DNA from: a virus
Lineage: Duplodnaviria; Caudoviricetes
Length of the DNA: 64,000 bases
IMG/VR virus record: IMGVR_UViG_3300009873_000004
Coordinates: 1-64,000 of that record
Direction: 5' to 3' (one strand)
Shown here: in pieces, positions 1 to 64,000 of the stretch
Layout: each line of letters starts with the position of its first letter
How positions within the stretch are numbered: the first letter of the stretch is position 1
Notes under the pieces: model-generated
Told to the model about the DNA's origin: nothing
What the model saw: the letters and a program-made list of their open reading frames with translations, nothing else
Database searches by the model: none
Position numbers and translations under genes: made by a program

Positions 1-27
1 ATCCGTACCACCTGGACCTGATCCGCT

Positions 28-336
28 TTGACATTAGCCACGGCGATCCGATCGTCGTCGAACACGAAGGCGGATGCACGGTTCAGCCTACCCGGAGGCC
101 GCCGCATGGCTGACTACACCCCCCAGATCAACCGCATTTACTGGAGCGGCGAAGCGATCCGCAGCGAGTCGGTTGCCCTGAAGGGCATGCTCTACCTGGA
201 ACTGGTCACGCCCGCAGGCAGCCTGATGGTCAATCTGAGCGAACAAGGCGAGGTGTTTATTGCCAGCAAGGATGGCCCCGGCCTGGCCGTCTATCCCTGG
301 GTCGCCAACAAGATCCAGGTCAAAATCGAGCCGTAG
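28..336 (+). CDS. hypothetical protein
   Basis: 102-aa ORF upstream of and co-oriented with the recombinase; true start may be the internal ATG (MADYTPQ) after GGAGG. Confidence 0.6.
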   Translation: MTLATAIRSSSNTKADARFSLPGGRRMADYTPQINRIYWSGEAIRSESVALKGMLYLELVTPAGSLMVNLSEQGEVFIASKDGPGLAVYPWVANKIQVKIEP

Positions 337-387
337 GATTACTAGCGATAAGTTGTAACTGAGCTAGTAATCCTGTAGAATGGAGTT

Positions 388-1296
388 ATGAACATCCAAG
401 ACGCCTTTACCCAGTTCGTGCGCAGCCTGCAAGCGACCCACCCCATTCAGACGGTGCGCAGCTATAAAACGGGTGCCAGGATCTTCGTCGAGCAACTTCA
501 AGCGCAGAAGATCCTGGACACCCAGGCCCTCAACCGGCAGGCAATCGTCGGCTACCACACCTGGCTGGCCGAGCAGGGCTACAGCAAGAGCACGCTGACC
601 AACCGCCTGGCGGGGTTAAATCGCTTCCTGAACTGGCTGTCCATCCAGGATTTATTTGACCTAGGGATGGCCGACAGCCAGAAGATCGAGGCCTCGGCTC
701 GTAACCTGGTGCGGCGCAGACAGAAAGCGCTGCCCAAGATTCCCGAGCGTGGCGACGACGAGAAGGTTCGAGCGGCGTCTCGCGCTCTGCCCCAACTACG
801 CGACCGCGCCCTGATCGAGTTTTTGTTTTCGTCCGGCTGTCGGCGAGCAGAGGCATCCGGATTGCGGGTTGGCGATCTAGATCTGGACCTGCGCTCGGCC
901 AAAGTTACCGGCAAGGGGGCCAAGCAGCGCACCGTCTTTTTCAGCAGCCTGGCCCAGGAACTACTGAAGGCCTATTTCCAGGAGCGCGGCGGTGCCCATC
1001 GAGACGAGCCGGTCTTCTGCCGGATTCGCAAGGGATGCAGGCACACCAAAGACGCAATTACAGGCGAGACGATCCACCATATTGTTTCTCAGGCAGCCGA
1101 CCTGGCCGGAATCGAGCGCCACCTGTTTACCCCGCATGCTTTCCGGCACGCCTTTGCGATCCGAGTCCTGCACGAAACGCACGATCTGGCGATGGTCCAG
1201 GACCTGCTCGGCCACAGCCAGCCAGAAGCCACGCGAGTTTACGCCACCATCTACCCGGAAGATCTCCGGGATGCCCACCGAAAGGTATTCAAGTAA
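388..1296 (+). CDS. tyrosine recombinase/integrase (XerC/XerD-like)
   Basis: Catalytic R-K-H-R-H-Y motifs: RDRALIEFLFSSGCRRAE, GKGAKQR, HAFRHAFA, LLGHSQPEATRVY; N-terminal SAM-like core-binding domain; RBS GGAG. Confidence 0.95.
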   Translation: MNIQDAFTQFVRSLQATHPIQTVRSYKTGARIFVEQLQAQKILDTQALNRQAIVGYHTWLAEQGYSKSTLTNRLAGLNRFLNWLSIQDLFDLGMADSQKIEASARNLVRRRQKALPKIPERGDDEKVRAASRALPQLRDRALIEFLFSSGCRRAEASGLRVGDLDLDLRSAKVTGKGAKQRTVFFSSLAQELLKAYFQERGGAHRDEPVFCRIRKGCRHTKDAITGETIHHIVSQAADLAGIERHLFTPHAFRHAFAIRVLHETHDLAMVQDLLGHSQPEATRVYATIYPEDLRDAHRKVFK

Positions 1297-1667
1297 TGAA
1301 ACTCATTCAACTGGGACTCGAGTCCCACTGGCATGCGATCCAATCGACCTACTCACAGGAGACAGCCTGCCGCCTGAACTATGGTCGTATCTACAGTACG
1401 TTTGTCTTTGGTGATGGCTGGCCGACCTGTCCGGACTGCATCCGGGCGCTTCCGCCGCGTGAGCCGCCCAATTACGTTCACCGCCTGGCGAGCCTGGAGC
1501 GGATCGTTGACGAATTGGTGGACCAGTACAGAGAGCAGAGATGTCTCCTGCAAAGGGCACAGGAAGATTTCGAGCAACTGTCAGCGCTGGTGAACCTGCT
1601 TCAAAATGCCCCCGCCAGCGCAACAGGCGGGCCAGGGAGCGATTTTGAGAACGAGCCTGGCAATTGA
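1296..1667 (+). CDS. hypothetical protein (CxxC motif plus coiled coil)
   Basis: TAATG overlap with the recombinase stop; MKLIQLG...CPDC...coiled-coil heptads. Confidence 0.7.
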   Translation: MKLIQLGLESHWHAIQSTYSQETACRLNYGRIYSTFVFGDGWPTCPDCIRALPPREPPNYVHRLASLERIVDELVDQYREQRCLLQRAQEDFEQLSALVNLLQNAPASATGGPGSDFENEPGN

Positions 1668-1784
1668 TACGTCTGGCCTCTCCCAGGGCTTCCTGTTGCG
1701 TTTTTGTGTTTTTATGTCCAGTTGACAGGGGGCTTACAATAGAGGCCAGCGGAGCTTCGGTAGGAGTCTCCTTTGGGTGAGCAC

Positions 1785-1816
1785 GCAGGTCCGGTCTTTG
1801 CCATGCCCGGACCTGC
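1785..1816. terminator. 10-bp stem hairpin between convergent operons
   Basis: GCAGGTCCGG (1785-1794) / CCGGACCTGC (1807-1816); no strong U tract. Confidence 0.5.
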
Positions 1817-1827
1817 GGCCATTTAAC

Positions 1828-1841
1828 TTCCAGATTTGGAA
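1828..1841. promoter_or_regulatory. 14-bp palindromic site, copy 1 (TTCCAGATTTGGAA)
   Basis: Directly after the endolysin stop codon; one of 7 copies. Confidence 0.65.
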
Positions 1842-3827
1842 CTAGGCAGGCTGAACGTCCTGGGCGCGGACGAACCAGTCGGAGACGTCCCCGGCCTGGT
1901 CGAAGATGTTGAGCAGGTTGGCCCGGCGCTCGACCACCTGCATGGTCCAGTTGACCACGCGAGTCAGCGGCTGGGGGTTGAAGGGCTGGCCGTCGCGCTT
2001 ATAGAAGGTCATCACTTTGTTGGGGATCTTCAAAGGCCGGGGCGGATTGATTATCCCTTCGGGCCACAGTTCCCACCACTGCGGCGGCTCGGGGATAGAG
2101 TTGACCGGCACAGAAATGCGCACTTCGAAGATGTTGGTTGCACCCAATTTTTCCTGGAGCACGCCCAGGGAAATTGAGTCGTCAACCGTCAGGATGTACT
2201 GGATCATGTCAGCGTCCTCCACATGCAGGGGGTAGCCCCGAAACTCGGTTGGGTTGGGGCTCTCCCGAATCGAAGCCACGTACTGGCGAAATTCATCCAA
2301 CAGGTAGACCGGGGTGTAGTCCTGGTTGGCCCAGGCTTCGTCCGGGTCGGCGGTAAAGGGGGCGAAGCCGACCAGGAACGGGTCCTGGCGGACGTGGTGG
2401 TCATACACCTGCCAGCGCAGGAGCGCGTCCTGCGGGTGATCGTATCCACCCCCGGCATAGAACTCGGTCACGAAGAGCCTGGGTAAGGGCAGGCCGCCCC
2501 GAAAGAGATGGTCGTACAGATAGCGATAGCGCCAGGGCTCCGAACCCGCGCCCAGCGGCAGGTAGGGCGCACCGGGAATGGGCCGGGTGTCAAAGGCCAA
2601 GGGCAAGGGCGACCAGGGGTTGAGGCCTTCATGCACCACCAGGGCGTGCCCGCCTGCGTCGATCGCTTCCACCACTTTGCTCGACAGCCAGCCGAGCAAT
2701 TCCAGGTACTCGGGCGTTCCGGCATTGAAGGCAGGCAGGGCCACCCGCAGGCCTGCCGCCTGGGCCTGCTCGCAGATCTGGCGGCACAGGTTGCCATAGA
2801 TGGCCCAGCCGATCACGCCTTCCGGATCCGCCTCGTTCAGCAGGACAACGTAGTCGATCGCCGCCCGCTCCTGCGGGCTGAGCCCGTTCCAGCGCGAGGC
2901 GGCATAGTCCACGATCGTCGTGGCCCGCTCGGCCACCTGGCTGAAGGACCACAGGTGGATGTCCTGGCAGGCATCCCACTCGGGAGTGAAGAGCCGCCAC
3001 AACGTGGGGAGAAGTGGGTCCAGCGCCCTGGCTTCCAGTAGCAGGCCCGCGTTCTCCACCGAAAGCACGAAAGCGAGCCGATCCCCCTGCTCCAGGATCT
3101 GCCTGGCCTGGTTGGGGCGGATGACGTGCAGGCCGATCTTGGTGCCAGCATTCATGGGCAGGGCCTCCACCACATTCGGGATCCGCACCTGGTAAAGCGC
3201 CAGGCCTTCGCGCAGATAGGAGTGATCGGCCGGGCCGACCCCCGCCCAGGGGTGCCGGTCGCTGTCCTGGTGCAGCGTCCAGGTCGACCAGCCACGCGGG
3301 ACGCGCAGGTTGGGATAGGCCGCAAACCAGCCGGGCCGGTGCGCCAGCAGCTTCTGGCGATCGAGCGACAGGTTGGGATCCAGGAACCACGCCCCTGAGT
3401 AGATCCCGGTCGTGCAGCCGTAAAGCGTATCCAGCCTTCCCAGAAAGGCCTGGATCTTTTGAAAGAGCGCCAGTTCGCCCAAGGCCCCGTCATCTTCCAG
3501 GTCGCACCACACCCCCAGCGGCGGCAGTTCGGGCAGCCATTCCCAGCACAGGTCGGCCTGGCGGATGGGGTCGAGGCCAGGCCGGAAGAAGTAGTAGACG
3601 CCCCACCATTTGAAATGCTTCTTGACCTCGACCAGGCAGCGCTGGAAGACCGGGTCCTGGTTGTAGCCATCGGCAATGCGCAGGATGACGCCATCGGCTT
3701 CCTGCGCCAGGGCATCCCAGTCGATGACGCTCGGGTCCCAAAAGAGCGGATCCCAGGCCCAGGGCGGCACGTTAGCCGGACCCAGGAAGCGGGTCTGGTA
3801 TTTTGAAGAATCGAGTATGTGGATCAT
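1842..3827 (-). CDS. multidomain endolysin: GH25 muramidase, second hydrolase-like domain, C-terminal SH3-like domain
   Basis: GH25 motifs D-x-S-K-Y-Q, IDW, GVYYFFRP, CDLED, YSG..F, W..W.LHQ; second domain begins TKIGLHVI and contains LNEAD and VTEF. Confidence 0.85.
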   Translation of the reverse strand: MIHILDSSKYQTRFLGPANVPPWAWDPLFWDPSVIDWDALAQEADGVILRIADGYNQDPVFQRCLVEVKKHFKWWGVYYFFRPGLDPIRQADLCWEWLPELPPLGVWCDLEDDGALGELALFQKIQAFLGRLDTLYGCTTGIYSGAWFLDPNLSLDRQKLLAHRPGWFAAYPNLRVPRGWSTWTLHQDSDRHPWAGVGPADHSYLREGLALYQVRIPNVVEALPMNAGTKIGLHVIRPNQARQILEQGDRLAFVLSVENAGLLLEARALDPLLPTLWRLFTPEWDACQDIHLWSFSQVAERATTIVDYAASRWNGLSPQERAAIDYVVLLNEADPEGVIGWAIYGNLCRQICEQAQAAGLRVALPAFNAGTPEYLELLGWLSSKVVEAIDAGGHALVVHEGLNPWSPLPLAFDTRPIPGAPYLPLGAGSEPWRYRYLYDHLFRGGLPLPRLFVTEFYAGGGYDHPQDALLRWQVYDHHVRQDPFLVGFAPFTADPDEAWANQDYTPVYLLDEFRQYVASIRESPNPTEFRGYPLHVEDADMIQYILTVDDSISLGVLQEKLGATNIFEVRISVPVNSIPEPPQWWELWPEGIINPPRPLKIPNKVMTFYKRDGQPFNPQPLTRVVNWTMQVVERRANLLNIFDQAGDVSDWFVRAQDVQPA

Positions 3828-3853
3828 GCTATGCTGGCCTCACCACATAAATT

Positions 3854-3882
3854 GCCCCAGCGCTGCGACAACAGCCTGGGGC
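3854..3882. promoter_or_regulatory. hairpin between divergent endolysin and HNH starts
   Basis: GCCCCAG-C-GCTG-CGACAA-CAGC-CTGGGGC. Confidence 0.5.
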
Positions 3883-3907
3883 TTGGCACAGGAACTGGAG
3901 GTTCCAA

Positions 3908-4387
3908 ATGCTTCCCCAGTCTAACATCAATTCGGTTTCCACTCGCTTTTGGTCTAGAGTTGATAGGCTTGGGCCAGACGAATGTTGGCCCAATCATTGG
4001 GCTCCAGGATCGAAAAATCGAGGTGTCTTTCACTTGAATGGTGTTGACACATTCGCTTCCAGAGCAGCCTGGATTTTGACCAACGGGCCAGTTCCAGATG
4101 GTCTTTGCGTATTGCATTCTTGCGATAATGGATGGTGTTGAAATCCAGGCCACCTCTACCTGGGAACCAAGGGGCGCAACAATACCGATCGTAAAGAGCG
4201 CGGCAGAAATGGAAACCTCAAGGGCGAGAGGGCTTATAACGCAATTCTGACAGCAGAAAAGGTCGTCGAGATCAGGCGTTTGTGGAAAGAGGGAAGTCTG
4301 TCTCAATTCAAAATTGCCGATCTCTTTGGCGTATCCAGATCTGCGATCCAGGGAATTGTTGAGCGCAGAACCTGGAAGCATATCTGA
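3908..4387 (+). pseudogene. HNH_3-type homing endonuclease with C-terminal HTH, in-frame TGA at 4139-4141
   Basis: RFWSRVDRLGPDECW...HSCDNGWC*NPGHLYLGT...N..D...RGR...ILTAEKVVEIRRLW...SQFKIADLFGVSRSAI; frame continues past the TGA to a stop at 4385-4387; RBS GGAGG. Confidence 0.85.
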
Positions 4388-4420
4388 CTTGGACAGGTCG
4401 ATGATCCGGATCTTCTTCAT
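4388..4420 (-). pseudogene. orphaned original 5' end of the endolysin (MKKIRIIDLSK)
   Basis: ATGA overlap with the tail-fibre stop; GC-rich codons; matches the GH25 start motif; ends exactly at the HNH stop codon. Confidence 0.75.
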
Positions 4421-6219
4421 AGAAACGCCGAAACGGCCCGGATCCAGTGCGCCGGGAAGGGGCTGGTTGATCCAGTCAGGGTTACGCCAAAGTCGGCGGC
4501 CGAACCGACCTTGCGCACGATTGAGTAATAGCGGGTCTTGATCGTCACGTCGATCGCCCTGCGCTTGGTAAACAGATAGTCCCAGGAAGCATCGCTTTGC
4601 CGATGCAGCACATTGAAGAGCGTGTCGGTTGCTCCGGTGTCGGAAGTGGACAGGCTGGTGCAGGCCCCATCGAAGTCGGCTCCGGTGCGCTGGTAGGTGA
4701 AGGCGTATTCCAGCCACCAGGAGCCAATTGGCAGGTCCAGGAAGTGTGAGCGGATGTTGTACCAGACGCCGTTGGACAGCGACGAGTAAGTGGAGCCGGA
4801 GGTCGTGACCAATTCGACCTTCCACTTTTCGGGCGAGAGCGGCATGCCGTAAGGCGCTTTGACCACGGAATAATACGGGCTATTGATGGCCTCGTTCGCC
4901 AGGTCGTAGTCGGTGCCGCCGAACAGATACAGCAGGGTGTTGGGATCAGAGTATTCGACCCTGGTGATGATGAAATACTTGGTCCCGCCCGTCGTCTGGT
5001 TGACTCGCAGGCGCATCCCGGCGCTGAAATGGTTGGTGAAAAATCCCGTCATCCGGGCCACGTAGGTCGGATCGTCGGCCGAGTCGTAGGTCAGGGTCTG
5101 GCCCCAGGGAGTCCAGCCTGCCAGGGGGATGGCGTCCGAGCCAGAGGTGGAGGCGGCCGAGCCGGAGGTGGCGATGGTGACGTCCACCCGCTGCTGGGCC
5201 TGGTTGTCGCTGACCGCAATCGAGATGCCCGAGCCTTCGATCAGGTTGAGCTTGGGCTTGAAGCCGGTCAGCGTGCCGCCGTTCTCCTGGATCTGCATGC
5301 CCGAGCCGGAGGTGGCAAGCGAGGTTTCAAAGGTCAGGTTGACCCGGTTGTTTATTTCACTGTCCGTGGCCGTGATCGAGATGCCGTTCCCCTCGATGAA
5401 GTTCAGGGTGCGCCGGTTGCCGACAAACGACCCGTTCTCGCGGATCTCGATGGCCGAGCCGGAGGTCATGGCGGCCTGGTCACGCAGCAAGTGGAAGGAC
5501 AGATAAGGCGAATACTCGCCGCTGGCCGAGCCCGACGTTGACAGGACCGTCATGGTCGCCGGGCCGGGGTTGGTCATATTCAGAGTCAGATAATCGCCCA
5601 CATCCAGGTCGACCAGCGCGGCCAGGCTGCCGCTTTGCATGTTCGCCATGTCCTGGTAGACCAGCGTTCCGCGTGTGGAGTGGACGAGCTTGAGGACGTT
5701 GCCGCCTGTGCTCTCGTTGCCGCTGTAGAAGACCTGGGCCGTGACCAGATAGATCCCGGCCACCACGCAGTACAGGCGGTCGTTATCGGTGACGGTGCTG
5801 TGCTGGTTGTCGGTGTCATACGTCTCGGCGTTGAAGCCGATGTTCGCATTGTCGCTGGCCGAGATCGACTGGGAGGTGGTGCGGTAAATGCGAGCGCCCA
5901 CCACCGCCGCTTCCGAGAAAGCGCCCGACGAGCCGGAAGTGTCGACCACCGACTCCAGTTCGCCCAGCCGGTAGCGGATGTGGTTGAGGTTATCCAGCAG
6001 GGAAGTATTGCCCGCCAGGGTCTCGGCCTCGCTCGTGTCGTAGGCCACCAGGGTCTGCGGCAGGCGGCCGATGAAGCCGCCAGGCGGTCCCCCCACCCCG
6101 CCGCCCGAGCCGGAGGTGCCGCCCAGCCAGATCGGAGCCAGCTTGGAGCGGCGAATGGCGGCCTGGAGATACTCCAGGTACATCTGCGGGAACTGGGGAT
6201 TGCGATTGAGAGTGCTCAT
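4417..6219 (-). CDS. tail fibre / receptor-binding protein
   Basis: Last tail gene before lysis; C1q/BclA-like jelly-roll segment (GARIYRTTSQSI...GIYLVTAQV); two about 50-aa repeats (ENG...LN.IEG.GISI); 8 TSGS. Confidence 0.75.
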   Translation of the reverse strand: MSTLNRNPQFPQMYLEYLQAAIRRSKLAPIWLGGTSGSGGGVGGPPGGFIGRLPQTLVAYDTSEAETLAGNTSLLDNLNHIRYRLGELESVVDTSGSSGAFSEAAVVGARIYRTTSQSISASDNANIGFNAETYDTDNQHSTVTDNDRLYCVVAGIYLVTAQVFYSGNESTGGNVLKLVHSTRGTLVYQDMANMQSGSLAALVDLDVGDYLTLNMTNPGPATMTVLSTSGSASGEYSPYLSFHLLRDQAAMTSGSAIEIRENGSFVGNRRTLNFIEGNGISITATDSEINNRVNLTFETSLATSGSGMQIQENGGTLTGFKPKLNLIEGSGISIAVSDNQAQQRVDVTIATSGSAASTSGSDAIPLAGWTPWGQTLTYDSADDPTYVARMTGFFTNHFSAGMRLRVNQTTGGTKYFIITRVEYSDPNTLLYLFGGTDYDLANEAINSPYYSVVKAPYGMPLSPEKWKVELVTTSGSTYSSLSNGVWYNIRSHFLDLPIGSWWLEYAFTYQRTGADFDGACTSLSTSDTGATDTLFNVLHRQSDASWDYLFTKRRAIDVTIKTRYYSIVRKVGSAADFGVTLTGSTSPFPAHWIRAVSAFL

Positions 6220-8300
6220 GCTTGCGCCGCCCGGCGATTGACGTAGAAGTAGTTGCCGTAGGTCCCGCAGACATAGATATAGCCGCCCGCGTGGTACAGG
6301 CCGTGCAGGATAGCCGGGGCGATGGAGACGAAGTCGATGGACGCGCCATCGCTTTTGCGGTTGACCCGGTAAGCCTGGTTGATGGGCTCGACCATGTAGA
6401 TATAGGCGTCGTCCTGGGTCATGCCGACCTCGAACATCTGCGTCTGGGTGGTCAGGATGAACCCGGCGTCATCCCAGAACCAGAGCACGTCCCCGCCGTC
6501 GTGCTGGGCCAAGCCTGACTCGGCCGCCGGGTTGCTGGAGGTGTTGCCCAGCCGATAGTAGTGGCCGTTGGCTTCATCGGCCAGCACCTTGCGCACGATC
6601 GGGCCAGGACTGGAGTCGGCCTCCTCCAGGCGCTGCTCCCAGATCTGGGTGCCTGACAGGTCGAAGGCCGACAGCCACCAGCGGCCCGAGCCGGAAATGT
6701 TCTGCGGGTTCCAGCGGCTGCCCAGGATGATATGGTCGGACAGCCCGTCGATCGACGCCAGCGGGTCGACCGTGCCATTGTCGGCCGTGACTTCGCCTTC
6801 GGCTGACAGGTCTACCGCCGCGAGAATGGCTCCATCGGCCGCGCCCAGCAGCACCAGGCCTGCGGCCGTGATCCCGTCCGACGATCGGCCGGTGCAGTAG
6901 ACGGTCGAGCCAACCACGGTGATGTCGGTCGCCTGGCCGGGCGTAAAGCTCCTGGCCCAGACGAAGGCCCCATTCAAGTCGCGCCGCTCCACCCGCCAGG
7001 TGAGCGCTCCAAAAAAGGTTTCCTGGTGGACGCCCGCCAGGTAGATCGCGTCTTCGGTGACGTACAGGGCGCGAACGGAAGTCTGGGTCTCGGTCGAGGG
7101 CGCGGCCGGGGTGACGTCGATCTCGATCCCCCAATCGAGTGCGCCGTCCACGGTCGAGCGCCGCTCCACGCGCCAGACTCGCCTCGTGCCAAAGGTGTTC
7201 TGATAGAACCCATAGCCTGCGGCATAGATAAAGCTGCCGACGACCATGATGTCGTAAGCCCGGCCCAGGAAGCCCGATGTCGGCCAGGTGATGGGCGGCT
7301 CGGGCGTGGGCGTGATCGGGAAGTGCGGGTAGTGGACGCTCCGGCGTCCCAGGGTCAGGTTCTGCTCATAGCCCTGCTCGCTCATCACCGAGCGCATGTC
7401 GGTCAGGTAGTCCAGGGCCGAGCCGGACGTCAGGACCGAGTGGTTGATCAGCAACTTGTCGGCGATCTGGATACCCGGATCCCCGATGACGACGGCCTCG
7501 ATCACGCGCTCGATCGTTGCCCAGCGGTCCAGGGCCACGTCCGCCAGGGCCTGCGCCCGCTCGGTTGTGTTGAGCACCGGGCTGGCGAAGACCATGGTGC
7601 GGGTGTCAGGCACGTCGTCGACCACCCGGCTCTCCTGGTAAAGCAGCGGCTCGCCGGTCGCGGCATCCGTGCCCCAGACCACCACCCGGTTGCGGGTGTC
7701 ATAGTCGTTGCGACTGTCTTCCAGTTCCAGGATCTCGTCCAGGGTGTGGTCGGCCGGAAAGACAGCCGGGTCCAGATGAAAGATCTCCAGCACCCCGGAC
7801 GGGTTGACGCGCATGTCGAACTGGGCGATCGAGCAGATCTGCTGGAGCGCCTCGGCCACGCTTCTGAGCCCCAGGTCGATTCCCTCGTCCAGGATCAAGG
7901 CTTCATTGGCCGAGCCGGAGGTGAAGGCATAGGACAGCCCGCACAACCCGCACAGGTAGCCGACCCAGTAGCCGACCGTCTCGTTGTTTTCGCCGGTCTC
8001 CAACTGCTCGCCGATGAACCAGTCCTGGGCCAGCTTGAAGGTGTCGCGCCCCTTGACCTCGATCTCCTTGGGCGGGCGGCGGACGATGATGTTCTCGACA
8101 AAGCCGGTGAAGACGAGCGTGCCCTGCTCGTAGATCTCCAGCGAGTCCCAGGGGGCGATCGCTTCCCAGCCGAAGTCTTCCCGGAACAGGACCGAGGCCT
8201 TCTGCCCCGGCACGGCCAGTTGCGACTCGCGCTCGATGCGCAGCACGCGGCTGGAGTTATCAAACCCGCCGACCGAGACGACCGCTGCCAGTTCTGCCAT
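6216..8300 (-). CDS. baseplate hub-like tail protein with C-terminal beta-propeller
   Basis: N-terminus resembles the adjacent hub protein (RNRVVVWG, A.ALAD..L); C-terminal W.VERR/WA repeats typical of propellers. Confidence 0.6.
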   Translation of the reverse strand: MAELAAVVSVGGFDNSSRVLRIERESQLAVPGQKASVLFREDFGWEAIAPWDSLEIYEQGTLVFTGFVENIIVRRPPKEIEVKGRDTFKLAQDWFIGEQLETGENNETVGYWVGYLCGLCGLSYAFTSGSANEALILDEGIDLGLRSVAEALQQICSIAQFDMRVNPSGVLEIFHLDPAVFPADHTLDEILELEDSRNDYDTRNRVVVWGTDAATGEPLLYQESRVVDDVPDTRTMVFASPVLNTTERAQALADVALDRWATIERVIEAVVIGDPGIQIADKLLINHSVLTSGSALDYLTDMRSVMSEQGYEQNLTLGRRSVHYPHFPITPTPEPPITWPTSGFLGRAYDIMVVGSFIYAAGYGFYQNTFGTRRVWRVERRSTVDGALDWGIEIDVTPAAPSTETQTSVRALYVTEDAIYLAGVHQETFFGALTWRVERRDLNGAFVWARSFTPGQATDITVVGSTVYCTGRSSDGITAAGLVLLGAADGAILAAVDLSAEGEVTADNGTVDPLASIDGLSDHIILGSRWNPQNISGSGRWWLSAFDLSGTQIWEQRLEEADSSPGPIVRKVLADEANGHYYRLGNTSSNPAAESGLAQHDGGDVLWFWDDAGFILTTQTQMFEVGMTQDDAYIYMVEPINQAYRVNRKSDGASIDFVSIAPAILHGLYHAGGYIYVCGTYGNYFYVNRRAAQA

Positions 8301-9274
8301 TACTTCACCAGGGTCAGGGTGGTCTTATAGCCTTCGCGGCTGAGGGAATGTGTTGTGCTATAGATCAGCCAGGCATCGCCACCCTGTCCGGTATGGCTCT
8401 CGACCACCGTGCAGATGCTGCGAGCGCGGACGTTGGGATCGCCCTTGATCTCCAGTTCAATCGTCTCGGTCAGACGATTGAACATTTCCAGGTTGACGTC
8501 GGCCGTGCCCTGGGCGGCGGTCTCGTTGTCGATCAACTCATGGGCCACCACCATGGTCTTGCGAAAGCCGGAGGGCAGATAGGGGCTCTCTTCCTCAGCG
8601 CTCGCCAGGGCTTCGGCCGAGTTAGCCCCATACACCACCACCTTATTGATCAGGTTCTCGGTCGACTGGTCATAGCTGATCGCCAGGATCTGCCCGCTGT
8701 CGCCGGTCGTGAAGTTGTGCGAAATGTTGGACTGGTCCTCGACAGTGACGTAGGCCTTGCGCTCATAGAAAAACACCACCCCGGCCGCGTTGCAGACGGT
8801 GATGAAGCCGCAGATGCGGCTGATCGTCTCAACCATGTTCCAGACCGAAACCAGGTTGATCGGCACCGGATCGACCGTGCCATAGGTGAAGATGGTCACG
8901 TCTTTCTCGATCCCGGTGATCCCGGCCAGGGCCAGCAGGTCCTCCACCAGATCTTCGGCCTTGATGTTGCTGGCGGTGTACGGCGCGGCCGGGTCGTCGC
9001 TGGCGATGAAGTAGTCGATCGCCCGGCATAGCTTGTCCTGGATGAAGATGGTGTAGGTGGCTTCCGGCCAGTTGCGCGAGATCTTGCGCACCAGCCCGCC
9101 CTCCAGGACCGTCTCGCCGCCGATGACCACGTCGACGGAGTCGTTCAACGACAGGCTGTGCCCGGTGCAGACCACCTCGACATTGGTCGTGGCCTGGTTC
9201 ATGCCCTCGGTCAATTCCAGGCGAATCAGCCCGGTGACGTTCGTCACCGAGGCAGAGATCTCGGAAACGGTCAT
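8300..9274 (-). CDS. baseplate hub / tail tip protein
   Basis: Follows the Dit-like gene; NLINKVVVYG and final GYKTTLTL pattern typical of gp27/Tal-like hubs. Confidence 0.65.
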   Translation of the reverse strand: MTVSEISASVTNVTGLIRLELTEGMNQATTNVEVVCTGHSLSLNDSVDVVIGGETVLEGGLVRKISRNWPEATYTIFIQDKLCRAIDYFIASDDPAAPYTASNIKAEDLVEDLLALAGITGIEKDVTIFTYGTVDPVPINLVSVWNMVETISRICGFITVCNAAGVVFFYERKAYVTVEDQSNISHNFTTGDSGQILAISYDQSTENLINKVVVYGANSAEALASAEEESPYLPSGFRKTMVVAHELIDNETAAQGTADVNLEMFNRLTETIELEIKGDPNVRARSICTVVESHTGQGGDAWLIYSTTHSLSREGYKTTLTLVK

Positions 9275-9627
9275 ACCGCCACCAGGTCCGCCTGCCCCTC
9301 ATACACCGGCAGGATATGGTTGGTCGCCATCTTGCGCCGCAGGGTCAGGCGCTCAATGCGATAGTTGCCCAGGCTCCCTTCTGGCCCCACCAGTTCGGCA
9401 TCGGAATTGGCTCTGGCGGCGGCTCGCAGCGTGGCCCTGGCCCCCGAGCCGGAGGTGTCGGCCGCGACCACGAAGGTCAGGCGCACCCGATCGGAGTTGG
9501 CCGCCCACCAGGAGATCGTGTCGCCAGTGGCGTCGATCGGAGTCTGGACGGCATATTCACTGGCGAAGACTTCCTCCAGCCCGTTGTCGTCAACATGGAT
9601 GGTGACACCGGCCAGGGACCAGGCCAT
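9271..9627 (-). CDS. distal tail-like protein
   Basis: 118 aa directly downstream of the tape measure; beta-rich. Confidence 0.55.
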   Translation of the reverse strand: MAWSLAGVTIHVDDNGLEEVFASEYAVQTPIDATGDTISWWAANSDRVRLTFVVAADTSGSGARATLRAAARANSDAELVGPEGSLGNYRIERLTLRRKMATNHILPVYEGQADLVAV

Positions 9628-9636
9628 GTCTGCCTC

Positions 9637-12600
9637 CTAAACCAGGACCTGCGTGGACGGCGCAGGCGCGGCGGAATTGCGGATCTGCTCGAACTGGCGG
9701 TAGGTCGAGCGCTGGATCTGGTTGGCGATCGTCCGCCCGTCGAGCACGATGCGGATGTTGTTGGTGACGTTGATGTTGGCCGGACGGGTGACTTCCCGCG
9801 CCTGGCCTGCCGGAGCCCCGAATGTGCTGCGCTTGGGGATGGACTTGAAGTCCGGGTAGCTGGATTCCGGATCCCCGATCCCGGCCACCCGCTCTTCCAG
9901 GGTCTGGGGCGTGCCCCGGCGCATCTGGCGCGGGCCGACGTCGGGCACCCGGCCCTGCGGGCTCTGGGCCTGGCCGGTCAGCCGGTCGGCCCAGGCCTGG
10001 TTGGCCCGGTCAAGCGGGAACTGGGTGCTGGCCTGGTTCATCTGCACCAGTTGATTGACCCAGTCCTGGATGGCGTTGGCGACCCGCTGCATCTGGTCGG
10101 CCGTCTGGCGCTGCGCCCCGGTCATGCCCAGCAGGGCGTTGCGGTCCTTGGCGCGTTCATCCCCTTCCCCGGCCGGGCCAATCGAACCGAGGGATCCACC
10201 GCCTGCCCCCGGCTGCATGTAGCTGGGCACGAAGCCCTGGGTCAGGGCATAGAAGGCGACCAGCGCCTCACCCCCGGCCGGGACGTTGAAGACACCCGTA
10301 ATCTGCTGCTGCATGAGCTTGCGCTGCTCTTCGGTCGCAAAGCGGATGGCGTTGCTGTCGGCCAGCAGGTTGCGGAACAACCCGGTCGTCTCGTCGTAGT
10401 AGGCGAACGAGCGCTTCTCCAGTTCGTACTCGGGCACCTCTTTCTCGATCTGGCCCTCGAAGCGGCGCACGTCGCGCACAAACTCTTCCCAGTTGAACTC
10501 CTTGGGGAAGGTGTCAAAGCCGCCGAAGTCGGCCGGGGCGTCGGTCGGGATCCCGAACACCCGTCCCTTGCCGGGCCGCTCGGGCGCAGCCAGTTCGGTC
10601 GGGATCTGCACCGGGTTGTTGGCGGCATCGACCATGGTCTGGAGATCGGTGAAGAACGTCGCCAGGTCGGCCGGGTCAGGCCGGAACTTCCAGGACTGGG
10701 AGAAGAGCAGCGACTCCAGCGAGCCTTCCTGCTCCTGGCGGTTGCCCGCAAACAGCCGCTCCAGGAAACCCTGCGGGCGTTGGAACTCTTCCAGGAAAGG
10801 CTTCAGCGATCCCCCGCCCGTTCGCTGAATGTATTCCTCCAGCAACTTGATCTGCTCGGCCTGGGGCTGGCCCATGAATAGCTCACGTCCCGGCTGGGAC
10901 AGGGCGGAGGCCCGCAACCCGGCCGAGAGCCGGTCGATCTGCTCCAGCGCCGCTTCAAACGGCCCGGTCTGCATGAGCGAGGCCAGGAACAGATCCCAGG
11001 AGGCTCGCAGCCGGTCAATCTTGACCTGGCCGGTGTCCGAGACTTCGCCCAGCAGGTTGTCGAAGTCCGCCAGCGGCTGGGTGCCCGCCTGGAAGGCGTT
11101 GTTGAGTTCCTGCATGGCGACCGTCATCTGGCGCAGGCGCTGCGGCCCGGCCAGCCCGCCTTGCAGGGCCATCATCAACTGCTCGACAGCCGTGTCCTGG
11201 CCCGCCGCCGTAAGCTGCGCCGTCAGGGCGGCGATCTCGCGCAGCATCTCCGAGGTGGAGCCCAACTGGATCCCAAAGCGCCCGCTCAGGTCTTCGCGCA
11301 CCTTCTCTTGCTCCAGGCGGGTGAAGACCGACTGGAAGAGTGTGGCCGTGGCTTCCGGAGTCTGCTCGGTGGCAAACGAGATCCGCGCCAGGATCAGGGC
11401 GGCCTGCTCGGCCGAGGTGCCGAACTGGTTGTGCAACTGGATGCCCTGCTGAAGAGCGTCGAAGTAGGTCTCCATGTTGCCGGGCACGGACTGGTAGGCC
11501 TCGGCGATGAAGTCCATCACCTCGACGTGCTGAAGACCGACCGCATTCGCCCGGATCTGGGTCTGGCCGAGTTCCTGGAGCGCGTTGGCGTACTGGTCGG
11601 TGCCAAAGATCAGCGCCAGTTGGCGGGCCTGACTCTCCTGCTCTTCCGAAGCCCCGAATTGGGCTCCAGACACCAGGCCGGGAATGGCATCACGCGGGCG
11701 AGTGCCGTAGAGCGCATTGGCAACCAGGGCCTGGCTGGTGGCGAACTCGGTCTGCCCGGAGATGAAGCCCAGCCGCGCCTGAGCGCTCTCAATCCGCAGG
11801 TACTCCTCCAGCGATTGGGAGGCCAGGGCGATGGTCGTGTTGAGCGTGGTCCAGATGGCGATGCCCTGGGCGATCCAGGTCAGGTGGCGGGTGAAGTTGT
11901 TGTTGAAAGCGTTGAAGGCGTTTGCACCCGCGTTGGCCTGCTGCTGGATGTTCTGAAGCGCCTGGCCCGCCTGGTTGAGTTGGGCGATGTTCTGCGGATT
12001 GGCCCCTTGCTGGACCACGTTCTGGAACGCTTGGTTGAAGGCGTTCTGGGCCGCGCCCAGGGCCTGGTTTTGGTTGAAACCCTGGACGGCCTGGAGCGCT
12101 GGACCTTGCAGGCCTGCCAGACCGATTGGCTGCGCGGCCTGCTGCTGTTGGAGCGCAGCCTGCTGCTGGAGCCACTGGTTGTAGTTCTGGCGTGCGATCG
12201 CGGCTTGCGCAGCCTGCAATTCGTTGGCCTGGGCGTTAGGATCAAACGGCAGGTTGGCCTGGGCCTGCGCTCGCAACGCGGCCAGGTTGCTCTGAAAGTC
12301 TCCACCCCGCAGTTGCTGGATGAAACCTGGCAAGGGTTGCGGGGCCTGGCCGAACTGCTGATACGCATAGCGATCCGCCTCGGGACCACGCAAGGCGGCG
12401 ATGGATGCCTGGAAGTCGTTGGCCGCTTGCTGCTGGCGCAGTTGCTGAACGAAGGGCGGCAGGGGCTGGCGGTTCGCCAGTTGCTGCTGCTCGACGTCAA
12501 ACTGGCGGTAGCGAGCCGCAGCCTGGTTCTGGGCTTCGAAGTCTGCCCGCGCCTGCGCCCGCAGTCGATTCTCGATGTTGGGATCAAAGACTTCGGCGGC

Positions 12601-13359
12601 TCGCTCGGTGGCATTCAGCCAGTTGCGATAATCGCGCTGACCCTGTCCTGGATCCAGCAGCAGGCTACCTTGTGCCTGCTGCGCTTCGGTCATCCGGCGA
12701 ATAAACTCAGCGGCCTCAATCTCAGACCGCAGGTTGGCCGAAGCCGATCCAGGCCCCTGGCCGATGCCCGGCACCTGCCCCGCAATTCGTCGCGCCAGGG
12801 AACCAGGATCCGGTTGATTGGGATCGACCGACCACTGATCGAAGGGTCCGCCTGTGCCCAACTGGAAGCGGGCGGGTCCCCCGGCCCGCATGGCCCGCAT
12901 GGCGAACTCCCAGTCCTCGCGAGAGCCGGTCCAGGTAGCCGGGGGTTCTGGAACCCCACCACCCGGCCCACCCAGGTTGGCAATCGCCCGAGCGATCTCC
13001 TCGCGGTTGGCCTGCTGCATGCCTTGCTGCCTGCGCCAGGCCCCACCCGCCAGTTGTCCGACTCCGGTTTCGGGATCGAAGCGCACGAATGGCGTGCCGC
13101 TGGCCGAGCCCACCCCGCGTCCGATCTGCGACTGGAGCGCGATGGCCCGCTCCATGCCGGTGATCAGAGTCTGGATGGATGTGATAGCCGGGGCCAGGCC
13201 CTGGGAAAAAGCCGTGCCCATCTGGGTGGCGGCTGGCCCGATCTTGCTCAGACCCGTCTCCAGCGCCGTCAGGCTCTCCAGCATCGCGGCGGCAGCCTTC
13301 TCGGGCTGCTCGACGTTCCAGACGTGCTCGACAATGCTCTTGAACGACTGTTCGCTCAT
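9637..13359 (-). CDS. tape measure protein
   Basis: 1240 aa, Ala/Gln/Gly-rich helical protein following the frameshifted chaperone. Confidence 0.9.
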   Translation of the reverse strand: MSEQSFKSIVEHVWNVEQPEKAAAAMLESLTALETGLSKIGPAATQMGTAFSQGLAPAITSIQTLITGMERAIALQSQIGRGVGSASGTPFVRFDPETGVGQLAGGAWRRQQGMQQANREEIARAIANLGGPGGGVPEPPATWTGSREDWEFAMRAMRAGGPARFQLGTGGPFDQWSVDPNQPDPGSLARRIAGQVPGIGQGPGSASANLRSEIEAAEFIRRMTEAQQAQGSLLLDPGQGQRDYRNWLNATERAAEVFDPNIENRLRAQARADFEAQNQAAARYRQFDVEQQQLANRQPLPPFVQQLRQQQAANDFQASIAALRGPEADRYAYQQFGQAPQPLPGFIQQLRGGDFQSNLAALRAQAQANLPFDPNAQANELQAAQAAIARQNYNQWLQQQAALQQQQAAQPIGLAGLQGPALQAVQGFNQNQALGAAQNAFNQAFQNVVQQGANPQNIAQLNQAGQALQNIQQQANAGANAFNAFNNNFTRHLTWIAQGIAIWTTLNTTIALASQSLEEYLRIESAQARLGFISGQTEFATSQALVANALYGTRPRDAIPGLVSGAQFGASEEQESQARQLALIFGTDQYANALQELGQTQIRANAVGLQHVEVMDFIAEAYQSVPGNMETYFDALQQGIQLHNQFGTSAEQAALILARISFATEQTPEATATLFQSVFTRLEQEKVREDLSGRFGIQLGSTSEMLREIAALTAQLTAAGQDTAVEQLMMALQGGLAGPQRLRQMTVAMQELNNAFQAGTQPLADFDNLLGEVSDTGQVKIDRLRASWDLFLASLMQTGPFEAALEQIDRLSAGLRASALSQPGRELFMGQPQAEQIKLLEEYIQRTGGGSLKPFLEEFQRPQGFLERLFAGNRQEQEGSLESLLFSQSWKFRPDPADLATFFTDLQTMVDAANNPVQIPTELAAPERPGKGRVFGIPTDAPADFGGFDTFPKEFNWEEFVRDVRRFEGQIEKEVPEYELEKRSFAYYDETTGLFRNLLADSNAIRFATEEQRKLMQQQITGVFNVPAGGEALVAFYALTQGFVPSYMQPGAGGGSLGSIGPAGEGDERAKDRNALLGMTGAQRQTADQMQRVANAIQDWVNQLVQMNQASTQFPLDRANQAWADRLTGQAQSPQGRVPDVGPRQMRRGTPQTLEERVAGIGDPESSYPDFKSIPKRSTFGAPAGQAREVTRPANINVTNNIRIVLDGRTIANQIQRSTYRQFEQIRNSAAPAPSTQVLV

Positions 13360-13361
13360 GG

Positions 13362-13667
13362 TCAGCTATCCAATGGGTGCAGTTCCCGGCCCTTGCGCTC
13401 GCGCAGCTTCGCCCTGGCCTGAAGCCACTCGTCCAGGTCCTTGCTCTTTGACAGCGGCCACAGTTCCCTGGGCGGCTCCAGGTTGTCTGGATCGAGCGCG
13501 GCCGAAGAGCGCACGTTCTCCAGCCGCGCTTCCAGTTGCAGGACGTAAGGCAGCCACCAGGGCGTCGTCTGAACCGGGCCGGTCCAGATCGGCGCGTGGC
13601 CGAGCTTCGTCAGGACGTAAAGGTCGTGGGTAAGTCCATCGAGGACGGCCCACTCCAGGCCAAAGGG
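13362..13667 (-). CDS. tail assembly chaperone C-terminal extension (gpGT-like, -1 frame)
   Basis: Open -1 frame without its own ATG: PFGLEWAVLDG...PPRELW...DLDEWLQAR...HPLDS*, stop 3 nt before the TMP start. Confidence 0.8.
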   Translation of the reverse strand, partial: PFGLEWAVLDGLTHDLYVLTKLGHAPIWTGPVQTTPWWLPYVLQLEARLENVRSSAALDPDNLEPPRELWPLSKSKDLDEWLQARAKLRERKGRELHPLDS

Positions 13668-14314
13668 TCGATCTCATTGACCTCGCGTACTTTCTGGTAA
13701 AAGACGGTTACGACCGGATCGGGCAGGCCAGCGGCTTCCTCGACGCTGGCAAAGCGGCGCTCGCCCTGGGGAGTCTGGATCGACAGGTAAAGCGAGTAAT
13801 GCACGAAGGCGTCGTTGGCGGCGGCATTGGTCAGGTTATAGATCGCCGCCCGCTTGACCTGCGCCAGGAGCGCTTCGGGCGCGAGAGTCGCCAGGCTGTC
13901 TTCGAAGGACTTCATGCGCCGCTTGACGCTCTCGTCGATGCGCTGTCCCCAGGCGGCGGCTTCCTCATCGCGCCGGGCCAGCACCTCGCGCTTCTGCTCT
14001 TCGGTCGCGTTCTCGGGAAAGGGGATGTAGGTGGGCGGCTCGTCGCGCACGGCATCCTGGCGATAGGTGGTGCGCCGGAAGGCCAGCAGCAGTTCGCGCA
14101 GAGTCTCCGGGGCCATCTCGTCATAGACGCGCAGGTTGCCCCAATACTCCACGCTCTCGGGGTCCTTGAGTTTGCGCTCCAGCAGCATGGCCGTGCGCGT
14201 GGCGTGCAGGTTGCGCTCGTCGTTCTCGGGGCCGGACAGGGCGCGAGCGACCAGCGCCTGGCCGTGGAACTCAAAGGGGAGGAGTGCGCGGTAAAGACGA
14301 TCGGTGGTCAGCAT
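13610..14314 (-). CDS. tail assembly chaperone (gpG-like)
   Basis: Between tail tube and TMP; ends with the EIDPL motif at the slippery site; RBS AGGAG. Confidence 0.8.
   Translation of the reverse strand: MLTTDRLYRALLPFEFHGQALVARALSGPENDERNLHATRTAMLLERKLKDPESVEYWGNLRVYDEMAPETLRELLLAFRRTTYRQDAVRDEPPTYIPFPENATEEQKREVLARRDEEAAAWGQRIDESVKRRMKSFEDSLATLAPEALLAQVKRAAIYNLTNAAANDAFVHYSLYLSIQTPQGERRFASVEEAAGLPDPVVTVFYQKVREVNEIDPLAWSGPSSMDLPTTFTS
13661..13667 (-). other. -1 ribosomal frameshift heptamer C CCT TTG
   Basis: X XXY YYZ pattern in the 0-frame at GAC CCT TTG; -1 frame open to 13362. Confidence 0.8.
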
Positions 14315-14329
14315 GCCTGTTCTCCTGAC

Positions 14330-14343
14330 TTCTAAATTTGGAA
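14330..14343. promoter_or_regulatory. 14-bp palindromic site, copy 2 (TTCTAAATTTGGAA)
   Basis: Intergenic, just upstream of the chaperone RBS; 1 mismatch. Confidence 0.6.
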
Positions 14344-14350
14344 ACGCCGC

Positions 14351-14995
14351 TCAGGCTTTTTTGAGCGGCCCGGTGTCCCTCGGTTTATCCCCCTTGCGCC
14401 GCAGGGTAGGATCGAAACTTGGATTGAACTTCCTGATCTCGACGATCAACAGGTCGCGCTCGTCGGTCAGTTCGGCCACCTGGGTCTCCAGTACGGCAAT
14501 CCGCGCTTCCTGCTGGCGGATGATGTCTTCCTGGGCGTTCGACTTTTTCTGCGTGACCAGGTTGGACTCTCGCTCCAGTGCCAGTTCCTGGCGCAGGGCG
14601 GCGAACTCCCGGTCGCGCTGGGCTTGCTTTTCCAACATGGTGGCGTTGACCTTGCGCAGGGCGGCAATCTCGTTGTAGAGATTGCTCATATCGCGGTCCT
14701 GCTTGCGCAGCACTGAGCGCATGCCCTCCAGATCGGCCTCGTAGCGAGCCTGGTCGTCTGCCCGGTCGCGATTGACCCGCGCAATCTCGGACTGAAGCTG
14801 TTCGACCACCTCCGCCTGGGCGGCCTGGTACATCTGAAACTCGGCCTTCTGGCTCTGGAACTTTTCCAGGCTGACCGTGTGCCGGGTGCGAATCAGATTG
14901 ACCAGGCCGCCCGAGACCGCCCCGACCAGAGTCGAGATGACCGGCAAGAGCACCACCCAGGTCGTCAGTGGAATTCCCAGAAAGGTTTGATCCAT
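14351..14995 (-). CDS. membrane-anchored coiled-coil protein (holin/XhlA-like candidate)
   Basis: N-terminal hydrophobic helix (TTWVVLLPVISTLVGAVSGGLV) plus long heptad region and basic C-terminus. Confidence 0.55.
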   Translation of the reverse strand: MDQTFLGIPLTTWVVLLPVISTLVGAVSGGLVNLIRTRHTVSLEKFQSQKAEFQMYQAAQAEVVEQLQSEIARVNRDRADDQARYEADLEGMRSVLRKQDRDMSNLYNEIAALRKVNATMLEKQAQRDREFAALRQELALERESNLVTQKKSNAQEDIIRQQEARIAVLETQVAELTDERDLLIVEIRKFNPSFDPTLRRKGDKPRDTGPLKKA

Positions 14996-15002
14996 GGTGA
15001 GA

Positions 15003-15030
15003 GGGGAGGCCGGACGCCAGCGGCCTCCCC
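15003..15030 (-). promoter_or_regulatory. GC-rich hairpin after the tail tube gene
   Basis: GGGGAGGCCG / CGGCCTCCCC; no U tract; sits 7 nt from the next ATG. Confidence 0.55.
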
Positions 15031-15040
15031 CGGCTCCTGA

Positions 15041-16048
15041 CTACTGGTTGCGGTTGGAGATGATGATCCCGCCGCTGTCGGCTGTATCTTCGTTGTTGGA
15101 GATCAGCCCATAGCGGATGGTCGACAACCCGCGCACCTGCGAGCGGATCGGCGCGTGCGTGGACGGCGTGACGTTCTCGATCTTGAACGACTTGATGACC
15201 GAGGCCGCCTCCGACAGGTCCGGATCAAAGATGCGGACGTAGGCGTCGATCGGCGTGACCGGGTCGTCCAGGTCGTAGTAGGTCGTCTGGTCGCGGAAGA
15301 ACAGGGCGCTCGGCTGGTCGTCGGCCGCCAGCAGTTCGAAGTCGACCGAAACCTCGGGCACGTCGTTGAGCGTGCCGACCGAAGCGCGGCGTCCCAGTTC
15401 CTTGACGATCACGCTCGGGAAGGTGGCCCGGATGTTGAAGGACTGGAGCCGGAAGGCGCGATCGGCCGCGCCCGAGCCGGAGGTGCCCAGCCAGATGCGG
15501 GCTTCCTTGCCGTGGATCCCGCCGCTGTCGGTGTCGTTCTGAGCGCCCCAGGTGTGGACCGTGGAAGCGGCCTTATACAGTTTGCCGCCCCGGCCGACGA
15601 AGGACACCATCTGGCCGATGGCCCCGTCGATCGAGAAGCGCCAGGAGATCTCGGCCACCGAGCAGCCGTTGATCTCCTTCTCGTTCATCAGGGTCAGGTC
15701 CTGGTTGCGGTTGAGGACATACAGCCGGTACTTCCCGGCGTAGGTCAGCAGGTCGCCCAGGTTCCAGGTCTGCGCCCCCGAAGGCGCGATCGGCTTGCCC
15801 GAGAGGATGTAGTCCAATTGCAGACTCTCGAACAGGTTCTGCTCCAGGGTGACGCGGTACTCGGCCGGGTCGCGGGTCGTGCCGATCTTGCCCTTGCGCC
15901 CGATCTCGTAGTACCCCCGGTTGGGGTAGTTGCCGGTCATCTCGATGTTTTGCAGGCGCGAGACGGTCGCCTGGCTCCCCGAGGTTTCGTTGTAGGCCCA
16001 GACCTGGGAGAGGAAGGAGTACAGGGCCACATTTACCGGATCAGCCAT
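15041..16048 (-). CDS. major tail (tube) protein
   Basis: 335 aa; position after the terminator-like gene; EIG..G.IG and two-domain beta repeat. Confidence 0.75.
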   Translation of the reverse strand: MADPVNVALYSFLSQVWAYNETSGSQATVSRLQNIEMTGNYPNRGYYEIGRKGKIGTTRDPAEYRVTLEQNLFESLQLDYILSGKPIAPSGAQTWNLGDLLTYAGKYRLYVLNRNQDLTLMNEKEINGCSVAEISWRFSIDGAIGQMVSFVGRGGKLYKAASTVHTWGAQNDTDSGGIHGKEARIWLGTSGSGAADRAFRLQSFNIRATFPSVIVKELGRRASVGTLNDVPEVSVDFELLAADDQPSALFFRDQTTYYDLDDPVTPIDAYVRIFDPDLSEAASVIKSFKIENVTPSTHAPIRSQVRGLSTIRYGLISNNEDTADSGGIIISNRNQ

Positions 16049-16063
16049 CGCGAAGACTCCTTG

Positions 16064-16615
16064 CTAATGCTTCAACTGGAAGCGGACGTGGATGGTCGCC
16101 CAAAGATCGAGCGTGCCTTCTCGCCTGAGTTCGTCGGCGTTGAGTTGGGTCTGTTCGATCCAAACCAGCGGATCCACCAGCGCGGTCTCAACAAAGGCAG
16201 CCGAGCCCGAGGTGTAGGCGTAGACCGAAAAGCCGGTCTGGATCTGCCTTGCCAGAAAGGAAGCCAGATCATCACGCTCACCCCTCGACCGCCCAAAAAT
16301 ATGAATGAGCAACTGCTGCTGCCCGCCCGAGCGATTGCCAATCTCAAACGGCTCCAGGAAGACATCGGGAATCTCGACCACGATCTCGGGCAGGGCCATC
16401 TTCTCCGGGCGCATGTAAGCGTCCAGCAGAAAAATACACGGCGTCGGGCTGACTGGATGCCGGTTGCTGGGCGTCAACGTGCCCTTCTGCGCCTGGCGCA
16501 ACTGGTCCTCGTTGTAAACGGTGTAGGCGGCCGAGAGCGTGTCGGCCGGGGGAGTCTCGAACTTCTCCCGGACCCAGTCCATCACGCTGCGGCGCACGTC
16601 GCGATCGCGAAACAT
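16064..16615 (-). CDS. tail terminator-like protein
   Basis: Position; LLIHIFGRSRGERDDLASFL pattern. Confidence 0.65.
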   Translation of the reverse strand: MFRDRDVRRSVMDWVREKFETPPADTLSAAYTVYNEDQLRQAQKGTLTPSNRHPVSPTPCIFLLDAYMRPEKMALPEIVVEIPDVFLEPFEIGNRSGGQQQLLIHIFGRSRGERDDLASFLARQIQTGFSVYAYTSGSAAFVETALVDPLVWIEQTQLNADELRREGTLDLWATIHVRFQLKH

Positions 16616-17197
16616 CTACAGGCCCTGAAACCGTTCCTTGAACTCGCGCAGCCAGTAGGGACGGCGCGAAGTGAGAAACCGATACCAGCCAATCGCCGCA
16701 AACGGATCGGGAGTGATCCCGGCCTTGGCGGCCGAGCGATACCAGGCCGGGTGAGAGCCTTCCTGGGCATACAGGTAGGCGCTCATGTCAAAGCCCGCCC
16801 CGCCATAGCCGCCGCCATAGCGGCCCTGCATGCGCTGGTATTCCAGCATCGCCTTGCCTTCACGCGGCAGGCTCCACCAGGGTCCGCGCCGACTGTAGGT
16901 GCCCTTGCGCTTGAACTCCGGGAAGTCGCGCAGAAAGGCCGCGATCGTGCCGGAGGGCGGCGTGTTGTTGGGAAAGCCGATCTCATCGAACAGCCCGCCG
17001 CGCACGAACATGCCCCACGGACGACTCTCGACCGGCGACTTGGTGTTGAGGTTGCGCCTGAGTCGCCCGCTCTTCTTAGGCGCGAGATGGATCATCTCGG
17101 TGAGCGAGTCGCCCAAGAGCCGCTCGATGAAGAACGGATCGCGCAGCAGATCTCGCTGGCGGATTATTCGCTGGCGGAGGCTGTCGTAAGCGGCCAT
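16616..17197 (-). CDS. tail completion / neck protein (HK97 gp10-like)
   Basis: LAPKKSGRLRRNL motif; position. Confidence 0.6.
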   Translation of the reverse strand: MAAYDSLRQRIIRQRDLLRDPFFIERLLGDSLTEMIHLAPKKSGRLRRNLNTKSPVESRPWGMFVRGGLFDEIGFPNNTPPSGTIAAFLRDFPEFKRKGTYSRRGPWWSLPREGKAMLEYQRMQGRYGGGYGGAGFDMSAYLYAQEGSHPAWYRSAAKAGITPDPFAAIGWYRFLTSRRPYWLREFKERFQGL

Positions 17198-17325
17198 TCG
17201 GCCCGGACCCTCTCGATCATCGCTCGCTTGGCGCGGTTGGCTTCGGCCAGGACCGCTTCGCGGATCACCGCCCGGTAAGGCGAACCGGCCTGGAGGTCAT
17301 TGACCACCAGGATCTTTTTGATCAT
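17164..17325 (-). CDS. small hypothetical protein, start uncertain
   Basis: Helical-looking frame LDRLVFDVETAFGAMIKKIL...EANRAKRAMIE fills the gap between two genes. Confidence 0.4.
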   Translation of the reverse strand: MIKKILVVNDLQAGSPYRAVIREAVLAEANRAKRAMIERVRAEWPLTTASASE

Positions 17326-17371
17326 CGCTCCGAAGGCGGTCTCGACGTCGAAGACCAGTCGGTCGAGGGCC

Positions 17372-17836
17372 TCAGAATCCTGGGGCGCGGTAGACGGGGC
17401 TGAAGGCGCGGAGGCCGATCGTCCATTCTTCGACGTGCCCGACGCCGGAGGCGTGGAAGTTTTCGGGCCGGAAGAAGGTCCCGTCGACGGCGAGGTAAGC
17501 GTTGGGTTCATTCTTCACCTGTAAAACCATGTCCTTGTCGCGCAGATGGACGCTGATCAGCACGTCCCCGACTTCCACCCCAGGCGGCACCTGCCCAAAG
17601 GTCTTGAGCACGGTGTCCACGTTGCGCACGTTGGCATAGAAGGCGTACACCCGCCAGCGGCTAACCGTCTGGCCCAGGCCCGCGCCTTCGGCCACGTCGT
17701 TGCCCGAGAGCGTCTCCTCGTCGAAGTCGCTCTCGCGGTCAAAGACCGGCACCAGGGCGTAGATATAGCGGCTGACCAGGCGGGTGTCGGCCAGGTCGCG
17801 CTGGAAGGTCAGCCGCTCGGCGGGCGTGACGCGCAT
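17372..17836 (-). CDS. head closure / head-tail adaptor protein
   Basis: 154 aa beta-rich; GD..I...L; position. Confidence 0.6.
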   Translation of the reverse strand: MRVTPAERLTFQRDLADTRLVSRYIYALVPVFDRESDFDEETLSGNDVAEGAGLGQTVSRWRVYAFYANVRNVDTVLKTFGQVPPGVEVGDVLISVHLRDKDMVLQVKNEPNAYLAVDGTFFRPENFHASGVGHVEEWTIGLRAFSPVYRAPGF

Positions 17837-18208
17837 TCAGGCACTCGGCGGCAGGGCGGGAATGTTGAAAAGCTCCCGCGCATTGTCGTAGATCGAGTTG
17901 AGCAGCGAAGCGCCCACGGCCACAAGCGAGGCAGTCGCCACGGCCGGGTCGACCCAGGTTGGGACCCCGATCACATCGATCACACCCGGCAGGCTGACGG
18001 CGTAAACCACCAGTTGCAGGCCCAACCAGCCGACCAGTTTGGGCACGACGTTGGTGCGGTAGAAGTTGGCGACCACGTCCCACTGGAAGACGCCACGCTT
18101 GACGGCCGAGGCGATTCCCAGAATGACATCCGCTGCGATCAGCACCACCAGCGCCAGGGCCAGCGCTCCGTACTTGTCCAGAAAGCCCGTCAGGATTGCT
18201 TCCAACAT
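17837..18208 (-). CDS. holin
   Basis: Three hydrophobic segments; D.ILG...A.K.G.F.W pattern typical of phage holins. Confidence 0.7.
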   Translation of the reverse strand: MLEAILTGFLDKYGALALALVVLIAADVILGIASAVKRGVFQWDVVANFYRTNVVPKLVGWLGLQLVVYAVSLPGVIDVIGVPTWVDPAVATASLVAVGASLLNSIYDNARELFNIPALPPSA

Positions 18209-18217
18209 CTCAACCTC

Positions 18218-19087
18218 CTAATTCCACAAGGGCCGCAAGGCGTATTGATAGCCGAGCGTGTTCCGATAATCCCCCTCGATCGAGGCCGTCTGCCACTCGT
18301 AAGCCGCCAGATAGTGGGCGGTGGCCGGGCGCACGATCGCCCCGCCGTAGCCGCTGTCGCCGTAATACTCTTCCTGGGCCTCGAACAGGATCGACTGAAG
18401 CTCGCGCTCCACGTCGTCGACGGCCAGTTGCAGGTTGGCCGGGACCTTGCTCTTGTCGACCGTCATGCCGCGCACCGTCTCGCGCCACATGAAGTTCAGC
18501 CGTGCGCCTGTCCGCAGATGGGTGCCCAGGAAGGCCCGCTCGCAGCAGACCATCAGGAAAGCGATCTGGGCTCGGCTGCGCGAGAAGAGCACCCCGTTCA
18601 GGCTGGGCTCGTTGCCATCGGAGTCGACCACGTACAGGTTGGCCGAGGCTTCCGTGGCCGGGTTGCCCGCCGAGTCATGCACCTGGTAGCCCCGCCGCCA
18701 GCGGCCCTCCATGTGATCGAAGCCGCGCAGGAGGAACTGGAGCACTTGCAGGCTGGTCCAGGGCGTAAAGGTGTAGCTGGCGAACGGCTGGGCCTGCGGA
18801 GCGGCATTCAGCGTGATCTCGCCCGTATCGTAGTTGGCCGAACCAGCCGCCGCCGAGCCGCTCGTCACCACCGCCAGGGACCCCGAAGTCAGGATGGGCG
18901 CGTAGTTGGTGTGGAAGGTCCGGTTGACGCCGTCCACCACCCCATGCAAGGGGTCCAGGGAAATGGCCTGCTGCTCCAGGACCCGCCCGAAACGCGCAAA
19001 GTCGCGAATGCCCTGCACCGCCAGGTCGTAGCCCGACAGGGCGGTCGAGATGGGCGTGCCGGTGCCGCCGCCAATCCAGTCGCTCAT
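18218..19087 (-). CDS. head-tail connector / neck protein
   Basis: 289 aa; N-terminal beta module (GEITLNAAP) plus helical adaptor-like half; position. Confidence 0.55.
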   Translation of the reverse strand: MSDWIGGGTGTPISTALSGYDLAVQGIRDFARFGRVLEQQAISLDPLHGVVDGVNRTFHTNYAPILTSGSLAVVTSGSAAAGSANYDTGEITLNAAPQAQPFASYTFTPWTSLQVLQFLLRGFDHMEGRWRRGYQVHDSAGNPATEASANLYVVDSDGNEPSLNGVLFSRSRAQIAFLMVCCERAFLGTHLRTGARLNFMWRETVRGMTVDKSKVPANLQLAVDDVERELQSILFEAQEEYYGDSGYGGAIVRPATAHYLAAYEWQTASIEGDYRNTLGYQYALRPLWN

Positions 19088-19620
19088 GCGCTGAAGGTCT
19101 CCGTGTCCGGGTTGCTGAAGGCATAGCCATCGGCAAAGCGGAAGATAAAGTACGTGCCAGGTGCCAGGTAGGGCCGCTGGCCGTGCGCATCGCGAGCCAC
19201 CCCCAGGGAGTCGGTCGTGCCGACCCAGATCACCTGCTCGCCGTCACTGTCGGCCGTGATCTGGATCTGCGCCCCGGCGATCGGATCGCTGTTGTCCGAG
19301 CGTGTCAGGGTGTAGGTCAGGTAGCGGGCGGCCAGGACCGGCGAAAGCACGTTGAAGGACAGGTTCTGCTGCGCCGCGCCTGGAGCCGTGACCCTGACCG
19401 CCAGGTCGCCGGGCGTATCGGTCTCGGCGGCGGTGAAGTCGTAGAAGTACCAGCCCGAGCCGATCTCGCCCGACGAGCCGGAAGAAGCCGCAAAGGCCGC
19501 GCCATTCTTGGACAGGGCGACGGTCAGCGTCAGGCCGGTCAACTCGTCGTTGTTAGAGTCGACCATGACAAAGGTCTTGCGCTGAGGCTGCGCCAGCAGG
19601 AGATCCGGACAGAACGTCAT
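19084..19620 (-). CDS. virion accessory Ig-like protein
   Basis: TGLTLTVALSKNGAAF...GWYFYDFTAAETDTPGDL and a carboxypeptidase-regulatory-like GTY..F module. Confidence 0.55.
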   Translation of the reverse strand: MTFCPDLLLAQPQRKTFVMVDSNNDELTGLTLTVALSKNGAAFAASSGSSGEIGSGWYFYDFTAAETDTPGDLAVRVTAPGAAQQNLSFNVLSPVLAARYLTYTLTRSDNSDPIAGAQIQITADSDGEQVIWVGTTDSLGVARDAHGQRPYLAPGTYFIFRFADGYAFSNPDTETFSA

Positions 19621-22575
19621 TTAGCGCATCTTCCTGAACATGCCTTTGAACATCGCCTTCCAGCGTGTATCGCCTGTGCCTTCCGCCACGATCACCAGCC
19701 TGCCGCGCCCCAGGCTCACCCCGAAGCCCACCCCGTCCAGTTGGCCCCGTCCCAGAATGCTTGCCACCACTAGCGCCTGCCCGATCGTCAGGCCGTACAG
19801 CGCCCCACTCCCAATCCCTTCACCCGCCCCATACGCCCAGGCCGTGCCCCACACCTGGCCTTGCAAGACTGCCAAGCCGTAGAGCGGAGCCTGGGTGTGA
19901 GCCAGCCCGCGCCCTTGCGCCATCAAAGCGCCCGTTGCGCTCGGAGCCGCCAGGGCCAGGGCACTTCCAGCCGCCTGTCCATTCAAGGCCAGCCGCGCCA
20001 GCAGCCCGCCGTAAGCCAGGGCGTAGCTGCGAGCCAGGCCCGAGAGCGCCCCTTCCGTCAGGCCCTGGGCCAGGGCCAGCGCCAGGGCGTAGCCCCGCGC
20101 CTGACCGGCCAGCGAGCCCAGGGCCTGCGGGCTGGCCTGCGCCCAGGACAATCCGCTGGCCTGGGCTTGCAGACTGCCCAGGCCGCTGGCCTGCGCCAGC
20201 GCCAGGCTGATTCCAACGGCCCGGCCGGAAATGGATCCCAGGGCCAGGCCTTGCACCAATCCGAAGGCCAGCGCCTCGCCAAAAGCCTGGCCGCTCAGGG
20301 CTCCCAACCCAGCCAGGTTGCCAAAGGCCAGCGCCACCGCCCGCGACTGGCCGTTCAGGGCCAGCGAGCCGCTCAGGGTGCCCAGGACCCAGGCTTCCCC
20401 GAAGGCCCGGCTGGACAGGCTGCCGATCGCGCTGGGAAGCCCTACAGCCTGCCCATTCCCGTAGGCCCGAGCATTTAGGCTCACCAGCCCCGAAAGGCCC
20501 CCCAGCGCCGCGCCTGTGCCCCTGGCCTGCCCATTTAGGGCCAGGTTGCCCAGCAGGTTTGCCAGCGCTCGGGCTGAGCCCCAGGCCAGCCCGGACAGCG
20601 CTCCCTCGACCAGGCCCTGCGCCAGGCCGTAAGCCGCCGCCACGCCTCGCGCCTGGGCGCTGAGCGCTCCCATTCCAGTTAGAGCGCCCTGTCCCTGGGC
20701 CGTGCCATAGCTCTGGGCATTTAGCGCCAGGTCGGCCAGCAGGTCGGCCAGGATGTAGGCGCTGCCCCGCGCCTGAGCATTCAGGGCACCACTGCCGGTG
20801 AGTGCGCCCTGGGAAAAAGTGGATCCAGCCGCCTGCCCGGACAACGCTCCGGGTGAGTTGATCTGGGTCAGGGTCCAGGCGCTACCGATCACCCGGCCAA
20901 ACAACGCGCCCAGTCCGGCCAGAGCGCCCTGCCCCTGGCTGCTGCCCCGCGCCCGGCCTACCAACCCGGTCGTGACTTCAACATCGAACGAGCGCGTGGC
21001 CGACCAGGAGCCGTAAGTGTTGGAGCCGGACGGGTCGATGCCGCGCACCCGCCAGAAGTACAGCCCGTCGTCCAGGGCATCCCCGGCCTGGACCGTAAAG
21101 CTCACCTGTTGCCCGCTGGCAAACGGATCGCTGTTGTCCGGCGAGCCCGAGAAGCCGCTGTCGGTGCCCGAGACCTTGTCCAGCAACAGGCCTTCTTCGT
21201 AGACTCGGAACTTCAGGTCGTACTGCGGCTGGGCTCCGTTGTTGGCCGGTTGCGCTCCGTCGTTGTAAAGATTGCCATTGTGCGCCGAGCCGGAAGTCAG
21301 GGCGTCGGCGTCAATCGCAATCGAGTTTTCGAAGGTGCGATCAGTTGGAACCCAGTCGATGACCAGCACATATTTCTCGCCCGCCGTCAACCGCACCCGG
21401 TTGGCCCCGGAAAAGTCCAGGGTGCGCCAGTCCTTTCCCGATACCCCCGGTGCGAACGGCAAGGCATCGGAGATCGCCAGCCAGCCGGGCGTGGGCGTGT
21501 CGGCCGGGAGCGCGGCGTTTAGGGGCTCGGAACTGGTGCCGAATGTTCCATCATGCGTATAGATCCGGCAGTAAGCGCTGCCGCTGGTGGCCGCAGGCGT
21601 GCTCTCGTGCGCTCCAAAGAAGACCTCGACGCTGTCGATAAGGCCGCCATTGGCCGTAAAGCTCTGGCCGGGTCGGTCATCTATCTGGATGTTGCCATTC
21701 CAGGCCGTGGCAGAAGCATCCGGGTTAGGGTGCATGACCACCCCGGAGGCCGTCTCCAGTTTGTCCTGGAGTGCCACCCCGGAGGTGAAGTCCGAGCTAT
21801 CGCTGATCTGGATGTTGTAACGGACATCATCGCCATCCGGATCCGTGCCGGTAAACGCCAGCGTCGGCGTTTCGTCGTTGAAGACCGTCTCGTCGGCCGT
21901 GTCCTGGGCCACGGTCGGCGGATCGCCCGCGTCCGCCTCGTAGTACACCGCGACCGCAAAGCCAAAGGTCGTGCTTTGACCTGTGGCGCTGCGGTTCCAG
22001 CCGACTGTTTCGGACGTACCATCGGCAATCAGGTAGCCGGTTCCGGCAACGTTGCCGCCCTGGTCCCAATCATCCAGAACGGACAGGTTATCGCCAGCCG
22101 CCACGTTGTTGTCCTGGCTGGCGTAGCCGCCGATGACCAGCGCCCCGATGACAGTCGTGACGGTAACAGTCGTCGGATCACTATTGGCGCTGGAACTGTC
22201 GTTGTCGAGCAGGTCTAGAGCGGCATCGCTCTCCGAGTAGGAAACAGCGATGTTTAAGATCAGCGCACCGGTGGTCGTCCCGTTGCCACTGAAGTTCACT
22301 ACCACGTCATACGTGCCAGACGGCGGATCGTACAGCCGCCAGGTGTCACTGAATGGCGCGGTATCGCCCGAAGTGGCGTCCCGCGTCATGTTGTTGCCGT
22401 CCGCCGTGACGCTGGTTGGATCGCCACCCGCGCCCTGAACGGAGATTACATTGACGAAGACATTCAAAATACCATGCGCCATCGAGGGGACGGTAACAGA
22501 GATCGTCCGCTGGATGGTGATGACATTCGAAATGTCAACGGCCGTAGCCGCCTGGGTCGGCGGGTCGATCGCCAT
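19621..22575 (-). CDS. large virion fibre/decoration protein with C-terminal Gly/Ala/Leu repeats
   Basis: 984 aa; Ser/Thr/Asp-rich N-terminus; FN3-like DGLYFWRVRG.D; about 400 aa of GAL.GQA.G.A repeats. Confidence 0.6.
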   Translation of the reverse strand: MAIDPPTQAATAVDISNVITIQRTISVTVPSMAHGILNVFVNVISVQGAGGDPTSVTADGNNMTRDATSGDTAPFSDTWRLYDPPSGTYDVVVNFSGNGTTTGALILNIAVSYSESDAALDLLDNDSSSANSDPTTVTVTTVIGALVIGGYASQDNNVAAGDNLSVLDDWDQGGNVAGTGYLIADGTSETVGWNRSATGQSTTFGFAVAVYYEADAGDPPTVAQDTADETVFNDETPTLAFTGTDPDGDDVRYNIQISDSSDFTSGVALQDKLETASGVVMHPNPDASATAWNGNIQIDDRPGQSFTANGGLIDSVEVFFGAHESTPAATSGSAYCRIYTHDGTFGTSSEPLNAALPADTPTPGWLAISDALPFAPGVSGKDWRTLDFSGANRVRLTAGEKYVLVIDWVPTDRTFENSIAIDADALTSGSAHNGNLYNDGAQPANNGAQPQYDLKFRVYEEGLLLDKVSGTDSGFSGSPDNSDPFASGQQVSFTVQAGDALDDGLYFWRVRGIDPSGSNTYGSWSATRSFDVEVTTGLVGRARGSSQGQGALAGLGALFGRVIGSAWTLTQINSPGALSGQAAGSTFSQGALTGSGALNAQARGSAYILADLLADLALNAQSYGTAQGQGALTGMGALSAQARGVAAAYGLAQGLVEGALSGLAWGSARALANLLGNLALNGQARGTGAALGGLSGLVSLNARAYGNGQAVGLPSAIGSLSSRAFGEAWVLGTLSGSLALNGQSRAVALAFGNLAGLGALSGQAFGEALAFGLVQGLALGSISGRAVGISLALAQASGLGSLQAQASGLSWAQASPQALGSLAGQARGYALALALAQGLTEGALSGLARSYALAYGGLLARLALNGQAAGSALALAAPSATGALMAQGRGLAHTQAPLYGLAVLQGQVWGTAWAYGAGEGIGSGALYGLTIGQALVVASILGRGQLDGVGFGVSLGRGRLVIVAEGTGDTRWKAMFKGMFRKMR

Positions 22576-22587
22576 GCGACCTGCCGG

Positions 22588-23283
22588 TTAGTCTTCCTGG
22601 ATCACCAGCGCCCCGATGGCGAACTCGGGTGTCACGTTCTGGCTGATCGACAGCGTGCGAGCCTCATACGCCACCCCGTCGCCGACCGCCGAGATGTTGA
22701 CCGCGCCGCCGCCCTGGGTTTCTGAGACGGTGATGTCATCGCCGGAGACCGTGATCACCCAGTACAGGGTGCCCTCGGTGATGCCGGTCGGGAGCGAAGA
22801 GCCAAAGGCCGGGTAGAAAGCCACCCGCTCGTCGACCGCCAGGGTGTGGCCCGGAATGGTGATCGTGTCGTCGGTCTTGGCCGTGAAGGGTCCCTGGCAG
22901 ACGGTGCCCAGGGGTCCCTTGTAGAGCACCATGCCCGCGCCCGATCCGGCCGTGCCCAGCGCCCAGTGAGTCGCCACCTGGGCCGCCCCGGCGTCGGTGC
23001 GCTGGGGGAAGGTGATGGCCGCCGCATTGGAGACCTGGTTGGACGAGACCGTCCAGCCGGAGGCCGTGCGCACGATCCCACGCCGGACGTAAGGCGTGTA
23101 GGTGACTTCGTTGGTGGTCTGATCGCCGGTCTCGCCCACCTCGCCGGTATGCAGCGAGCAGTAGAGCGAGCCGCCTGTGGCCGAGGGCTGGAGGCCGGAC
23201 GAGTCGCCGATCAGGCCGATGGCCTCGTTCAGAAAGATCAGGTCCAGGAGTTCGTTCTCAAAAACGTCGCTCTTAGACGACAT
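22588..23283 (-). CDS. virion accessory (fibre-associated) protein
   Basis: LYCSLHTG...NEVTYTPYVR...NAAAITFP...ITPEFAIGAL pattern common in phage structural modules. Confidence 0.6.
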   Translation of the reverse strand: MSSKSDVFENELLDLIFLNEAIGLIGDSSGLQPSATGGSLYCSLHTGEVGETGDQTTNEVTYTPYVRRGIVRTASGWTVSSNQVSNAAAITFPQRTDAGAAQVATHWALGTAGSGAGMVLYKGPLGTVCQGPFTAKTDDTITIPGHTLAVDERVAFYPAFGSSLPTGITEGTLYWVITVSGDDITVSETQGGGAVNISAVGDGVAYEARTLSISQNVTPEFAIGALVIQED

Positions 23284-23293
23284 GGGTTACTCC

Positions 23294-23875
23294 TTAGTTC
23301 GGCAGCCGGTCGATCCGCGCCAGTTCCTTCTGGACCAGTTCGATCACGCTGCGCCGGGCCTGCCAGCGCTTCTCCAGATCGAGCAGGGCGTGCAGAAACG
23401 GCCGGTGGGTCTCGCGCAGGTAAGCGACCGTGACGCGGGTGTTGTCGGTGCGCGGCTGGCCGTTGTCATTGACCAACTGGCCGATAGTGATCATCGCCTT
23501 CTGCTGGGGGTTGAGTTCTTTGGCCTCGACCGAGCACAGGTGGTAGACGAACTGGCGCTGGTCGGGCTTGAGCAGGTTGTCCCACTTCTGGGCGATCGCC
23601 AGGTCGCGCTCGACGGGCGGCTCGGTCGCCCGAGCGCCCTCGAACTTGCCGGTCTTCAGATCGCGCCGGAAGATTCCGTGCTGCTCGTAAACCGGATGAA
23701 CCTCCACCCAGCGGTTGGGCGGCAGGATCAGATCGGGTACGTCTTCCTTGGGCCGGGGGCTGGGATAAGCCAGCGTCCCCGGCCCAGGATTGCGCACGTA
23801 CAGCCGCTCATTACCGGGCGCGAGCAGCGCTTCAGCGGCAGCCGCCGCTGCTTTGGTAGCCGATTTGGTTGGCAT
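23294..23875 (-). CDS. hypothetical head-associated protein
   Basis: Directly downstream of the capsid gene; RBS AGGAG. Confidence 0.6.
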   Translation of the reverse strand: MPTKSATKAAAAAAEALLAPGNERLYVRNPGPGTLAYPSPRPKEDVPDLILPPNRWVEVHPVYEQHGIFRRDLKTGKFEGARATEPPVERDLAIAQKWDNLLKPDQRQFVYHLCSVEAKELNPQQKAMITIGQLVNDNGQPRTDNTRVTVAYLRETHRPFLHALLDLEKRWQARRSVIELVQKELARIDRLPN

Positions 23876-23890
23876 GCCTGATCTCCTAAG

Positions 23891-23904
23891 TTCCAGATTT
23901 GGAA
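23891..23904. promoter_or_regulatory. 14-bp palindromic site, copy 3 (TTCCAGATTTGGAA)
   Basis: 5 nt after the capsid stop, before the next RBS. Confidence 0.65.
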
Positions 23905-23909
23905 GCCGG

Positions 23910-24872
23910 TTAGCTGATGCGGATGCGGGCCAGGGTCAGCGCCGAGCCGACGTAGTACGAGTGCTCGGCATCGCGGATGGCGTGCAGGTCGACGCCCTTG
24001 GTGATGTCGACATCGCTGGCGACGTTCACCGAGCCCTTGGTCAGGTGCCAGCCGACCATGTCGGCCGGTCCCGCAAACAGCACCTCGTTGGTCGGGAAGT
24101 TCGGGTTGGTGAACCAGTCCACCCCGCCATAGTTCATCAGAATCAGGGTCCGCAGCAGTTGGCGGGCCTCTTCGGGCGGCAGTTGGAAGTTGGTGCCGCC
24201 CCAGTTGAAGTCGCCCATCGCCATCAGCGTGGCGGGGTTCGCCAGGGCGCGAGTGACCGGATAGCCGATCTCGGCCTGGTCCTTGAGCACCGTGTCGACG
24301 ATGGTCTTGGACAGGTTGGTCGCCACCAGGTACTCGTGCGACGGCAGGATGGCCGCCCGCAGGGTGTTGCCCGCCAGTTCATCGCGCTTGCGGGCGAGTT
24401 CGGCCGTGGCGTATTCCATCTGCCGCGCCAGGTAGTTCCAGCCCGCCCGGCGCAGGGCCTTCCACGGCACTTCGACGCCAGTGTCGAAGGTCACGAACTC
24501 CGGCCGGACCCAGGAGAAGCCCGAGCGGACGTACATGATCTCGGAGTCTTCGTGGGTCTGGAAGGCCAGGGCGACGATGTCCTCGACCGGGATGGTGGCG
24601 TCTTCCAACTCGCCCACGTTCCAGGGCTGGTAGAAGACGTCATACATCTCCTGGTAGGGGATGATCTGCCGGATCGGATCCACAAACTGCTGGGCCAGCA
24701 GTTCATGGTCTTCCCGCGAGCCCGAGCGCGACAATTCCGCCAGGAAGGCGTCCATGTCGGCCTGGTTGATGCTGTCGCGGGAAGCGGTCAACTGGTTGCC
24801 CGCCAGGTCGTGCGTCCCGACCGTGTAGCGGCGGTTCTTGAAGTCGTAACCAACGCAGTCTTTGAGAAGCAT
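23910..24872 (-). CDS. major capsid protein (HK97 fold)
   Basis: 320 aa after protease and decoration genes; VEVPW..L...W..L.RQ...A..E...K.D pattern. Confidence 0.85.
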   Translation of the reverse strand: MLLKDCVGYDFKNRRYTVGTHDLAGNQLTASRDSINQADMDAFLAELSRSGSREDHELLAQQFVDPIRQIIPYQEMYDVFYQPWNVGELEDATIPVEDIVALAFQTHEDSEIMYVRSGFSWVRPEFVTFDTGVEVPWKALRRAGWNYLARQMEYATAELARKRDELAGNTLRAAILPSHEYLVATNLSKTIVDTVLKDQAEIGYPVTRALANPATLMAMGDFNWGGTNFQLPPEEARQLLRTLILMNYGGVDWFTNPNFPTNEVLFAGPADMVGWHLTKGSVNVASDVDITKGVDLHAIRDAEHSYYVGSALTLARIRIS

Positions 24873-24895
24873 GCTCAGGTCCTCCTGCCGGTTGG

Positions 24896-25360
24896 TTACG
24901 GCTCAAAGTGGAACATGACGACCGCCAGCGATTGCAGAGCTCCGGTTCCACCGACCGGCTCCGTGCGCTTGACGGTCTGGACGTAGGTGCCAACCTTGTT
25001 GGCCGTAACGTTGGTCGTCCACTTGCCTGACTGGCTGGCGTAGATCGCCGTGCCGGGGGTGGACGGCAGCGCCGCTTCGTCGAAGAAGTCGACGCTCATG
25101 GCGGCAAAGCCCTGCCCGGTGACGAGCACGACCTCTTCGCCCGAGTCGTAGGTCTGGCTCGCCGGGCGGTACTCGCGGTAGCGCAGGCCGAACAGGAAGC
25201 CGAAGGGCTTGGTGGCAGCCGCCGACCCGGAGGTCGTGACCGTCGAGCCGGAGGTGTCCAGCTTCGCCATCAACCCCTGGTAGTAGCCCGAGGTCGAGGT
25301 CTTCAGCCCCTTGCCGTAGCGGATCCCCCCATTCATCAGTTGAAAGACTTTAGCGGCCAT
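24896..25360 (-). CDS. capsid decoration/cement protein
   Basis: 154 aa between protease and capsid; beta-tulip-like G..V.L..G.G and SGKWT; 2 TSGS. Confidence 0.7.
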   Translation of the reverse strand: MAAKVFQLMNGGIRYGKGLKTSTSGYYQGLMAKLDTSGSTVTTSGSAAATKPFGFLFGLRYREYRPASQTYDSGEEVVLVTGQGFAAMSVDFFDEAALPSTPGTAIYASQSGKWTTNVTANKVGTYVQTVKRTEPVGGTGALQSLAVVMFHFEP

Positions 25361-25375
25361 TCTTCATTCTCCCGT

Positions 25376-26617
25376 TTAGCGCAGGCTGATCTTGCGAGCG
25401 CCGTTCTGAGGTGCGCCAGCGTCGGGTTCTGGCAGGCCACCCCGCAGTCCCCCGCCCAATTGCACCCGCGAGCGCCTGCCCTCTTCCAGGGAGGCCACCA
25501 CGGTATTGAAAGCGTCGTCATCGAGGCCCAGCAGGGTGTCCTGCTTCTCGGCCGCGACCAGATCCTTGAGCCGAGTCTTGCGCTCGGTCTGCTTGCGCTC
25601 GGCCTCGGTCTTCTCGGCCTGGGCGATCTTGGCTTCAGCCGCCGTCAGCGCCTCGGCCTTGGCCGTCAGGTCGGCCTCCGCCTGAGCCCTGGCGGCTTCG
25701 AGCGTGGTCTTCTCCTGGGTCAGCGTCTCGACCTGCGCTTCCAGGGTGGCGGTCTTTTCCTCGGCCGCCGTCTTGGCCTTAAGGGCCTCGTTCAAGTCGG
25801 CCAGCAGGGCAGCCGCGCTCATCGACCGGCCGCACTTGCCGCACTTATCGCCCTCGCCCTCGGCACCACAATGGGGGCATTTGTGCATCGGTTCCTCCTC
25901 TTCAGCTTCAGCATGGTTGGCGACGAAGTACATCTGGTTGCGATCGAAAACGGTGTCGCTGCCAGCCGGATTGCGGACAATGCCCGCGCCCTTGCCGCGC
26001 AGCCCCCGCAGTTGGCGGCGGGCACCGGATTTCTTCTTGGAACGGAGATGCTCGCAGTAGTCGCGGCGGGCCGTAAAGGCGTTGCCGCAAGCCGAGCAGG
26101 TAACGGTGGTGGCGTCGGCTTCGACCGAGAGCTTGTGGGTCCCGGCCTGCACCCCGGCGATCTCGTCTGGGTAGCGGTCAACCCACAGCAGGCCGTCAAT
26201 GGCGAGGGACTTCTTGCCTTTGAAGGTGACGGCGCGAGCGGCCGAGACGAACCCGGCGTTTTCCTGCTGGTGATGCTCGATGTCGATTGCCCGGCCGACG
26301 ATAGTGGTCGCCAGTTCCTCGATCCCGTCGTCGAAGATCTCGTCGTTGTTGCGGTTGGTCTCGACGTGGCACAGAATGGCGTTCTTGAAATGCAGCAGAT
26401 CGCCGTCTTCCGTGGCCTGAAGAGTCAGATCGAGGGTGCCGTTGACTTGCGCGAAGGAGAGAAGATCGGAGAGGTCGGCCGCTTCCAGTTCGCCCTTGTT
26501 GAGCATGTCCTGGCCGATGGCCCAGGCCCGATCGCGGCGCTCAGAATCAGGAAGATCCGGATAGAAATCCGGATCCGCGAGTCGGCTCTGGACGAATCGT
26601 TCGACAACCTTTGGCAC
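25376..26617 (-). CDS. prohead protease / scaffold protein
   Basis: N.N.DEI, ID.EH, LS.E...CSAC...YCEHL motifs followed by an Ala/Glu/Lys coiled coil. Confidence 0.75.
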   Translation of the reverse strand: MPKVVERFVQSRLADPDFYPDLPDSERRDRAWAIGQDMLNKGELEAADLSDLLSFAQVNGTLDLTLQATEDGDLLHFKNAILCHVETNRNNDEIFDDGIEELATTIVGRAIDIEHHQQENAGFVSAARAVTFKGKKSLAIDGLLWVDRYPDEIAGVQAGTHKLSVEADATTVTCSACGNAFTARRDYCEHLRSKKKSGARRQLRGLRGKGAGIVRNPAGSDTVFDRNQMYFVANHAEAEEEEPMHKCPHCGAEGEGDKCGKCGRSMSAAALLADLNEALKAKTAAEEKTATLEAQVETLTQEKTTLEAARAQAEADLTAKAEALTAAEAKIAQAEKTEAERKQTERKTRLKDLVAAEKQDTLLGLDDDAFNTVVASLEEGRRSRVQLGGGLRGGLPEPDAGAPQNGARKISLR

Positions 26618-26641
26618 TCAGCCCGTTGGACGCCAGGCTGC

Positions 26642-26682
26642 AAATAAAAAAAGAGAGCGGGGGCTTTATGCGCCCTGCTCTC
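26642..26682 (-). terminator. intrinsic terminator in the leader of the head operon
   Basis: GAGAGCAGGGCGC-ATAAA-GCCCCCGCTCTC followed by TTTTTTTATTT on the minus strand. Confidence 0.65.
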
Positions 26683-26722
26683 CTGGAAAAAACGACCCTA
26701 AATTCGTGATGCGCTTGCGCAC

Positions 26723-26750
26723 ATCATAACCAAATTTTGGGCTATGTCAA
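26723..26750 (-). promoter_or_regulatory. sigma70-like promoter
   Basis: TTGACA-N16-TATGAT on the minus strand. Confidence 0.65.
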
Positions 26751-26753
26751 GCG

Positions 26754-27755
26754 TTAGCTTTCTGTCAACACCTTCTCCAGCCGGGTGATGACCTCCGGCC
26801 AGCGATAGCGAGCGGCCGTGTCCGGCCCGGTTTTGGCGAACTTCTGGCGCAGATCGCGGTCGTGGTTGAGCCGTTCCAGCGCCTTGACCAGCCCGAGCGC
26901 GTCATCGGCCACCAGGCAGTTTTCCTCCGGCTGGAGGTACTCATGGTTGCCATGGCTGTCAGTCGTGACGACCGGCGTGCCGCAGGCCATGGCCTCTAGC
27001 GCGGTCAGGTTGAAGCCCTCGTGCTGGGAGGTGGACAGGAAGGCCTGGCAGCTTTGATAGAGCTTGAGCACCGCGTCGTCGGGCGGGCGCGAGAAGTGCT
27101 GGGAGACCGGCACGATCATGGGCAGTTTCTTGTCCAGCCCGTAGGTGATGATCTTGCCCCCGCTCTGGGTGATGTAGCGGATGCACTCGCACAGCAGGTC
27201 CCAGCCCTTGAGAGCCTGCATCCGGGCGCAGGCCAGGAAGACTCCGCCATGACGCTTGTCCTTCTTGGGAGGCCGCCAATCATTCCCCAGCCCGATGCCG
27301 ATGTGCAGGGTGCCCGGCAGTTGCGCTTCCACCCAGCGGCTGGTCGTCACCTGAAGCAGGCCCATCTCATACGTCTGCATGACCTGCTTGGCCCACACCG
27401 GCTGGGAAGTGTACGACGTCTCCACGTCCTGGATCAGATAGACGCCCTCGTCCTGCTGGGCGGCCTGGTCGACGATGTAGGCCGTGCGCCAGTAGGTCGC
27501 CATCTTCCAGCCGCGCTGCTTTTGAAGCAGCACCCCCAGCGGCTGGTAGTCAGCGATCGTGCCGGTCTTGAAGAAGTCGACCCACTTGACCTGCGGGTCG
27601 AGCTTGAACCAGTCGGTCAGGGTCTCGCGCTTATTGACCGACCAGATCGTCACCGGCCACTCACGCCGCGACAGGCGATTGGCGATCTCGCCCACCACCC
27701 GCACGCCCCCGGCCAGGCTGCCGGTCTCCAGGACGATGTGGACCGGGCGCTTCAC
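26754..27755 (-). CDS. glycosyltransferase, GT4 (GT-B)
   Basis: SLAGGVRV N-terminus; FLSTSQHEGFNLTALEAMACGTPVV motif. Confidence 0.92.
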   Translation of the reverse strand: MKRPVHIVLETGSLAGGVRVVGEIANRLSRREWPVTIWSVNKRETLTDWFKLDPQVKWVDFFKTGTIADYQPLGVLLQKQRGWKMATYWRTAYIVDQAAQQDEGVYLIQDVETSYTSQPVWAKQVMQTYEMGLLQVTTSRWVEAQLPGTLHIGIGLGNDWRPPKKDKRHGGVFLACARMQALKGWDLLCECIRYITQSGGKIITYGLDKKLPMIVPVSQHFSRPPDDAVLKLYQSCQAFLSTSQHEGFNLTALEAMACGTPVVTTDSHGNHEYLQPEENCLVADDALGLVKALERLNHDRDLRQKFAKTGPDTAARYRWPEVITRLEKVLTES

Positions 27756-28591
27756 GCCGCCACCTGTTCGTCAAAGGCCCGCTGGCGCTCCAGGGCAGCC
27801 TGGATGTAATCGGTCATGTAGCGCGGGTGGGTGCCGCTGAAAGGCTGGAACTCTCCCCGGCTGGCGGCCACGTCGAAGACGCGCATGTAGTCGAGATACC
27901 CCTGCTCCCACTGGGCCTTGACCTTGGGATCGGGGAAGCCCAGTTCGGTGTAAAGCTCCTGGAAGGAGCGCTCCTTCTCCAGCGCCTCGGGCATGCGCCC
28001 GGTGTGGACCTTGCCGTAGTGCATGATTTGCAGGCGGGTCTGCCATTCGGCCCCGCCGCCCAGGGCGCAGGCATCCCCGCCCTTGCCGGTGTCATAGCGC
28101 AGCCCGGCGTGCGTGCGCGAGAGCACCGCCTTGGAGTCATAGATAAACGGGAAGGTGGTCCCAAAGTCCGGGCAGAAGTGAGTGTAGGTTGGCCGCCCGA
28201 GCGGCACCCGCCGCAGGGCCATCGAGCCCAGGTCGTGCCGGAAGGCTTCGAAGCTGGCTTCGTGGATGACCTCGTCGGCGTCGAGCTTGAGCGCGAACTC
28301 ATAGCGCGTGCCGATCTCGTTCAGCAGGAAGTTGCAGATGTAGGCCTGGATGGTGTGGTGGTCGCCCCAGGGATGGCGGCGCAGGTTGAGTTCGCCGTTG
28401 GCGATCTCGCGGTTGAAGCGGGTGGTGATGCGCAGCAGCGAGTCGTCAATGCTGTCGCACTCGCCGTAGTAGACCGCCCCCTGCCCGTTCACAAAGCGCG
28501 TCAGGTCCAGGGCGCTCTCGATCGACTCCAGATAGGGATAGCGGATCTTCTCAAGGTTGTGCCCGAACAGGTAAACCGCAAGCGTGTCCAT
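27752..28591 (-). CDS. glycosyltransferase-like protein (GT-A)
   Basis: YPYLESIES, ECDSID, LDADE (DxD), IMHYG. Confidence 0.7.
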   Translation of the reverse strand: MDTLAVYLFGHNLEKIRYPYLESIESALDLTRFVNGQGAVYYGECDSIDDSLLRITTRFNREIANGELNLRRHPWGDHHTIQAYICNFLLNEIGTRYEFALKLDADEVIHEASFEAFRHDLGSMALRRVPLGRPTYTHFCPDFGTTFPFIYDSKAVLSRTHAGLRYDTGKGGDACALGGGAEWQTRLQIMHYGKVHTGRMPEALEKERSFQELYTELGFPDPKVKAQWEQGYLDYMRVFDVAASRGEFQPFSGTHPRYMTDYIQAALERQRAFDEQVAA

Positions 28592-28593
28592 GC

Positions 28594-29298
28594 CTATTCT
28601 CCTGGTCCGGTGAAGATGAGCGGGCGAACGTAATCGGGCAAGGGCTTGATAATTCCGAGCTTGTGGGCGTTCTCTACCCGACCGATGTACTCATGCCAGG
28701 GTCCGATCCCGATCTCGCCCTGGTGAACCTGATAGCGCCAGCCCTTGGCGATCAACTTCTCGCGAGAGGCGCAGGAGGTGTGGTCGAAGAAGTACACCCC
28801 CTGAGCCAGCATCTTGATCCTGAGCTTCTCAGCCTGTGGCTCGGTATGCACTCGCTGGGAAAAATGGACGCCCGGCAGGCGCTTGAAGAGCCGCTGGGCC
28901 GGTCCTTCGCCTCCGGCGTGGTGATAGCGGTCCAGGATAGTCGACCACTTCAAGAACTCCCAGATGTGCCCGTCGCGCCAGTTGGAGGTGCGCAGCCACT
29001 CGGCGAAGTTGCTGGTGAAGGTCTCGTCAGCGTCCAGGTAAAGGATCCATTCTGAGGTGAGCGGCTCAAGAGCCAGATTGCGAAGTTTTCCGTGATGGCT
29101 ATGACGATGCTCGTGCTGTAGCACGATGTTGAGTCGGGATCGAAATGACTCAACAATGGCAAGAGAAGCATCGGTGCTCCCATTATCGACGATCGAGAGG
29201 GTGCCCAGCAGGTCGCCCAAGGAGCAGAAGCTCTCCAGGGCGTAGGGCAGCAGTTCTTCTTCGTTGAGCAGGATCAGGAAGGCATCCAGCAGGCTCAT
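28594..29298 (-). CDS. glycosyltransferase, GT2
   Basis: LNEEELLP, IVDNGSTDAS, RNLAL, WILYLDADE. Confidence 0.9.
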   Translation of the reverse strand: MSLLDAFLILLNEEELLPYALESFCSLGDLLGTLSIVDNGSTDASLAIVESFRSRLNIVLQHEHRHSHHGKLRNLALEPLTSEWILYLDADETFTSNFAEWLRTSNWRDGHIWEFLKWSTILDRYHHAGGEGPAQRLFKRLPGVHFSQRVHTEPQAEKLRIKMLAQGVYFFDHTSCASREKLIAKGWRYQVHQGEIGIGPWHEYIGRVENAHKLGIIKPLPDYVRPLIFTGPGE

Positions 29299-29564
29299 TT
29301 CACACAGATCGCGGTGGCCGGGAAGAGCGGGTCGAGCGTGACCCGCAGCCCGTAAATCATCTCCACGTCCACCGTCCCAAAGTGATACTCCAGGGAGATC
29401 GGATTGATCACCAGTTCGACCGGGACCTGGCCGAAGTTGGCATGGTGATCCAGGATCACCCGGACCAGATCGTACATGCGCTCAAAGCGAGTCAGGCGGC
29501 GCGTGAGTTCCTGGTGGCTCGCCACCGCCTCCAATTCCTCCAAGACCAAGTTCGCCGGTTCCAT
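29295..29564 (-). CDS. hypothetical protein
   Basis: RBS GAGG before MEPANL; ATGA overlap with the GT2 gene. Confidence 0.6.
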   Translation of the reverse strand: MEPANLVLEELEAVASHQELTRRLTRFERMYDLVRVILDHHANFGQVPVELVINPISLEYHFGTVDVEMIYGLRVTLDPLFPATAICVK

Positions 29565-31014
29565 ATTCGCCTCGCGCTCCAATGTCGGACTCTCTCACCC
29601 CCCAGTCCATAATATCCACCTGCTTGAGTTTCTTGCCCCCCGCCTTCAGTTCATAGCGGCTCGACGCCCACTTGAGCAGCCGCTCGATCAGCCATTTCTC
29701 CAGCCGGAAGTGGGTAAAGAAGCGCTTGCGCCAGCGCCAGGAGGCCAGGGCTTCAAGCGGCCAAATAAATGCCCGTCGCCAACCTGGAAAGTTGCGTTCA
29801 GTTTTGTCGCCGCGACCACGATGAAAATGCAGTCCGCCGATGTGATACAGGTTAGAGGCCCGCACGTCCAGGGTCTGGTTGAGTGAATAGTTGGACCACT
29901 CTGCCATTGTTTGGGGCAGGGAATCCGGATCCACCAACTCAAATAGCGGACTGCCAGGGAGCGCCACATAGGCGTAAAAGTTCTGCGTAAGTCGGCCGTC
30001 ATGGATACGATTGAGCCGATCCGCCTGGTCCAGAGTCTCATTGATCTCCTCGGGAGTCTCGGTCGGGAAGCCGGTGATCCAGTAATACAAGGGCCAGATG
30101 CCGTGGTTGGCGAGCGCCTGCGCACAGCGAACCTGGTCGTCCCGCGTAATGTCTTTCTCTGTGAGTTCGAGCATCCGCTTGCTGGCCGTCTCCATGCCGA
30201 TGGAGATGTGCTTGATGCCCATGTCGGCCATTTCGCGAGCCACTTCATCTGTGACCTGGTGGGCTCGGATCGACGGGCGGTACTCAATGCCAAGGTCCCG
30301 CAGGTAGCGGATGATCTCTCGGGCTCGGGGCCAGCGACCAATCCAATCGTCACCATGCTCGTATTTCCTGACGCCAGCGTTCTCCAATAGATACTTTACA
30401 TCCCACTTCCAGCGATCCAGGTCGACCGATTGCCAACTGCGCTCGAAGAACTGCTGGATGTAGCAGAAGCCGCACCGAAACGGGCAACCCCTGGACGTCA
30501 TCAAGACGCTGTCGCCGGTTCGGGCGGAACGACGAAAGTGAAGGAGGGTGTGTGGACTAACCGGGGAAACATGGTCAGCAGTTCCTGACAGATGTCCATG
30601 GGCACGTTGTTTAGGTCCACCGTGTATAGCTTCAAGGACTGCCCACTCTCCCTCTGAAAGAACCACAGCGTCAACGTAGTCTTCTGCCAGGCACTGGTCG
30701 GGCTGCATGGTGACATGGATACCGCCCAGGATAGTTCGCTTGCCATGCGCCTTGGCTCCTTTGAGGATCTCGATCGCGCCCTGTAACTGGTAGCCCGTCA
30801 TCGACGACACGCCTACCACGTCCGGCCAGGACAGGTCCGGCCAGGGATCGTAGCGCCCATCCCAATAGCGCACGTCGTAGGTCTCATCGCTCTTGCCCCT
30901 GGCTTTTGCTTCGACCAGCGCCTGGCCGACGTGCAGGATCGAAAGCGGCGGGCTCTTCTGCGGCGAGCTAACCGATGGTCGCGGGTAGGCCAGCAGGACT
31001 TTAGTCGTGCCCAT
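29482..31014 (-). CDS. B12-binding radical SAM enzyme (class B methylase-like)
   Basis: PPLSIL...VVGVSSMTG...ILGGIHVT cobalamin-binding domain; SRGCPFRCGFC (CxxxCxxC); GMETAS; ITGFPTET. Confidence 0.92.
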   Translation of the reverse strand: MGTTKVLLAYPRPSVSSPQKSPPLSILHVGQALVEAKARGKSDETYDVRYWDGRYDPWPDLSWPDVVGVSSMTGYQLQGAIEILKGAKAHGKRTILGGIHVTMQPDQCLAEDYVDAVVLSEGEWAVLEAIHGGPKQRAHGHLSGTADHVSPVSPHTLLHFRRSARTGDSVLMTSRGCPFRCGFCYIQQFFERSWQSVDLDRWKWDVKYLLENAGVRKYEHGDDWIGRWPRAREIIRYLRDLGIEYRPSIRAHQVTDEVAREMADMGIKHISIGMETASKRMLELTEKDITRDDQVRCAQALANHGIWPLYYWITGFPTETPEEINETLDQADRLNRIHDGRLTQNFYAYVALPGSPLFELVDPDSLPQTMAEWSNYSLNQTLDVRASNLYHIGGLHFHRGRGDKTERNFPGWRRAFIWPLEALASWRWRKRFFTHFRLEKWLIERLLKWASSRYELKAGGKKLKQVDIMDWGVRESDIGARGEYGTGELGLGGIGGGGEPPGTHAPPDSL

Positions 31015-31936
31015 CGGCAATACTTTCCAGATAGCTGTCCCAGCGCCGGACGGTGATGCCCGGATCGAAATGGGTCAGTGTCCAATTGTAGGCCGGGTCG
31101 ACCATTTCCAGGTAGGGAGCCGGGTCCCTCAGAAAGGCGTGGATGTGGTTGACGAACTCTTCCGAGTTGCGGGCGAAGTGGGCGAAGCCGCCCGTCGTCT
31201 CGCGCAGGGCCGGAATGTCCTGGCATATGACCGGCACCCTGCCCATCTGCGCCTGGGCGACGGAGGTGCAGCAGCACTCGTCCCGTGTGGGGAAGACGAA
31301 CAACTTCAGGTTGCGATAGAAGATCTTGGGGTTGACCCAGCCGGTGATCAGGCAGTTGGACGGCGCTCGCTTCTGGCAGACTTCCAGCAACGGCCCGTCT
31401 CCGGCTAGGGCAAAGGGCTGTGCTGCAAAGACCCAGGCCAGGGCGATAAACTCCAGCGGGCACTTCTCGTCCGCCAGGCGGCTGAGTTTTCCGATCACGG
31501 TCGGGGTTACTTCCGGATCGCGTTCCATGCGCTCAACGATCGCGTAGATCGTGGTGCGGTTGGGCATGCGCAGGTTGCGCTCGGAGGCCAGATGGCTCAT
31601 CGCCACAAAACCGTCCACCAGTTCGGGCGGGGTCGGGCTGGCCGCGATCGAGTGCATGCACTCCACGAACTTCGCCCCCCACTCGTGCGCCAATCTGGCG
31701 TTGTCGGCATAGCTCCAGCCGCCAACCGTGTGGCCGACGACGACTTTGTAAGTGCTCTTGAGTTCTTCCGGGGGTCCGCCTGGGAATAGGCGCATGCCCT
31801 CCAAGCGCATCTGCTCGGCCATTGAGCCATCCGCCGCCCAGAAGTCGTGAACATGCTTGGAGTGCCGGTGCAGGCGCAGCAGGTTGGCCTGGATGCCGCC
31901 CCTATGACTCACGTCGAGACAATGAAGAATATTCAT
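31001..31936 (-). CDS. glycosyltransferase, GT4
   Basis: MNILHCLD...RGG start; LFVFPTRDECCCTSVAQAQMGRVPVI variant of the EGFG..EA motif; ATGA overlap with the HNH stop. Confidence 0.85.
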   Translation of the reverse strand: MNILHCLDVSHRGGIQANLLRLHRHSKHVHDFWAADGSMAEQMRLEGMRLFPGGPPEELKSTYKVVVGHTVGGWSYADNARLAHEWGAKFVECMHSIAASPTPPELVDGFVAMSHLASERNLRMPNRTTIYAIVERMERDPEVTPTVIGKLSRLADEKCPLEFIALAWVFAAQPFALAGDGPLLEVCQKRAPSNCLITGWVNPKIFYRNLKLFVFPTRDECCCTSVAQAQMGRVPVICQDIPALRETTGGFAHFARNSEEFVNHIHAFLRDPAPYLEMVDPAYNWTLTHFDPGITVRRWDSYLESIADGHD

Positions 31937-32545
31937 TCCTTCCACGACCTGCCAACAATAATGGCACTAATGTTTGCCCGTTTGACGCCATAGTTGTCAG
32001 CCAACTGCTGCTGTGTCATCACACGCTCCTTGTAGAGCCTGCGTATTTCTCGCACATCATCCCAGGTCAAAACCGCCCTGGCCGCATTTTCCCCTCTCGG
32101 GTAAGGCGTCTTGCGATTTTTCTTGACTCGCCCCAGGCCATTATCTGTGGCCCGCTTGATATTTTCTAGCTGAGTTACCGGCTCCAGATTGGACGGACAA
32201 TTGTTGTGCTTATTGCAGTCCTTGTGATCGATCTCAAGATCGTCAATAACATCCCCAAAAAAGTAGATGTAGACCACTCGATGCGCCGAGGCCTTGATCG
32301 ACTGCCCGTCCTTGAATGTCGAAAGCCTAAGATAGCGCCCAGCATTCTCTGCTCGCTTTGGCTTTTTGAGTCTGATCCTTCCAGCAAACGGATGGATCCA
32401 CCAATGACGCCAGATTCGGCCTTCATCATCAATCGATAGTGTTCCATTTTGGACCAGACTCAGAAAGAACTTCTCCCCAGGTCGCATTGTCATCTCCTTG
32501 GTAAAAGATGACAATAGTATACAGCAAATGGTGGTATTCAGAAAG
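31901..32545 (-). mobile_element. free-standing HNH element 2 inserted in the GT4 5' end, carrying a recoded replacement start
   Basis: AT-rich 645-bp segment flanked by two versions of MNILHCLD.S.R with different synonymous codons. Confidence 0.85.
31933..32487 (-). CDS. HNH homing endonuclease with C-terminal HTH
   Basis: AHRVVY...IDHKDCNKHNNCPSNLEPVTQLEN; LTWDDVREIRRLY...QQQLADNYGV; RBS AAGGAG; TATACT upstream. Confidence 0.9.
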   Translation of the reverse strand: MRPGEKFFLSLVQNGTLSIDDEGRIWRHWWIHPFAGRIRLKKPKRAENAGRYLRLSTFKDGQSIKASAHRVVYIYFFGDVIDDLEIDHKDCNKHNNCPSNLEPVTQLENIKRATDNGLGRVKKNRKTPYPRGENAARAVLTWDDVREIRRLYKERVMTQQQLADNYGVKRANISAIIVGRSWKE

Positions 32546-32581
32546 CCGGTTGGAATTGTCCAGGCAGTGCAGGATATTCAT
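32546..32581 (-). pseudogene. orphaned original 5' end of GT4 (MNILHCLDNSNR)
   Basis: ATGA overlap with the upstream MTase stop; GC-rich codons ATC CTG CAC TGC CTG GAC. Confidence 0.8.
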
Positions 32582-33231
32582 TTCTTGATCCCCAGCCACC
32601 AGATGACGACCGGATGCAGGCCATCGGGCGGCGTGTTCCAGGAAGGCACTTCCTGCTGCGCCAATCGCACCGGGATCCACTCGCCCGTCATGCCCCGGCT
32701 GATCTTCGAAGCGTACAGTTCCTGGATGATTGCCCGGTTCCCCCAACTGCCGAACTCGACCGTCTCCCACCAGAGCTCCGGGAAGAGAAAGCGGTAGCCG
32801 TCAGGCGAGATCCGCCAGCAGTCCAGGGGAGCCGGGTGAGTTGGATGCAGGTAAGGCGTGGCGACGATCGCCAGCCCACCCGGCTTCAAGACCTTGTAGA
32901 TCTCCAGCGCAGCAGCGAAGATGTTTTGCACATGCTCCAGCACCTGGTCGACGATCAGCACGTCCCAATGGCCGGTCCACTCATTGGGCAGAATCTGAAT
33001 GTCGATCTGTGGGTAGTCACATACCTGGGCCTCCACCCGCTGGCCGTGCAGGGACTTGAGCATGCGAATGATCGACGTCGTCGGCTCCCTGGCCCCGATC
33101 TCCATCACCCGCAAAGGATCGGCCAGCATCATCGTCCGCTTGAGAGTCGCGAAGATGCGCTCGTACATGACATGGCGCACCAGGTCGTGGTGCGCCCAAG
33201 AGCCATCAATCGGCCGCCAGATGTCGCTCAT
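32578..33231 (-). CDS. class I SAM-dependent methyltransferase
   Basis: VMEIG, D...DQVLEHV, YKVLKPGG..IVATP, H..P.DCWR. Confidence 0.85.
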   Translation of the reverse strand: MSDIWRPIDGSWAHHDLVRHVMYERIFATLKRTMMLADPLRVMEIGAREPTTSIIRMLKSLHGQRVEAQVCDYPQIDIQILPNEWTGHWDVLIVDQVLEHVQNIFAAALEIYKVLKPGGLAIVATPYLHPTHPAPLDCWRISPDGYRFLFPELWWETVEFGSWGNRAIIQELYASKISRGMTGEWIPVRLAQQEVPSWNTPPDGLHPVVIWWLGIKK

Positions 33232-33812
33232 GCTCGCCCCAGCAACATCCCGTTCCAGTCCAGCCAGTGGCAATGTCGGTAAATGGGGTCTTGGTGAATG
33301 TGGGCCTGGATCTGATCGCTCAGTGCATGCTTGTGAATGCCGTGCTGGCCGAACTTCTCCAGCCAGTATTCCTTGGTCGCTTCGCCGTAATGCCCCTCAC
33401 CCCCCTGCCCCGGCCGGGCCGCCGAGAAGTAGATCAGCGGAGCGCACTTGACCAGGGTAGCGACCAGCGTGTCGTGAAACTCGAAGTGCAGGTGCTCGCC
33501 GACTTCGATGCACAGGGCTAGATCAAAGACTTGGGGCGGGTCCCAGGCGGCCCGTAGATCAACAATTTGGAACTCTTCTGGAGCCACGGATTCCCCGCCT
33601 GCCGGACAGCCGTCGATCGCCAGGACCTGGCAACCACGTTCCTTGAATGGGACGAGATAAATGCCCGGCCCAGCGCCCACATCAATAACAGACTTAGGCT
33701 GAAGCCGGTCATGCAGTAAAGCGCCCAGCGCCATGGCTTGCTCAGTTTCATGTTTGAGCACCTCCTTCATCAGCCAGGTGTATTCTTCGAGATTGAAATA
33801 GCGCTCGGTCAT
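33228..33812 (-). CDS. class I SAM-dependent methyltransferase
   Basis: VIDVGAGPG, FDLALCIEVGEHL, YFSAARPGQGGEGH. Confidence 0.88.
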   Translation of the reverse strand: MTERYFNLEEYTWLMKEVLKHETEQAMALGALLHDRLQPKSVIDVGAGPGIYLVPFKERGCQVLAIDGCPAGGESVAPEEFQIVDLRAAWDPPQVFDLALCIEVGEHLHFEFHDTLVATLVKCAPLIYFSAARPGQGGEGHYGEATKEYWLEKFGQHGIHKHALSDQIQAHIHQDPIYRHCHWLDWNGMLLGRA

Positions 33813-34021
33813 GCCAGCCTCGCCCAGGTCTCCACCGCCAGCTTGAAACGATCGAAGTCTGGATGGGCGCGGTGGATCGAGTAGGTCGCCACCTCTTCGC
33901 CGTTTGCCAGCAGGAAGTGCGCCCGCAGCATGATCCCGTCGTCGCGCATCTCGACCTTATCGGCTTCGATGTGCAGGTGCTTGCCGTCGATCCTCCGTCC
34001 TTTGAAGACGAACTCTTTCAT
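33809..34021 (-). CDS. hypothetical protein
   Basis: 70-aa ORF coupled by ATGA overlaps. Confidence 0.6.
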   Translation of the reverse strand: MKEFVFKGRRIDGKHLHIEADKVEMRDDGIMLRAHFLLANGEEVATYSIHRAHPDFDRFKLAVETWARLA

Positions 34022-34263
34022 CTTTCCCTCAATGGAGTTGCCGGATTGTCTACGTACAGTTGCATTTCTCCTATCTTACCCAGCATTTCTTTGGACGTTT
34101 TCAAGAGAGATGCGTACATTTCCCTGAAGTAAGGCGATAGGAGCAGTTGTTGCTCCTTGCCAAACATTTCCGAACCAACATTCACGGTCTGCCTAACAAG
34201 CCCCATGAAGACTTTCAGAAACTCCTCGTCACTTTCGTTTACGTCGATTCTGACAGTCTTCAT
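34018..34263 (-). CDS. hypothetical protein (AT-rich)
   Basis: MKTVRIDV start overlaps the GT stop. Confidence 0.55.
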   Translation of the reverse strand: MKTVRIDVNESDEEFLKVFMGLVRQTVNVGSEMFGKEQQLLLSPYFREMYASLLKTSKEMLGKIGEMQLYVDNPATPLRER

Positions 34264-35159
34264 CCGAACACCTCCCGCAGTTCCAGAGTTGTAGCCTCGG
34301 CTGTGTAGCACAGGCTCCAGTCATAGGCCTGCTGGCGGATCCGCTCGCGAGCAGTCTCATCCCCGCGCAGGAGCTTGAGCCCGTCGACCACTTCAGCCAC
34401 AAAGCGCGAGGGCGAGCCGTGCCCGCCGTTGTCGGGATCCTGCACCACCCAGGCCGTCTCGCGGTGGAACATGAACTCGTTTCCGCCACCCCCGGTCGTG
34501 CCGACCACCACCGCCCCCGAGCGCATCGCTTCCAGGCAGGCCATCGGAAAGCCTTCCGGGTGAGTCAGGTGGGCGTAGTAGTCGCATTCGGCCAGCAGGT
34601 CGGCCAACTGGGCCTGGGTCTGCGGCTCGGTCACGTAGACCACGCCAAAGCCTTCGGCCTCCAGCGCCACTTTGAGCATCTGGTGGTAGGGATTGCGCCG
34701 GGCCATGACCAACACCCAGTTCTTCTGCTTGATGCCCACGCGCCAGGGAGAGAGTTCCAGGAAAGGCGTCACCTTGCGCAGGGCCTTGACATCGAAGACG
34801 CGCTGCATGTGGTTTGCCAGGAAGCGCGAGCAGACCAGCACCTCGCCCGGATCGCGCAGAAACTCCAGCCGGTCTAGCCAGACGTAGTTCTGCACGAAAC
34901 ACAACGAGCGCACCCCGTCACGATGGATATGCGGCCAGAGCACTTCCGGCACCACCAGCACATCCCCCTGCCCCAGGCGGATCTCGGTCGTCAGATACCG
35001 GCGCGGAATGGGATTAGCATCCCACCAGGCCAGGTAGTCGTTCGTCTTCTGCCAGGCCAGGGCGGGCAGACCGGCCTGGTTGAGCAGATCCACCAACTTG
35101 TAGAGAAACCAGACTCCGCCTGAAGGCGTGTCGGGTTTGGGCACATGAAAATAGATCAC
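34260..35159 (-). CDS. glycosyltransferase, GT4-like
   Basis: PSGGV N-terminus; VVPE; FVQN; HPEGFPMACLEAMRSGAVVVG. Confidence 0.88.
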   Translation of the reverse strand: MIYFHVPKPDTPSGGVWFLYKLVDLLNQAGLPALAWQKTNDYLAWWDANPIPRRYLTTEIRLGQGDVLVVPEVLWPHIHRDGVRSLCFVQNYVWLDRLEFLRDPGEVLVCSRFLANHMQRVFDVKALRKVTPFLELSPWRVGIKQKNWVLVMARRNPYHQMLKVALEAEGFGVVYVTEPQTQAQLADLLAECDYYAHLTHPEGFPMACLEAMRSGAVVVGTTGGGGNEFMFHRETAWVVQDPDNGGHGSPSRFVAEVVDGLKLLRGDETARERIRQQAYDWSLCYTAEATTLELREVFG

Positions 35160-35449
35160 CGAACGACCACCTTTCGAGTCCGAGGCCTGATTCCCAGCAG
35201 GCGAGCCCAGAATCCCGGATCGTCATCTTCATAGTCGGTTGCCTCAAAGCGCACCTGGCCCGGACGCTCAGGTGCTCGCTCGTCGACGCTGGCTCCACAT
35301 TCTTGACACTTGATCTGTCTCTTCTGACTGCCGCAGTAGGCGCAGATCCGCTCCAGACCCTGGTAATTCGGCCAGATGCGTAGGGTTGCCATTGAACCCG
35401 AGGTCGGCACATAACTCAACGCTGGCTGGTCAACATAGATAACGCTCAT
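35156..35449 (-). CDS. hypothetical Zn-ribbon protein
   Basis: CAYCG...CQECG. Confidence 0.6.
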   Translation of the reverse strand: MSVIYVDQPALSYVPTSGSMATLRIWPNYQGLERICAYCGSQKRQIKCQECGASVDERAPERPGQVRFEATDYEDDDPGFWARLLGIRPRTRKVVVR

Positions 35450-36288
35450 CCTGCCTCCATCCCGCCTGCGTGCATGCCCTGGGCGCTAAAACGCATGAAG
35501 TCCAGGCCGGTCCACTTCTGAAAGAGAAAGGCCAGCGAGTGCGCTTCCTTCTCGGCTACCTCCGGCTCCAGCGCCAACTTCTCCTCCAGCGTCCGTCCCC
35601 GGCTTGCGCCTTCCTGGTGAATGGCGTGGGTGTAGCCCAGATAGACGGGCGGCATGCCGCACTGGAAGGACCGCAGGCCCAGGTCGATGTCCTCGGCCGT
35701 AAAGCCGAAGCGCCGATCCAGGAGCCCTGAGCGCATGATGAACTCGCGGGAGACTCCCAATAGCGCTCCCGTCACCAGCCCGGTGCGCATCACCACCGCG
35801 TCTGGATCGAGCGCGTCTTCAAAGCGACACAGGTGGTCGAAATACCCAGGCAGCGGGCCTTCAGGCGTGGGCACAAAGACCACCCCGGCATGCTGGATGC
35901 GCAGGTCCGGATACAGCAGGCGGCAGCCGATCACCCCGGCTCGCAGCTTCGTTTGCGCGTCGGCCAGCACCTGGAGCGACTCTTCGGTGAAGAGGATGTC
36001 GTTGTTGACCAGGAAGACCGAATACTCGCCGTTGGCCCGCTCGATCCCGGCGTTGCAGGCGGCGGCAAAGCCCTCCCGCTCGATCCGGACCAGTTCCACC
36101 TCGAACTCGGTCGCCAGGGCCTGGAGCAGGTCAAGCGCTTCGCCGTCGTCGCCGTCCGAGACGATAAAGGTCTCGGGGAACATGTGGTCGTGCGTCTGGC
36201 GCAGCGATGTCAGGCAAGCGCGGGTCAACTTCGCCCCCTTGACGCCGTAAGTCGGGATGACGACCGAGGCCCAGGGAGTCTCGATCAT
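35446..36288 (-). CDS. glycosyltransferase, GT2
   Basis: SVVIPTY, VSDG, GFAAACNAG, FLVNND, IQHAG, VTGA, AEDIDL. Confidence 0.92.
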   Translation of the reverse strand: MIETPWASVVIPTYGVKGAKLTRACLTSLRQTHDHMFPETFIVSDGDDGEALDLLQALATEFEVELVRIEREGFAAACNAGIERANGEYSVFLVNNDILFTEESLQVLADAQTKLRAGVIGCRLLYPDLRIQHAGVVFVPTPEGPLPGYFDHLCRFEDALDPDAVVMRTGLVTGALLGVSREFIMRSGLLDRRFGFTAEDIDLGLRSFQCGMPPVYLGYTHAIHQEGASRGRTLEEKLALEPEVAEKEAHSLAFLFQKWTGLDFMRFSAQGMHAGGMEAG

Positions 36289-37280
36289 GGCGCGTTCCCC
36301 CACAACACCTGCTCATAGCGGTCGACGTTGCGGTGCATCAGATGATCTCTGGCCCAGGCCAGGCCTTCCTCGCGCAGTTCCCGCCGCAGGCTATTCTCCG
36401 TACAGATCCGGCGCAGCGCCTTCTTCCAGCCGTCGTTGTCAATCAAGAGACCGCCCTTGGGTTTGTGATAGTAGGCATAGTTGAGAGTCGCCACCCAGGG
36501 CACGCCCGTCCGGGCATACTCCAGCACCTTGAGGTGCGAGCGGTAGCGGTCGTACTGCCCTGAGAGCGGCGCGATCCCGGTTCCAAATTTGGACACTTCC
36601 TGCGGCCAGGCTTCATAGCTGACCCAGGGACGCGAGTCATGCGGAGCCTGGATCAGCGATTGCAGATAGTCGTTGTAGATCACCAGCCGGTGCTCGGGCA
36701 GGCCGACCAGCGCCCTGCCAATCCCGCGACTGATCTCCAGGTTCTGCCAGGTCTGGGCATGCCCGCTCGACCCGCCCCAGCCAATGACCTTGCTGTCCAG
36801 GCTGGCCGCGCCTTCCGGCCAGCAGTCGCCATCCAGAAAATTGCCCAGGAACTGGACCTTGCCGTAGTTGCCGAAATAGCGCACCAGTTCGTGGCTGGGA
36901 ACCACGGAAAGATCCACCAGCGACAGCGCCTTCAAAAAGTTGGGGTAGTTCTGCTTCCAGTAGCGCTTGGCGCTGACGATCTCGGGCATGGCCCCGTAGT
37001 GATCGTCAAAGGTGCAGATGATGCGTTTGGCCCCCGCCAGGCGCAGCTTCTCCACCCGCTCGACGGTCAAGTTGCGCTCGATCAGCACCACCTCGGGCAC
37101 CGGCTCGGTCCAGTCGATGTCGTCGCGAAACTGGCCCAGGCCGTTGATCTGCCAGGTCGCCAGGCGCAGATGGATGGTGTGTCCCGCCTGTTGAAGGTAT
37201 TTGCGAGGAATGTGAATGCGATAGTCGGAGGTGGCCGTCTTTTCGCCCGGCGCATCTCCCTGCAAAAACAGGGCTTCCAA
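36285..37280 (-). CDS. glycosyltransferase (GT-B, GT4-like)
   Basis: TTG start after AAGGAG; YRI..P, TFDD, IGW.GS..H, GIAPL...RYRS.LK.LEY..G.P.VA. Confidence 0.8.
   Translation of the reverse strand: MEALFLQGDAPGEKTATSDYRIHIPRKYLQQAGHTIHLRLATWQINGLGQFRDDIDWTEPVPEVVLIERNLTVERVEKLRLAGAKRIICTFDDHYGAMPEIVSAKRYWKQNYPNFLKALSLVDLSVVPSHELVRYFGNYGKVQFLGNFLDGDCWPEGAASLDSKVIGWGGSSGHAQTWQNLEISRGIGRALVGLPEHRLVIYNDYLQSLIQAPHDSRPWVSYEAWPQEVSKFGTGIAPLSGQYDRYRSHLKVLEYARTGVPWVATLNYAYYHKPKGGLLIDNDGWKKALRRICTENSLRRELREEGLAWARDHLMHRNVDRYEQVLWGNAP
36581..36594. promoter_or_regulatory. 14-bp palindromic site, copy 4 (TTCCAAATTTGGAC), intragenic
   Basis: 13/14 match inside a GT gene; could be chance. Confidence 0.35.
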
Positions 37281-37297
37281 GCCTGATCTCCTTGGCC

Positions 37298-39688
37298 CTA
37301 GAGTCGACGACGGCGCAGCCGCCCGTTGACGGGCGTCTTCAGCCCCTCCTCCACCATGGCCGCGATCTCGTTGCGGTGCGAGGGCACCGGCATCTCGATC
37401 GACGGGATGGCTCCCACAAAGTATTGCAGGTAGAGCGCCTGCGCCCCGCACATCTCGTTGGGGTGCATGACGATAAAGGGCTCGGTGCTGGCATGCACGA
37501 TCTGGCTGTCAGCCACGCACAGCGGACAGGGTCCCGAGGCGCTCTTCTCCGGGTGCAGCACCCGCCGCCAGTGGGACGCGCCCTGCTGCTGAAAGGCGAA
37601 CATCTGCCCGTTGAGGACCGCCATCTTATAGCCCTCTTGCGGGTAGAGCATCGCCCGCCAGGCGATGCGGGCCGTCTGGTGCTCGTCGGTGGCGTTCAGA
37701 TCTTCCAAGAAGCCGTCCGCAAAGGCGTTGATCCAGGCCGACGACTGGTCGAGCCATTCGTCCAGCGCCGCGCCATTGACGGTCCCAAACGCCCCGCCAC
37801 TGGCCTCATAGCTGGCCCGCCCGATCAGCCGGGTGAAGCTGGCGTTGTGCATCTTGAGCGCGGCGATAAAGGCGGCCGGATCCCCCCGCTCCCAGAGCAA
37901 TTCGCGCAGGGCGGCATAGATCTCGGCAAACCAGGCCTTGCGATCCGCTTCGTCGTCGGCTGCCTTGAGCGAGGTCTTGGGCCGACCCTGCGGCTTGGTC
38001 TGGCTGACGGTCTTGCTCGCGCCGTTCGGACCCGCCACGGTCTGGGAGAAGGAAGCCGGAGGCCCGAACTTCTCCTTGTTGGGATCGAACTCCTTCTTGC
38101 GCTCCAGTTCGGTCTCGTAATCGTACCCGGATCGTTCCAGCGTCGTCTGCGGGCTGATCAAGCCGATGGTGTACAACGGCTGGAGTTCTTTCTCGATCTG
38201 GCTGCCGACCTCCAGCAGGGACTTGGAGAACCCGACCTTGGCCGAAGCAATCTTTTCGGCTGCCCTGGACCCGTCGCGCTCGGCCCAGCGGCGGCGATAG
38301 CCCTGCTCCCACTTCAAGACCTGCGTGCGGGCAAACTCCAGCCGCCGCAGGTACATGGTCAGGTCGATGTCCAGGCCCTGGTCGCCGCCTGACGAGCCCG
38401 AGAGCAGCTTGTTGCCGGTCGCCAGTCGGATGTTGGAGCCCAGGTCGCGGTAAACCGCCAGGGTCATCGACTGGTCGATCTGGTCGCCGATGGCGGCTTC
38501 CAACCCCTCGGGCACGATCACCTTGACTTCCAGCCCGAAGCGCCAAACCAGGTCGCCCGTTCGCTGGCCGTTGAGACCGCCGATGGCGGCCTTGAGCGCG
38601 GCCATCTCCTTGGGCGAAGGCGGCATGTCCTTGGTGCCCAGGACGAAGAGCCACAACTGGTTCTTGTAGCCTTCGAGCAAGGCCCGGCGCATCTCGCGAT
38701 AAACCGCCCGCGTCGAGATCGAGCGGAAGGCGCGAGCATACGGCGGCAGGGGATAGCGCTGCCAGTCAAAGGCCTTGGCCCTGACCGGGTAGAGGTAGTT
38801 GGGGTTGATCGGGATGCCCCAGCCCTGGAGCACCTGCTCATTGAAGTCCGGCCCGAAAGCGTTGTAGGTCATCGGCCGGAAGGCGTTCTGCACCAGATCC
38901 TGGGTCCAGGTCTCGCTGTTGTTGAGCGGCCGGATGGCGTAGGGAGTCGCGGCGTTCTGCGGCAGGCGGGCCTGCTGGCCGTAGGTCAGATGGTTGCCGA
39001 CCCAGATGTAGCGCGGGGGCAGCATGAAGATGCTTTCGGCCTGGCCGGTGGCCTTGTCCTGCGGGATCTCGATCGGATAGGCCGAGCCCCACACCCCGAC
39101 GCACATCATCAACTGGTAAAGCACATGGCGCATGTCGATCCCATGCACCGAATAGTGCTCCTGAAGCTGCTTCTCCAGGCCCTTGTCCTTGGGGACCGAG
39201 ACGGTGATCTCGGGCGAGATCGCCACGTCGATGGCGCTCTCCAGGTGCTGCCAGACATCGCCCTCGGTGTTGTTGTAATACTCCGAGAGGTTCATGGCCG
39301 AGCGAATGGCGGCCGGGATCGGATCCGGTGGCCGCTCGTCTTTTCGAGGCTCCTGCCCAACCAGACCGCCCCGGTAATCCGGATCCGGGTCGAGCATCGC
39401 CACCAGGCTGTTGAAGCGGTTGGCTGCCTCCACCAGGACCGGGTCCCGGCGATCAATCGTCTTGCCGCGCTCGCCCTGCCCCACCAGCCGCTCGACCTTG
39501 GCGTACAGATCGCTGTCGGGCGTCCGGTTCCAGATCACCGGAAAGCCAAACTCTCCAGCCTCGTCGTGCTTGGACTGGAGAGTCAGCAGGTCTTTCTCGC
39601 GCTTGGAGATGAAGCGCTGGTTGTGGTTGTCCCACCAGCGCCGGTTCTTGTTCTTGTAGACGAAACGCTCGGTTGGCTTCTTGGGCAT
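37298..39688 (-). CDS. portal protein with fused C-terminal MuF-like domain
   Basis: Follows TerL; portal-like helical core, GRPK linker, then HWRRVL...GPCPLC...HPNEMC. Confidence 0.75.
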   Translation of the reverse strand: MPKKPTERFVYKNKNRRWWDNHNQRFISKREKDLLTLQSKHDEAGEFGFPVIWNRTPDSDLYAKVERLVGQGERGKTIDRRDPVLVEAANRFNSLVAMLDPDPDYRGGLVGQEPRKDERPPDPIPAAIRSAMNLSEYYNNTEGDVWQHLESAIDVAISPEITVSVPKDKGLEKQLQEHYSVHGIDMRHVLYQLMMCVGVWGSAYPIEIPQDKATGQAESIFMLPPRYIWVGNHLTYGQQARLPQNAATPYAIRPLNNSETWTQDLVQNAFRPMTYNAFGPDFNEQVLQGWGIPINPNYLYPVRAKAFDWQRYPLPPYARAFRSISTRAVYREMRRALLEGYKNQLWLFVLGTKDMPPSPKEMAALKAAIGGLNGQRTGDLVWRFGLEVKVIVPEGLEAAIGDQIDQSMTLAVYRDLGSNIRLATGNKLLSGSSGGDQGLDIDLTMYLRRLEFARTQVLKWEQGYRRRWAERDGSRAAEKIASAKVGFSKSLLEVGSQIEKELQPLYTIGLISPQTTLERSGYDYETELERKKEFDPNKEKFGPPASFSQTVAGPNGASKTVSQTKPQGRPKTSLKAADDEADRKAWFAEIYAALRELLWERGDPAAFIAALKMHNASFTRLIGRASYEASGGAFGTVNGAALDEWLDQSSAWINAFADGFLEDLNATDEHQTARIAWRAMLYPQEGYKMAVLNGQMFAFQQQGASHWRRVLHPEKSASGPCPLCVADSQIVHASTEPFIVMHPNEMCGAQALYLQYFVGAIPSIEMPVPSHRNEIAAMVEEGLKTPVNGRLRRRRL

Positions 39689-39717
39689 GATTGAATTGCA
39701 GTGTAATTGCAATTCAA

Positions 39718-39915
39718 TCAGTCGTCAAGCGGCTCGTCTTCTTCCGGCTTGCCGGTCTCCGGGTCGATGTAGCGCTTGCCGTGACAGTCGGGGTAGTTGC
39801 GGCAGCCCCAGAAGGGAGTCCAGGCTGCCCTGGGTCCGGGACGGCGCAGGATCATGGGAGACGCGCCGCATTCCGGGCAGGTCGGTTCAGGTTTCACTTG
39901 AATGATCGACGGCAT
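39718..39915 (-). CDS. topoisomerase-type C4 Zn-ribbon protein
   Basis: CPECG..M..R......FWGCRNYPDC. Confidence 0.8.
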   Translation of the reverse strand: MPSIIQVKPEPTCPECGASPMILRRPGPRAAWTPFWGCRNYPDCHGKRYIDPETGKPEEDEPLDD

Positions 39916-40204
39916 AGATCCCCAGAAGATGTGGATAGAGACGAGGCAGGTCGAGCTTATACAGATCCCACATCAATGTGACCAACTGCTCGGTATTCGG
40001 CTCACGCCCGTTGTGGTGCGCCATGTGGCAGGCGTGGCACAGGGAAATGCACAGGTCCTCCACATCCGTAGACTCCCCCTTCCGGCGACAGATGTGGTGG
40101 ACATCTGTCGCCGGGTTGAGGGCGTTGTCTTCGGGACGGTACAGGCACCACAGGCACCACGGCCCATCACGCTCCGCTGCCCGGCACTGGGCTTGAGTTC
40201 TCAC
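39887..40204 (-). CDS. HNH nuclease (terminase-associated gp74-like candidate)
   Basis: CLWC...DVHHI...LCISLCHACHMAHH; between TerL and portal. Confidence 0.75.
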   Translation of the reverse strand: MRTQAQCRAAERDGPWCLWCLYRPEDNALNPATDVHHICRRKGESTDVEDLCISLCHACHMAHHNGREPNTEQLVTLMWDLYKLDLPRLYPHLLGIYAVDHSSET

Positions 40205-40529
40205 GGATGACGACCTTCCCCTCCCCGCCCAGATCCAGCGTGAGCGGCAAGACCACCAGGACGGGATCGCCTGGATCGGTCCCCTTGACCAGATGCACGT
40301 CCCCAAAACGCTCCTGAAGGCGGGCCAGGTCGGCGGCGAAGATCAGGAGCAGGTCTTCATCGGGCAGATGCCCTTTCGAAGTAGGCGGCTTGCCGCTCGG
40401 GGCTGAGTTCTTTGACGAGCCCGCCGTAGATCCGCCTGCCGCCCCTTTTCCGTTCCGCGTGCTGGTAGTACCTGCCGGTGACTTCGCCACTTCGGTTCCT
40501 CCGAGGCCAACACTCAATCCGCCAGCCAA
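40167..40529 (-). CDS. hypothetical protein
   Basis: Low-complexity N-terminus, structured C-terminus; start uncertain. Confidence 0.5.
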   Translation of the reverse strand: MAGGLSVGLGGTEVAKSPAGTTSTRNGKGAAGGSTAGSSKNSAPSGKPPTSKGHLPDEDLLLIFAADLARLQERFGDVHLVKGTDPGDPVLVVLPLTLDLGGEGKVVIRENSSPVPGSGA

Positions 40530-40562
40530 CCTCTTCCGCAGCCCTGACTTTCTGGCCGGTCT

Positions 40563-41273
40563 CTAGGGCTGCGGCGTAGTAGGGTAAGACCCCTTCCTCG
40601 GCTCGTTTTGGGTCAACTCCCCCACCGGCCCCAGGGTGTTGTCGAACTTGCGGCCGTTGCCGTTGGGAGCCGGGCTGCCGATCTGGGTCTCGGGCAGGAC
40701 CCGCGCCGGTTGGGGCAGGTGTCTCTGATTCCCCTTGCCACCGCCCTGCCCCCGGAACTGGTTGGGCACAGAAGCAGGATGCGGGTTGTACTGTGACATT
40801 TGCTGTGACGCGGGAAAAGCGGGCTGGTTTTGGCCCTTCTGTTTCTGATTCCGCTCCAGGAAATCCGGCACGCCGTTCTTGTCCTTGTCGAAAAGCTGGA
40901 TCAAGGCAGCGGTCACAAACGAGCCCGTCCCCGAGGCGATCGGGATGATGTAGGTCGCCACGATCGCCAGCCAGGGCTCCAGCACCTGGCCGGTCGATAG
41001 CCGGTAGGAAATGACCTGGGAAGTCGCCGAAACCACGCCAAAGAGCGTGATGCCCACGGCTGCCGCCTGCTGCTTGCTGCCGGTCCAGCGCCGAACCGAG
41101 TGCATCGTGTAAGCCAGCAGGCCGTCCACCGTCAGGGCGCTGAGCAGCGCGATGAAGGGTGGGTTGGCCTGGAGATTGACCTGGTAGGTGTGAAATCCGG
41201 CGACGATCGCGCCGCCCAGGAAAATCAGGTAATACAGCATCACGTCAAACCAGGTTTCGCGTTTCTGAGTCAT
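40563..41273 (-). CDS. membrane protein (about 4 TM) with low-complexity Gln/Pro tail
   Basis: Hydrophobic helices in the first 135 aa. Confidence 0.7.
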   Translation of the reverse strand: MTQKRETWFDVMLYYLIFLGGAIVAGFHTYQVNLQANPPFIALLSALTVDGLLAYTMHSVRRWTGSKQQAAAVGITLFGVVSATSQVISYRLSTGQVLEPWLAIVATYIIPIASGTGSFVTAALIQLFDKDKNGVPDFLERNQKQKGQNQPAFPASQQMSQYNPHPASVPNQFRGQGGGKGNQRHLPQPARVLPETQIGSPAPNGNGRKFDNTLGPVGELTQNEPRKGSYPTTPQP

Positions 41274-41494
41274 TTCTTCTTGCCCTTTCCAGGTTTCTGA
41301 GTCACTGCCTGATCGCCTTGCTGCTCTTTGCGCTCCACCCAGTCCAGGGGAATGCGCTTCATCCAGCCCACCGTGAAGTAGGGGATCTCGCCCTTCTGGA
41401 TCTGGGTCAGCACGTTCTTGTAGCTGATTCCCCAGCGTTTTGCCAGGTCGCGTGGCGAGATCGCGCTCTGGGACGTTTGTTCTATCATAGGCAT
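41270..41494 (-). CDS. excisionase-like HTH DNA-binding protein
   Basis: SPRDLAKRWGISYKNV...IQKGEIP...VG...RIP. Confidence 0.8.
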   Translation of the reverse strand: MPMIEQTSQSAISPRDLAKRWGISYKNVLTQIQKGEIPYFTVGWMKRIPLDWVERKEQQGDQAVTQKPGKGKKK

Positions 41495-41515
41495 ACTTTG
41501 CCTCCTTATGCAGTT

Positions 41516-41544
41516 AGATTACACGAAAGGGAATAAAGTGTCAA
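41516..41544 (-). promoter_or_regulatory. sigma70-like promoter
   Basis: TTGACA-N17-TAATCT with extended TG. Confidence 0.7.
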
Positions 41545-44397
41545 TTACCAGGGGGCTTGCCAGCCTGTTTCTGATTCCGTTTCGGCCCAGCCCATGGCCG
41601 CCAGAAGCTCGTCCTCGGAATATTGGGCATCCAGCGAGAGCATCGCCTCGTAGATGACGTAGGTGGCGTGGCGCAGCATGTCGGTGTCGTGGTCGACCAG
41701 GCGCTTCTTGTCGGACGGATCAGGCGGGCCGTAGTAGACCGTGTGACCCGACTGGGTCTTCTTCTCGGTCGTGCCGCCCAGTTCGGACTGGAGATCGGGA
41801 TCCGGACCAAGCCAAAGCTTGCGGCCGGGGAAGGGGGTGACGGCGTTGATCATCCAGTTGCGCAGGCGCTCGGTCGAGAGTTGCTTGTTGGGAATGTTGA
41901 CCGTCTCGGCCTTGCGGGCTTCGTCCGACAGGATCCGGTAGACCTCGGGCTCGCGCTCGCGCAGCTTGTTGACCTCGAAGGTGGTCGAGCCGCCCGGCAT
42001 GAAATGGCGGTAAAGCTCTTCCAGTTCCTCCCCGGCCGCCTGCTTGAGCAGTTGCACGGTCGGCAGGTGGTCGGACGAGAAGCCGACGAACTCGCCGGTA
42101 AAGACCTTGGTGCGCACATGCTGGATGATGTCGATCTGGTGCGGCTGGGCGATGCGGCGCATGGTCAGCTTCACCACCAGCCGCCAGACATCCTCGGCCA
42201 CGTCTTCATCGCTGAGTTGAGCAACCACGCCCAGGACGGATGGATCGGGCGAGTAGCCATAGTCCAGGGCCAGGACAAAGCGCTTGACGCGCTGGCTGCC
42301 GAGCTTGAGGATCAGCCCCAGGTCGCGCATGTCCTCCCGCCCCAGGGCGAAGAGTTCCTGGGTGATGTAGGGGTGCGCCCCAATGGCGATCGAGCCAGGC
42401 GGGAAGGACGAGAACAGTTCCTCGCCCCATTCCCCCAGGACCTGGGTGATGTAGCCGTGGCTCTTCTCCCCGCCGTAGTCCTCGATCAGCTTCTGCTTGG
42501 CTTCTTCCGAGTCGTAGAGCGGGTTGATGTGGGTCGGGTACTTGTGGCGTGACCAGGACTTGCCCCGATCGGTCTGGTCGAGTTCGTAGAAGGGCGAGCG
42601 CCGCACGCCGTTGGGCACGCCCGCCAGCACCCAATGGCAGAAGGGCAGGGCGGTCTGGAGCAGGGAATTGAAGACCGGGTAGGTGCCGAAGGCCTGCTCG
42701 TCGCCCCAGATGTAGTGCGCCCGCAGGCCGACCACGTTGCGGTCGGTGCCCGACAGGCCCTCGATGCGGAAGTAGATCAGCAGCCCGCCCTTGAAGCGCA
42801 GGATCGAGTTGTCGCCGCGCTTCTTTTCGGCCACGAACCCGCCCAGCAGGATGTTGCGATCCAGCCGGTTCCAGACCCGGTCCAGGAAGGGGTTCATGTG
42901 GACGTCGGACGGGGTGAAGAACAGCGCTTCGACCGTGCCTTCCGACTCGGTCAACAGCCCGGTCTGGATGACGTCGGCTTCCAGGTCGATCGTGTTGTGG
43001 GTGATGAAGCCGTTGGCGACAAAATTGTGCGATCCAGGAACGTTCAAGTCGTAAGTCAATTCCTCACCGTCAGGTGTAATCGACTCGATTTCGTCCCAAT
43101 ACACATGCCCATCCGCCAGGTTGATCAGATCTCCAATTCGATTGATCCAGCCAACCTTGAGCGCCTTGCTGCGGGAAACCTCGTAGCTTGATTTCAAACG
43201 AACGCCAGCATTGACTCCGGCCGTGTAAACACCGACGCCGGATTGCTCGATCACCGTCCTGACCAGTTGAAGCGGGATGCGATCGTGCTTGCTGGGTCCG
43301 GATTGAACAGCTAGATCGACAGCCGCCTGGACGGCAGCTTCTTTCGAGAAAATGCCGATCTCACTGGCGAAACGAATAACATCCTGGGAGTCGCAGATTT
43401 CGAGCGAATAACTCACTCCCCCAAGATGCGTCTTTTTTGGATAAATCCTGGCGAAGATCCCAAAACGCAACAGCAGTTCACGCAGATCCTTGATCAATTC
43501 CAGGGAGACGCTGGCGTAACCGATGGAACCCGAGCGGGTGGCATAGCCATCCGTGGCATACAACCTGCTCAAAAAGAGCTTCAGCCCATCTCGACCAAGC
43601 GCGAAGATGGCATCGGGAATGAACTTGGTGTGGCTGTTCTTTCCGTTCAGTCCAAGTTCTACCAGCCGCCGCCTCAAGGGATTGACGATCTCATGGCGTT
43701 TGAATTTCTTGTTTGCCACAACGACATAGTCGTACTTTCCACGCCGCCTGAGCGACAGGTCCCGATCCATTCGGTTGAGCCAGCCGGTGAAGTCCTGCAA
43801 AACATCCGGCGAGGCGGTAGTAAAAACCAGCGTTGATCCCGAGATCCCACCATCCCCCAGCAGATAGGCAACCAGGGCAACCTCGCAATCTTCCAGCCCG
43901 CTGGTGTCTTCCGTGGGCATGGGCATCTTGCGAGCCATGCCAACCAGATCGCCTGGCTTGAGATCTTCGCAGTTGGCCCAGCCGCTACCAGTCAAAAAGG
44001 GATGATTGCCGGAAACCCGAATGCTGGATCCCGATCGTGTTGTCACCTTGAATACCGGAACAACTTCATTAGGCCAGATCTTGGCTTTGGTCGGCCAGAT
44101 ACGCCAATCTCCCGCCAGCGAGGCAACGTCCAATGGACCCTTTTCGATGTGGTCGGCTCGTTGTCGTCTTCCGGTATAGGGATCAACAATCAGCGTATCG
44201 CCCGCAATACACTTGGCGATCTTGCGGCCGGTGCAGTAGAGCTTGCGCGGGCTCTCATCGCACCACATCAACTTCTGTTCCCAGGATGGCTCCAGGGTGA
44301 TCTCGTCCTTGAAGACTTCCTTGCGAAACAGGACCCGGTCGACCAGGACCAGGCCCGCGTAGAAGTCCAGATCGTCCGGAGCGGTTTCAAGGGTCAT
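41545..44397 (-). CDS. terL: terminase large subunit, intein-containing
   Basis: Walker A-like GRKIAK/T, Walker B IWGDE, nuclease LALDYGYSPD...DHDTD. Confidence 0.9.
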   Translation of the reverse strand: MTLETAPDDLDFYAGLVLVDRVLFRKEVFKDEITLEPSWEQKLMWCDESPRKLYCTGRKIAKCIAGDTLIVDPYTGRRQRADHIEKGPLDVASLAGDWRIWPTKAKIWPNEVVPVFKVTTRSGSSIRVSGNHPFLTGSGWANCEDLKPGDLVGMARKMPMPTEDTSGLEDCEVALVAYLLGDGGISGSTLVFTTASPDVLQDFTGWLNRMDRDLSLRRRGKYDYVVVANKKFKRHEIVNPLRRRLVELGLNGKNSHTKFIPDAIFALGRDGLKLFLSRLYATDGYATRSGSIGYASVSLELIKDLRELLLRFGIFARIYPKKTHLGGVSYSLEICDSQDVIRFASEIGIFSKEAAVQAAVDLAVQSGPSKHDRIPLQLVRTVIEQSGVGVYTAGVNAGVRLKSSYEVSRSKALKVGWINRIGDLINLADGHVYWDEIESITPDGEELTYDLNVPGSHNFVANGFITHNTIDLEADVIQTGLLTESEGTVEALFFTPSDVHMNPFLDRVWNRLDRNILLGGFVAEKKRGDNSILRFKGGLLIYFRIEGLSGTDRNVVGLRAHYIWGDEQAFGTYPVFNSLLQTALPFCHWVLAGVPNGVRRSPFYELDQTDRGKSWSRHKYPTHINPLYDSEEAKQKLIEDYGGEKSHGYITQVLGEWGEELFSSFPPGSIAIGAHPYITQELFALGREDMRDLGLILKLGSQRVKRFVLALDYGYSPDPSVLGVVAQLSDEDVAEDVWRLVVKLTMRRIAQPHQIDIIQHVRTKVFTGEFVGFSSDHLPTVQLLKQAAGEELEELYRHFMPGGSTTFEVNKLREREPEVYRILSDEARKAETVNIPNKQLSTERLRNWMINAVTPFPGRKLWLGPDPDLQSELGGTTEKKTQSGHTVYYGPPDPSDKKRLVDHDTDMLRHATYVIYEAMLSLDAQYSEDELLAAMGWAETESETGWQAPW
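42994..44211 (-). mobile_element. intein with LAGLIDADG homing endonuclease (406 aa)
   Basis: Block A CIAGDT, block B HPFLT, LLGDG and LYATDG LAGLIDADG motifs, block F/G TYDLNV...HNFVANGFITHN followed by Thr. Confidence 0.95.
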
Positions 44398-44624
44398 AGG
44401 TTGAGCGAAGCGGTGAAGTAGCCACGCACGATGTCGCCCGCTTCATCCCCGGCCAGGATCAGCAGGCTGGCAACCCGGTTGTAGATCTTCTCGCGCAGCA
44501 GGCGCTGTTCCAGGGCAGACTCTGCCGCCGTGCAGCGCTCGTCAATCACGATCGACTCGGACTCCCAGAGTTCCTCCAGGGTCTTGCAAGCGATCGCCAC
44601 GACCTCGCGCAGGTTGTCGCTCAT
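44394..44624 (-). CDS. hypothetical protein
   Basis: ATGA-coupled ORF. Confidence 0.6.
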   Translation of the reverse strand: MSDNLREVVAIACKTLEELWESESIVIDERCTAAESALEQRLLREKIYNRVASLLILAGDEAGDIVRGYFTASLNL

Positions 44625-44827
44625 TCCAGATTTGGAACCAGGGCCATGGGCTCGTCGACCCGCTTGAACTTGCCGTCCACCACCTGCTCAGACGCAGGCT
44701 TCGGTTTCCAACTCCCGGTCTGGTAGCCCGACAGGTCGGTCAGGGTCTGCATCCGGACGAAGAGCGAGTCCTTCGCCAACTGCTCGATCAGGCTCTCGAT
44801 GTCGATCTGCCGAAGGAAGGCGCTCAT
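44621..44827 (-). CDS. hypothetical protein
   Basis: ATGA-coupled ORF. Confidence 0.6.
   Translation of the reverse strand: MSAFLRQIDIESLIEQLAKDSLFVRMQTLTDLSGYQTGSWKPKPASEQVVDGKFKRVDEPMALVPNLE
44624..44637. promoter_or_regulatory. 14-bp palindromic site, copy 5 (TTCCAGATTTGGAA)
   Basis: Overlaps a stop/start junction upstream of terL. Confidence 0.6.
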
Positions 44828-45276
44828 TTTTCCGTTTCTCCACCAGCCATTGAAGGTCGTGCAGATGCCTGCACCAATAGCCGCCTTTCCTCGTTCCGGG
44901 GCGGCAGATCAGGAGCGCCTCGGCCCTGGTAATTAGACCAGCGCGTATGGCCTCCCGAGCGATGGCGTTGAAGGCTCTCCAGCACTTGATAATCGGCCGC
45001 TCGGTGGAGATAGCGGACTCGCTTACCGCCATCGAACTCGGGCGGGGCATCTCCGGCCGGATAGAGGATAAGGGTCTTGGTGCCTGCGGCGTAGTCATCG
45101 ACCACCTCGAACTCGACCCAGCCTTTGATGACGGCATCCACCAGGGCGTGGTCGAAGGTCGTCATCTCTTCCAGGTGCCGAAAGCGACTGCGAGTCAGGA
45201 CGACTTCGACTCGCCGGGTGTGGTAGATCTCCCACAGGCTGACCCCCTGGACGGTGTACTCAGCCAGTTCGTTCAC
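44824..45276 (-). CDS. hypothetical protein
   Basis: 150-aa ORF with GTGA coupling. Confidence 0.6.
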   Translation of the reverse strand: MNELAEYTVQGVSLWEIYHTRRVEVVLTRSRFRHLEEMTTFDHALVDAVIKGWVEFEVVDDYAAGTKTLILYPAGDAPPEFDGGKRVRYLHRAADYQVLESLQRHRSGGHTRWSNYQGRGAPDLPPRNEERRLLVQASARPSMAGGETEK

Positions 45277-45377
45277 GACCTTCTCCAGAAGGACCAGGCC
45301 TCCAACACAGCATAGATTGAACCGACAACCAGAGTGGCGATTACGCCCACGACGACTCCCAGAAAGAATTCAGGCAT
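45273..45377 (-). CDS. 34-aa single-pass membrane peptide (not in ORF track)
   Basis: MPEFFLGVVVGVIATLVVGSIYAVLEAWSFWRRS; overlaps both neighbours. Confidence 0.6.
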   Translation of the reverse strand: MPEFFLGVVVGVIATLVVGSIYAVLEAWSFWRRS

Positions 45378-46090
45378 CAGAACGGCACCTCCGGGAAGGC
45401 GACTTGCCCGACCAACTGGATCGGCGAGCCGCACTTGGGACAGTTGGTCAGAAACGACCAGGGCTGGTCCTGGCGAAAGTGGTACAGGATAAAGCCCAGG
45501 TTATAGGACTCCGGGCAGACCGGGCAGCGAATGGCAACCGTTTCGTTCTCGATGCGGATCCTGGCTGCCTCCCGGAACTTACGGATCTCGTTCTCGATGT
45601 TGACCTGCTCGCCTCGGGCCGCCCGGCCGATGCCCAGGGCCTGCTGCACCAGGCGGTGCTCTCGCGAGAGCGTCGTCTGTGTCTCGGACAGGTCCTTGTG
45701 ATCGCGAGCGCTTAGCCCACCCGCCCGCAATTGGGTGTCGATCTCGTCCATCTGCATCTCGATCGAAACCAGGGTTTCGAAGGAGTGCTGATCGTTTGGC
45801 GTTATGTTGGTATAGCTTTGGGTGTACTTCTCCAAACGGGCCAGGAAATTGGCCGAGCGGATGCGCTCCGCATACTTCGCCCGGCGCTCCAGAGTGTCCG
45901 GATCGACCAGGTAAGAGACGATCTCCTGCACGCCAAACCCATCGGGCCAGCGCCGCTCCAGGGCGGTGCGAGTCCCGGCATGGCGGTACGTCTTCAAGAC
46001 CGCCTCGCCTTCAATGCCTTCCGGGAGCTTGAAGGTCTCCAGTTCCTTCTTGAGCTTGGAGACGATGTTCCTAGAAAGTTTCGACGCCAT
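45377..46090 (-). CDS. hypothetical protein, terminase small subunit candidate
   Basis: Helical/coiled-coil core with C-terminal CPVC...CPKC; upstream of terL; inferred from position only. Confidence 0.45.
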   Translation of the reverse strand: MASKLSRNIVSKLKKELETFKLPEGIEGEAVLKTYRHAGTRTALERRWPDGFGVQEIVSYLVDPDTLERRAKYAERIRSANFLARLEKYTQSYTNITPNDQHSFETLVSIEMQMDEIDTQLRAGGLSARDHKDLSETQTTLSREHRLVQQALGIGRAARGEQVNIENEIRKFREAARIRIENETVAIRCPVCPESYNLGFILYHFRQDQPWSFLTNCPKCGSPIQLVGQVAFPEVPF

Positions 46091-46433
46091 ACAGGCGGAT
46101 CTCCAGCCGGGACTCGGGAGCCCAGAGTTTGCGGCCAACTTCGCTCCAGACCTGCGAGTCGTCGTAGATCAGGGCGTCTTCCACACCCTTGAGGATGTTG
46201 GTCATGTCCGGCTTCCTGCGATGCGGCTTGCCCCACAACTTGGGGTCGGAGGTCTCGAAAAAAGCATGCACCTCAATCGCCTCGGCCGTCTTGAACTTCT
46301 GGAGCCGGTTGAAGCCCGTCAGGATCGTCTTGCAGTAGTTCTGGTAATACTCCAGCACCTTCGGGCTGTGCTTGCCCCGGCTCGTCGTCCGCACGTAGCC
46401 CCTGGGGACGACGGAGATACTTGCGGCCACCAT
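46071..46433 (-). CDS. rusA: RusA-like Holliday junction resolvase
   Basis: KPDMTNILKGVEDAL..DDSQV motif; start uncertain. Confidence 0.85.
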   Translation of the reverse strand: MVAASISVVPRGYVRTTSRGKHSPKVLEYYQNYCKTILTGFNRLQKFKTAEAIEVHAFFETSDPKLWGKPHRRKPDMTNILKGVEDALIYDDSQVWSEVGRKLWAPESRLEIRLYGVETF

Positions 46434-47070
46434 CTGCGCCGGGAGATCCGTTAGTAACGTGGCCTTTGACGGGAAATTCGTGGCTGCAATCAGGGCATCG
46501 GACAAGAATGGGTTTGCGCTCATGCTTCTTCCTGACGATCTCCGTGGGCCGCCCATCGTGGTCGCGCAGGCGGCGGCTATCCATATCGCTGCACTTGCGA
46601 GAGCAATACTTCTGCCCCGCCCAGGTGAAGATGCAGATCTTGGGGCAATCGGGCCGGGCGCACTTCTCACGGCGCAAGTTGGGAGCCACAATCTGCTCAA
46701 GATTGACTCGCCTGGTCCTCTCGATCGGGATCATGGGCACTTTGAAGGCCCGGTCGTCCGGCAGGCGCTGAAAGCCTTCAGCGTCCAGTTGCCGGATCAT
46801 GTCCCGCAGGTTCTCGATGAAGTGCGGCCCCGGCTTCTCCCCCCGTTCAAAGCGGATGACCGACTGGCGCGAGTAGCCCGTCATCCGGGCCAGGCCCGCC
46901 TTGGAAATCAAGCCTGTGGACACCCGGTACTTTGTGACCCAGATCGGATCCACCGGATCGTCGTTGAGGATGTGCTCAATCGCCTCCCGATCCACATTTT
47001 CCCGGTAGATCTTGGTGGCGTTGGTCAAACGCTCCTCTGTTACATATTGAACGTCCCTGTAGCGTGGCAT
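46273..47070 (-). CDS. XRE-type HTH protein with Zn-binding motifs
   Basis: SKAGLARMTGYSRQSVIRFERG; CARPDC...YCSRKC; RCPDCSH. Confidence 0.7.
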   Translation of the reverse strand: MPRYRDVQYVTEERLTNATKIYRENVDREAIEHILNDDPVDPIWVTKYRVSTGLISKAGLARMTGYSRQSVIRFERGEKPGPHFIENLRDMIRQLDAEGFQRLPDDRAFKVPMIPIERTRRVNLEQIVAPNLRREKCARPDCPKICIFTWAGQKYCSRKCSDMDSRRLRDHDGRPTEIVRKKHERKPILVRCPDCSHEFPVKGHVTNGSPGADGGRKYLRRPQGLRADDEPGQAQPEGAGVLPELLQDDPDGLQPAPEVQDGRGD

Positions 47071-47078
47071 CGCGTGCC

Positions 47079-47107
47079 ATTGTGTGACATTTTGGACTAC
47101 GGGTCAA
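47079..47107 (-). promoter_or_regulatory. sigma70-like promoter
   Basis: TTGACC-N17-CACAAT. Confidence 0.6.
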
Positions 47108-47114
47108 GGGGGAA

Positions 47115-47159
47115 AGCAAAACGCCAGTCCTGGCTGGTAAGGTCGGCTGGCGTTTTGCT
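47115..47159 (-). terminator. intrinsic terminator
   Basis: AGCAAAACGCCAG / CTGGCGTTTTGCT inverted repeat followed by a T-rich run on the minus strand. Confidence 0.65.
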
Positions 47160-47348
47160 GGAGCAGATTGGCGTCGGTTAGGACTATAACGGATAGCGTG
47201 TAGGAGAGTCAATGACGGGTTTGTAATCCACAGGTTAACAACCCGTTACAAATGGACTGGCCCCTGAGTCGTCACTTGGATGTGCGCCCAGGGGCCAGTT
47301 GCCCACACGAAGATCCCGCAGCACCGCGAGACCGAAGGACGAAGGGGA

Positions 47349-47567
47349 TTATAGGCCTGGCGCGGGCAGGTTGTCAACGACGAAGACATCCCAATAAGCG
47401 ACGACCTTCTCCAGTTCGGTGATGGCAACGGCGACGTGACGGCCGTAAGCGTTCCAGGCGGACAGGTCCTTGGCCTGATCGCGCAGGCTGGCGTGGACGT
47501 CGCGGTACTGGCGCATAGAGCCCAGCGTGGCGTACAGGGACTGGAGAATCGACTCGGGGTCATTCAT
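47349..47567 (-). CDS. hypothetical protein
   Basis: MNDPESIL start with RBS AGGAGGAG. Confidence 0.65.
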   Translation of the reverse strand: MNDPESILQSLYATLGSMRQYRDVHASLRDQAKDLSAWNAYGRHVAVAITELEKVVAYWDVFVVDNLPAPGL

Positions 47568-48419
47568 TCTGGGAACTCCTCCTGGTGAAAGAGCAGACCC
47601 CAGCGCTGAGTGAGGGGGGCACTCAGAAGCCGGGGCTGCACGGCAGATGGTAAGCCAGGGCAGGGGGATTGTCAAGAGTCCATCCGCATGGCAGGTTGAT
47701 GGCCCCAAGCCGGTGCGAACTCGTTGCGGATGGGTGGTGGGAGCTTGCGAGTTCCAAGCTCTAGAAGTATAGCAGAGCGCTGGGGCGGGTCTTTGAAGCA
47801 GCGACGGTATGGATCCTTACGTCGTTTCCGGTTATTTCAACCCGCAGCCTGAACCCCTCGCTTCGAAGGCGGATGGAGTATAGCAGAGATCGGGGCAGGC
47901 GGATCTTCTCCCAGTGATCCCTTCGCCAGGTCGGGTGTCCGGAAGTCGCGGATGCTGTGGCTCGCTGACCGTGTGCCCTGGCACCTGCCCCTAATAGCTA
48001 TTCGCCCGAGCGTCACAAAACCGGAAAGGGAGTGTATGATCAACCTGACACATCCGGTGCGCCAGGAGAAGTGGCTCCAAAGCGCTGGGCATCCCCAATC
48101 CGGACACGGAAGCCTGTCACCGTGAATTCGGAGCCTGTCGAAAGATGGGCTCCTTTTCATTTGGGCAGGCAGCGTTATGTGAAGGTGGGGATTTTGGGGG
48201 GTTCAAGTTGTGCGAGGGACTACCTGGGCCTGCCTCGCTGCGAAGCTGGCGAGTGTGGCGCACATGGGGGGGGGTCTGTAATCGCGTCAGAATGGCCCAC
48301 GTTCGTTTTGGCGTCTCTAGCTCCGCACTACTGCGATTAGGCCCATCCTAGGCCCGCCTGACGCGATTGTGAGCATGTCTAGGCGACAGTCACAAGCCAC
48401 CGTGCGGCCAAGTGTATTT

Positions 48420-48920
48420 GTGTCGCTTGACCGTGTGTTGTAGGATGTTTTTTGCCTGACCCATCGCGGGTTTGGCCTTGGCGTCATGCGCCATGGTTCC
48501 TTGATAATTCTGCTAGGGGTGGGGTCAGGCAAAGGTTTCGAGTCTGACCCCTGGCCGAATCGACGTTCGGTCACTGGCCCACTACGCGCATATCGCAAGC
48601 ACGCGAACCTGACCCCGGTCAGGCAGAACCGACGGGAGTTTACATAAAGTGACCCCGTTCTAGATCAAGGTTCTCGTGCTTAGGTCAGATGGTAGGGATC
48701 ATTCTGACCCCGTGGGGAATTGTGTTGTCAGCCAATAGCAGATGGAACCCGTTGTTCCTTACCAGTCGCATAGCTAGGTTAGTTAGGTGACCCACCCCTG
48801 GCCCATAGGCGCATAGGGACTAGCCCACTAACCCATCTTGACGCTAGGTCAGACCCCGGAAGGGGTCATAGTCTAGGGGTCAGGGGTGGGTCACTTAACT
48901 ACGCGGGGTCTGACCCACCC
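48420..48920. repeat. dense TGACCC/GGGTCA repeat field in the divergent non-coding region
   Basis: 11 exact hexamers (48457, 48522, 48545, 48610, 48650, 48705, 48788, 48863, 48877, 48888, 48911) plus TGACC/GGTCA variants. Confidence 0.8.
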
Positions 48921-48946
48921 CGCACTAATGCCCATAGGAGGCAAAC

Positions 48947-49552
48947 ATGGCACGGAATAGCAAAACGCATCGGTTTTTCGCGGAACCTCTGGAATCACTT
49001 CCGGAAGTGGTCACGTTCTTAAACAAGCACCACAAGTACGGAACCGGGGTTACCGCGACTAGCAAAGACGGCGCGAATGTCAGCCTGACCGCCAAAGGAC
49101 AGATTGAGTTCGCGCAAGGAACCCGGCGCCTGACCTACAGCCTAACCATGGCGGGGCCGTTCGCCAAGCTTGGCGAATTGCCCAACACTCGGGGTCAGGC
49201 AGAATTTGACCGTAACGCGACGGTCAAGAACGTGGGTCAGGTAGAATTCCGGCTTGACTGGCCCGAAGTGGCTTATGGCCCGCGCATGATGCGCCAAGCG
49301 GAAAAGAACGGGTTTGACAAGTGGTACGGTTCGGAGGTACTTCACTTCCGAAATGGCGAATTGACCGTCAAGTATTCCGCCGTCATCACCCCGGTCAAGG
49401 CCGATGTCATCATGGGGACCGATGAGAAATTGGTTTCCAAGCCACTTGACGACAAGGCCCGCCAGTACCAGAGGACGGAAGTGGTCGCCAAGGAACTGAC
49501 CGAACCCAAACCCACCCCGAACGGCGCGACGGAACCCGAACCCACCAACTAA
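48947..49552 (+). CDS. hypothetical early protein (first gene of the + arm)
   Basis: 201 aa; RBS AGGAGG. Confidence 0.8.
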   Translation: MARNSKTHRFFAEPLESLPEVVTFLNKHHKYGTGVTATSKDGANVSLTAKGQIEFAQGTRRLTYSLTMAGPFAKLGELPNTRGQAEFDRNATVKNVGQVEFRLDWPEVAYGPRMMRQAEKNGFDKWYGSEVLHFRNGELTVKYSAVITPVKADVIMGTDEKLVSKPLDDKARQYQRTEVVAKELTEPKPTPNGATEPEPTN

Positions 49553-49571
49553 CCTAGTATGCGACTGGCCC

Positions 49572-49606
49572 AAACTGGCCCACCCCGTTCGGGGTGGGCC
49601 AGTTTT
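49572..49606 (+). terminator. intrinsic terminator
   Basis: AAACTGGCCCACCCC-GTTC-GGGGTGGGCCAGTTT. Confidence 0.8.
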
Positions 49607-49647
49607 GATTCCCCACCCCACCCCATAACCGCATAGGAGGCTGACCC

Positions 49648-50082
49648 ATGGCCCACCCCGCCTATAACGATGACTGGCGGAACCATGGCGCTAGGCCCGC
49701 GCATAGCAAGCCGGTTGACCCACCCCACCCATGGGAAAAGAATGGGTGGCGCGAGTCTGACTGGGAAGAATTGCGGGCTATCCGCGCCGACGACAAACGC
49801 CACAAAACCGAAGAACTGGCGCAATCCGCTATTGACCGCGCCGAAAAACGCGAAAAGGAATTGATCCGCATCGCCAGACGCGGGCTATCCGACAATGATC
49901 GCCTGTATACCTACGCGGAATTGATCGCTAGTCTACGCTCTAACCGAGAGCAACTTATCTGGGAATTGAATATCGCCCGAACCGCAAACGTCCTTAGCAA
50001 GCGGATTCCCGATCCGGAACCCTGGAAGACCGTCGAATTCCTGGCGCATCTGCTACTGACCCTATCCGACAAGCAAATCTAA
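49648..50082 (+). CDS. hypothetical early protein
   Basis: 144 aa; RBS AGGAGG. Confidence 0.75.
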   Translation: MAHPAYNDDWRNHGARPAHSKPVDPPHPWEKNGWRESDWEELRAIRADDKRHKTEELAQSAIDRAEKREKELIRIARRGLSDNDRLYTYAELIASLRSNREQLIWELNIARTANVLSKRIPDPEPWKTVEFLAHLLLTLSDKQI

Positions 50083-50163
50083 TCCGCACTGCAAACGAGG
50101 GCCGCAAGGCCCTTTTTTGCGTTAAGCAACCGGCGTTTTCTATCCGCGCACTGGAGGTGCAAT

Positions 50164-50325
50164 ATGCTTATTCTCGCAGTATCCGCCGTCACCCTGCTTA
50201 TTTGGTGGCGCATCAACTGTTGGCGCGAAGATCAGCGCCAAAAGCAGTATCCGCGCATCCGCGCCAATACCGTCCTGGACTGGCGCTATCCGCGCCAGAA
50301 CTCCGACCAGGGATCTATGTGGTAG
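50164..50325 (+). CDS. small membrane protein
   Basis: MLILAVSAVTLLIWWR; RBS GGAGG. Confidence 0.6.
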   Translation: MLILAVSAVTLLIWWRINCWREDQRQKQYPRIRANTVLDWRYPRQNSDQGSMW

Positions 50326-50339
50326 TTCCAAATCTGGAA
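50326..50339. promoter_or_regulatory. 14-bp palindromic site, copy 6 (TTCCAAATCTGGAA)
   Basis: Directly after a TAG stop; reverse orientation relative to the minus-arm copies. Confidence 0.65.
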
Positions 50340-50436
50340 CTATCCGCGTTGGGGCAGGGAAGGGCGATTGTGCCTCTCCCTGCCCCTTTTTTGTTTAAGT
50401 AACCGGCACTATCCGCGCACAGAAAAGGAGATCAAC

Positions 50437-50625
50437 ATGGGCATTGATCGGGCATTCGCGGTTGTCATTTCCTGGGAGAACGGCGCTTCAACCGTATTCG
50501 GCCAGGACAACGACTCCAGCGGCGAGGGGCACTACGCTGCCGTTTACGCACCGGACGGCATTATCCGCTGGCCGATGTACGACACCGGCTGCGATCCGAC
50601 CGAAGTCACCGAACTCGACTTCTAG
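50437..50625 (+). CDS. small acidic hypothetical protein
   Basis: RBS AAGGAG; MGIDRAFAVVISW. Confidence 0.65.
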   Translation: MGIDRAFAVVISWENGASTVFGQDNDSSGEGHYAAVYAPDGIIRWPMYDTGCDPTEVTELDF

Positions 50626-51322
50626 GCCCTATCCCGGCCGCTAAAACGGGCTGCATCGCGCAGCCCGTTTTGCATTTAAGTAACCCGCGTTTTATCAGCA
50701 CAAGTAGTATCCGCGCCGCACCCAGCTTCCCAGAAAGGAGATGCGCCCATTAAATTTATCCCGGTAGGGTGAACTACCTGAGGGCTTGCACTTCAGGCCA
50801 CAATCGCATATCGCACTAGAAGATCCCTTACAAGGGACTCGGGACTGCGCTTTCTCTATAGGCTGTGCCCGTAAACAATTCGCGCATCTCAGACGCGATT
50901 CACAATCAAGTATCTGGACCCGGAAGGTATGGCCGAAGCAGACTGTCACCGGGTAATGAAATCAGCTTGCTTACGGGGCGTCCTGGGCCTGTATGACGGC
51001 AGGCAGGCGTCAACACCCATCTATCCCGTCATTAGGTAGCCTGTTGGACGTGAGGGTCCCAGCCCTGCCAGGCTATCGAAGCAAAACAGCCCGCCCTGGG
51101 AGGCGGGCTGTTTTGCATTTAAGACACCCGCTATCCGGGAAGCGATCGGACTCCCGGAACACGACTCGCCACAGGCAGGTGGATCCCTGGAAAGATCTCT
51201 CGCCGAGTCGCGTTGCCGACTGCCCGCCCACTCACCCTCTCAACCCCATCCGCAGCACCCTGGCCGGATCTCTGTGTCCGGCCTTTTTGTTTTAAGTAAC
51301 TCGCTATCCCGGAAAGGAGATT

Positions 51323-51427
51323 ATGGACGAGGACATCCGCTACCTCATTGGGCAGACCCGCACCCGCTATCTGCGGATCATTCTATTCGTGGCCCTGGTC
51401 CTGGCGACCAAGGTCGCGGGAGGCTAA
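51323..51427 (+). CDS. small membrane peptide
   Basis: RBS AAAGGAG; hydrophobic C-terminus. Confidence 0.55.
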   Translation: MDEDIRYLIGQTRTRYLRIILFVALVLATKVAGG

Positions 51428-51429
51428 CC

Positions 51430-51717
51430 ATGAATTGTGACAAGTGCGGCCATCCGGTCGCCCAGCACGAGGACGCAACCTGGCTGGACGCGATCGCGAA
51501 TGACAATCCCATCGTCATCCTGTTCAATCAGGCACGGCATATTCGCTGCTCGCCCTCGCGAGCCCAATTCATCGTCCATCCGGCTTTCGAGCCTGTTGTC
51601 GATGATCGTCCTGAATACGACAAGCGCCTGCTCGCCTCGAAGGATGCCCATCACCTGGAAATGCACTGCACCCAGGCCTGGGTGCAGCTTCAGCACCATT
51701 GCGGCATGGAGGTGTAG
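51430..51717 (+). CDS. hypothetical Zn-binding protein
   Basis: CDKCGH...HIRCSP. Confidence 0.7.
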   Translation: MNCDKCGHPVAQHEDATWLDAIANDNPIVILFNQARHIRCSPSRAQFIVHPAFEPVVDDRPEYDKRLLASKDAHHLEMHCTQAWVQLQHHCGMEV

Positions 51718-51719
51718 CC

Positions 51720-51923
51720 ATGTTCCAACTCTACAACCGAGAAGCCGAAGGCGTTCCGCCAGGGACGGACCTGACTCCTTTCCTGGTCTGGGAAGGCGAC
51801 TACGACGCTATGATGGCCTATCTGCGCCAGGCGGGCGATCCCACCGGCGCAACCTTCGTGATCGCCTACACGCCCGCCCTGCTGTGGCGGGTGCTGTATC
51901 AGCCCGAGCAGTTGTTCGTCTAA
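51720..51923 (+). CDS. hypothetical protein
   Basis: RBS GGAGG. Confidence 0.65.
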   Translation: MFQLYNREAEGVPPGTDLTPFLVWEGDYDAMMAYLRQAGDPTGATFVIAYTPALLWRVLYQPEQLFV

Positions 51924-51936
51924 GAACAGGAGACCC

Positions 51937-52131
51937 ATGACCACCAAAACCAGAGGCAAGCTATCCCGCACCCGGCGCAAGATCGGCGCGTTGGAGCGCC
52001 AGATCACCTTCGATACCGCCCGCCTGGCAGAGGCCAATGCCCGGCCCGACCAGTACTGGGATCGCATTCAGACGCTCAACAAGCGCCTGGAGCGCAACAT
52101 CCAGGCCCTGAAGAAGATCAACGCCATCTGA
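51937..52131 (+). CDS. basic coiled-coil hypothetical protein
   Basis: RBS AGGAG. Confidence 0.65.
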   Translation: MTTKTRGKLSRTRRKIGALERQITFDTARLAEANARPDQYWDRIQTLNKRLERNIQALKKINAI

Positions 52132-52242
52132 TCCGTTCGTCCCAAAAACGGGCTGGGCCTTGTGTCCCAGCCCGTTTTTGCTTTAAGCTGACGCCACCAC
52201 CCAAAGTATCTGTTGGCGTCAATTACATATCGGGAGGCCACC

Positions 52243-52374
52243 ATGCCCACTCGGGAAGATTGGATCATTCTCTTCGAGATGATCCTGGCACTCGGCCTGA
52301 CCCTGGCCTGCGTGTTGGGGATCAGTGCCGCCTATCTGGCCTGCCACCAGTGGATGCCCGCCCTGTGCGGGTAA
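52243..52374 (+). CDS. small membrane peptide
   Basis: RBS GGAGG; one TM helix. Confidence 0.55.
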   Translation: MPTREDWIILFEMILALGLTLACVLGISAAYLACHQWMPALCG

Positions 52375-52386
52375 GGGAGAATGCCC

Positions 52387-52506
52387 ATGGAAAAAGATAG
52401 CTACGAACGCTTTGTAATTCACCTGTGCATTGGCATTGGCACGCTGGCCTTTTCGGGCATGCTCTACGCCCTGGGCCAGGTCATCGCTATTCTGAAGGGA
52501 GGCTAA
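52387..52506 (+). CDS. small membrane peptide
   Basis: RBS GGGAG; one TM helix. Confidence 0.5.
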   Translation: MEKDSYERFVIHLCIGIGTLAFSGMLYALGQVIAILKGG

Positions 52507-52507
52507 C

Positions 52508-52696
52508 GTGGAAGAAAAGACTGTTTCGTTCGTATTCCGGGGCAGCCCGGAAGCCCTGGAGCGCCTGCACGATCGCATTATTGGCGCGACCAACATCATC
52601 GAAAACCTGCATGGCCTGAAGATCGAAATGGTCGGGCCGTTCGACGAGGAGACGGAAGATGGGCCGCAAACCCCCGAATCCGAAGAACGGCGCTGA
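52508..52696 (+). CDS. hypothetical protein
   Basis: GTG start with RBS GGAGG. Confidence 0.6.
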   Translation: MEEKTVSFVFRGSPEALERLHDRIIGATNIIENLHGLKIEMVGPFDEETEDGPQTPESEERR

Positions 52697-52898
52697 GACT
52701 ATCCGCTATGCTGAGCACCACCCCGACTTGCGCTCCATGCGCTGCGAGGGCGACCACTTCACCTTCGAAGGCCCTGACGGCCGCATGACGGCTACCAATT
52801 CCAAGTGGGAGTATCCGGGCTGGCTGCGCAAGAAAGTCGTCCGCCAGTTGATCGCGATCGGTCTGGGAGTCCTGGCCGTGTTGTGGATGCTGCCATGA
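52659..52898 (+). CDS. HicA-like protein (candidate)
   Basis: G.E.I.......R.EGDHF.F..P.G......EYP..LRK..VRQL resembles the HicA GSH pattern. Confidence 0.45.
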   Translation: MGRKPPNPKNGAETIRYAEHHPDLRSMRCEGDHFTFEGPDGRMTATNSKWEYPGWLRKKVVRQLIAIGLGVLAVLWMLP

Positions 52899-53023
52899 GC
52901 CTGCACAAGCAATTGGAACCACTGAACGATCCGGAGGCGCTGCCCGAGCAGGGCTGCTGCCTCGTCTGGTTCGTGATCATAATGGCGCTGGTCGCGCTGC
53001 TGGCCCGCGCCCTGGGCTACTAG
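52895..53023 (+). CDS. small membrane peptide
   Basis: ATGA coupling; hydrophobic C-terminus. Confidence 0.5.
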   Translation: MSLHKQLEPLNDPEALPEQGCCLVWFVIIMALVALLARALGY

Positions 53024-53024
53024 C

Positions 53025-53279
53025 ATGTTCCCCATTCCTCATCCGCCCGGCAGCGCCCTGGAATACGGTCAGGTGCTGGAGCGCGTCTTATCCGGCTGGG
53101 TGCTATTCGGACCCGACACCGAGTTCCACCGCTCCGAACATGGCACCGACTTGCACGTTGTCGTTTATTCGCTCAGGCTGCATGTGGCTTGCCACGAAGC
53201 GGTGCTCTTCATGCACCTGGACCAGTGGCAGGCCATGGGCGTGGATCCACAACTGGTCTGGAAGCGTTCCTGGAAATAG
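53025..53279 (+). CDS. hypothetical protein
   Basis: ORF followed by a hairpin module. Confidence 0.6.
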   Translation: MFPIPHPPGSALEYGQVLERVLSGWVLFGPDTEFHRSEHGTDLHVVVYSLRLHVACHEAVLFMHLDQWQAMGVDPQLVWKRSWK

Positions 53280-53445
53280 ATCTCCAACTCAAACGGCCCT
53301 CCAAGATGCGGAGGGCCGTTTTTGTTTTAAGCAACAGAAGTCTCTATCCGCACAGGAGAAAACCCATGCTAATCTTCTTCATTGGCCTGATCGTCGCCGT
53401 GGCTGCGGGCTATCTGGTCTTCAGCCTGACCCATTCGGAGATCCC

Positions 53446-53616
53446 ATGAGCATGTTTGGCGACGGACCCAAGCAACAATTGTACGAAGCGATCCGCTACA
53501 ACGGACCCGACTGGCGCGATCTGACCCTGGCCCAGTTCCTGGTGATGGTCCTGGACGTTGTCCGCGCCATCGTCGAGTACCACCAATCCGACTTTTTCCC
53601 GGAGAGCCAGCCATGA
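53446..53616 (+). CDS. hypothetical protein
   Basis: MSMFGDGPK; coupled to the next gene. Confidence 0.55.
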   Translation: MSMFGDGPKQQLYEAIRYNGPDWRDLTLAQFLVMVLDVVRAIVEYHQSDFFPESQP

Positions 53617-54026
53617 CCGACCTGAAGAACTATCAGCCCAAGCACACTGAAGAGCGGCGCGAGTGGGTTCGCGCCTTCTGGAACAGCCCGCATTGCGGCT
53701 TCTCATTCCCCGTCGACCAGGACGGCAACTATCTGGGAGCGCCGCGTGGCACGGCCTGGGAGAACTATCAGGACTGCCTGGCCGGCAAGCATCCCAGCCT
53801 GATCGACCAGGGCGTTATCGAGAACGTCTGGTACGCCCAGATCCCGGCCAGTGGTACCTGCCGGTGTGGGCGCTTTGTCTGGCTCAACGATGCCCTCTGG
53901 AACGCCTGCGACTGCGGGCGCTACTACAACCTATCCGGCCAGGAAGTACAGGCTCCGCATTCCGGGCCTTACGAGACCGGCGAGATGCTCAGCGACATCT
54001 ATCTGGGAAAGGATGAGGATTACTGA
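53613..54026 (+). CDS. hypothetical Zn-binding protein
   Basis: CRCG...CDCGRYYNLSGQ. Confidence 0.7.
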   Translation: MTDLKNYQPKHTEERREWVRAFWNSPHCGFSFPVDQDGNYLGAPRGTAWENYQDCLAGKHPSLIDQGVIENVWYAQIPASGTCRCGRFVWLNDALWNACDCGRYYNLSGQEVQAPHSGPYETGEMLSDIYLGKDEDY

Positions 54027-54385
54027 TGAAGTGCCAGGCCTGGATCGTCACGCTCACCCAACCGCCCCAGATCCGTACCCGCGCACTCTACATCGTGCAG
54101 GTCTCGCACGCCAACCATCCCCGGCAAATTGCCGAACTCAACTTCATCACGACCCAGAAGTATTACAAGAGCCTCAGCCCGGCGTACAACGCCCACGACC
54201 TGCGGCGCTGCCCCGGCCACATTCGACCCAAGCTGATGGCTGATAATGGGCAGATTTACATCCAGTACACCTGCGATACTTGCAGACTGGCGGATTTTGA
54301 AGGCCTGCCCACCGTGAGCGACGTCGAGGCCGACCTGGCCCACATGATCGACCGCTTTCCGGATCGCTATTCGAGGGACGAATGA
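54026..54385 (+). CDS. hypothetical protein
   Basis: Coupled ORF; CPG...CDTC. Confidence 0.6.
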   Translation: MKCQAWIVTLTQPPQIRTRALYIVQVSHANHPRQIAELNFITTQKYYKSLSPAYNAHDLRRCPGHIRPKLMADNGQIYIQYTCDTCRLADFEGLPTVSDVEADLAHMIDRFPDRYSRDE

Positions 54386-54549
54386 ACGCTACCGAGCGCC
54401 GACTGACCTATCGAGTCATTGAACTCGTCATCAACTTGCTGTTCACCATCCTGTACGCTATCACCCGAAGCGATCCGCGCATACCCGACTTGGGAAGCCG
54501 CTGGATCGAACTTGATCGCGACCTGTCAGATTGGAGCCGGGACGAATGA
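54382..54549 (+). CDS. hypothetical protein
   Basis: ATGA coupling on both sides. Confidence 0.55.
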   Translation: MNATERRLTYRVIELVINLLFTILYAITRSDPRIPDLGSRWIELDRDLSDWSRDE

Positions 54550-54821
54550 TCCTGCGCACCGCCCACTGCGCTATCTGGCTGCACAAGCCCAACGAGTACG
54601 TCAAGGCCCCCTGGACGCCTTATCTGTATCCGGGCTTTCCCCTGAAGGGCTGCGAGCGCTTCAATCCCACCCGCGCTTTTAGCGCCGCCCTATCCCGCCT
54701 GGATCAGCTAGATCAGGAAGCCAGGCAAGCACTGGACATCCGCCCCTTGCCGAATGTGGAGCAGGGGGCTTACGACCACATCCCAGAAGGAGAATTCGAG
54801 GACTGCGATGGCGAAGTATGA
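54546..54821 (+). CDS. hypothetical protein
   Basis: ATGA coupling. Confidence 0.55.
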   Translation: MILRTAHCAIWLHKPNEYVKAPWTPYLYPGFPLKGCERFNPTRAFSAALSRLDQLDQEARQALDIRPLPNVEQGAYDHIPEGEFEDCDGEV

Positions 54822-55227
54822 GGAACAAGACTATTCGCTGGTCATTGAACCAACCAGCCAACCCGGCGCGTTGGGCTTCAAGATGGTCTTTCGCAGCACG
54901 GACGCCACTCTGACCTTTTGGGTCTTCAAGTGGCCGCGTTATCAAAACGGCAAGATCTTCTGCACCGATCTGGTTCAGCACACGCCTGTTGAGCCTGGCG
55001 ACTACACGGCCCAGTGCGAGTATTCGCCCACCGGCCACTGCTCGCCCTACAGCGTCATCCGCTCCACTGGCGCAGGCTGGGAATACCTGATGGAGCCCTA
55101 CGATCTGGCCTGCACCGTGATCGAGACTTTGGTCCGGGGCCATGTTGCAATCACACCCCAGGAAGATGAGCAGATCCTGCACGCCTGCGAGCGCTTCTGG
55201 GAAATCGAGCCGCTGCCCAACGAATAA
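54808..55227 (+). CDS. hypothetical protein
   Basis: MAKYEEQ; typical codon usage. Confidence 0.65.
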   Translation: MAKYEEQDYSLVIEPTSQPGALGFKMVFRSTDATLTFWVFKWPRYQNGKIFCTDLVQHTPVEPGDYTAQCEYSPTGHCSPYSVIRSTGAGWEYLMEPYDLACTVIETLVRGHVAITPQEDEQILHACERFWEIEPLPNE

Positions 55228-55251
55228 TGTGTCTGACAAGGAGACCAACAA

Positions 55252-55791
55252 ATGAGCTATTACGATGACATTCGCAAGCACGAAGCACGCGGGATCGACT
55301 ATGACCTGATTGCCTGCCTGGAATACAATCCGCAGCGCACGTTCACCGTCGACGACATCGAGCAAGTCCTGGCCGTCTGGACGGGCGAGAATGATGGCGA
55401 CGACTGGCGCTGGGTCGTGCGCCTGTCCCCCGATCCAGATTATGGCGAAGCACGCTTTGCCTTCATCCAGGGCGGCTGTGACTATACCGGCTGGGACTGC
55501 CAGTCCTGGGCCACACATGCTTTTGCCGGTTCGGCTCAGGAGGCCGCGCTCAAGGCCCAAGGAGACTTTCCAACCGGCAACTGGAGTCCCCAGAACATGG
55601 GCCTCGGCCAGCTAATCAATCTGCTATCCGGCGAAACAGGCAAGAACTTCAACGAGGTTGCGCTGGAACTCTTGCGCCAGGTAGCGCAAGGCAAGGACCA
55701 GACCTGGCGCGAAAAGAAAGACCAAGAACTGGGTCTGGACAAGAACCCGCCCAAGACCGTCGATCCTCTCGATCCGATGGGCGATTACTGA
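55252..55791 (+). CDS. conserved-looking phage protein
   Basis: GENDG.DW.WVV...F....GGCDYTGWDCQS; RBS AGGAG. Confidence 0.75.
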   Translation: MSYYDDIRKHEARGIDYDLIACLEYNPQRTFTVDDIEQVLAVWTGENDGDDWRWVVRLSPDPDYGEARFAFIQGGCDYTGWDCQSWATHAFAGSAQEAALKAQGDFPTGNWSPQNMGLGQLINLLSGETGKNFNEVALELLRQVAQGKDQTWREKKDQELGLDKNPPKTVDPLDPMGDY

Positions 55792-55853
55792 TCTTTCATC
55801 CAAGGCCAACGGGCTCCCTAACCGGAGCCCGTTTTGCATTTAAGCAACCGACG

Positions 55854-55867
55854 TTCCAAATTTGGAA
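55854..55867. promoter_or_regulatory. 14-bp palindromic site, copy 7 (TTCCAAATTTGGAA, perfect)
   Basis: Between a hairpin module and an RBS. Confidence 0.7.
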
Positions 55868-55877
55868 AGGATAACCC

Positions 55878-56093
55878 ATGCAGAAGAGTCTCTATCTGGC
55901 AACTTACTACCAGAAAGACAAGCAGACCGGCCAGTTGTATTGGGCCTTGCTGCTGGTGCGCGAGGAGAGCCACTTCCGGGCGGAAGCCCAGGCTAAGGCG
56001 CTCACGCCCCAGGATTACACCTACCACAACACCGAGCACCTGGACGAGCAGAAGCTCGACAAGAAGGGCTACCTGGAACTGTTCTATTCATAG
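55878..56093 (+). CDS. hypothetical protein
   Basis: RBS AAGGA. Confidence 0.65.
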   Translation: MQKSLYLATYYQKDKQTGQLYWALLLVREESHFRAEAQAKALTPQDYTYHNTEHLDEQKLDKKGYLELFYS

Positions 56094-56101
56094 GAGACTG
56101 C

Positions 56102-56323
56102 ATGCCTGTATCCATTGGGCGCAATCCATTCGCCCGCCATGACCTCGTGCGCGAGATCGTGCGCACCCAGAAGGGCTGCTCCTGGTGCGGTCAGAACTTC
56201 CGAGGCCGCCTGTTCGCCTACGGCCATCACCCGGACGGGATCTACACCCGCCCCGCCTATCTCAAGGGCGAATTCTGCTCCATCGACTGCTGCCGCTCGT
56301 ACCACGACGGCCAGCCCCAGTAG
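56102..56323 (+). CDS. hypothetical Zn-binding protein
   Basis: CSWCG...FCSIDC. Confidence 0.65.
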   Translation: MPVSIGRNPFARHDLVREIVRTQKGCSWCGQNFRGRLFAYGHHPDGIYTRPAYLKGEFCSIDCCRSYHDGQPQ

Positions 56324-56350
56324 GAAGACTGACCCTATCCGGGTTAGAAC

Positions 56351-56379
56351 TTGCCTTACACGCCCATTTTGTGTAATCT
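56351..56379 (+). promoter_or_regulatory. sigma70-like promoter
   Basis: TTGCCT-N17-TAATCT with extended TG; same GTGTAATCTA as the promoter at 41516. Confidence 0.65.
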
Positions 56380-56400
56380 ATTAGCAAAGGAGACTGTTCC

Positions 56401-56661
56401 ATGCCGATTGACGAATTGATCGAGAAGCTGAAGGCCCTGCAAAAGCTGTATCCGGAGGCGGAGGTCGAGGTTCGCGCCTATGGTCCCAAGGGTGAAAACC
56501 TGGACGGTGATCCGCTCTTCTACGCCAACGTGCGCCACAATCTGGGCCAGAACATCCTGCTGGTCAGCGATCAAGACACCGAGGGCCAGGCCTGGACCAC
56601 ACACTGGGAAGACTGGATGGCAAGCACCTACATCATGCGCTATCGGGAGGTAAAACCTTGA
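56401..56661 (+). CDS. hypothetical protein
   Basis: RBS AAGGAG. Confidence 0.7.
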   Translation: MPIDELIEKLKALQKLYPEAEVEVRAYGPKGENLDGDPLFYANVRHNLGQNILLVSDQDTEGQAWTTHWEDWMASTYIMRYREVKP

Positions 56662-57014
56662 TCTTCATCGAGTACGACCCGCACCTATCTGGTGCCGCCT
56701 GGCCGGACGGGCAAGCCCTGGAGCGAGCCCTTAGTATCGCCGAATGGGCCAAAACGATTGATGCCGACATCCACGAAACCTACTCCACCGAAAACATCTT
56801 CTACGCCCTGCGGCTGCTGATCGCCAACGGCACCCTGCCGCACGATCGCATCCTGTTCGTCTATCAGGGCCACGCCTTCCAGGCCAACGAGTATGGGGCC
56901 ATTCGCGACTGGCCGGAAGGTTTTTCCGACCTGACGACTCGCTTCAGCGAGAACATCATCCGCGCCGCCATGCAGAAACGAAAGGACAAAATCCATGGAT
57001 CTCAAGCCGGGTGA
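56658..57014 (+). CDS. stand-alone DUF3696-like protein (candidate)
   Basis: STENIFYALRLLI..G.L....I.F.......NEYG.I.DWPEGFSD. Confidence 0.55.
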   Translation: MIFIEYDPHLSGAAWPDGQALERALSIAEWAKTIDADIHETYSTENIFYALRLLIANGTLPHDRILFVYQGHAFQANEYGAIRDWPEGFSDLTTRFSENIIRAAMQKRKDKIHGSQAG

Positions 57015-57225
57015 TCGCGTGCGAGCCTATCTGGACCCGAACAACACCACCCTCGACTACGTCGATGGCACGATCCAGCAAGACAACTCCTTGTTGGTCA
57101 GCTACGACAACTGGGCGACCGAGTACAAAGATGATCCGATGGTCGCCAATCTGGTCGGCCGCGCTATCCCCTTGAAACCGCATTTCAAAATCGAAAAACT
57201 GGAGGACCAGCATGGAAGATCCTGA
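56995..57225 (+). CDS. hypothetical SH3/KOW-like protein
   Basis: LKPGDRVR...G.I. Confidence 0.6.
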   Translation: MDLKPGDRVRAYLDPNNTTLDYVDGTIQQDNSLLVSYDNWATEYKDDPMVANLVGRAIPLKPHFKIEKLEDQHGRS

Positions 57226-57811
57226 CAATTTCGACACCGAAGCATTCCGCGAGAAGTACAAGGCCGGGATTGACTACGGCCTGGGCATGAGCAACATCGA
57301 CCATGAAAATGGCATCCGCTATGGCGTGATCAGCCAGCACTCGCTGGCGTCCTGGGTCATGGGCGAAGCCGAGCCGATCTATCCGGACTACGAGGTCGAG
57401 GTCGAGTGCGAGCACTGTGAAGAGACCTTCATGGTGACAGACTCGCAGACCAACGACAACGTCACCTGTCCGGAGTGTGGTGAGCAGACCTGGGCCGAGG
57501 GCAACGACTTCATCGAACTGGAGCCGGTCGGCTGGGACCTGGGCATCGACGAAGACGGCTATGAGACCGACTGGAGCGAGACGCTCAACGCCCTGTTCGT
57601 GCTCAAGAGCCCCTACTACACCGAATGCCATTACTGCTCGCCCTGCGCCCCAGGCGCGGGCGATCTGGACAGCCCGATGCCGGGCGGCGTGAAGGCTTAC
57701 GCCTTTGGCCCGGACTTCTTCGACGAGGACAGCCCCTGCCCGTACCCGATCTATTCGGTGGAGACGGGCGAACTGGTGCAGAAAGGCCCCGACGATGTGG
57801 ACGCTGACTGA
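57212..57811 (+). CDS. acidic hypothetical protein with Zn ribbon
   Basis: CEHC...CPECG; CHYCSPC; strongly Asp/Glu-rich. Confidence 0.75.
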   Translation: MEDPDNFDTEAFREKYKAGIDYGLGMSNIDHENGIRYGVISQHSLASWVMGEAEPIYPDYEVEVECEHCEETFMVTDSQTNDNVTCPECGEQTWAEGNDFIELEPVGWDLGIDEDGYETDWSETLNALFVLKSPYYTECHYCSPCAPGAGDLDSPMPGGVKAYAFGPDFFDEDSPCPYPIYSVETGELVQKGPDDVDAD

Positions 57812-58001
57812 AGACCGCCTGCCGGAAGGCCTGCCTGCCACCTACTTCGTGACCATCAAGAACAACAACGGCCGCCGCCGAGTTGACATCGCTCAGTGGA
57901 CCGGCGACCACTGGAACTACCGCCTCGACGACTGGAGCGGTGAGTGGATCCTGGCCTGGCGGCCCATCCCCTATCCCGATCCCTACTGGGGAGAATACTG
58001 A
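57795..58001 (+). CDS. hypothetical protein (DUF551-like)
   Basis: W....DRLPE...YFVT...W...ILAWRPIP.P. Confidence 0.6.
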   Translation: MWTLTEDRLPEGLPATYFVTIKNNNGRRRVDIAQWTGDHWNYRLDDWSGEWILAWRPIPYPDPYWGEY

Positions 58002-58267
58002 TGAACCCAACTGACATGCAGGCTGTCGTTGACCAGATGCGCCAGGTGATGTATGAGCGCCACCTGGACTACATCCAGTTTCGATTGATGGACTGGATCG
58101 TGGAACTGGGGCCTGGCTACGGCTTCGACGAAACCTACTGCGGTGCCAAGGTCTGGTATCGCGAGGCTTATCCGATCAGTTACAAAGAGGCCCTGTCGTA
58201 CAAGCTCTATCTGTACCTGTGCGGCGAGGCCGAGTTCCCCGAGTTCGCCTGGGAGCCTACCCCATGA
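58001..58267 (+). CDS. hypothetical protein
   Basis: Coupled ORF. Confidence 0.65.
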   Translation: MNPTDMQAVVDQMRQVMYERHLDYIQFRLMDWIVELGPGYGFDETYCGAKVWYREAYPISYKEALSYKLYLYLCGEAEFPEFAWEPTP

Positions 58268-58581
58268 TCGTCATACCCGACACCGTCAACCAGGTTGTTT
58301 TTGAGTTCCACTACTTCGGTCGGCGCAAAGGCACCGGCCGAGGATTCTGGGACGATCCCCAGGAGGTGATTGAGTCCAGCCGCGAGCAACTGGACGCCGA
58401 GATCGTGCTCAAGAAAGAGGACTGGCCCTGGCTGTCCGACTGGAACGACTACGGCAGCACCGTCGAGTTTGCTGTCGTCAGGCGCGACCTGGACCTGGAT
58501 CTGTACTGGGTCGAGCAGCAGTTGATCACCCTGCTGCTGCTGTGCGAATACCAATTGGAGGCACCAAATGCGCCTGCCTAA
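58264..58581 (+). CDS. hypothetical protein
   Basis: Coupled ORF. Confidence 0.65.
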   Translation: MIVIPDTVNQVVFEFHYFGRRKGTGRGFWDDPQEVIESSREQLDAEIVLKKEDWPWLSDWNDYGSTVEFAVVRRDLDLDLYWVEQQLITLLLLCEYQLEAPNAPA

Positions 58582-58870
58582 GTCTATTCGCCAGGTTGTG
58601 TACTTCCTGCGATACAAGAAAGGCGTTCCTCTCGACACCGCGATCGTCGTAGCCGAGACCGAGATCGCAGAACTGCCCTATGTGCATGAAGTCGAAGCGG
58701 GACCGTTTGATCAGGTCCTGTTCTATGCCGTCACCGTCAATCTGGACGATGTGTCCCCGTATTACCGATCCGCCTTGACTGGCAACGTCGATGCCGTGGC
58801 GCTGGGGCGTGTCGAAGACAGACTGCGCGAGATCCTGACCAAGTACGGTTTCACCCTGGAGGCACCCTAA
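58568..58870 (+). CDS. hypothetical protein
   Basis: RBS GGAGG. Confidence 0.65.
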   Translation: MRLPKSIRQVVYFLRYKKGVPLDTAIVVAETEIAELPYVHEVEAGPFDQVLFYAVTVNLDDVSPYYRSALTGNVDAVALGRVEDRLREILTKYGFTLEAP

Positions 58871-59128
58871 ATGTTTCCGAAGACCATGGATAGCGTCAAC
58901 TTCTATATCACCTGGAAGAACTACCGCTGGGATAACCGCTACGACGGCATGAAAGTGGTGCAAGAACGCCTGCATCGAATTCCCTGGATCATCAACCACT
59001 TCGACCCGATGGGCGCAATGAGGCACATCGTGGTCGTAGTCGCCGTCTCTGAGATGCCCGACCTCTTTGAAGCCGAACGCCAGATCAAGCAGGCGTTTAT
59101 CGACTCGTCTTTCACCCTGGAGGACTAA
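58871..59128 (+). CDS. hypothetical protein
   Basis: RBS GGAGG. Confidence 0.65.
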   Translation: MFPKTMDSVNFYITWKNYRWDNRYDGMKVVQERLHRIPWIINHFDPMGAMRHIVVVVAVSEMPDLFEAERQIKQAFIDSSFTLED

Positions 59129-59424
59129 TGCGCCTGAAGCCCAATATCTCGCCCATCATCGACGAAGGCAAACGCAAGCGGGCGATCTACAAGCACCTGA
59201 AGCTCCTGCCCGACTCCCTGCGGCCGTACTTCCAACGGCCGCGTTGGGATTCCGAACTGCACATCCTGCTGGGCGTGAATGGCTACGCCATCCGCTATTT
59301 TAGCGACCTGCCCAATGGCGGACCGCGAACAGAAGCCTATCGGCTGTGGATTGATGACGGCGACCGAGACGTCCACCACATCGTCAAGCACGCAATCGCC
59401 GTTTCAGGAAAGGAGCGCCCATGA
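59128..59424 (+). CDS. hypothetical protein
   Basis: TAATG coupling. Confidence 0.65.
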   Translation: MRLKPNISPIIDEGKRKRAIYKHLKLLPDSLRPYFQRPRWDSELHILLGVNGYAIRYFSDLPNGGPRTEAYRLWIDDGDRDVHHIVKHAIAVSGKERP

Positions 59425-59708
59425 AGAAGGTTGATGGCGATTTTGTCATTTCTGGCCCCTATCGCCACTACTGGACTCCCTGGGGCCATGTTATCGGCTA
59501 CCACGATGTCGTTTACGTCCAGCACCAGCCCAGCGGCGCAATCTGCGTCGTGGAGAGCCACCAGAAGGCCAGGGGCGTGGGCAAGCGCCACATCGCCAAG
59601 ACCACCACCCACGGCTATTACGATCACCCGGCACCGCGCTTTTTGTCGCAGCGCCAGGCCATCGAAGCAGCAAAAGCCAATTGCCTGAAGGAGGCCCATG
59701 ACAACTAG
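59421..59708 (+). CDS. hypothetical protein
   Basis: RBS AAGGAG. Confidence 0.65.
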   Translation: MKKVDGDFVISGPYRHYWTPWGHVIGYHDVVYVQHQPSGAICVVESHQKARGVGKRHIAKTTTHGYYDHPAPRFLSQRQAIEAAKANCLKEAHDN

Positions 59709-60414
59709 CTACCGCGTCCTGGAAGCCAAGCACCACGCCCCCTACGCGGGGGCCTTCTGGGAATGGAACTACTGGCTGATCAGCTTTGAGAATGACCAGC
59801 CCTTCACCATCACCCCGATCTACGTTTCGGGCAAGGACCGGCTGGAATTCACCCGGCTGAAAGAGATGTGGCAGGCGCACCTGGCCCAGAAAGACGAGGG
59901 CTACGTCTATCCGCTCGACCACGCCAGTTTCTATGACCTGGACGACGACCTGGAAAAGCAGATCCCAACCAACCTGGTCCCCGACTTCTGGAAGTTCTTC
60001 AACGAGCCGGGCCACAGCCCAATCTTCCGCCAGTTCATCTTCCGCTGGACCTGCGAGCATTCCGAGAGCCTGACGTCCAACCCGCCGCACGTCATGTCCG
60101 GCTACCGGGGCAACGGCGGCGTCGGCATTGAGGTCGATGGTTGGGTGTGCGATGACTGCATGCACGCCTACGCCTACGCCCAGTCGATTGAGTGGTGCGC
60201 GGAGGAGTTGCGCTTCCACTTCGACGAGTGGTTCCCCGATCTCGAACTGGAAGAGCTTGAAACTGTCGCCAAGGAAGTCATCCAGCGCCTGTCGCAGGCC
60301 CACGACTGGGAATACATCGACACGGATGGTACTGGCCGCTATCCGGCCACCGAGTTGGTCCGGACGGCGCTGTTGGAGTTGGGCTACTGCGAGCCCGAGG
60401 AGGCAGTCGAGTGA
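59698..60414 (+). CDS. hypothetical protein
   Basis: 238 aa; RBS GGAGG. Confidence 0.75.
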   Translation: MTTSYRVLEAKHHAPYAGAFWEWNYWLISFENDQPFTITPIYVSGKDRLEFTRLKEMWQAHLAQKDEGYVYPLDHASFYDLDDDLEKQIPTNLVPDFWKFFNEPGHSPIFRQFIFRWTCEHSESLTSNPPHVMSGYRGNGGVGIEVDGWVCDDCMHAYAYAQSIEWCAEELRFHFDEWFPDLELEELETVAKEVIQRLSQAHDWEYIDTDGTGRYPATELVRTALLELGYCEPEEAVE

Positions 60415-60728
60415 GGCAATACAAGTACGAGAACTACACCCTGGTCCTGGAGGTGGTCGGCGAGGATGGGCACGGCAAGCCCCGCGTACGCTACCACCTG
60501 TTCGACCAGGACGGCACGATCTTCGAGGGGAATGATTTCTATTCCTGGGACGGATCCGATCCCAAGAGCGCCGAGGGGCTGCTGGGATTCCTGACCCTGC
60601 GCCAGGGCGATGTGGAGGAGGACTATTTCAAGGACTACACCGAGCGCCAGCTCAAGTTCCGCGACAACGAAGCCGAAGACCTGTATTTCTGGCAGGAAGA
60701 ACTCAACCCGGAGGCCTACAAGGAATGA
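60411..60728 (+). CDS. hypothetical phage protein
   Basis: FLTLRQGD.E.DYF.DYT..QL.F. Confidence 0.7.
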   Translation: MRQYKYENYTLVLEVVGEDGHGKPRVRYHLFDQDGTIFEGNDFYSWDGSDPKSAEGLLGFLTLRQGDVEEDYFKDYTERQLKFRDNEAEDLYFWQEELNPEAYKE

Positions 60729-61219
60729 CCCGCCAGCCTGAATGGGAATTGATCGACAACCTGGGCGACCAGGGCGACCCAATCGCTTATGGCGGCTTTT
60801 GGGTTTACCGAGACACGACCGGCGTCTACGAGGAAGAGGCTGAATACTGGGAGCCCTTGGATGATACCCCCAAAGGATTCGCCTACCGCTTCAGCCTGGA
60901 GCGCTGCGGCCTGCACGAAGGCCACCTGGTCCACAAGCGCATCCTGGACAAGCATCCCGACCTGCCCTATCCGCTCGATCGCTACACCAAGTGGTTTGAT
61001 GACCACATTGACGCTGTGGCCGACTTTCAAGGACTCCAGCCGGACGAACTGCGGGCCAGCTTCTGCTCAGAAGATCCGATCGCCCGCGCCTGGGCCTATC
61101 GGTCCCTGGGCGAATACTTCGGCTTCTTCGAACTGGACCAGTACCCGCTCGAACTGACGATCGAAGAGGCTCAGGAGCGCTATGGCGATGAAGATCAACA
61201 AGCAGGTTCTGAAGACTGA
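60725..61219 (+). CDS. hypothetical acidic protein
   Basis: LGD..PI.YGG..VY.D.TG.Y..E.EY. Confidence 0.7.
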   Translation: MTRQPEWELIDNLGDQGDPIAYGGFWVYRDTTGVYEEEAEYWEPLDDTPKGFAYRFSLERCGLHEGHLVHKRILDKHPDLPYPLDRYTKWFDDHIDAVADFQGLQPDELRASFCSEDPIARAWAYRSLGEYFGFFELDQYPLELTIEEAQERYGDEDQQAGSED

Positions 61220-61412
61220 AGTCAGCTACCTGATCCTGCCCCAGGGCGTGCGCTGCCAGTCGATTGACGAGGTGGTCGAGAAGCGCCGCAAACTGGCGGG
61301 CGAGACCTGGGTCCGGGAATACACGCTCGTCACCAAGGCCATCACCATCGAGCATGGGGGCCGCAAAACCCGCGTCAAAGGGGAGTATCTGACCAGCAAA
61401 GGAGTGGAATGA
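61182..61412 (+). CDS. hypothetical protein
   Basis: RBS AGGAG. Confidence 0.6.
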   Translation: MAMKINKQVLKTEVSYLILPQGVRCQSIDEVVEKRRKLAGETWVREYTLVTKAITIEHGGRKTRVKGEYLTSKGVE

Positions 61413-61603
61413 AGATCGCAATCACCGTTCGAGAGTTAGGGGCCATTCTGGCGGGCCTGATCACGCTCCGGCGTCACCTGGAAGGCAAGTTGCTCGATAC
61501 CGGCGACTACGAAGCCGTGCGCGACCTGCTATCCGACCTGGGCAACTTCGAAGCCCTGTCCCTCGCCGAGATCGACGACCTGTTCGAAAGGCTGAACGCA
61601 TGA
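61409..61603 (+). CDS. hypothetical protein
   Basis: ATGA coupling. Confidence 0.65.
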   Translation: MKIAITVRELGAILAGLITLRRHLEGKLLDTGDYEAVRDLLSDLGNFEALSLAEIDDLFERLNA

Positions 61604-61950
61604 GCGACGTTCATCTGCTGCACTACGAATGGGAAACGGCCTACGGCTGGCTGCGCGGCAAGTACAGCCTGCCCGATCAGATCTGGAGCCTGCTTTCAAC
61701 CCTGGACAGCGACACGATCCAGGACCAGTTCCAGGACGAGATGGATGCCGACCGCTACTTCGACCTGCTCTTTGACGTCCCCTGCAACGCTTGCGGCAGG
61801 CGAGTCTATTCCGATCCCAATGGCACGGACGACCTTGATGGGCAGGAATGCCGCCGCTGCCGCGCCGTCTACCACAACACTTGCGGCTTCACCGAAGAGG
61901 TCAGCCTGGAAGAGCACATCTGCGACGAATGCCAACGGGAGGACTTGTAA
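61600..61950 (+). CDS. protein with C4HC3 (PHD-like) Zn finger
   Basis: C-x2-C-x18-C-x2-C-x4-H-x2-C-x12-C-x2-C. Confidence 0.65.
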   Translation: MSDVHLLHYEWETAYGWLRGKYSLPDQIWSLLSTLDSDTIQDQFQDEMDADRYFDLLFDVPCNACGRRVYSDPNGTDDLDGQECRRCRAVYHNTCGFTEEVSLEEHICDECQREDL

Positions 61951-62202
61951 ATGGTCATTCTTCTGGAGTACGACAACGGTTGGACGCATGACGACCATCG
62001 CCGCTATCCGCTGGGAATCTTCACCGACGAGGACCAGGCTCGCCAGGCGGCCGTGTTCTACCTGGTAAGCATGCAGGCCGATTGGGGCTGGCACAGTGAC
62101 CACCACTGCCGCCTGGGTTGGTACACCCCCAACTGGGAGTACGGCGAAGCCGGTCCCGGCCGAGTCGTCACTATCCGCGTTCCACCCAAGGAGACCGAAT
62201 GA
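61951..62202 (+). CDS. hypothetical protein
   Basis: Coupled ORF. Confidence 0.6.
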   Translation: MVILLEYDNGWTHDDHRRYPLGIFTDEDQARQAAVFYLVSMQADWGWHSDHHCRLGWYTPNWEYGEAGPGRVVTIRVPPKETE

Positions 62203-62684
62203 GCACCCTGCAAGGCGACATTGAAGACTGTATCCGCGAACTGCGCGAGCGCATTGAAGAGAACCCGGACGAGAGGGAGCCGCACGATTGGATCCACGAG
62301 ATCGCTGACTCGAACGTTCCAATCTACTATTCCGACATCCTCCAGTATGCCGCCGATGACATCGACCTGGCAACGGCCGAGCCCGAGATTGGCCCGGCCT
62401 TTGACGGCTCGCCCACGCCGATCAACGTCATCGCCGCCAACATTTTCGACCGGCTGGAAGAGGCCCTCTGGGAAGAGTGGCGCAGGTTTGAAGACCAGCG
62501 CGACGAAGCGCCCGAATGCGCCATCTGCTACGAGAAGGTCTTCGAGTGGCAGGACTCGATCGTCTGCACCGTTGCCGACTGCGAGGAGGTCATTCACCAG
62601 GACTGTGACACCCCCAAAACACCCGACCCCTATTTCTGCGACACCCACCTGCCCGAGGAACCCGATGACGACGAAACTGACTAA
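62199..62684 (+). CDS. ocr: Ocr (T7 gp0.3)-like DNA-mimic anti-restriction protein with C-terminal Zn finger
   Basis: HDWIHEIADSNVPIYYSDIL...IDL...IFDRL...LWEE matches the T7 Ocr core [20 protein letters not shown]...IDL...IYEQL...LWED; acidic; RBS AAGGAG. Confidence 0.8.
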   Translation: MSTLQGDIEDCIRELRERIEENPDEREPHDWIHEIADSNVPIYYSDILQYAADDIDLATAEPEIGPAFDGSPTPINVIAANIFDRLEEALWEEWRRFEDQRDEAPECAICYEKVFEWQDSIVCTVADCEEVIHQDCDTPKTPDPYFCDTHLPEEPDDDETD

Positions 62685-62931
62685 AGACACCGCCCACGCC
62701 TCGATCGACCGCAACTTCGCCCGCGTCCAGGTCGGCGACCTGGTGCTGTGGTTCTCCTACCAGACCCTGATCGGCTTCTGGGACACCGAGAAGGTCGCCA
62801 TCCAGAACTACTGGAACAAGACGACCGGCAAGCACCTGAACACCTTCAGCGACAAGGCCGACCGGGTCAACCGGGAGACCTTCGACGCCAAGTGGGCCGA
62901 AGTGCTCAAGAAACACAAGCTGGTGGGCTGA
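62665..62931 (+). CDS. hypothetical phage early protein
   Basis: LWFSYQT.I.F...NYW..TTGKHLN. Confidence 0.7.
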   Translation: MTTKLTKDTAHASIDRNFARVQVGDLVLWFSYQTLIGFWDTEKVAIQNYWNKTTGKHLNTFSDKADRVNRETFDAKWAEVLKKHKLVG

Positions 62932-62932
62932 A

Positions 62933-63259
62933 ATGGAAGATTGGGTGAGAGATCGCGTTGAAAAGGCCCTGAAGACAGGCGTTACCGGCCCCAACCGGAT
63001 GAAGCCGCCCGAAGAACTGGAGGCGATCCGACCGCACATTCAGGGCTGGAAGACCTACGTCCTGCGCGTCCCCGATGAGGACAGTAACGGAGAATTGTCG
63101 GACTATGTCGACATCCAGGCCGTGGATGAAGACACCGCCATCCGCTACTTTCACGCAGGTTTTTTCCTGACCGACGCTCCTTACGAGATTGTGCGCCGCG
63201 AGGTGAACGAGACCATCATCGACGCCAGCGGCCCCATGAAACCCGGATTGGACCCATAG
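62933..63259 (+). CDS. hypothetical protein
   Basis: 108-aa ORF. Confidence 0.6.
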   Translation: MEDWVRDRVEKALKTGVTGPNRMKPPEELEAIRPHIQGWKTYVLRVPDEDSNGELSDYVDIQAVDEDTAIRYFHAGFFLTDAPYEIVRREVNETIIDASGPMKPGLDP

Positions 63260-63267
63260 GAGACCTT

Positions 63268-64000
63268 ATGACCCACAACCGCTATGAAGAGATCCTGCCC
63301 AAGCTGAGAGGCCGCCAGGGCATGGCCCCCAGCCGCAAGCTGGAGAACAACACCTACGCCATTCAGGGCGAGGACGAGATCGAAGTGCGCCTGCACGGCC
63401 ACACCATCCTGGTGCTCTATCCGGACAGCTCCGTGAAATACGATAGCTGTGGCTGGAAGACCGTCACCACTAAGGCCCGGCTCAACCGCTACGGCCAACC
63501 AGGCGTCGTCATCTCCCAGAAGGGCGGCCAATGGTTCATCGGCAAGGGTGGCTACCGGAACGAAGCCGACTGGATCCCCTTTGAAGACGGCATGACGATT
63601 GGGCCAGGCGGCCAGTTGCCCCTTCCCAGCCAACCGGCCGTCGACGCGAAGACCCTGCGCAAGCAGGTGAAGAAATACGTCAAAGCCTTCATGGTGGCCC
63701 TGACCACCGGCCAGGTGAACGTCCCCGGCCCCGGCGACTGCTTTTACTGCGCCATGGTCACAGAAGACGGCCAGACGCTGGGCGAAGCCAGCCACGGTTC
63801 CGACCACCTCCAGAGTCACATCGAGCAGGACTACTTCGTGCCTTCGCTCCTGGTGCGCGCCCTGGAGGTCATGCCAACCTCAATTGCCGCCAGGCACAAC
63901 GTCTGGGCTTACATGCAGCAGGCCGACGCGGACCAGTTCTATCCGGCTGCGGACTTCCTCGACAAGCAGATCGAGAAGGCCCTCTGCCGCTACGTGCTGC
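63268..64000 (+). CDS. hypothetical phage early protein, truncated by the window end
   Basis: RBS AGGAG; KLENNTY...VRLHGH.I...GWKTVTTKARLN; no stop before 64000. Confidence 0.75.
   Translation, partial: MTHNRYEEILPKLRGRQGMAPSRKLENNTYAIQGEDEIEVRLHGHTILVLYPDSSVKYDSCGWKTVTTKARLNRYGQPGVVISQKGGQWFIGKGGYRNEADWIPFEDGMTIGPGGQLPLPSQPAVDAKTLRKQVKKYVKAFMVALTTGQVNVPGPGDCFYCAMVTEDGQTLGEASHGSDHLQSHIEQDYFVPSLLVRALEVMPTSIAARHNVWAYMQQADADQFYPAADFLDKQIEKALCRYVL

Follow-up and report, generated by a model that had tools for sequence, protein, structure and literature searches.

A free-standing HNH cassette inside a phage GH25 endolysin gene that probably provides the gene's present start codon

Phage lysin genes are known as intron targets, and HNH-containing group I introns occur in them. 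In T4, Bonocora et al. reportedly described in 2011 the MobA/gene 39-gene 60 mobile cassette, in which extra sequence within an essential gene is said to keep function while disrupting the target, the protein being split into two polypeptides and a 50-nt ribosomal bypass being involved. Homing without introns is carried out by the free-standing Seg and Mob enzymes of T4, including one-sided homing with illegitimate double-strand-break repair (PMC2988022). In fungal mitochondria, mORF gene hybrids in atp6 of Allomyces and in atp6, atp9, cox2, and nad3 of Glomus contain an endonuclease ORF together with a diverged duplicate of the end of the gene, and the native end, displaced by the duplicate, is now orphaned (PMC3630166). 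The fungal mORF hybrids and the T4 MobA/gene 60 cassette are the closest precedents for the locus described here, which lies at the 5' end of an endolysin gene in the window, i.e., the 64,000-nt stretch of sludge-phage DNA that was analyzed. Its features are the following.

4417..6219, minus strand: tail-fibre gene, 600 aa, with weak C1q/TNF-like matches only; GC3 0.85.
4388..4420, minus strand: orphan stub of 11 codons (MKKIRIIDLSK) with the motif D8-x-S10-K11, the original endolysin start.
3801..4387, no strand assigned: foreign, low-GC insert of 587 bp, present in one copy in the genome.
3908..4387, plus strand: gene for an HNH_3 nuclease with a putative C-terminal HTH, antisense to its neighbours; a pseudogene.
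3828..3907, no strand assigned: HNH 5' leader, with GGAGG at 3897-3901, 6 nt ahead of the HNH ATG.
3801..3827, minus strand: replacement start, ATG plus 8 AT-rich codons (MIHILDSSK), restoring I-L-D-S-S-K of beta-strand 1 with the active-site Asp D6.
1842..3800, minus strand: native endolysin body, codons 10-661 plus stop, with a GH25 domain followed by a C-terminal region of ~430 aa.

A sequence-only reading had described this arrangement at 3801-4420, and its layout and coordinates (ATGA overlap, stub, HNH stop, insert, and new start) were all confirmed, as were its proposals that a foreign HNH cassette sits inside the endolysin 5' end and that the native start is orphaned. The TGA of the tail-fibre gene (4419-4417) overlaps the ATG at 4420-4418 as ATGA, and the stub opened by this ATG (4420..4388) adjoins the HNH stop, the triplet directly after it (4387-4385) being the complement of the TGA that ends the HNH ORF on the plus strand. 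All 10 non-start codons of the stub end in G or C, the GC-rich spelling typical of the host, whereas GC is ~0.50 in the insert 3801-4387 as compared to ~0.65 in its flanks, with a sharp composition break at both ends. The stub carries two hydrophobic residues followed by D-x-S-K, and chance is excluded as its origin, since this motif sits exactly where joining to codon 10 of the body recreates the family N-terminus of 15/15 relatives.

At the other end of the insert, the complement of the leader bears an SD-like GGTGAGG (3844..3838), followed by 10 nt and the new endolysin ATG at 3827. This SD-like element means little in this phage, as 49 of 72 crudely assigned gene starts are without an SD core; at 24 of the 72 there is overlap with an upstream stop. 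A search for a sigma-70-like promoter in the leader 3828..3907 found none. The replacement codons continue in frame into YQTRFL at 3800, and only 3/8 end in G or C, as compared to a GC3 of 0.84 in the remaining gene (binomial P = 0.004), a difference that can also reflect selection on translation starts; the HNH-free L172 likewise has some A/T-ending early codons. Stub and replacement copy share 10/18 bases, and every codon differs. As the earlier reading had it, the end of the cassette would supply a working start, i.e., ATG 3827 and eight codons in frame, that keeps the Asp motif. The endolysin gene stays intact since the insert carried in a start codon of its own along with respelled first codons.

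The resemblance to mORF hybrids consists in an endonuclease ORF within a gene that has a diverged duplicate end, in differences between the copies that are largely synonymous, and in a duplicate read as derived from a foreign donor. In mORF hybrids, however, C-termini are replaced, and the endonucleases are of the LAGLIDADG or GIY-YIG type, co-oriented, and often in phase with the gene, whereas here the N-terminus with the start codon is replaced, the nuclease is of the HNH_3 type and antisense, and the host is a phage. We consider the window cassette to be an analogue of the mORF hybrids and not a member by descent. With the MobA cassette it shares an HNH cassette in an essential gene, but neither a split protein nor a bypass occurs here, only a replaced 5' end. 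As with the Seg and Mob genes of T4, the nuclease gene is free-standing, of foreign composition, sporadic among relatives, and situated beside a conserved essential gene, and a diverged flank travels with it. The T4 enzymes are usually encoded between genes and cut at a distance, whereas the present cassette lies inside a reading frame, antisense to the invaded gene, where it leaves an orphan start and supplies a working one. Target-gene kind and nuclease superfamily are the same as in the HNH-containing group I introns of phage lysin genes, but here no ribozyme is present, the nuclease gene runs antisense, and a second start, instead of RNA splicing, restores the invaded gene.

In view of the intron targets already known among phage lysin genes, the stub might be exon 1, and 3801-4387 an element that removes itself, such as a group I or group II intron, in which the nuclease ORF lies antisense. 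An N-terminal exon can easily escape notice when it is short, as in the ICP1 terminase (PMC10448857). This explanation is nevertheless very improbable. A scan of 3400-4800 against Rfam at a permissive threshold gave a noise match only, and no Rfam intron was found on either strand with E up to 10. Restoring K11-Y12 by splicing needs an exon whose last base is G or U and an insert whose last base is A, so that the junction has neither the terminal G of group I introns nor the GUGYG...AY ends of group II introns. Furthermore, the stub and the body lie in different reading phases (587 = 3 x 195 + 2), and the gene already has a copy of the motif in frame behind an ATG. The HNH gene is free-standing, the insert being antisense and out of frame with the endolysin and matching no RNA family in Rfam. 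The earlier claim that no splicing is involved agrees with these data.

The GH25 domain of the endolysin matches PF01183 (E 1.2e-9). An AlphaFold2 model of the protein reaches a pLDDT of 87.9, with strand 3-7 at 94, and compares to 4krt and 1jfx with Z 24 and an rmsd of 1.6-2.0. Residues 1-217 of the model superpose on residues 4-215 of Cellosyl 1jfx (Z 24.2), and the offset of the structural alignment puts D6 on Asp9 of 1jfx and Asp10 of Cpl-1, which we take to be the catalytic N-terminal active-site Asp. The D6 column is kept in 15/15 relatives and the D-x-E pair D109 and E111 is invariant in an alignment of 13 relatives; the 15 relatives are these 13 plus P0012 and P0016 after correction of their starts. 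A reading of P0012 and P0016 as N-terminally cut relatives was rejected, their starts having been mis-called. Also rejected was an HMMER alignment pairing the Asp motif of 6zmv with query residues 26-31, because that column is D/N/K among the relatives and the structural alignment begins at residue 1.

The sequence-only reading had predicted an uninterrupted motif in insert-free relatives, and D-x-S-x-Y-Q is contiguous in all 15 of these, none of which starts with the new spelling. In five endolysin relatives (L002/L003, L004, L178, and L179) the HNH gene is absent and the starts touch or overlap the upstream stop. Close endolysin relatives were found neither in an index of 5.8 billion proteins, where the only match was to itself, nor in IMG/VR or, by tblastn, in cultured phages; the distant ones were recovered only through an exhaustive HMMER search. 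The contigs of four public runs yielded no HNH-free allele and no skipping joint, and no RNA data set was listed as carrying the sequence, a result that is uninformative on expression. The junction between new start and cassette is also present on a contig of 228 nt that comes from another study, five years later.

The read-through translation of the HNH gene matches PF13392 (E 5.7e-9, passing the curated cut-off), and its matches to PHROG HNH families extend across an in-frame TGA (4139-4141). This stop breaks the gene inside the C-x-N-P-x-H-L metal finger, at a column occupied by C/V/T in homologues, and an N-terminal zinc ribbon of ~41 residues found in the closest relative is lacking. For the C-terminal 45 residues all HTH matches stay below threshold; these residues are conserved across all homologues and in HNH2, encoded elsewhere in this genome. 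Judging from its sequence, the gene is an HNH member by descent and probably inactive; as this copy is already dead, no present-day homing from it is expected. The cassette appears to be a fossil, fixed in place, from which an essential start codon is still taken.

Through the HNH gene runs a further antisense frame, which is led by the stub.

3824..4420, minus strand: stub-led open frame of 198 codons, antisense through HNH; not a gene.

Its TGA (3826-3824) overlaps the new endolysin ATG as ATGA, so that the frame could act as a translational-coupling relay. It has 0 internal stops, as compared to 7 in each of the other two frames. Taken alone, the relay ORF is not significant and was set aside: the same antisense frame is open in 15/63 HNH homologues of similar GC (24%), and the relay is conserved neither in L005 nor in L175.

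L005 and L175 are the loci, in other phages, of the two closest HNH relatives (66 and 50% identity, respectively), and both combine an antisense HNH gene with a host-spelled 12-codon stub carrying Asp at position 8; in each, the cut falls at the same motif codon as here, plus or minus one. In L005 the HNH gene is intact and antisense, with a tail gene on one side and a lysin gene on the other, and the 12-codon stub (D8-S10-K11-W12) adjoins the HNH stop. Positions 3824-4387 of the window are homologous to the L005 cassette, the match ending exactly at the lysin ATG plus the next A, and the leader 3828..3907 is conserved with L005 4921-5000. In comparison to the HNH-free L172, the L005 lysin gene is 57-70% identical in the first 60 nt and ~93% thereafter, its diverged 5' tract spanning ~18 codons. 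In L175 the upstream stop is followed at once by the stub (D8, W12), 57 nt, the antisense HNH gene, and a new AT-rich GH25 start. The three stubs are collinear, unrelated in DNA, and made of host-type codons, and the distal junctions are 0, 0-6, and 57 nt beyond the stop of the HNH gene. The unrelated stub DNA, the host-type codons, and the differing junctions make the three insertions look independent.

The L005 stub belongs to the canonical GH25 type but the lysin now encoded at L005 to the divergent GKGYFVWQ type, so that at least there the history includes a swap of the lysin module as well as simple insertion. A derivation of this stub from the N-terminus of the L005 lysin was rejected, as no convincing alignment was obtained in any frame and this lysin family natively starts differently. 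The mismatch in L005 might suggest that in the window, too, a laterally acquired lysin gene with its own start took the place of the entire earlier one, of which the stub would be the remnant, with the HNH gene marking the boundary; the borders of exchanged regions in phages are reported to carry nuclease genes (PMC10448857). For the window such an exchange is improbable: from codon 10 onward the body is host-like (GC3 of 0.84 vs. 0.85 in the tail-fibre gene), only 8 codons are foreign-like, and stub and body together form a seamless family N-terminus.

The reading that we favor, and hold to be fairly likely, is that a free-standing HNH_3-HTH homing cassette entered the GH25 endolysin gene between codons 11 and 12, in the DNA for beta-strand 1 with its active-site Asp, by intronless, probably one-sided homing from a diverged donor, a process with experimental precedent in T4 (PMC2988022). 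The nuclease of a co-infecting donor would have cut the uninterrupted allele at or beside the D-x-S-K-[Y/W]-Q codons. Of the two broken ends, the one on the side of the gene body would then have invaded the homologous lysin gene of the donor and copied the donor's first codons, leader, and HNH gene, while the other end, beside a hypervariable tail-fibre gene without homology in the donor, would have been joined illegitimately just past the HNH stop. In the window the host start now stands as an orphan of 11 codons in continued coupling with the tail-fibre stop, and the endolysin would be translated from the cassette-borne ATG and 8 donor-spelled codons, with the catalytic Asp kept and splicing unneeded. 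The old target would be disrupted by the insert. The nuclease decayed afterwards in this phage, as it has the TGA in the metal finger and lacks the zinc ribbon. As neither an HNH-free allele of this phage nor a donor was found, we infer this order of events. In their spelling the new codons resemble a donor's diverged 5' allele that came in along with the nuclease: every codon differs, as expected between distant homologues.

A different view of the same codons, the strong form of the sequence-only reading, is that the respelled start is a selected part of the element, an evolved module that would travel from host to host to rebuild the invaded gene and make its own genome immune to cleavage. 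It agrees with the position of the ATG plus next base within the stretch that is conserved in both the window cassette and that of L005, with the recurrence of the architecture, and with the ATGA that begins the new starts in 4/4 cases (both window elements, L005, and L175). We nevertheless think it rather unlikely, because the codons past the ATG are lineage-specific and match whichever lysin type follows, and insertion by itself already splits the target. Lineage-specific codons fit co-converted donor alleles, which are ordinary behaviour of free-standing nucleases (PMC2988022). The earlier claim that the element cannot be deleted wholesale did not hold, as the stub is intact and exact removal of 3801-4387 recreates the ancestral ORF. 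Sharing so few bases, the two copies should not recombine the insert out, and it is more likely that too little repeat homology, rather than indispensability, stabilises it.

The second window element lies in a glycosyltransferase gene.

31901..32581, minus strand: second HNH cassette in a glycosyltransferase gene, with the best duplication score in the genome (53).

Here an orphan GT4 start of 12 codons is ATGA-coupled to a methyltransferase gene, the HNH_3-HTH gene (HNH2) is intact and co-oriented, and a new start of 12 wobble-respelled codons is ATGA-coupled to the HNH stop. HNH2 is 33% identical to the HNH of the endolysin cassette (E 3e-14). Flanking duplicates also occur in the distant family members L033, L146/147, and L126, with scores of 68, 52, and 41, respectively, the maximum in a permutation control being 40 in 951. 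When 160 loci of more distant HNH homologues were searched with a GH25 HMM, a lysin gene was found beside the HNH gene only in L149, which is without a stub, in L091/092, where the order is holin-HNH-lysin, and in L115, and a motif scan next to distant HNH homologues detected no further GH25 starts. HMM search and motif scan thus confine the lysin association to the close HNH clade. A bolder and rather doubtful proposal would be that one HNH_3-HTH clade is specialised on the catalytic-Asp-strand DNA of GH25-type lysins and spreads between unrelated phages as a splicing-free start-replacement cassette, every invasion orphaning the start already there and putting a donor-spelled one in its place, with the stubs, of which L175 may have two, one nested in the other, as its fossil record and the antisense frame through the dead nuclease kept open in this phage as a relay from tail fibre to endolysin.

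For annotation, the true endolysin start is probably the cassette-borne one, the 11-codon and 198-codon ORFs are not genes, and the HNH gene is a pseudogene. More generally, a selfish nuclease appears to reside inside an essential reading frame without intron, intein, or split protein, by replacing the start of the gene. Three natural insertions at one catalytic-motif codon, apparently independent, make the target preference of the clade directly testable. The locus also suggests that distant phages exchange the 5' ends of their lysin genes through conversion driven by nucleases.

At the 5' end of the endolysin gene, a nuclease cassette lies between an orphaned gene start and the gene body, and carries the start that is now joined to that body; this feature is real. 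The locus comprises:

6219..4417, minus strand: tail-fibre gene (600 aa), whose TGA stop overlaps the ATG at 4420 as ATGA
4420..4388, minus strand: orphaned endolysin start (stub), MKKIRIIDLSK
3801-4387: the insert
3908-4387, plus strand: HNH_3 nuclease with a C-terminal helix-turn-helix (read-through translation)
3827, minus strand: ATG of the new start, MIHILDSSK
3800..1842, minus strand: endolysin body

The phage record in IMG/VR comes from activated sludge, is 83.8 kb long, and has direct terminal repeats; its initial 64 kb are the window. An ORF of 302 aa (388-1296, plus strand) looks integrase-like by eye, which, if borne out, may mean that the phage is temperate. The stub opened by ATG 4420 consists of 11 codons, with G or C as third base in all 10 non-start codons, and the triplet right after it lies opposite the stop codon of the plus-strand gene 3908-4387. 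GC content drops from about 0.65 in the flanks to about 0.50 across the 587 bp of the insert, at the far end of which the ATG at 3827 and eight further codons are in frame with the 661-aa endolysin; three of these eight end in G or C, compared with a GC3 of 0.84 in the remaining gene (P = 0.004). The sequence-only reading was correct in all its statements on these points, i.e., the ATGA shared by tail-fibre gene and stub, the stub abutting the HNH stop, the length of the insert, and the in-frame new start. The RBS-like GGTGAGG it placed before the new start is present as well, but carries little weight, since, of the crude gene starts in this phage (genome G000), about two thirds are without an SD core within 22 nt, and one in three overlaps the stop of an upstream gene. 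This survey of gene starts suggests weak SD use and heavy translational coupling in the host. In a separate study (2024), a wastewater metagenome yielded a 228-nt contig that spans 3662-3889 with three differences and includes the junction between new start and cassette, and among contigs, the only material searchable, no insert-free allele of the phage was seen.

An exhaustive HMMER search identifies endolysin relatives with identities of up to 45%. All 15 that were aligned or re-read possess a few residues, two hydrophobics, and then a contiguous D-x-S-x-Y-Q, as had been anticipated for relatives free of the insert. In those relatives whose DNA was read, the endolysin start touches or overlaps the upstream stop (TGATG in the HNH-free loci L002 and L004, TAG followed directly by ATG in L178) and no HNH gene is found there. 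An N-terminus of this family type, with the same upstream coupling, results when the stub is placed directly before codon 10 of the present gene, and the 11-codon stub is therefore the original endolysin start. For the relatives P0012 and P0016, the database starts were rejected as internal Met residues of an S-M-Y-Q motif; the true starts, read at L178 2426-2500 and upstream of the called starts in L179 and L180, lie 8-14 codons further upstream and bring in the active-site Asp. The Pfam GH25 match covers residues 35-196 of the endolysin, and its AlphaFold2 model (pLDDT 87.9; first strand, residues 3-7, at pLDDT 94) superposes from residue 1 on solved GH25 enzymes (Cellosyl, 1jfx, residues 4-215, Z 24.2, rmsd 2.0), the superposition with Cpl-1 beginning at Cpl-1 residue 5. 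By alignment offset, Asp6 of the new start coincides with the N-terminal active-site aspartates of these two enzymes, Asp9 in Cellosyl and Asp10 in Cpl-1.

The closest relative of the window's HNH protein is P0152 from another phage (locus L005; 200 aa, 66% identical). The first five residues are common to both and are followed in P0152 by a CxxC...C zinc ribbon of about 41 residues, absent from the window copy. Homologues align across an in-frame TGA (4139-4141), which in the metal finger separates the Cys from the Asn-Pro, in a column occupied elsewhere by C, V, or T. There is no case for a recoded codon, TGA being the commonest ordinary stop in the window's long open frames (51 of 98). The predicted truncated product of 77 aa would be devoid of half the nuclease fold and of the DNA-binding end. 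Judged from its sequence, this is a real nuclease gene that is dead in this phage.

The same layout occurs in related phages. In L005 (4114-5660), the intact P0152 gene, flanked by a tail gene and a lysin gene, is encoded antisense, and a GC-rich, ATG-led stub of 12 codons, located three bases past the tail-gene stop and displaying D8, S10, K11, and W12, abuts the HNH stop. The HNH leaders of L005 and the window are homologous up to and including the lysin ATG plus one more base, an A, but not beyond. L175 encodes P0153 (50% identical to the window HNH), and its GTG-led 12-codon stub with D8 and W12 directly follows an upstream TAG. After it come 57 nt, the antisense HNH gene, and a new ATG-led canonical GH25 start, in which the first ~16 codons are AT-rich at third positions and the composition is GC-rich thereafter. 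Within the 57-nt spacer (about 774-830, plus strand), GACCTGTCC reads in frame as D-L-S, with the very codons that specify Asp-Leu-Ser in the window's stub; this may be chance, or the cassette may have brought with it a piece of the stub of a previous host. In L176, the gene for P0154 (47% identical) likewise faces away from a lysin-like gene, which carries G-Y-D-I-S-K-W-N. The stubs of the window, L005, and L175 are unrelated in DNA, each in its own host's codon style, their distances to the HNH stop are 0, 0-6, and 57 nt, and the donor-like tracts comprise 8, ~18, and ~16 codons, respectively. From these sequences, the three loci look to have been invaded independently and at one motif codon (±1), the pattern expected of a site-specific nuclease.

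L172, an HNH-free relative of L005, possesses an 80% identical lysin whose ATG overlaps the stop of the preceding gene. The two lysin genes agree at 17/30 and 21/30 positions in the first 60 nt, whereas beyond them nearly all 30-nt segments compared give 26-30/30 (one gives 21; mean ~93%), which is a sharp conversion boundary beside the nuclease. In the window, all six old and new motif codons differ, with four synonymous and two non-synonymous changes and 10 of 18 bases shared. Such differences look like saturated divergence between distant homologues, and the deliberate recoding proposed by the sequence-only reading need not be assumed. In L005, the stub represents the canonical GH25 type, whereas the present lysin belongs to a divergent family with the native start P-x-G-K-G-[YMF]-F-[VI]-W, and the history there thus includes replacement of the lysin body. 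This suggests that a lysin module was swapped in L005, with the nuclease at its boundary, in line with reports of nuclease genes at boundaries of genetic exchange (PMC10448857). The same history is unlikely for the window, where the composition is that of the host from codon 10 on and the body joins the stub seamlessly.

A further cassette is encoded in the window:

31901-32581, minus strand: second HNH_3-HTH cassette, in a GT4 glycosyltransferase gene, with the same layout as the first

Here, the orphan GT4 start of 12 codons is ATGA-coupled to a methyltransferase gene, and the nuclease is intact, co-oriented, and 33% identical to the first HNH (E 3e-14). The new start, ATGA-coupled to the HNH stop, again has 12 codons; it is respelled at wobble positions, keeping 10 of 12 residues with 22 of 36 bases shared. 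For 160 loci of more distant homologues, start-led peptides on both sides of the HNH gene were compared, the maximum score in 951 permuted pairings being 40. L033 (score 68) contains a C-terminal duplicate, in which the last ~20 codons of a gene on the minus strand relative to the HNH are repeated around this antisense HNH, L146/147 (score 52) contain a 19-codon duplicate of a small gene, and in L126 (score 41) an in-frame fusion joins the former start of a CoA-binding-domain gene to the zinc ribbon of the nuclease.

It is very improbable that the locus is a spliced element. An Rfam search of the locus finds no intron match, the insert resembles a group II intron neither at its start nor at its finish, stub and body are in different reading phases, and the nuclease is antisense; moreover, restoring Lys11-Tyr12 would require the removed segment to end in A, not G. 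The earlier proposal that no splicing is needed is supported. The stub frame (3824-4420, minus strand) runs across the antisense HNH gene without a stop for 198 codons, whereas each of the other two frames has seven, and it shows ATGA overlaps at both ends, with the tail-fibre stop and the endolysin start. As the same antisense frame is open by chance in 15 of 63 homologues of similar GC, and no such relay exists in L005 or L175, it is a weak hypothesis that ribosomes leaving the tail-fibre gene might be handed on through it to the endolysin.

Behind the observed insertion, orphaned start, cassette-borne start, and nuclease decay, we envisage that the nuclease of a co-infecting donor cut the uninterrupted allele. 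The gene-body end would then have invaded the donor's homologous lysin gene, so that donor 5' codons, leader, and HNH gene were copied across, and the remaining end would have been joined illegitimately, for want of homology in the adjoining tail-fibre gene. For T4 introns, one-sided homing of this kind, with microhomologies at the junctions, has been demonstrated (summarised in PMC2988022). The low identity of old and new copies would guard the insert against deletion by repeat recombination. As worded, the sequence-only reading's statement that deleting the element must cost the phage lysis is wrong, since the stub is intact and exact excision restores the ancestral gene.

In the open-access literature, no description was found of an N-terminal, start-codon-replacing version of such a cassette in phages. 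The closest resemblance is to the mORF "gene hybrids" of fungal mitochondria, where an endonuclease ORF brings along a diverged, largely synonymous duplicate of the gene's C-terminus and the native C-terminus is orphaned (PMC3630166), while the MobA/gene 60 cassette of T4 is a looser parallel. In its mode of action, the window's cassette is like the free-standing nucleases of T4 and their intronless homing.

Follow-up and report, generated by a model that had tools for sequence, protein, structure and literature searches.

Organization of the GT4 locus

The stretch of DNA analysed here (the window) comprises positions 1-64,000 of a phage record that is 83.8 kb long and has direct terminal repeats. 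Its entire length is present in just one sequencing run, an activated-sludge metagenome that is possibly the source, and there was no RNA dataset among the sequencing runs containing this stretch. The locus lies within a minus-strand block of glycosyltransferase, methyltransferase and radical SAM genes (Table 1). The stop codon of the methyltransferase gene MT-A (TGA, 32580-32578) overlaps the ATG, at 32581, of an orphan copy of the start of the glycosyltransferase gene GT4. Beyond codon 12, the orphan ORF continues for 38 unrelated residues through cassette DNA read out of frame, spans the ribosome-binding site and the start of an HNH endonuclease gene, and reaches a stop at 32429. The TGA stop of the HNH gene in turn overlaps a second GT4 ATG at 31936, and this second start runs on into a full-length GT4 protein of 311 aa (Glyco_trans_1_4).

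Re-reading of the sequence bore out the coordinates of the orphan and the second start, both ATGA overlaps, the 645-bp insert and the intact HNH gene, all of which had been described in a sequence-only reading of this DNA. The same reading had called the insert AT-rich; its GC content is indeed lower than that of the genome, but this holds in relative terms only (50% GC for the HNH gene vs 62% for the genome).

Judged by the flanking genes, the window is closest to an 80.8-kb contig from an NCBI assembly (L011), in which the gene order is MT-B, MT-A, GT4 and radical SAM, as in the window. Here, the MT-A stop overlaps the GT4 start and GT4 reads without interruption as ...LHNLDNSNRGGIQANLLRLH, which equals the window orphan joined to the window GT4 from codon 13. 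This empty reading places the cassette between GT4 codons 12 and 13 and marks its last 36 nt as an imported substitute start.

Table 1. Features of the GT4 locus, with positions in the window.
Feature	Position	Strand	Basis
MT-A, class I methyltransferase gene upstream of the orphan	32578..33273	-	Methyltransf_11/23 matches
Orphan GT4 start, native, 12 codons (MNILHCLDNSNR)	32546..32581	-	GC3 0.83, family consensus, empty-site alleles
Orphan ORF, 50 codons	32429..32581	-	No Pfam match
Cassette, 645 bp: leader, HNH gene and imported 12-codon GT4 start	31901..32545	-	Ends of the repeat copies and GC3 break
Cassette leader, 58 nt	32488..32545	-	CTGAAT, TATACT, Shine-Dalgarno AGGAG
Predicted RNA hairpin, 13 bp	32486..32515	-	-20.5 kcal/mol, z = -3.0
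HNH_3 homing endonuclease gene, intact, 184 aa	31933..32487	-	Pfam PF13392, phrog_59, I-HmuI alignment
Replacement GT4 start, imported, 12 codons (MNILHCLDVSHR)	31901..31936	-	GC3 0.42; codons as in L031/L033
GT4 body from codon 13 (GGIQ...), native	31001..31900	-	GC3 0.83

Native and imported copies of the GT4 start

The two 36-nt copies are identical at 22 of 36 nt, and their longest exact match is 8 nt. As the sequence-only reading had it, the first eight residues are the same and five codons (3-7) differ, at the wobble position only; codons 9 and 11 carry amino-acid changes. A six-frame search found the peptide NILHCLD exactly twice in the window. The genome-wide search for duplicated starts that had been suggested as a check was carried out as a scan of the whole genome for start peptides recurring 150-1500 nt upstream: the GT4 pair ranked first (BLOSUM score 43), and five shuffled genomes gave 0 matches at the threshold. 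The start duplication is real and chance is excluded. An assembly artefact was considered and ruled out, as the layout is the same in three independent assemblies.

Codon usage, measured as GC content at third positions (GC3), divides the locus into two parts. The orphan and the GT4 body both have a GC3 of 0.83 and MT-A has 0.81, compared with 0.42 for both the second start and the leader and 0.57 for the HNH gene. The orphan also matches both the empty sites and the N-terminal consensus of 64 GT4 homologs, M.[IV]LH.LDNSN[RL]GGIQ, which is of the orphan type. On these grounds, the orphan is the native start, and the second start came in with the HNH gene. The element-borne starts of the window and of two other loci (L031 and L033, see below) share the codons CAT TGT CTN GAY nnn AGT, where the window orphan and the empty-site relative L003 have CAC TGC CTG GAC AAY TCN instead; we count these common codon choices in support of a shared ancestry of the imported starts. 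The orphans themselves each have the codon usage of their own genome and are coupled to their own upstream gene, which argues that they are made anew in each genome and not carried along with the cassette.

Two similar starts in direct orientation might also result from an in-situ tandem duplication of the gene start, with divergence of the copies and a later insertion of an unrelated HNH gene between them. Such a history is very improbable, since GC3 is cassette-like in the new start (0.42) and host-like in the orphan (0.83), since the codons of the new start match those of starts beside the same HNH gene in other phages, and since native DNA gives way to foreign DNA at the same codon on either side.

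A free-standing HNH endonuclease

The product of the HNH gene matches the Pfam family HNH_3 (PF13392, E = 1e-11) and is assigned to phrog_59, HNH endonuclease, in PHROGs. Among solved structures, I-HmuI (1U3E) is the closest (profile E = 1e-10), and the DHKD..N..N motif aligns with it. At the C-terminus, HTH_3 was matched below the Pfam cut-off (E = 0.002, 18.5 bits vs 23) and phrog_517 (HTH DNA-binding) was also matched. The DH..N..N columns are invariant across five HNH homologs, and the alignments indicate an intact catalytic motif of the nuclease. Four close homologs have 52-62% identity, and an exhaustive profile search sets this clade apart (333 bits vs 165 bits for the next match). Among cultured phages, none was found with this GT4, and the best HNH relatives are less than 40% identical.

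Endonucleases within coding sequences usually reside in introns or inteins, and I-HmuI itself is intron-encoded, so that the insert might be taken for an HNH-bearing group I or group II intron, or an intein, that is removed by splicing. However, only 58 nt precede the HNH ORF and 0 follow it, so that the core of a ribozyme would not fit. As the orphan frame ends in an in-frame stop, the element is not an in-frame intein either, and the downstream copy begins with a start codon of its own and encodes a complete N-terminus. Within 31500-33000, no Rfam family was matched at E <= 1 except for a chance miRNA match. A spliced element is therefore scarcely credible, and the splicing-free interpretation given in the sequence-only reading stands. 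The HNH gene has its own Shine-Dalgarno sequence and start codon, and we interpret it as free-standing, outside any intron or intein.

The same GT4 site in related phages

Empty sites, at which an orphan-type start is directly fused to GGIQ, were found in L011, L003 and L034, as had been anticipated for relatives without the insert. HNH genes of the same clade are present in five other metagenomic phage lineages. In L012-L018 (11 contigs), L019, L020 and L033, the HNH proteins are 50-63% identical and end at the GT4 start; in the fifth lineage, L021, the contig does not extend beyond the HNH stop. L012-L018, L019 and L020 show an overlap between the HNH stop and the GT4 start, and the HNH gene of L033 (50-55% identity) lies directly before GT4 (P0041). 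A homologous cassette was found in L012, L019 and L033. Orphans are present in three lineages, each coupled to the stop of a different upstream gene: MT-A in the window, an unrelated 72-aa ORF in L012-L018 and an MT-B-like gene in L019. L020 (a five-residue remnant at most) and L021 are occupied and have no clear orphan, and in both the HNH gene lies behind a sigma-70-like promoter and a long hairpin. L031 is degenerate and has no orphan; a 48-aa HNH remnant, which has lost the nuclease domain and joins residues 1-12 directly to the C-terminal helix-turn-helix, is located before GT4 (P0042) and coupled to an upstream GT2 gene. As the HNH proteins are only 50-63% identical, the cassettes are old.

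The association of residue 9 with the presence of the HNH gene was followed over nine loci. This residue is N in the three clear orphans and V, G or C in the matching element-borne starts. Two GT4 homologs were then picked only because they were non-N at this position (P0041 with T, P0042 with V), and an HNH gene or remnant was found beside both (2/2), whereas the site is empty in the control homolog P0016 from L034, which has N. L020 is occupied yet keeps N at residue 9.

Compared with the empty L011, the window has 55.5% identity in GT4 and 76.5% in the radical SAM protein, vs 46-51% and 63.9% compared with the carriers. HNH presence, as judged from these identities, does not track host-gene similarity, and its distribution is patchy. 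Empty, occupied and degenerate states that are patchily distributed at one site are what the life cycle of a homing endonuclease leads one to expect. No near-identical pair of an occupied and an empty genome was found among the relatives.

Further searches covered other sources of sequence. The GT4 homolog P0004 shares the VSHR start of the window, and its start is overlapped by a partial ORF of 43 aa. A relative in run X2, about 90-95% identical, covers GT4 and MT-A, and no contig spans 31904-32576. A scan of metagenome contigs with a GT4 alignment matched L003 as the only contig. Scans of species-genome contigs with HNH and GT4 profiles found nothing, and pattern scans of IMG/VR yielded only chance matches or none, whether the start peptide, the VSHR allele or the leader motif was used.

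Leader and predicted hairpin

The cassette leader contains CTGAAT (32541-32536), TATACT (32521-32516) and the Shine-Dalgarno sequence AGGAG (32498-32494). The pattern CTGAAT, 13-14 nt, TATACT(A/G)TT(A/G)TCA is kept in three cassettes, the HNH proteins of which are only 52-63% identical. The sequence-only reading had proposed TATACT as a -10 box; the sequence is present and conserved, but a simple sigma-70 scan did not call it and there is no convincing -35. We also considered the leader motif ATCCTGAAT as a scarred right half of the target (IQEL codons) and rejected this as too weak, since the match needs a gap and a substitution.

The predicted hairpin of the window starts right after TATACT, and its 3' arm contains the Shine-Dalgarno sequence and the start codons of the HNH gene. 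Analogous hairpins predicted in L012 and L019 cover the Shine-Dalgarno sequence or the start codon. The three differ in detail, and their folding energies of -20.5, -19.1 and -15.5 kcal/mol correspond to modest z-scores (-3.0, -2.3 and -2.1). In read-through transcripts, such a hairpin over the ribosome-binding site would keep HNH expression down, and transcripts starting at TATACT would lack its 5' arm, so that HNH expression would be released. A hairpin masking the ribosome-binding site together with a promoter placed to bypass it is known from I-TevI, segB and mobE of T-even phages (PMC2988022).

Other duplicated starts

A companion case had been noted in the same genome, and it does exist at 3824-4420, where an HNH_3 gene on the opposite strand lies between an orphan, MKKIRIIDLSK, coupled to the stop of a tail-fibre gene, and the new start MIHILDSSKYQ of a GH25 endolysin. 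However, it is the weaker case, as the peptide similarity is lower (5/9 residues) and the HNH gene has an in-frame TGA. A search for homologs of the endolysin N-terminus returned only itself, and the L003 record contains no homolog. A third case was found in L003: the MT-A stop overlaps the orphan MTYRYSDPA, followed by an AT-rich HNH-AP2 gene and a restart of MT-B as MPYKYQDAD. Here, the new start has a GC3 of 0.33, compared with 0.69 for the orphan and 0.79 for the body of the gene. This HNH-AP2 case is unrelated to the GT4 element yet has the same GC3 signature.

From the two cases in the window, the sequence-only reading had suggested a general class of start-replacing homing elements. The layout does recur (in L012 and L019, and with HNH-AP2 in L003), but it is absent from the four more distant HNH_3 homologs that were sampled (L027-L030), which occupy ordinary positions and have no start duplicate. 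Across the loci compared, we thus describe the start-replacing layout as recurrent and not universal.

Comparison with known systems

The closest counterpart is found in fungal mitochondria, where mORFs replace the 3' end of genes such as atp6 of Allomyces macrogynus and atp6, atp9, cox2 and nad3 of Glomus (PMC3630166). In both systems, a foreign copy of a gene end is linked to an endonuclease ORF, moves together with it and becomes the expressed one, while the native end is displaced and remains host-like; the two copies are similar in protein and diverged in DNA, and no splicing is involved (PMC3630166). In the mORFs, it is the C-terminus that is replaced and the native copy lies downstream (PMC3630166), whereas the GT4 cassette replaces the N-terminus and the start codon and leaves the native copy upstream, coupled to the preceding gene. 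Furthermore, the mORFs encode LAGLIDADG or GIY-YIG enzymes of mitochondria, unlike the HNH_3 enzyme of a tailed phage described here. Because the imported start continues into a full-length GT4 and the displaced orphan is nearer to the relatives than the inserted copy, the GT4 cassette can be read as a gene-end replacement that works like the mORFs but is outside that lineage.

Intronless homing, co-conversion and gene-splitting insertions have been described in the phage literature (PMC2988022, PMC10448857, PMC12724721). SegF, SegG and MobE of T4-like phages are likewise free-standing, located beside their target gene and patchy in distribution, and a co-converted flank carries the immunity of the target (PMC2988022). 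In contrast to the GT4 cassette, they are situated between genes and no duplicated gene start has been described for them (PMC2988022); the word stem 'duplicat' is absent from this 2010 review. In the case of mobE in nrdA of Aeh1 and mobA between genes 39 and 60 of T4, an intronless free-standing HNH gene lies in a coding region and the gene remains functional (PMC2988022). There, however, the gene is cut into two polypeptides that reassemble (PMC2988022), whereas the GT4 cassette resupplies 12 codons and yields one full-length protein. I-HmuI, the nicking HNH enzyme of Bacillus phage SPO1 (1U3E), shares the nuclease core with DHKD..N..N, to which the similarity is confined, and it resides in a group I intron of the DNA polymerase gene. 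The literature check advised in the sequence-only reading thus led to a mirror-image 3' form in fungal mitochondria (PMC3630166). Neither a 5' start-replacing form nor a phage precedent was found in the full texts covered, which came from non-subscription journals, and the 5' form appears not to have been described before.

A model for invasion by start replacement

In our judgement, this phage GT4 gene probably harbours, between its codons 12 and 13, the cassette of a free-standing HNH homing endonuclease that resembles I-HmuI and invades by start replacement. If the cassette is currently mobile, the HNH protein would recognise the 5' coding sequence of cassette-free GT4 alleles at about codons 8-15 (LD-NSNR-GGIQ) and would nick or cut this conserved site. 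Repair from a cassette-bearing genome would then copy in the leader, the HNH gene and the 12-codon substitute start. Since the cassette supplies this substitute, GT4 would stay whole without RNA or protein splicing. The start of the recipient would remain upstream as the orphan, still coupled to the preceding gene, and we propose that, when homing next takes place, it provides the left arm of homology. In a carrier, the presumed target would be divided over the two repeat copies, one half in each, and the imported copy shows its greatest changes in codons 9-12, beside the junction. As the target would be both split and altered by the imported start, we infer that carriers are immune. The cassette should also resist recombinational deletion, since the repeats share no exact match of more than 8 nt.

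The in-gene form may have originated by one-sided repair from an intergenic-type donor such as L020, in which the left end of the break, lacking homology, was sealed by illegitimate joining. Once present, an orphan would offer left homology to any GT4 start. As L020 has a five-residue remnant at best and L031 is without an orphan, comparison of these loci points to an ordinary intergenic form of the same endonuclease as well, and the orphan may be a by-product without a working role.

Taken further, this leads to an alternative in which the HNH protein is an ordinary intergenic endonuclease whose gene normally lies right before GT4, the second start is the GT4 allele of the donor acquired by co-conversion, and the orphan is an accidental, functionless and decaying scar, formed by illegitimate joining at the left end of the break, for which the donor offered no homologous sequence. 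The absence of a clear orphan in L020 and L021, where the HNH gene stands behind a sigma-70-like promoter, and the direct coupling of the L031 remnant to the upstream GT2 gene fit such a scar, as does the left junction, which varies among cassettes and falls after codon 11, 12 or 13. Moreover, co-conversion of flanking markers is established for the seg and mob genes of T4 (PMC2988022). However, orphans occur in three lineages behind three upstream genes, perfectly coupled and with little decay, the window orphan still fits the family consensus, and the adjoining cassette leader is conserved. We consider this alternative unlikely; most of its steps are common to start replacement, and the single point of difference is whether the in-gene form spreads in its own right.

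Significance

To our knowledge, homing endonucleases have been thought to enter coding sequence only by way of a self-splicing intron or intein, or by splitting the gene so that two proteins are made. The GT4 locus would add a fourth solution in phages, in which the start of the gene is replaced. It is possible, and we put this forward tentatively, that homing endonucleases generally use start replacement to settle in phage coding sequence, as a third route next to introns and inteins. The mobile unit would in that case be a cassette of promoter, nuclease and re-spelled start, with the orphan regenerated at each homing event as the left arm and perhaps acting as an operator-like half-site beside the promoter. 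If such a route is general, past invasions would have left their footprints in phage gene families in the form of non-consensus N-termini, as at residue 9 of the GT4 family.

The layout provides a searchable signature, namely an orphan start coupled to an upstream gene together with a downstream start of foreign codon usage, and GT4 codons 8-15 provide a predicted target. Our findings should be of interest to researchers working on mobile elements and on phage genomes. Start replacement would account for some unusual N-termini and for some of the very small 'hypothetical' ORFs that are annotated in phages, and it may help to explain differences in gene order around such sites between related phages.

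The HNH cassette at the start of the glycosyltransferase gene GT4

In the window, the final codons of the HNH gene (31937-31950) carry a purine-rich, Shine-Dalgarno-like string directly before the new GT4 start. Such strings lie at the equivalent place in three related phages with the same HNH clade (L012, L019 and L020), the motifs in these four genomes being GGAAGGA and GGAGGG. Their position inside the HNH end indicates that the putative ribosome-binding signal of the interrupted GT4, too, is provided by the cassette.

In another related phage, L031, a 48-aa mini-ORF (L031:1856-2002) represents a deletion remnant of the HNH gene, in which residues 1-12 are joined to the C-terminal helix-turn-helix. 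This mini-ORF has an ATGA coupling at each end, with the stop of GT2 on its upstream side and with the start of GT4 on its downstream side, and GT4 itself retains an element-type start, with V at residue 9.

Upstream of the HNH in L020 and in L021, a sigma-70-like promoter (TTGACT and TACAAT, 17 nt apart) accompanies a leader with a long terminator-like hairpin. It is possible that this leader contains a decayed orphan, a displaced native start, as MAVLHK in L020 and as TAILHK, which lacks a start codon, in L021. Several related phages also carry near the GT4 locus a small gene of the Acb2/Tad1 hairpin family, a family of anti-defence sponges.

Coordinates of start-replacement features and neighbouring genes
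Feature	Location	Strand or content
Companion-case orphan ORF	window 3824-4420	minus
Companion-case HNH gene	window 3908-4387	plus
Third start-replacement case	L003:2643-3231	related phage; orphan, HNH-AP2 gene, new MT-B start
Region 5′ of HNH	L020:1311-1465; L021:520-675	promoter and hairpin leader
Acb2/Tad1 hairpin family gene (PF24729)	L012:2052-2279; L020:1084-1311; L021:284-517; L031:3585-3815	

Start replacement at other genes

In L003, whose GT4 site is empty, an orphan is coupled to the stop of the methyltransferase gene MT-A. An AT-rich HNH-AP2 gene comes next, and beyond it lies the new start, low in GC3, of a second methyltransferase gene, MT-B. A 90-95% identical relative in wastewater run X2 departs from the window exactly past the MT-A stop (window 32577), and the divergent stretch would translate as MKTIELSQGLR, resembling the HNH-AP2 gene start of L003. 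This near relative may carry a different endonuclease at the same junction. Elsewhere in L003 (5142-5902), the radical SAM gene, which follows GT4 in the window, has shrunk to an ORF of 126 aa in which just the two ends survive. As this remnant adjoins one further HNH gene, endonuclease activity may have caused the deletion.

In the companion case, between the tail fibre and GH25 endolysin genes, the orphan reading frame continues without a stop for 198 codons, running antisense across the entire HNH gene. The remaining two frames contain 6 and 7 stops; the HNH gene has an in-frame TGA at 4139-4141. Since the TGA of this open orphan ORF overlaps the new endolysin ATG at 3827, translation of the endolysin may remain coupled to that of the tail fibre across the insert.

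Follow-up and report, generated by a model that had tools for sequence, protein, structure and literature searches.

Ocr, the gene 0.3 protein of phage T7, is a textbook DNA mimic that inhibits type I restriction-modification (R-M) and BREX and triggers PARIS. It has 34 Asp and Glu residues among its 116 residues, and the view so far has been that it consists of one domain plus an acidic tail that can be dispensed with. Residues F54 and L82 lie at the dimer interface (PMC10802264). The joint loss of five acidic residues (E59, D62, E64, E66, and D67) abolishes activity, and a form truncated after residue 99, which lacks the last 17 residues, keeps its anti-restriction activity (PMC3439906). Thus, a domain added at the C-terminus should be tolerated. 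The Ocr dimer mimics about 24 bp of DNA, compared with about 42 bp for the dimer of ArdA, whose outer domain projects past M.EcoKI towards HsdR (PMC2731889). We searched the full-text literature for an Ocr with a zinc finger, for Ocr-like fusions, and for phage-encoded fingers of the PHD or prokaryotic RING type, and this architecture was not described in what we found; given the incomplete coverage, this is absence of evidence only.

Here, we describe P0001, a protein encoded by an uncultured phage. Judging from sequence comparison, it is an Ocr-family mimic with a putative zinc-binding tail, and the PHD-type, eight-ligand form of this tail is rare, being known from two sequences (P0001 and its relative P0045).

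The P0001 gene in its phage genome

The window, i.e., the whole stretch of DNA analyzed here, comprises the first 64 kb (64,000 nucleotides) of an IMG/VR record that is 83,826 bp long and has direct repeats of 144 bp at its ends. Between 1.8 and 47.7 kb, the − strand is filled with genes for the virion, lysis, and glycosyltransferases, and a long array of small, mostly orphan genes occupies the + strand from 48.9 kb to the end of the genome. An integrase is encoded at positions 388 to 1296. The phage is uncultured and 84 kb in size; it is integrase-bearing and not T7-like, as stated in the preliminary description of this DNA. No close phage relatives were found via the putative portal or two neighboring genes.

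Several other features of this genome were observed. On the − strand, a 950-aa protein (41545 to 44397) contains an intein splicing domain and a LAGLIDADG endonuclease (Pfam E 1e-18 to 2e-20), and the intein host protein shows a faint helicase-like PHROG match and nothing else. A cluster of GT1- and GT2-type glycosyltransferase genes (26754 to 36303, − strand) lies inside the virion-gene strand, and a B12-binding radical SAM enzyme is encoded within it (29482 to 31020, − strand). A 199-aa acidic early protein encoded at 57212 to 57811 on the + strand has two CxxC...CxxC zinc-ribbon motifs. Further small early proteins with zinc ribbons are encoded, for example, at 71835 to 72314 and 76738 to 77439 of the full record, outside the window.

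The P0001 gene lies about 13 kb into the + strand run of small genes. No promoter-like or convincing terminator-like site was found within the tightly packed + strand genes between 57 and 64 kb. The open reading frame occupies positions 62199 to 62684 of the + strand, exactly as described before, with an ATG at 62199, a stop codon at 62682 to 62684, and 161 codons for amino acids. A Shine-Dalgarno sequence, AAGGAG, can be read at 62188 to 62193 (+ strand), 5 nt upstream of the ATG, and the start overlaps the TGA of the preceding gene (61951 to 62202) as ATGA. The GC content at third codon positions (GC3) in the P0001 frame is 0.73 to 0.90 between 62199 and about 62650, a range that includes the finger, and it stays at 0.8 to 0.9 in the same frame across the junction between the Ocr domain and the finger. 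Past about 62650, the signal moves to the +1 frame of the following gene (ATG at 62665). The ribosome-binding site, the ATGA overlap, and the continuous single-frame GC3 show that P0001 is a real gene. A longer open reading frame in another frame (62221 to 62931), the choice of a crude gene caller, was rejected as the following gene read back through P0001.

P0001 is highly acidic, with 47 Asp and Glu residues against 10 Lys and Arg residues overall, which gives a net charge of about −37 per monomer. It ends in a short acidic C-terminal tail, LPEEPDDDETD (62649 to 62681, + strand), which overlaps the start of the following gene. Among the neighbors of P0001, the only one with any family match is a 251-aa protein encoded at 63268 to 64000 (+ strand, extending to 64023 in the full record), which matches the Kyanoviridae Gp96 domain (PF23790) with 31.1 bits, the cut-off being 27.

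The Ocr domain and its subfamily

Residues 1 to 103 of P0001 (62199 to 62507, + strand) are a genuine member of the Ocr family and have its fold, as seen with Pfam, the PDB, AlphaFold, and Foldseek, and the domain is a predicted DNA mimic. The Pfam Ocr profile (PF08684), which had been proposed as a check, matched residues 19 to 93 with 27.8 bits (cut-off 25, E 3.7e-6) and scored 27.1 bits in a six-frame search of the genome. PHROG 2568, "ocr-like anti-restriction," matched with an E of 2.7e-8, and T7 Ocr chains in the PDB, 1S7Z among them, matched residues 18 to 96 with E values of 6e-6 to 1e-5. Thus, the likeness to Ocr that had been described for the first 110 residues or so is real but spans about 100 aa. 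In an AlphaFold model built with 40 homologs, the pLDDT was 94 to 98 over residues 1 to 100, except at residues 61 to 70, where it was 78; the long helix of the model comprises residues 74 to 103. When this model was compared with the PDB using Foldseek, the best eight matches were all T7 Ocr (prob 1.0, target-normalized TM 0.59 to 0.71), either on its own or in complex with BrxX/PglX, AriA, a methyltransferase of type I, or RNA polymerase. The best structural matches in BFVD were phage Ocr-like proteins.

The interface residues F54 and L82 of T7 Ocr align with L48 and I78 of P0001, positions that are hydrophobic in nearly all of the 40 aligned homologs. Three of the five critical acidic residues of T7 Ocr are kept (D53, D56, and E61), with D54 and E63 as extra acidic neighbors. 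In total, residues 1 to 103 contain 29 Asp and Glu residues against 8 Lys and Arg residues.

The closest relatives of P0001 form a large, metagenome-only subfamily. The profile search recovered 485 subfamily proteins at an E below 1e-5, some of them on contigs of 30 to 128 kb, and a tblastn search of GenBank phages with P0001, P0045, and P0120 gave no match. Thus, the presence of an Ocr-like gene outside T7-like phages, to which attention had been drawn earlier, is nothing special in itself.

The hallmark of the subfamily is an invariant loop, GPAFDG (G65 to G70; 62391 to 62408, + strand), which is present in all 40 aligned homologs. The motif [GS]PAF[DG]G was found in 133 of the 134 members retrieved, and the loop together with the start of the helix forms the near-invariant stretch EPEIGPAFDGSPTPxNIIAANIYE (residues 61 to 84; 62379 to 62450). 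T7 Ocr has no GPAFDG motif, and the loop of the subfamily carries three extra residues. Such strict conservation of a motif is odd for a protein working by charge pattern alone; a loop of this kind is not usually expected in a charge mimic, and it hints at some specific contact absent from T7 Ocr.

Two further observations concern individual members. P0127, a subfamily protein with a C4 zinc-ribbon tail, was deposited as a hypothetical protein of a metagenome-assembled genome of Candidatus Hodarchaeales (an Asgard archaeon), on a 12-kb contig; its source could be a virus of a Hodarchaeales host or a binning error. In addition, P0058, P0126, P0054, and P0108 are longer (224 to 324 aa) and have in common an acidic extension with the motif AGSWV.DGN, and two of the four also end in a CxxC...CxxC ribbon. 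Thus, larger fusions of the Ocr-like mimic exist.

The eight-ligand module and other zinc-type tails

The C-terminal part of P0001 contains an eight-ligand Cys/His module (residues 107 to 150; 62517 to 62648, + strand) with the pattern C-x2-C-x12-C-x4-C-x4-H-x2-C-x10-C-x2-H (C4HC2H), which is exactly as claimed in the preliminary description. The ligands are C107, C110, C123, C128, H133, C136, C147, and H150, and the segment has 18 Asp and Glu residues against 2 Lys and Arg residues. When a relaxed PHD regular expression was applied to the six-frame translation of the 83.8-kb genome, two matches were obtained, P0001 and a second early protein, P0002. No match was found in 200 shuffles of the six-frame set or when the residues of the tail itself were shuffled 200,000 times, and the pattern is thus far beyond chance.

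In a first, word-based homolog search, the fusion of Ocr and finger appeared to be a singleton. This was overturned when the profile search found P0045, a 162-aa protein from a separate 33.6-kb assembly that is 58% identical to P0001 and collinear with it over the full length. P0045 keeps all eight finger ligands and every spacing, and the in-frame combination of Ocr with an eight-ligand module, correctly said to be absent from T7 Ocr, is therefore preserved in a diverged protein. The identity between P0001 and P0045 is about 48% over the 74-residue C-terminal segment that includes the finger; by simple arithmetic, the chance of keeping all eight ligands at this level is about 0.3%. Several non-ligand residues of the finger and its acidity are also conserved. 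Because all eight ligands are kept at about 48% identity, the finger is real and under selection.

These results bear on the view that the tail is an artifact, either because its Cys and His residues cluster by chance or because a frameshift or an assembly error has joined two genes. The sole support for it is the low model confidence for the tail. The GC3 signal stays in the P0001 frame through the finger, so the tail is not a frameshift artifact; moreover, the pattern is absent from all shuffles, and P0045 encodes the same collinear fusion in a separate assembly. Thus, the artifact is already refuted.

No further copies of the finger were found by scanning finger patterns over IMG/VR, JGI metagenomes, and GTDB genomes, where the DNA-level pattern allowed Asp alone at one Glu/Asp position and was narrower in scope to that extent. 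When the finger alone was searched against 1.84 billion representatives with HMMER, no relative was found in any other protein context; the lone match (E 9.8e-4) was a spurious one to a Cys-free repeat protein.

The finger had been called "PHD/RING-like," of which the first half holds only at the level of the ligands. With Cys128 at position 4 and His133 at position 5, the ligand order is of the PHD type, and the order and first five spacings fit; the last ligand is a His, and the last loop is short, with 10 residues. Above-threshold profile matches were not obtained. P0001 scored 11.5 bits with PHD (PF00628; cut-off 24, E 0.32), 15.8 bits with zf-HC5HC2H (PF13771; cut-off 29.1, E 0.016), and 14.2 bits with zf-RING_2 (PF13639; cut-off 27.3, E 0.05). 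The scores of P0045 were likewise all below the cut-offs (SLX1_C, E 6.7e-4; zf-HC5HC2H, 16.4 bits, E 0.01; PHD, 15.2 bits, E 0.022). In a phmmer search of the PDB, six finger ligands were in register with the Pygopus PHD (2VP7; E 0.04 to 0.2). The structures nearest to an ESM Atlas model of residues 100 to 161 were PHD_NSD, PHD_Pygo, PHD, Prok-RING_1, and small phage proteins (TM 0.51 to 0.63). Structure prediction, another of the checks proposed earlier, was confident for the Ocr part and of low confidence for the finger (pLDDT 50 to 69 in the full AlphaFold model); the finger folded alone gave a pLDDT of 58 and a pTM of 0.30, which is unusable. Thus, the finger has a PHD-type signature at the ligand level and is a candidate member of the PHD family; in the predicted cross-brace topology, ligands 1, 2, 5, and 6 would bind one zinc ion and ligands 3, 4, 7, and 8 the other.

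PHD fingers and zf-HC5HC2H resemble the P0001 finger in how the ligands follow one another (C4-H-C2 with Cys or His as the last) and in most of the spacings between them. Unlike the setting of PHD fingers, the host here has no histone tails, and the P0001 finger gives no evidence of a peptide-binding groove. Prok-RING_1 (PF14446) is a small bacterial or phage domain of the cross-brace zinc type, as the P0001 finger may be, and it is a look-alike in the ESM Atlas by features and structure; however, its profile gave no hmmscan match to P0001 even at an E up to 1.

A RING identity was rejected, as C4HC2H does not fit the RING orders C3HC4 or C3H2C3, with His at position 4. The related proposal is that P0001 is a RING-like E3 ligase, or a decoy, directed against a bacterial ubiquitin-like defense pathway. 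Weak sub-threshold matches speak for it (zf-RING_2, FANCL_C, and, for P0045, SLX1_C). Against it are the ligand order, the failure of any score to reach a Pfam cut-off, and the absence of any Ubl, E1, or E2 family match among the about 30 of some 135 genes scanned. We consider this proposal very improbable.

P0002, the other protein matched by the PHD expression, is an acidic early protein of 116 aa encoded two genes upstream of P0001 (61600 to 61950, + strand). Its C-terminal C4HC3 PHD signature (61783 to 61932) reads C-x2-C-x18-C-x2-C-x4-H-x2-C-x12-C-x2-C and includes an AVYHNTC stretch. Aligned with hhalign, the two fingers have all eight ligands in register, with an E of 0.08 and a probability of 0.7%; neither BLASTP nor hhalign detected significant similarity. 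The P0002 finger may be a sister module of the P0001 finger, although the sequences are not significantly similar. No homolog of P0002 was found among 5.8 billion clusters, and it had no PDB match.

Cys-rich tails are found elsewhere in the subfamily. At least four Cys residues follow the long helix in 17 of the 133 retrieved members with the GPAFDG motif (about one in eight), and 114 of the 133 are without a Cys-rich tail. Most of the tails are C4 ribbons (CxxC-x17-24-CxxC); the others are one DnaJ-like CxxCxGxG tail, two or three intermediate forms, one tail with 10 Cys residues, and the two eight-ligand proteins. The distance from the invariant Gly to the first Cys is 39 to 45 residues in 15 of the 17, which puts the start of the tail where the long helix ends; in the remaining two (254 and 324 aa), the Cys clusters are far downstream. 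All 17 tails are acidic, with 9 to 24 Asp and Glu residues against 2 to 6 Lys and Arg residues in the 15. The C4-tailed members P0120, P0127, P0057, and P0122 have a core about 50 to 60% identical to that of P0001 and an acidic Cys-rich module at the same place, right after the long helix. They differ in having four Cys residues (predicted to bind one zinc) rather than eight ligands, in showing no detectable similarity in finger sequence, and in falling into separate groups on the core tree.

On a tree of the cores only, P0001 pairs with P0045. The tree requires 11 changes of tail state, at least four of which are forced by well-supported branches; label shuffles gave a mean of 16.3 changes, and none of 500 was as low as 11. 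These figures are rough, since the tree is built from a small number of columns and many of its forks are unresolved. The PHD-type tail was absent from all 73 IMG/VR Ocr loci. Two candidates were rejected in the course of this survey: an apparent match of locus L002 up to residue 145 proved to be a tail without Cys, and P0120, considered as a second Ocr gene on the L002 contig, is not located there.

Possible roles of the tail

In the explanation that we put first, P0001 would be an Ocr-family protein that is made early and counters restriction in the cytoplasm. If it behaves like T7 Ocr, two Ocr domains would pair through the hydrophobic interface to form a rod covered with carboxylates. This rod would fill the DNA-binding groove of defense enzymes that track along DNA, such as the methyltransferase cores of type I R-M systems and the PglX-type enzymes of BREX, and would thereby compete out phage DNA. 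The long helix would point outward from the dimer interface for about 25 residues. The zinc-type module begins four residues beyond the end of this helix, and I78, the counterpart of T7 L82, is placed at the interface near its start; therefore, we infer that a finger sits at each distal tip of the dimer. The strongly acidic module, probably with two zinc ions bound, would be a rigid, zinc-stabilized substitute for the floppy acidic tail of T7 Ocr. Such a cap would lengthen and stiffen the mimic past about 24 bp and might reach parts of the target outside the central groove, as ArdA, the functional precedent for a lengthened mimic, does. A dimeric DNA mimic with zinc-stabilized acidic caps at both tips is the best reading of the data, and we give it about an even chance.

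The distribution of tails agrees with this reading. A generic acidic cap is favored because unrelated acidic zinc modules interchange at one position, and the family-wide picture suggests such a cap over one specific partner. What counts against a cap is that modules of the PHD, RING, and zinc-ribbon kinds typically serve as adaptors that bind other proteins. In addition, the occurrence of a second early protein with the same ligand signature (P0002) suits a docking role no less well than that of a passive cap. The GPAFDG loop and the low confidence of the finger models also weigh against this explanation.

As proposed in the preliminary description, P0001 might instead be an anti-defense protein in two parts, in which the Ocr domain blocks DNA-binding defenses and the finger is an independent protein-binding adaptor. 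It might dock on another defense component, a basic-tailed hub protein, or a partner common to P0002. The PHD-type ligand order, the usual role of such fingers, and the PHD, Pygopus-PHD, Prok-RING_1, and small phage proteins among the ESM Atlas neighbors all point this way. So does P0002, 250 bp upstream, in which the canonical C4HC3 signature follows an N-terminal domain of another kind, and the repeated gain and loss of tails would suit host-specific accessory modules in an arms race. However, the tails are of unrelated types, always acidic and mostly at one position, which argues against one conserved partner. The fingers of P0001 and P0002 are not significantly similar, the search of 1.84 billion representatives placed no relative of the finger in another protein, and the genes neighboring P0001 are all orphans from which no partner can be identified. 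An independent adaptor is, in our estimation, somewhat unlikely.

A narrower form of the same idea is that this phage lineage uses the PHD-type finger as a portable docking module, present on at least two early proteins (P0001 and P0002), to bind a defined host peptide or hub protein. We regard it as improbable. If it were true, P0001 would be a tethered, bifunctional anti-defense protein and the first description of a functional PHD-like "reader" from a virus of bacteria, and the zinc tails of Ocr proteins would be exchangeable specificity modules that retarget one scaffold to different defense systems.

Alternatively, the zinc module could be an element of folding or stability alone, protecting against proteolysis or capping the long helix without touching the target. 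The 114 members without a Cys-rich tail and the tolerance of T7 Ocr to tail deletion (PMC3439906) are consistent with this, as is the frequent need of very small domains for zinc to fold. However, eight ligands, several other residues, and acidity have been kept between P0001 and P0045 despite the divergence of their C-terminal segments, and acidic zinc tails have been gained repeatedly at the same site, which points to selection beyond stability. A role in stability alone is improbable. A role of the finger as a shield against PARIS sensing was rejected as unlikely, since AriA takes hold of Ocr on the face with the dimer interface (PMC10802264), a long way from the tip where the finger is placed by inference.

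Thus, a large uncultured Ocr subfamily repeatedly swaps the acidic tail for small acidic zinc-type modules, the rare eight-ligand finger included. If these modules lengthen the mimic or add targets, that would account for the adaptation of a single scaffold to various defense enzymes. Constructs with and without the tail would also be simple probes of which portions of the type I and BREX enzymes extend past the central groove for DNA. The P0001 finger, a putative cross-brace, would join the small number of fingers of that type known from viruses of prokaryotes.

Among known systems, T7 Ocr (PF08684, 1S7Z) is the closest to P0001. The two are alike in family and fold, in their very acidic surface, and in having hydrophobic residues at the positions of the T7 dimer interface, and each is encoded in a dense group of small genes whose strand is not that of the virion genes. 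They differ in that the identity is about 26 to 30%, T7 Ocr has an unstructured acidic tail in place of the eight-ligand module, and the T7 gene is the first of a 40-kb T7-like genome, whereas P0001 lies deep in a run of small genes. ArdA (Tn916 Orf18) has an unrelated fold, with three alpha-beta domains per monomer and no zinc site. Like P0001 in the cap reading, it is an acidic, dimeric anti-restriction mimic, and its outer parts extend past the methyltransferase groove towards HsdR.
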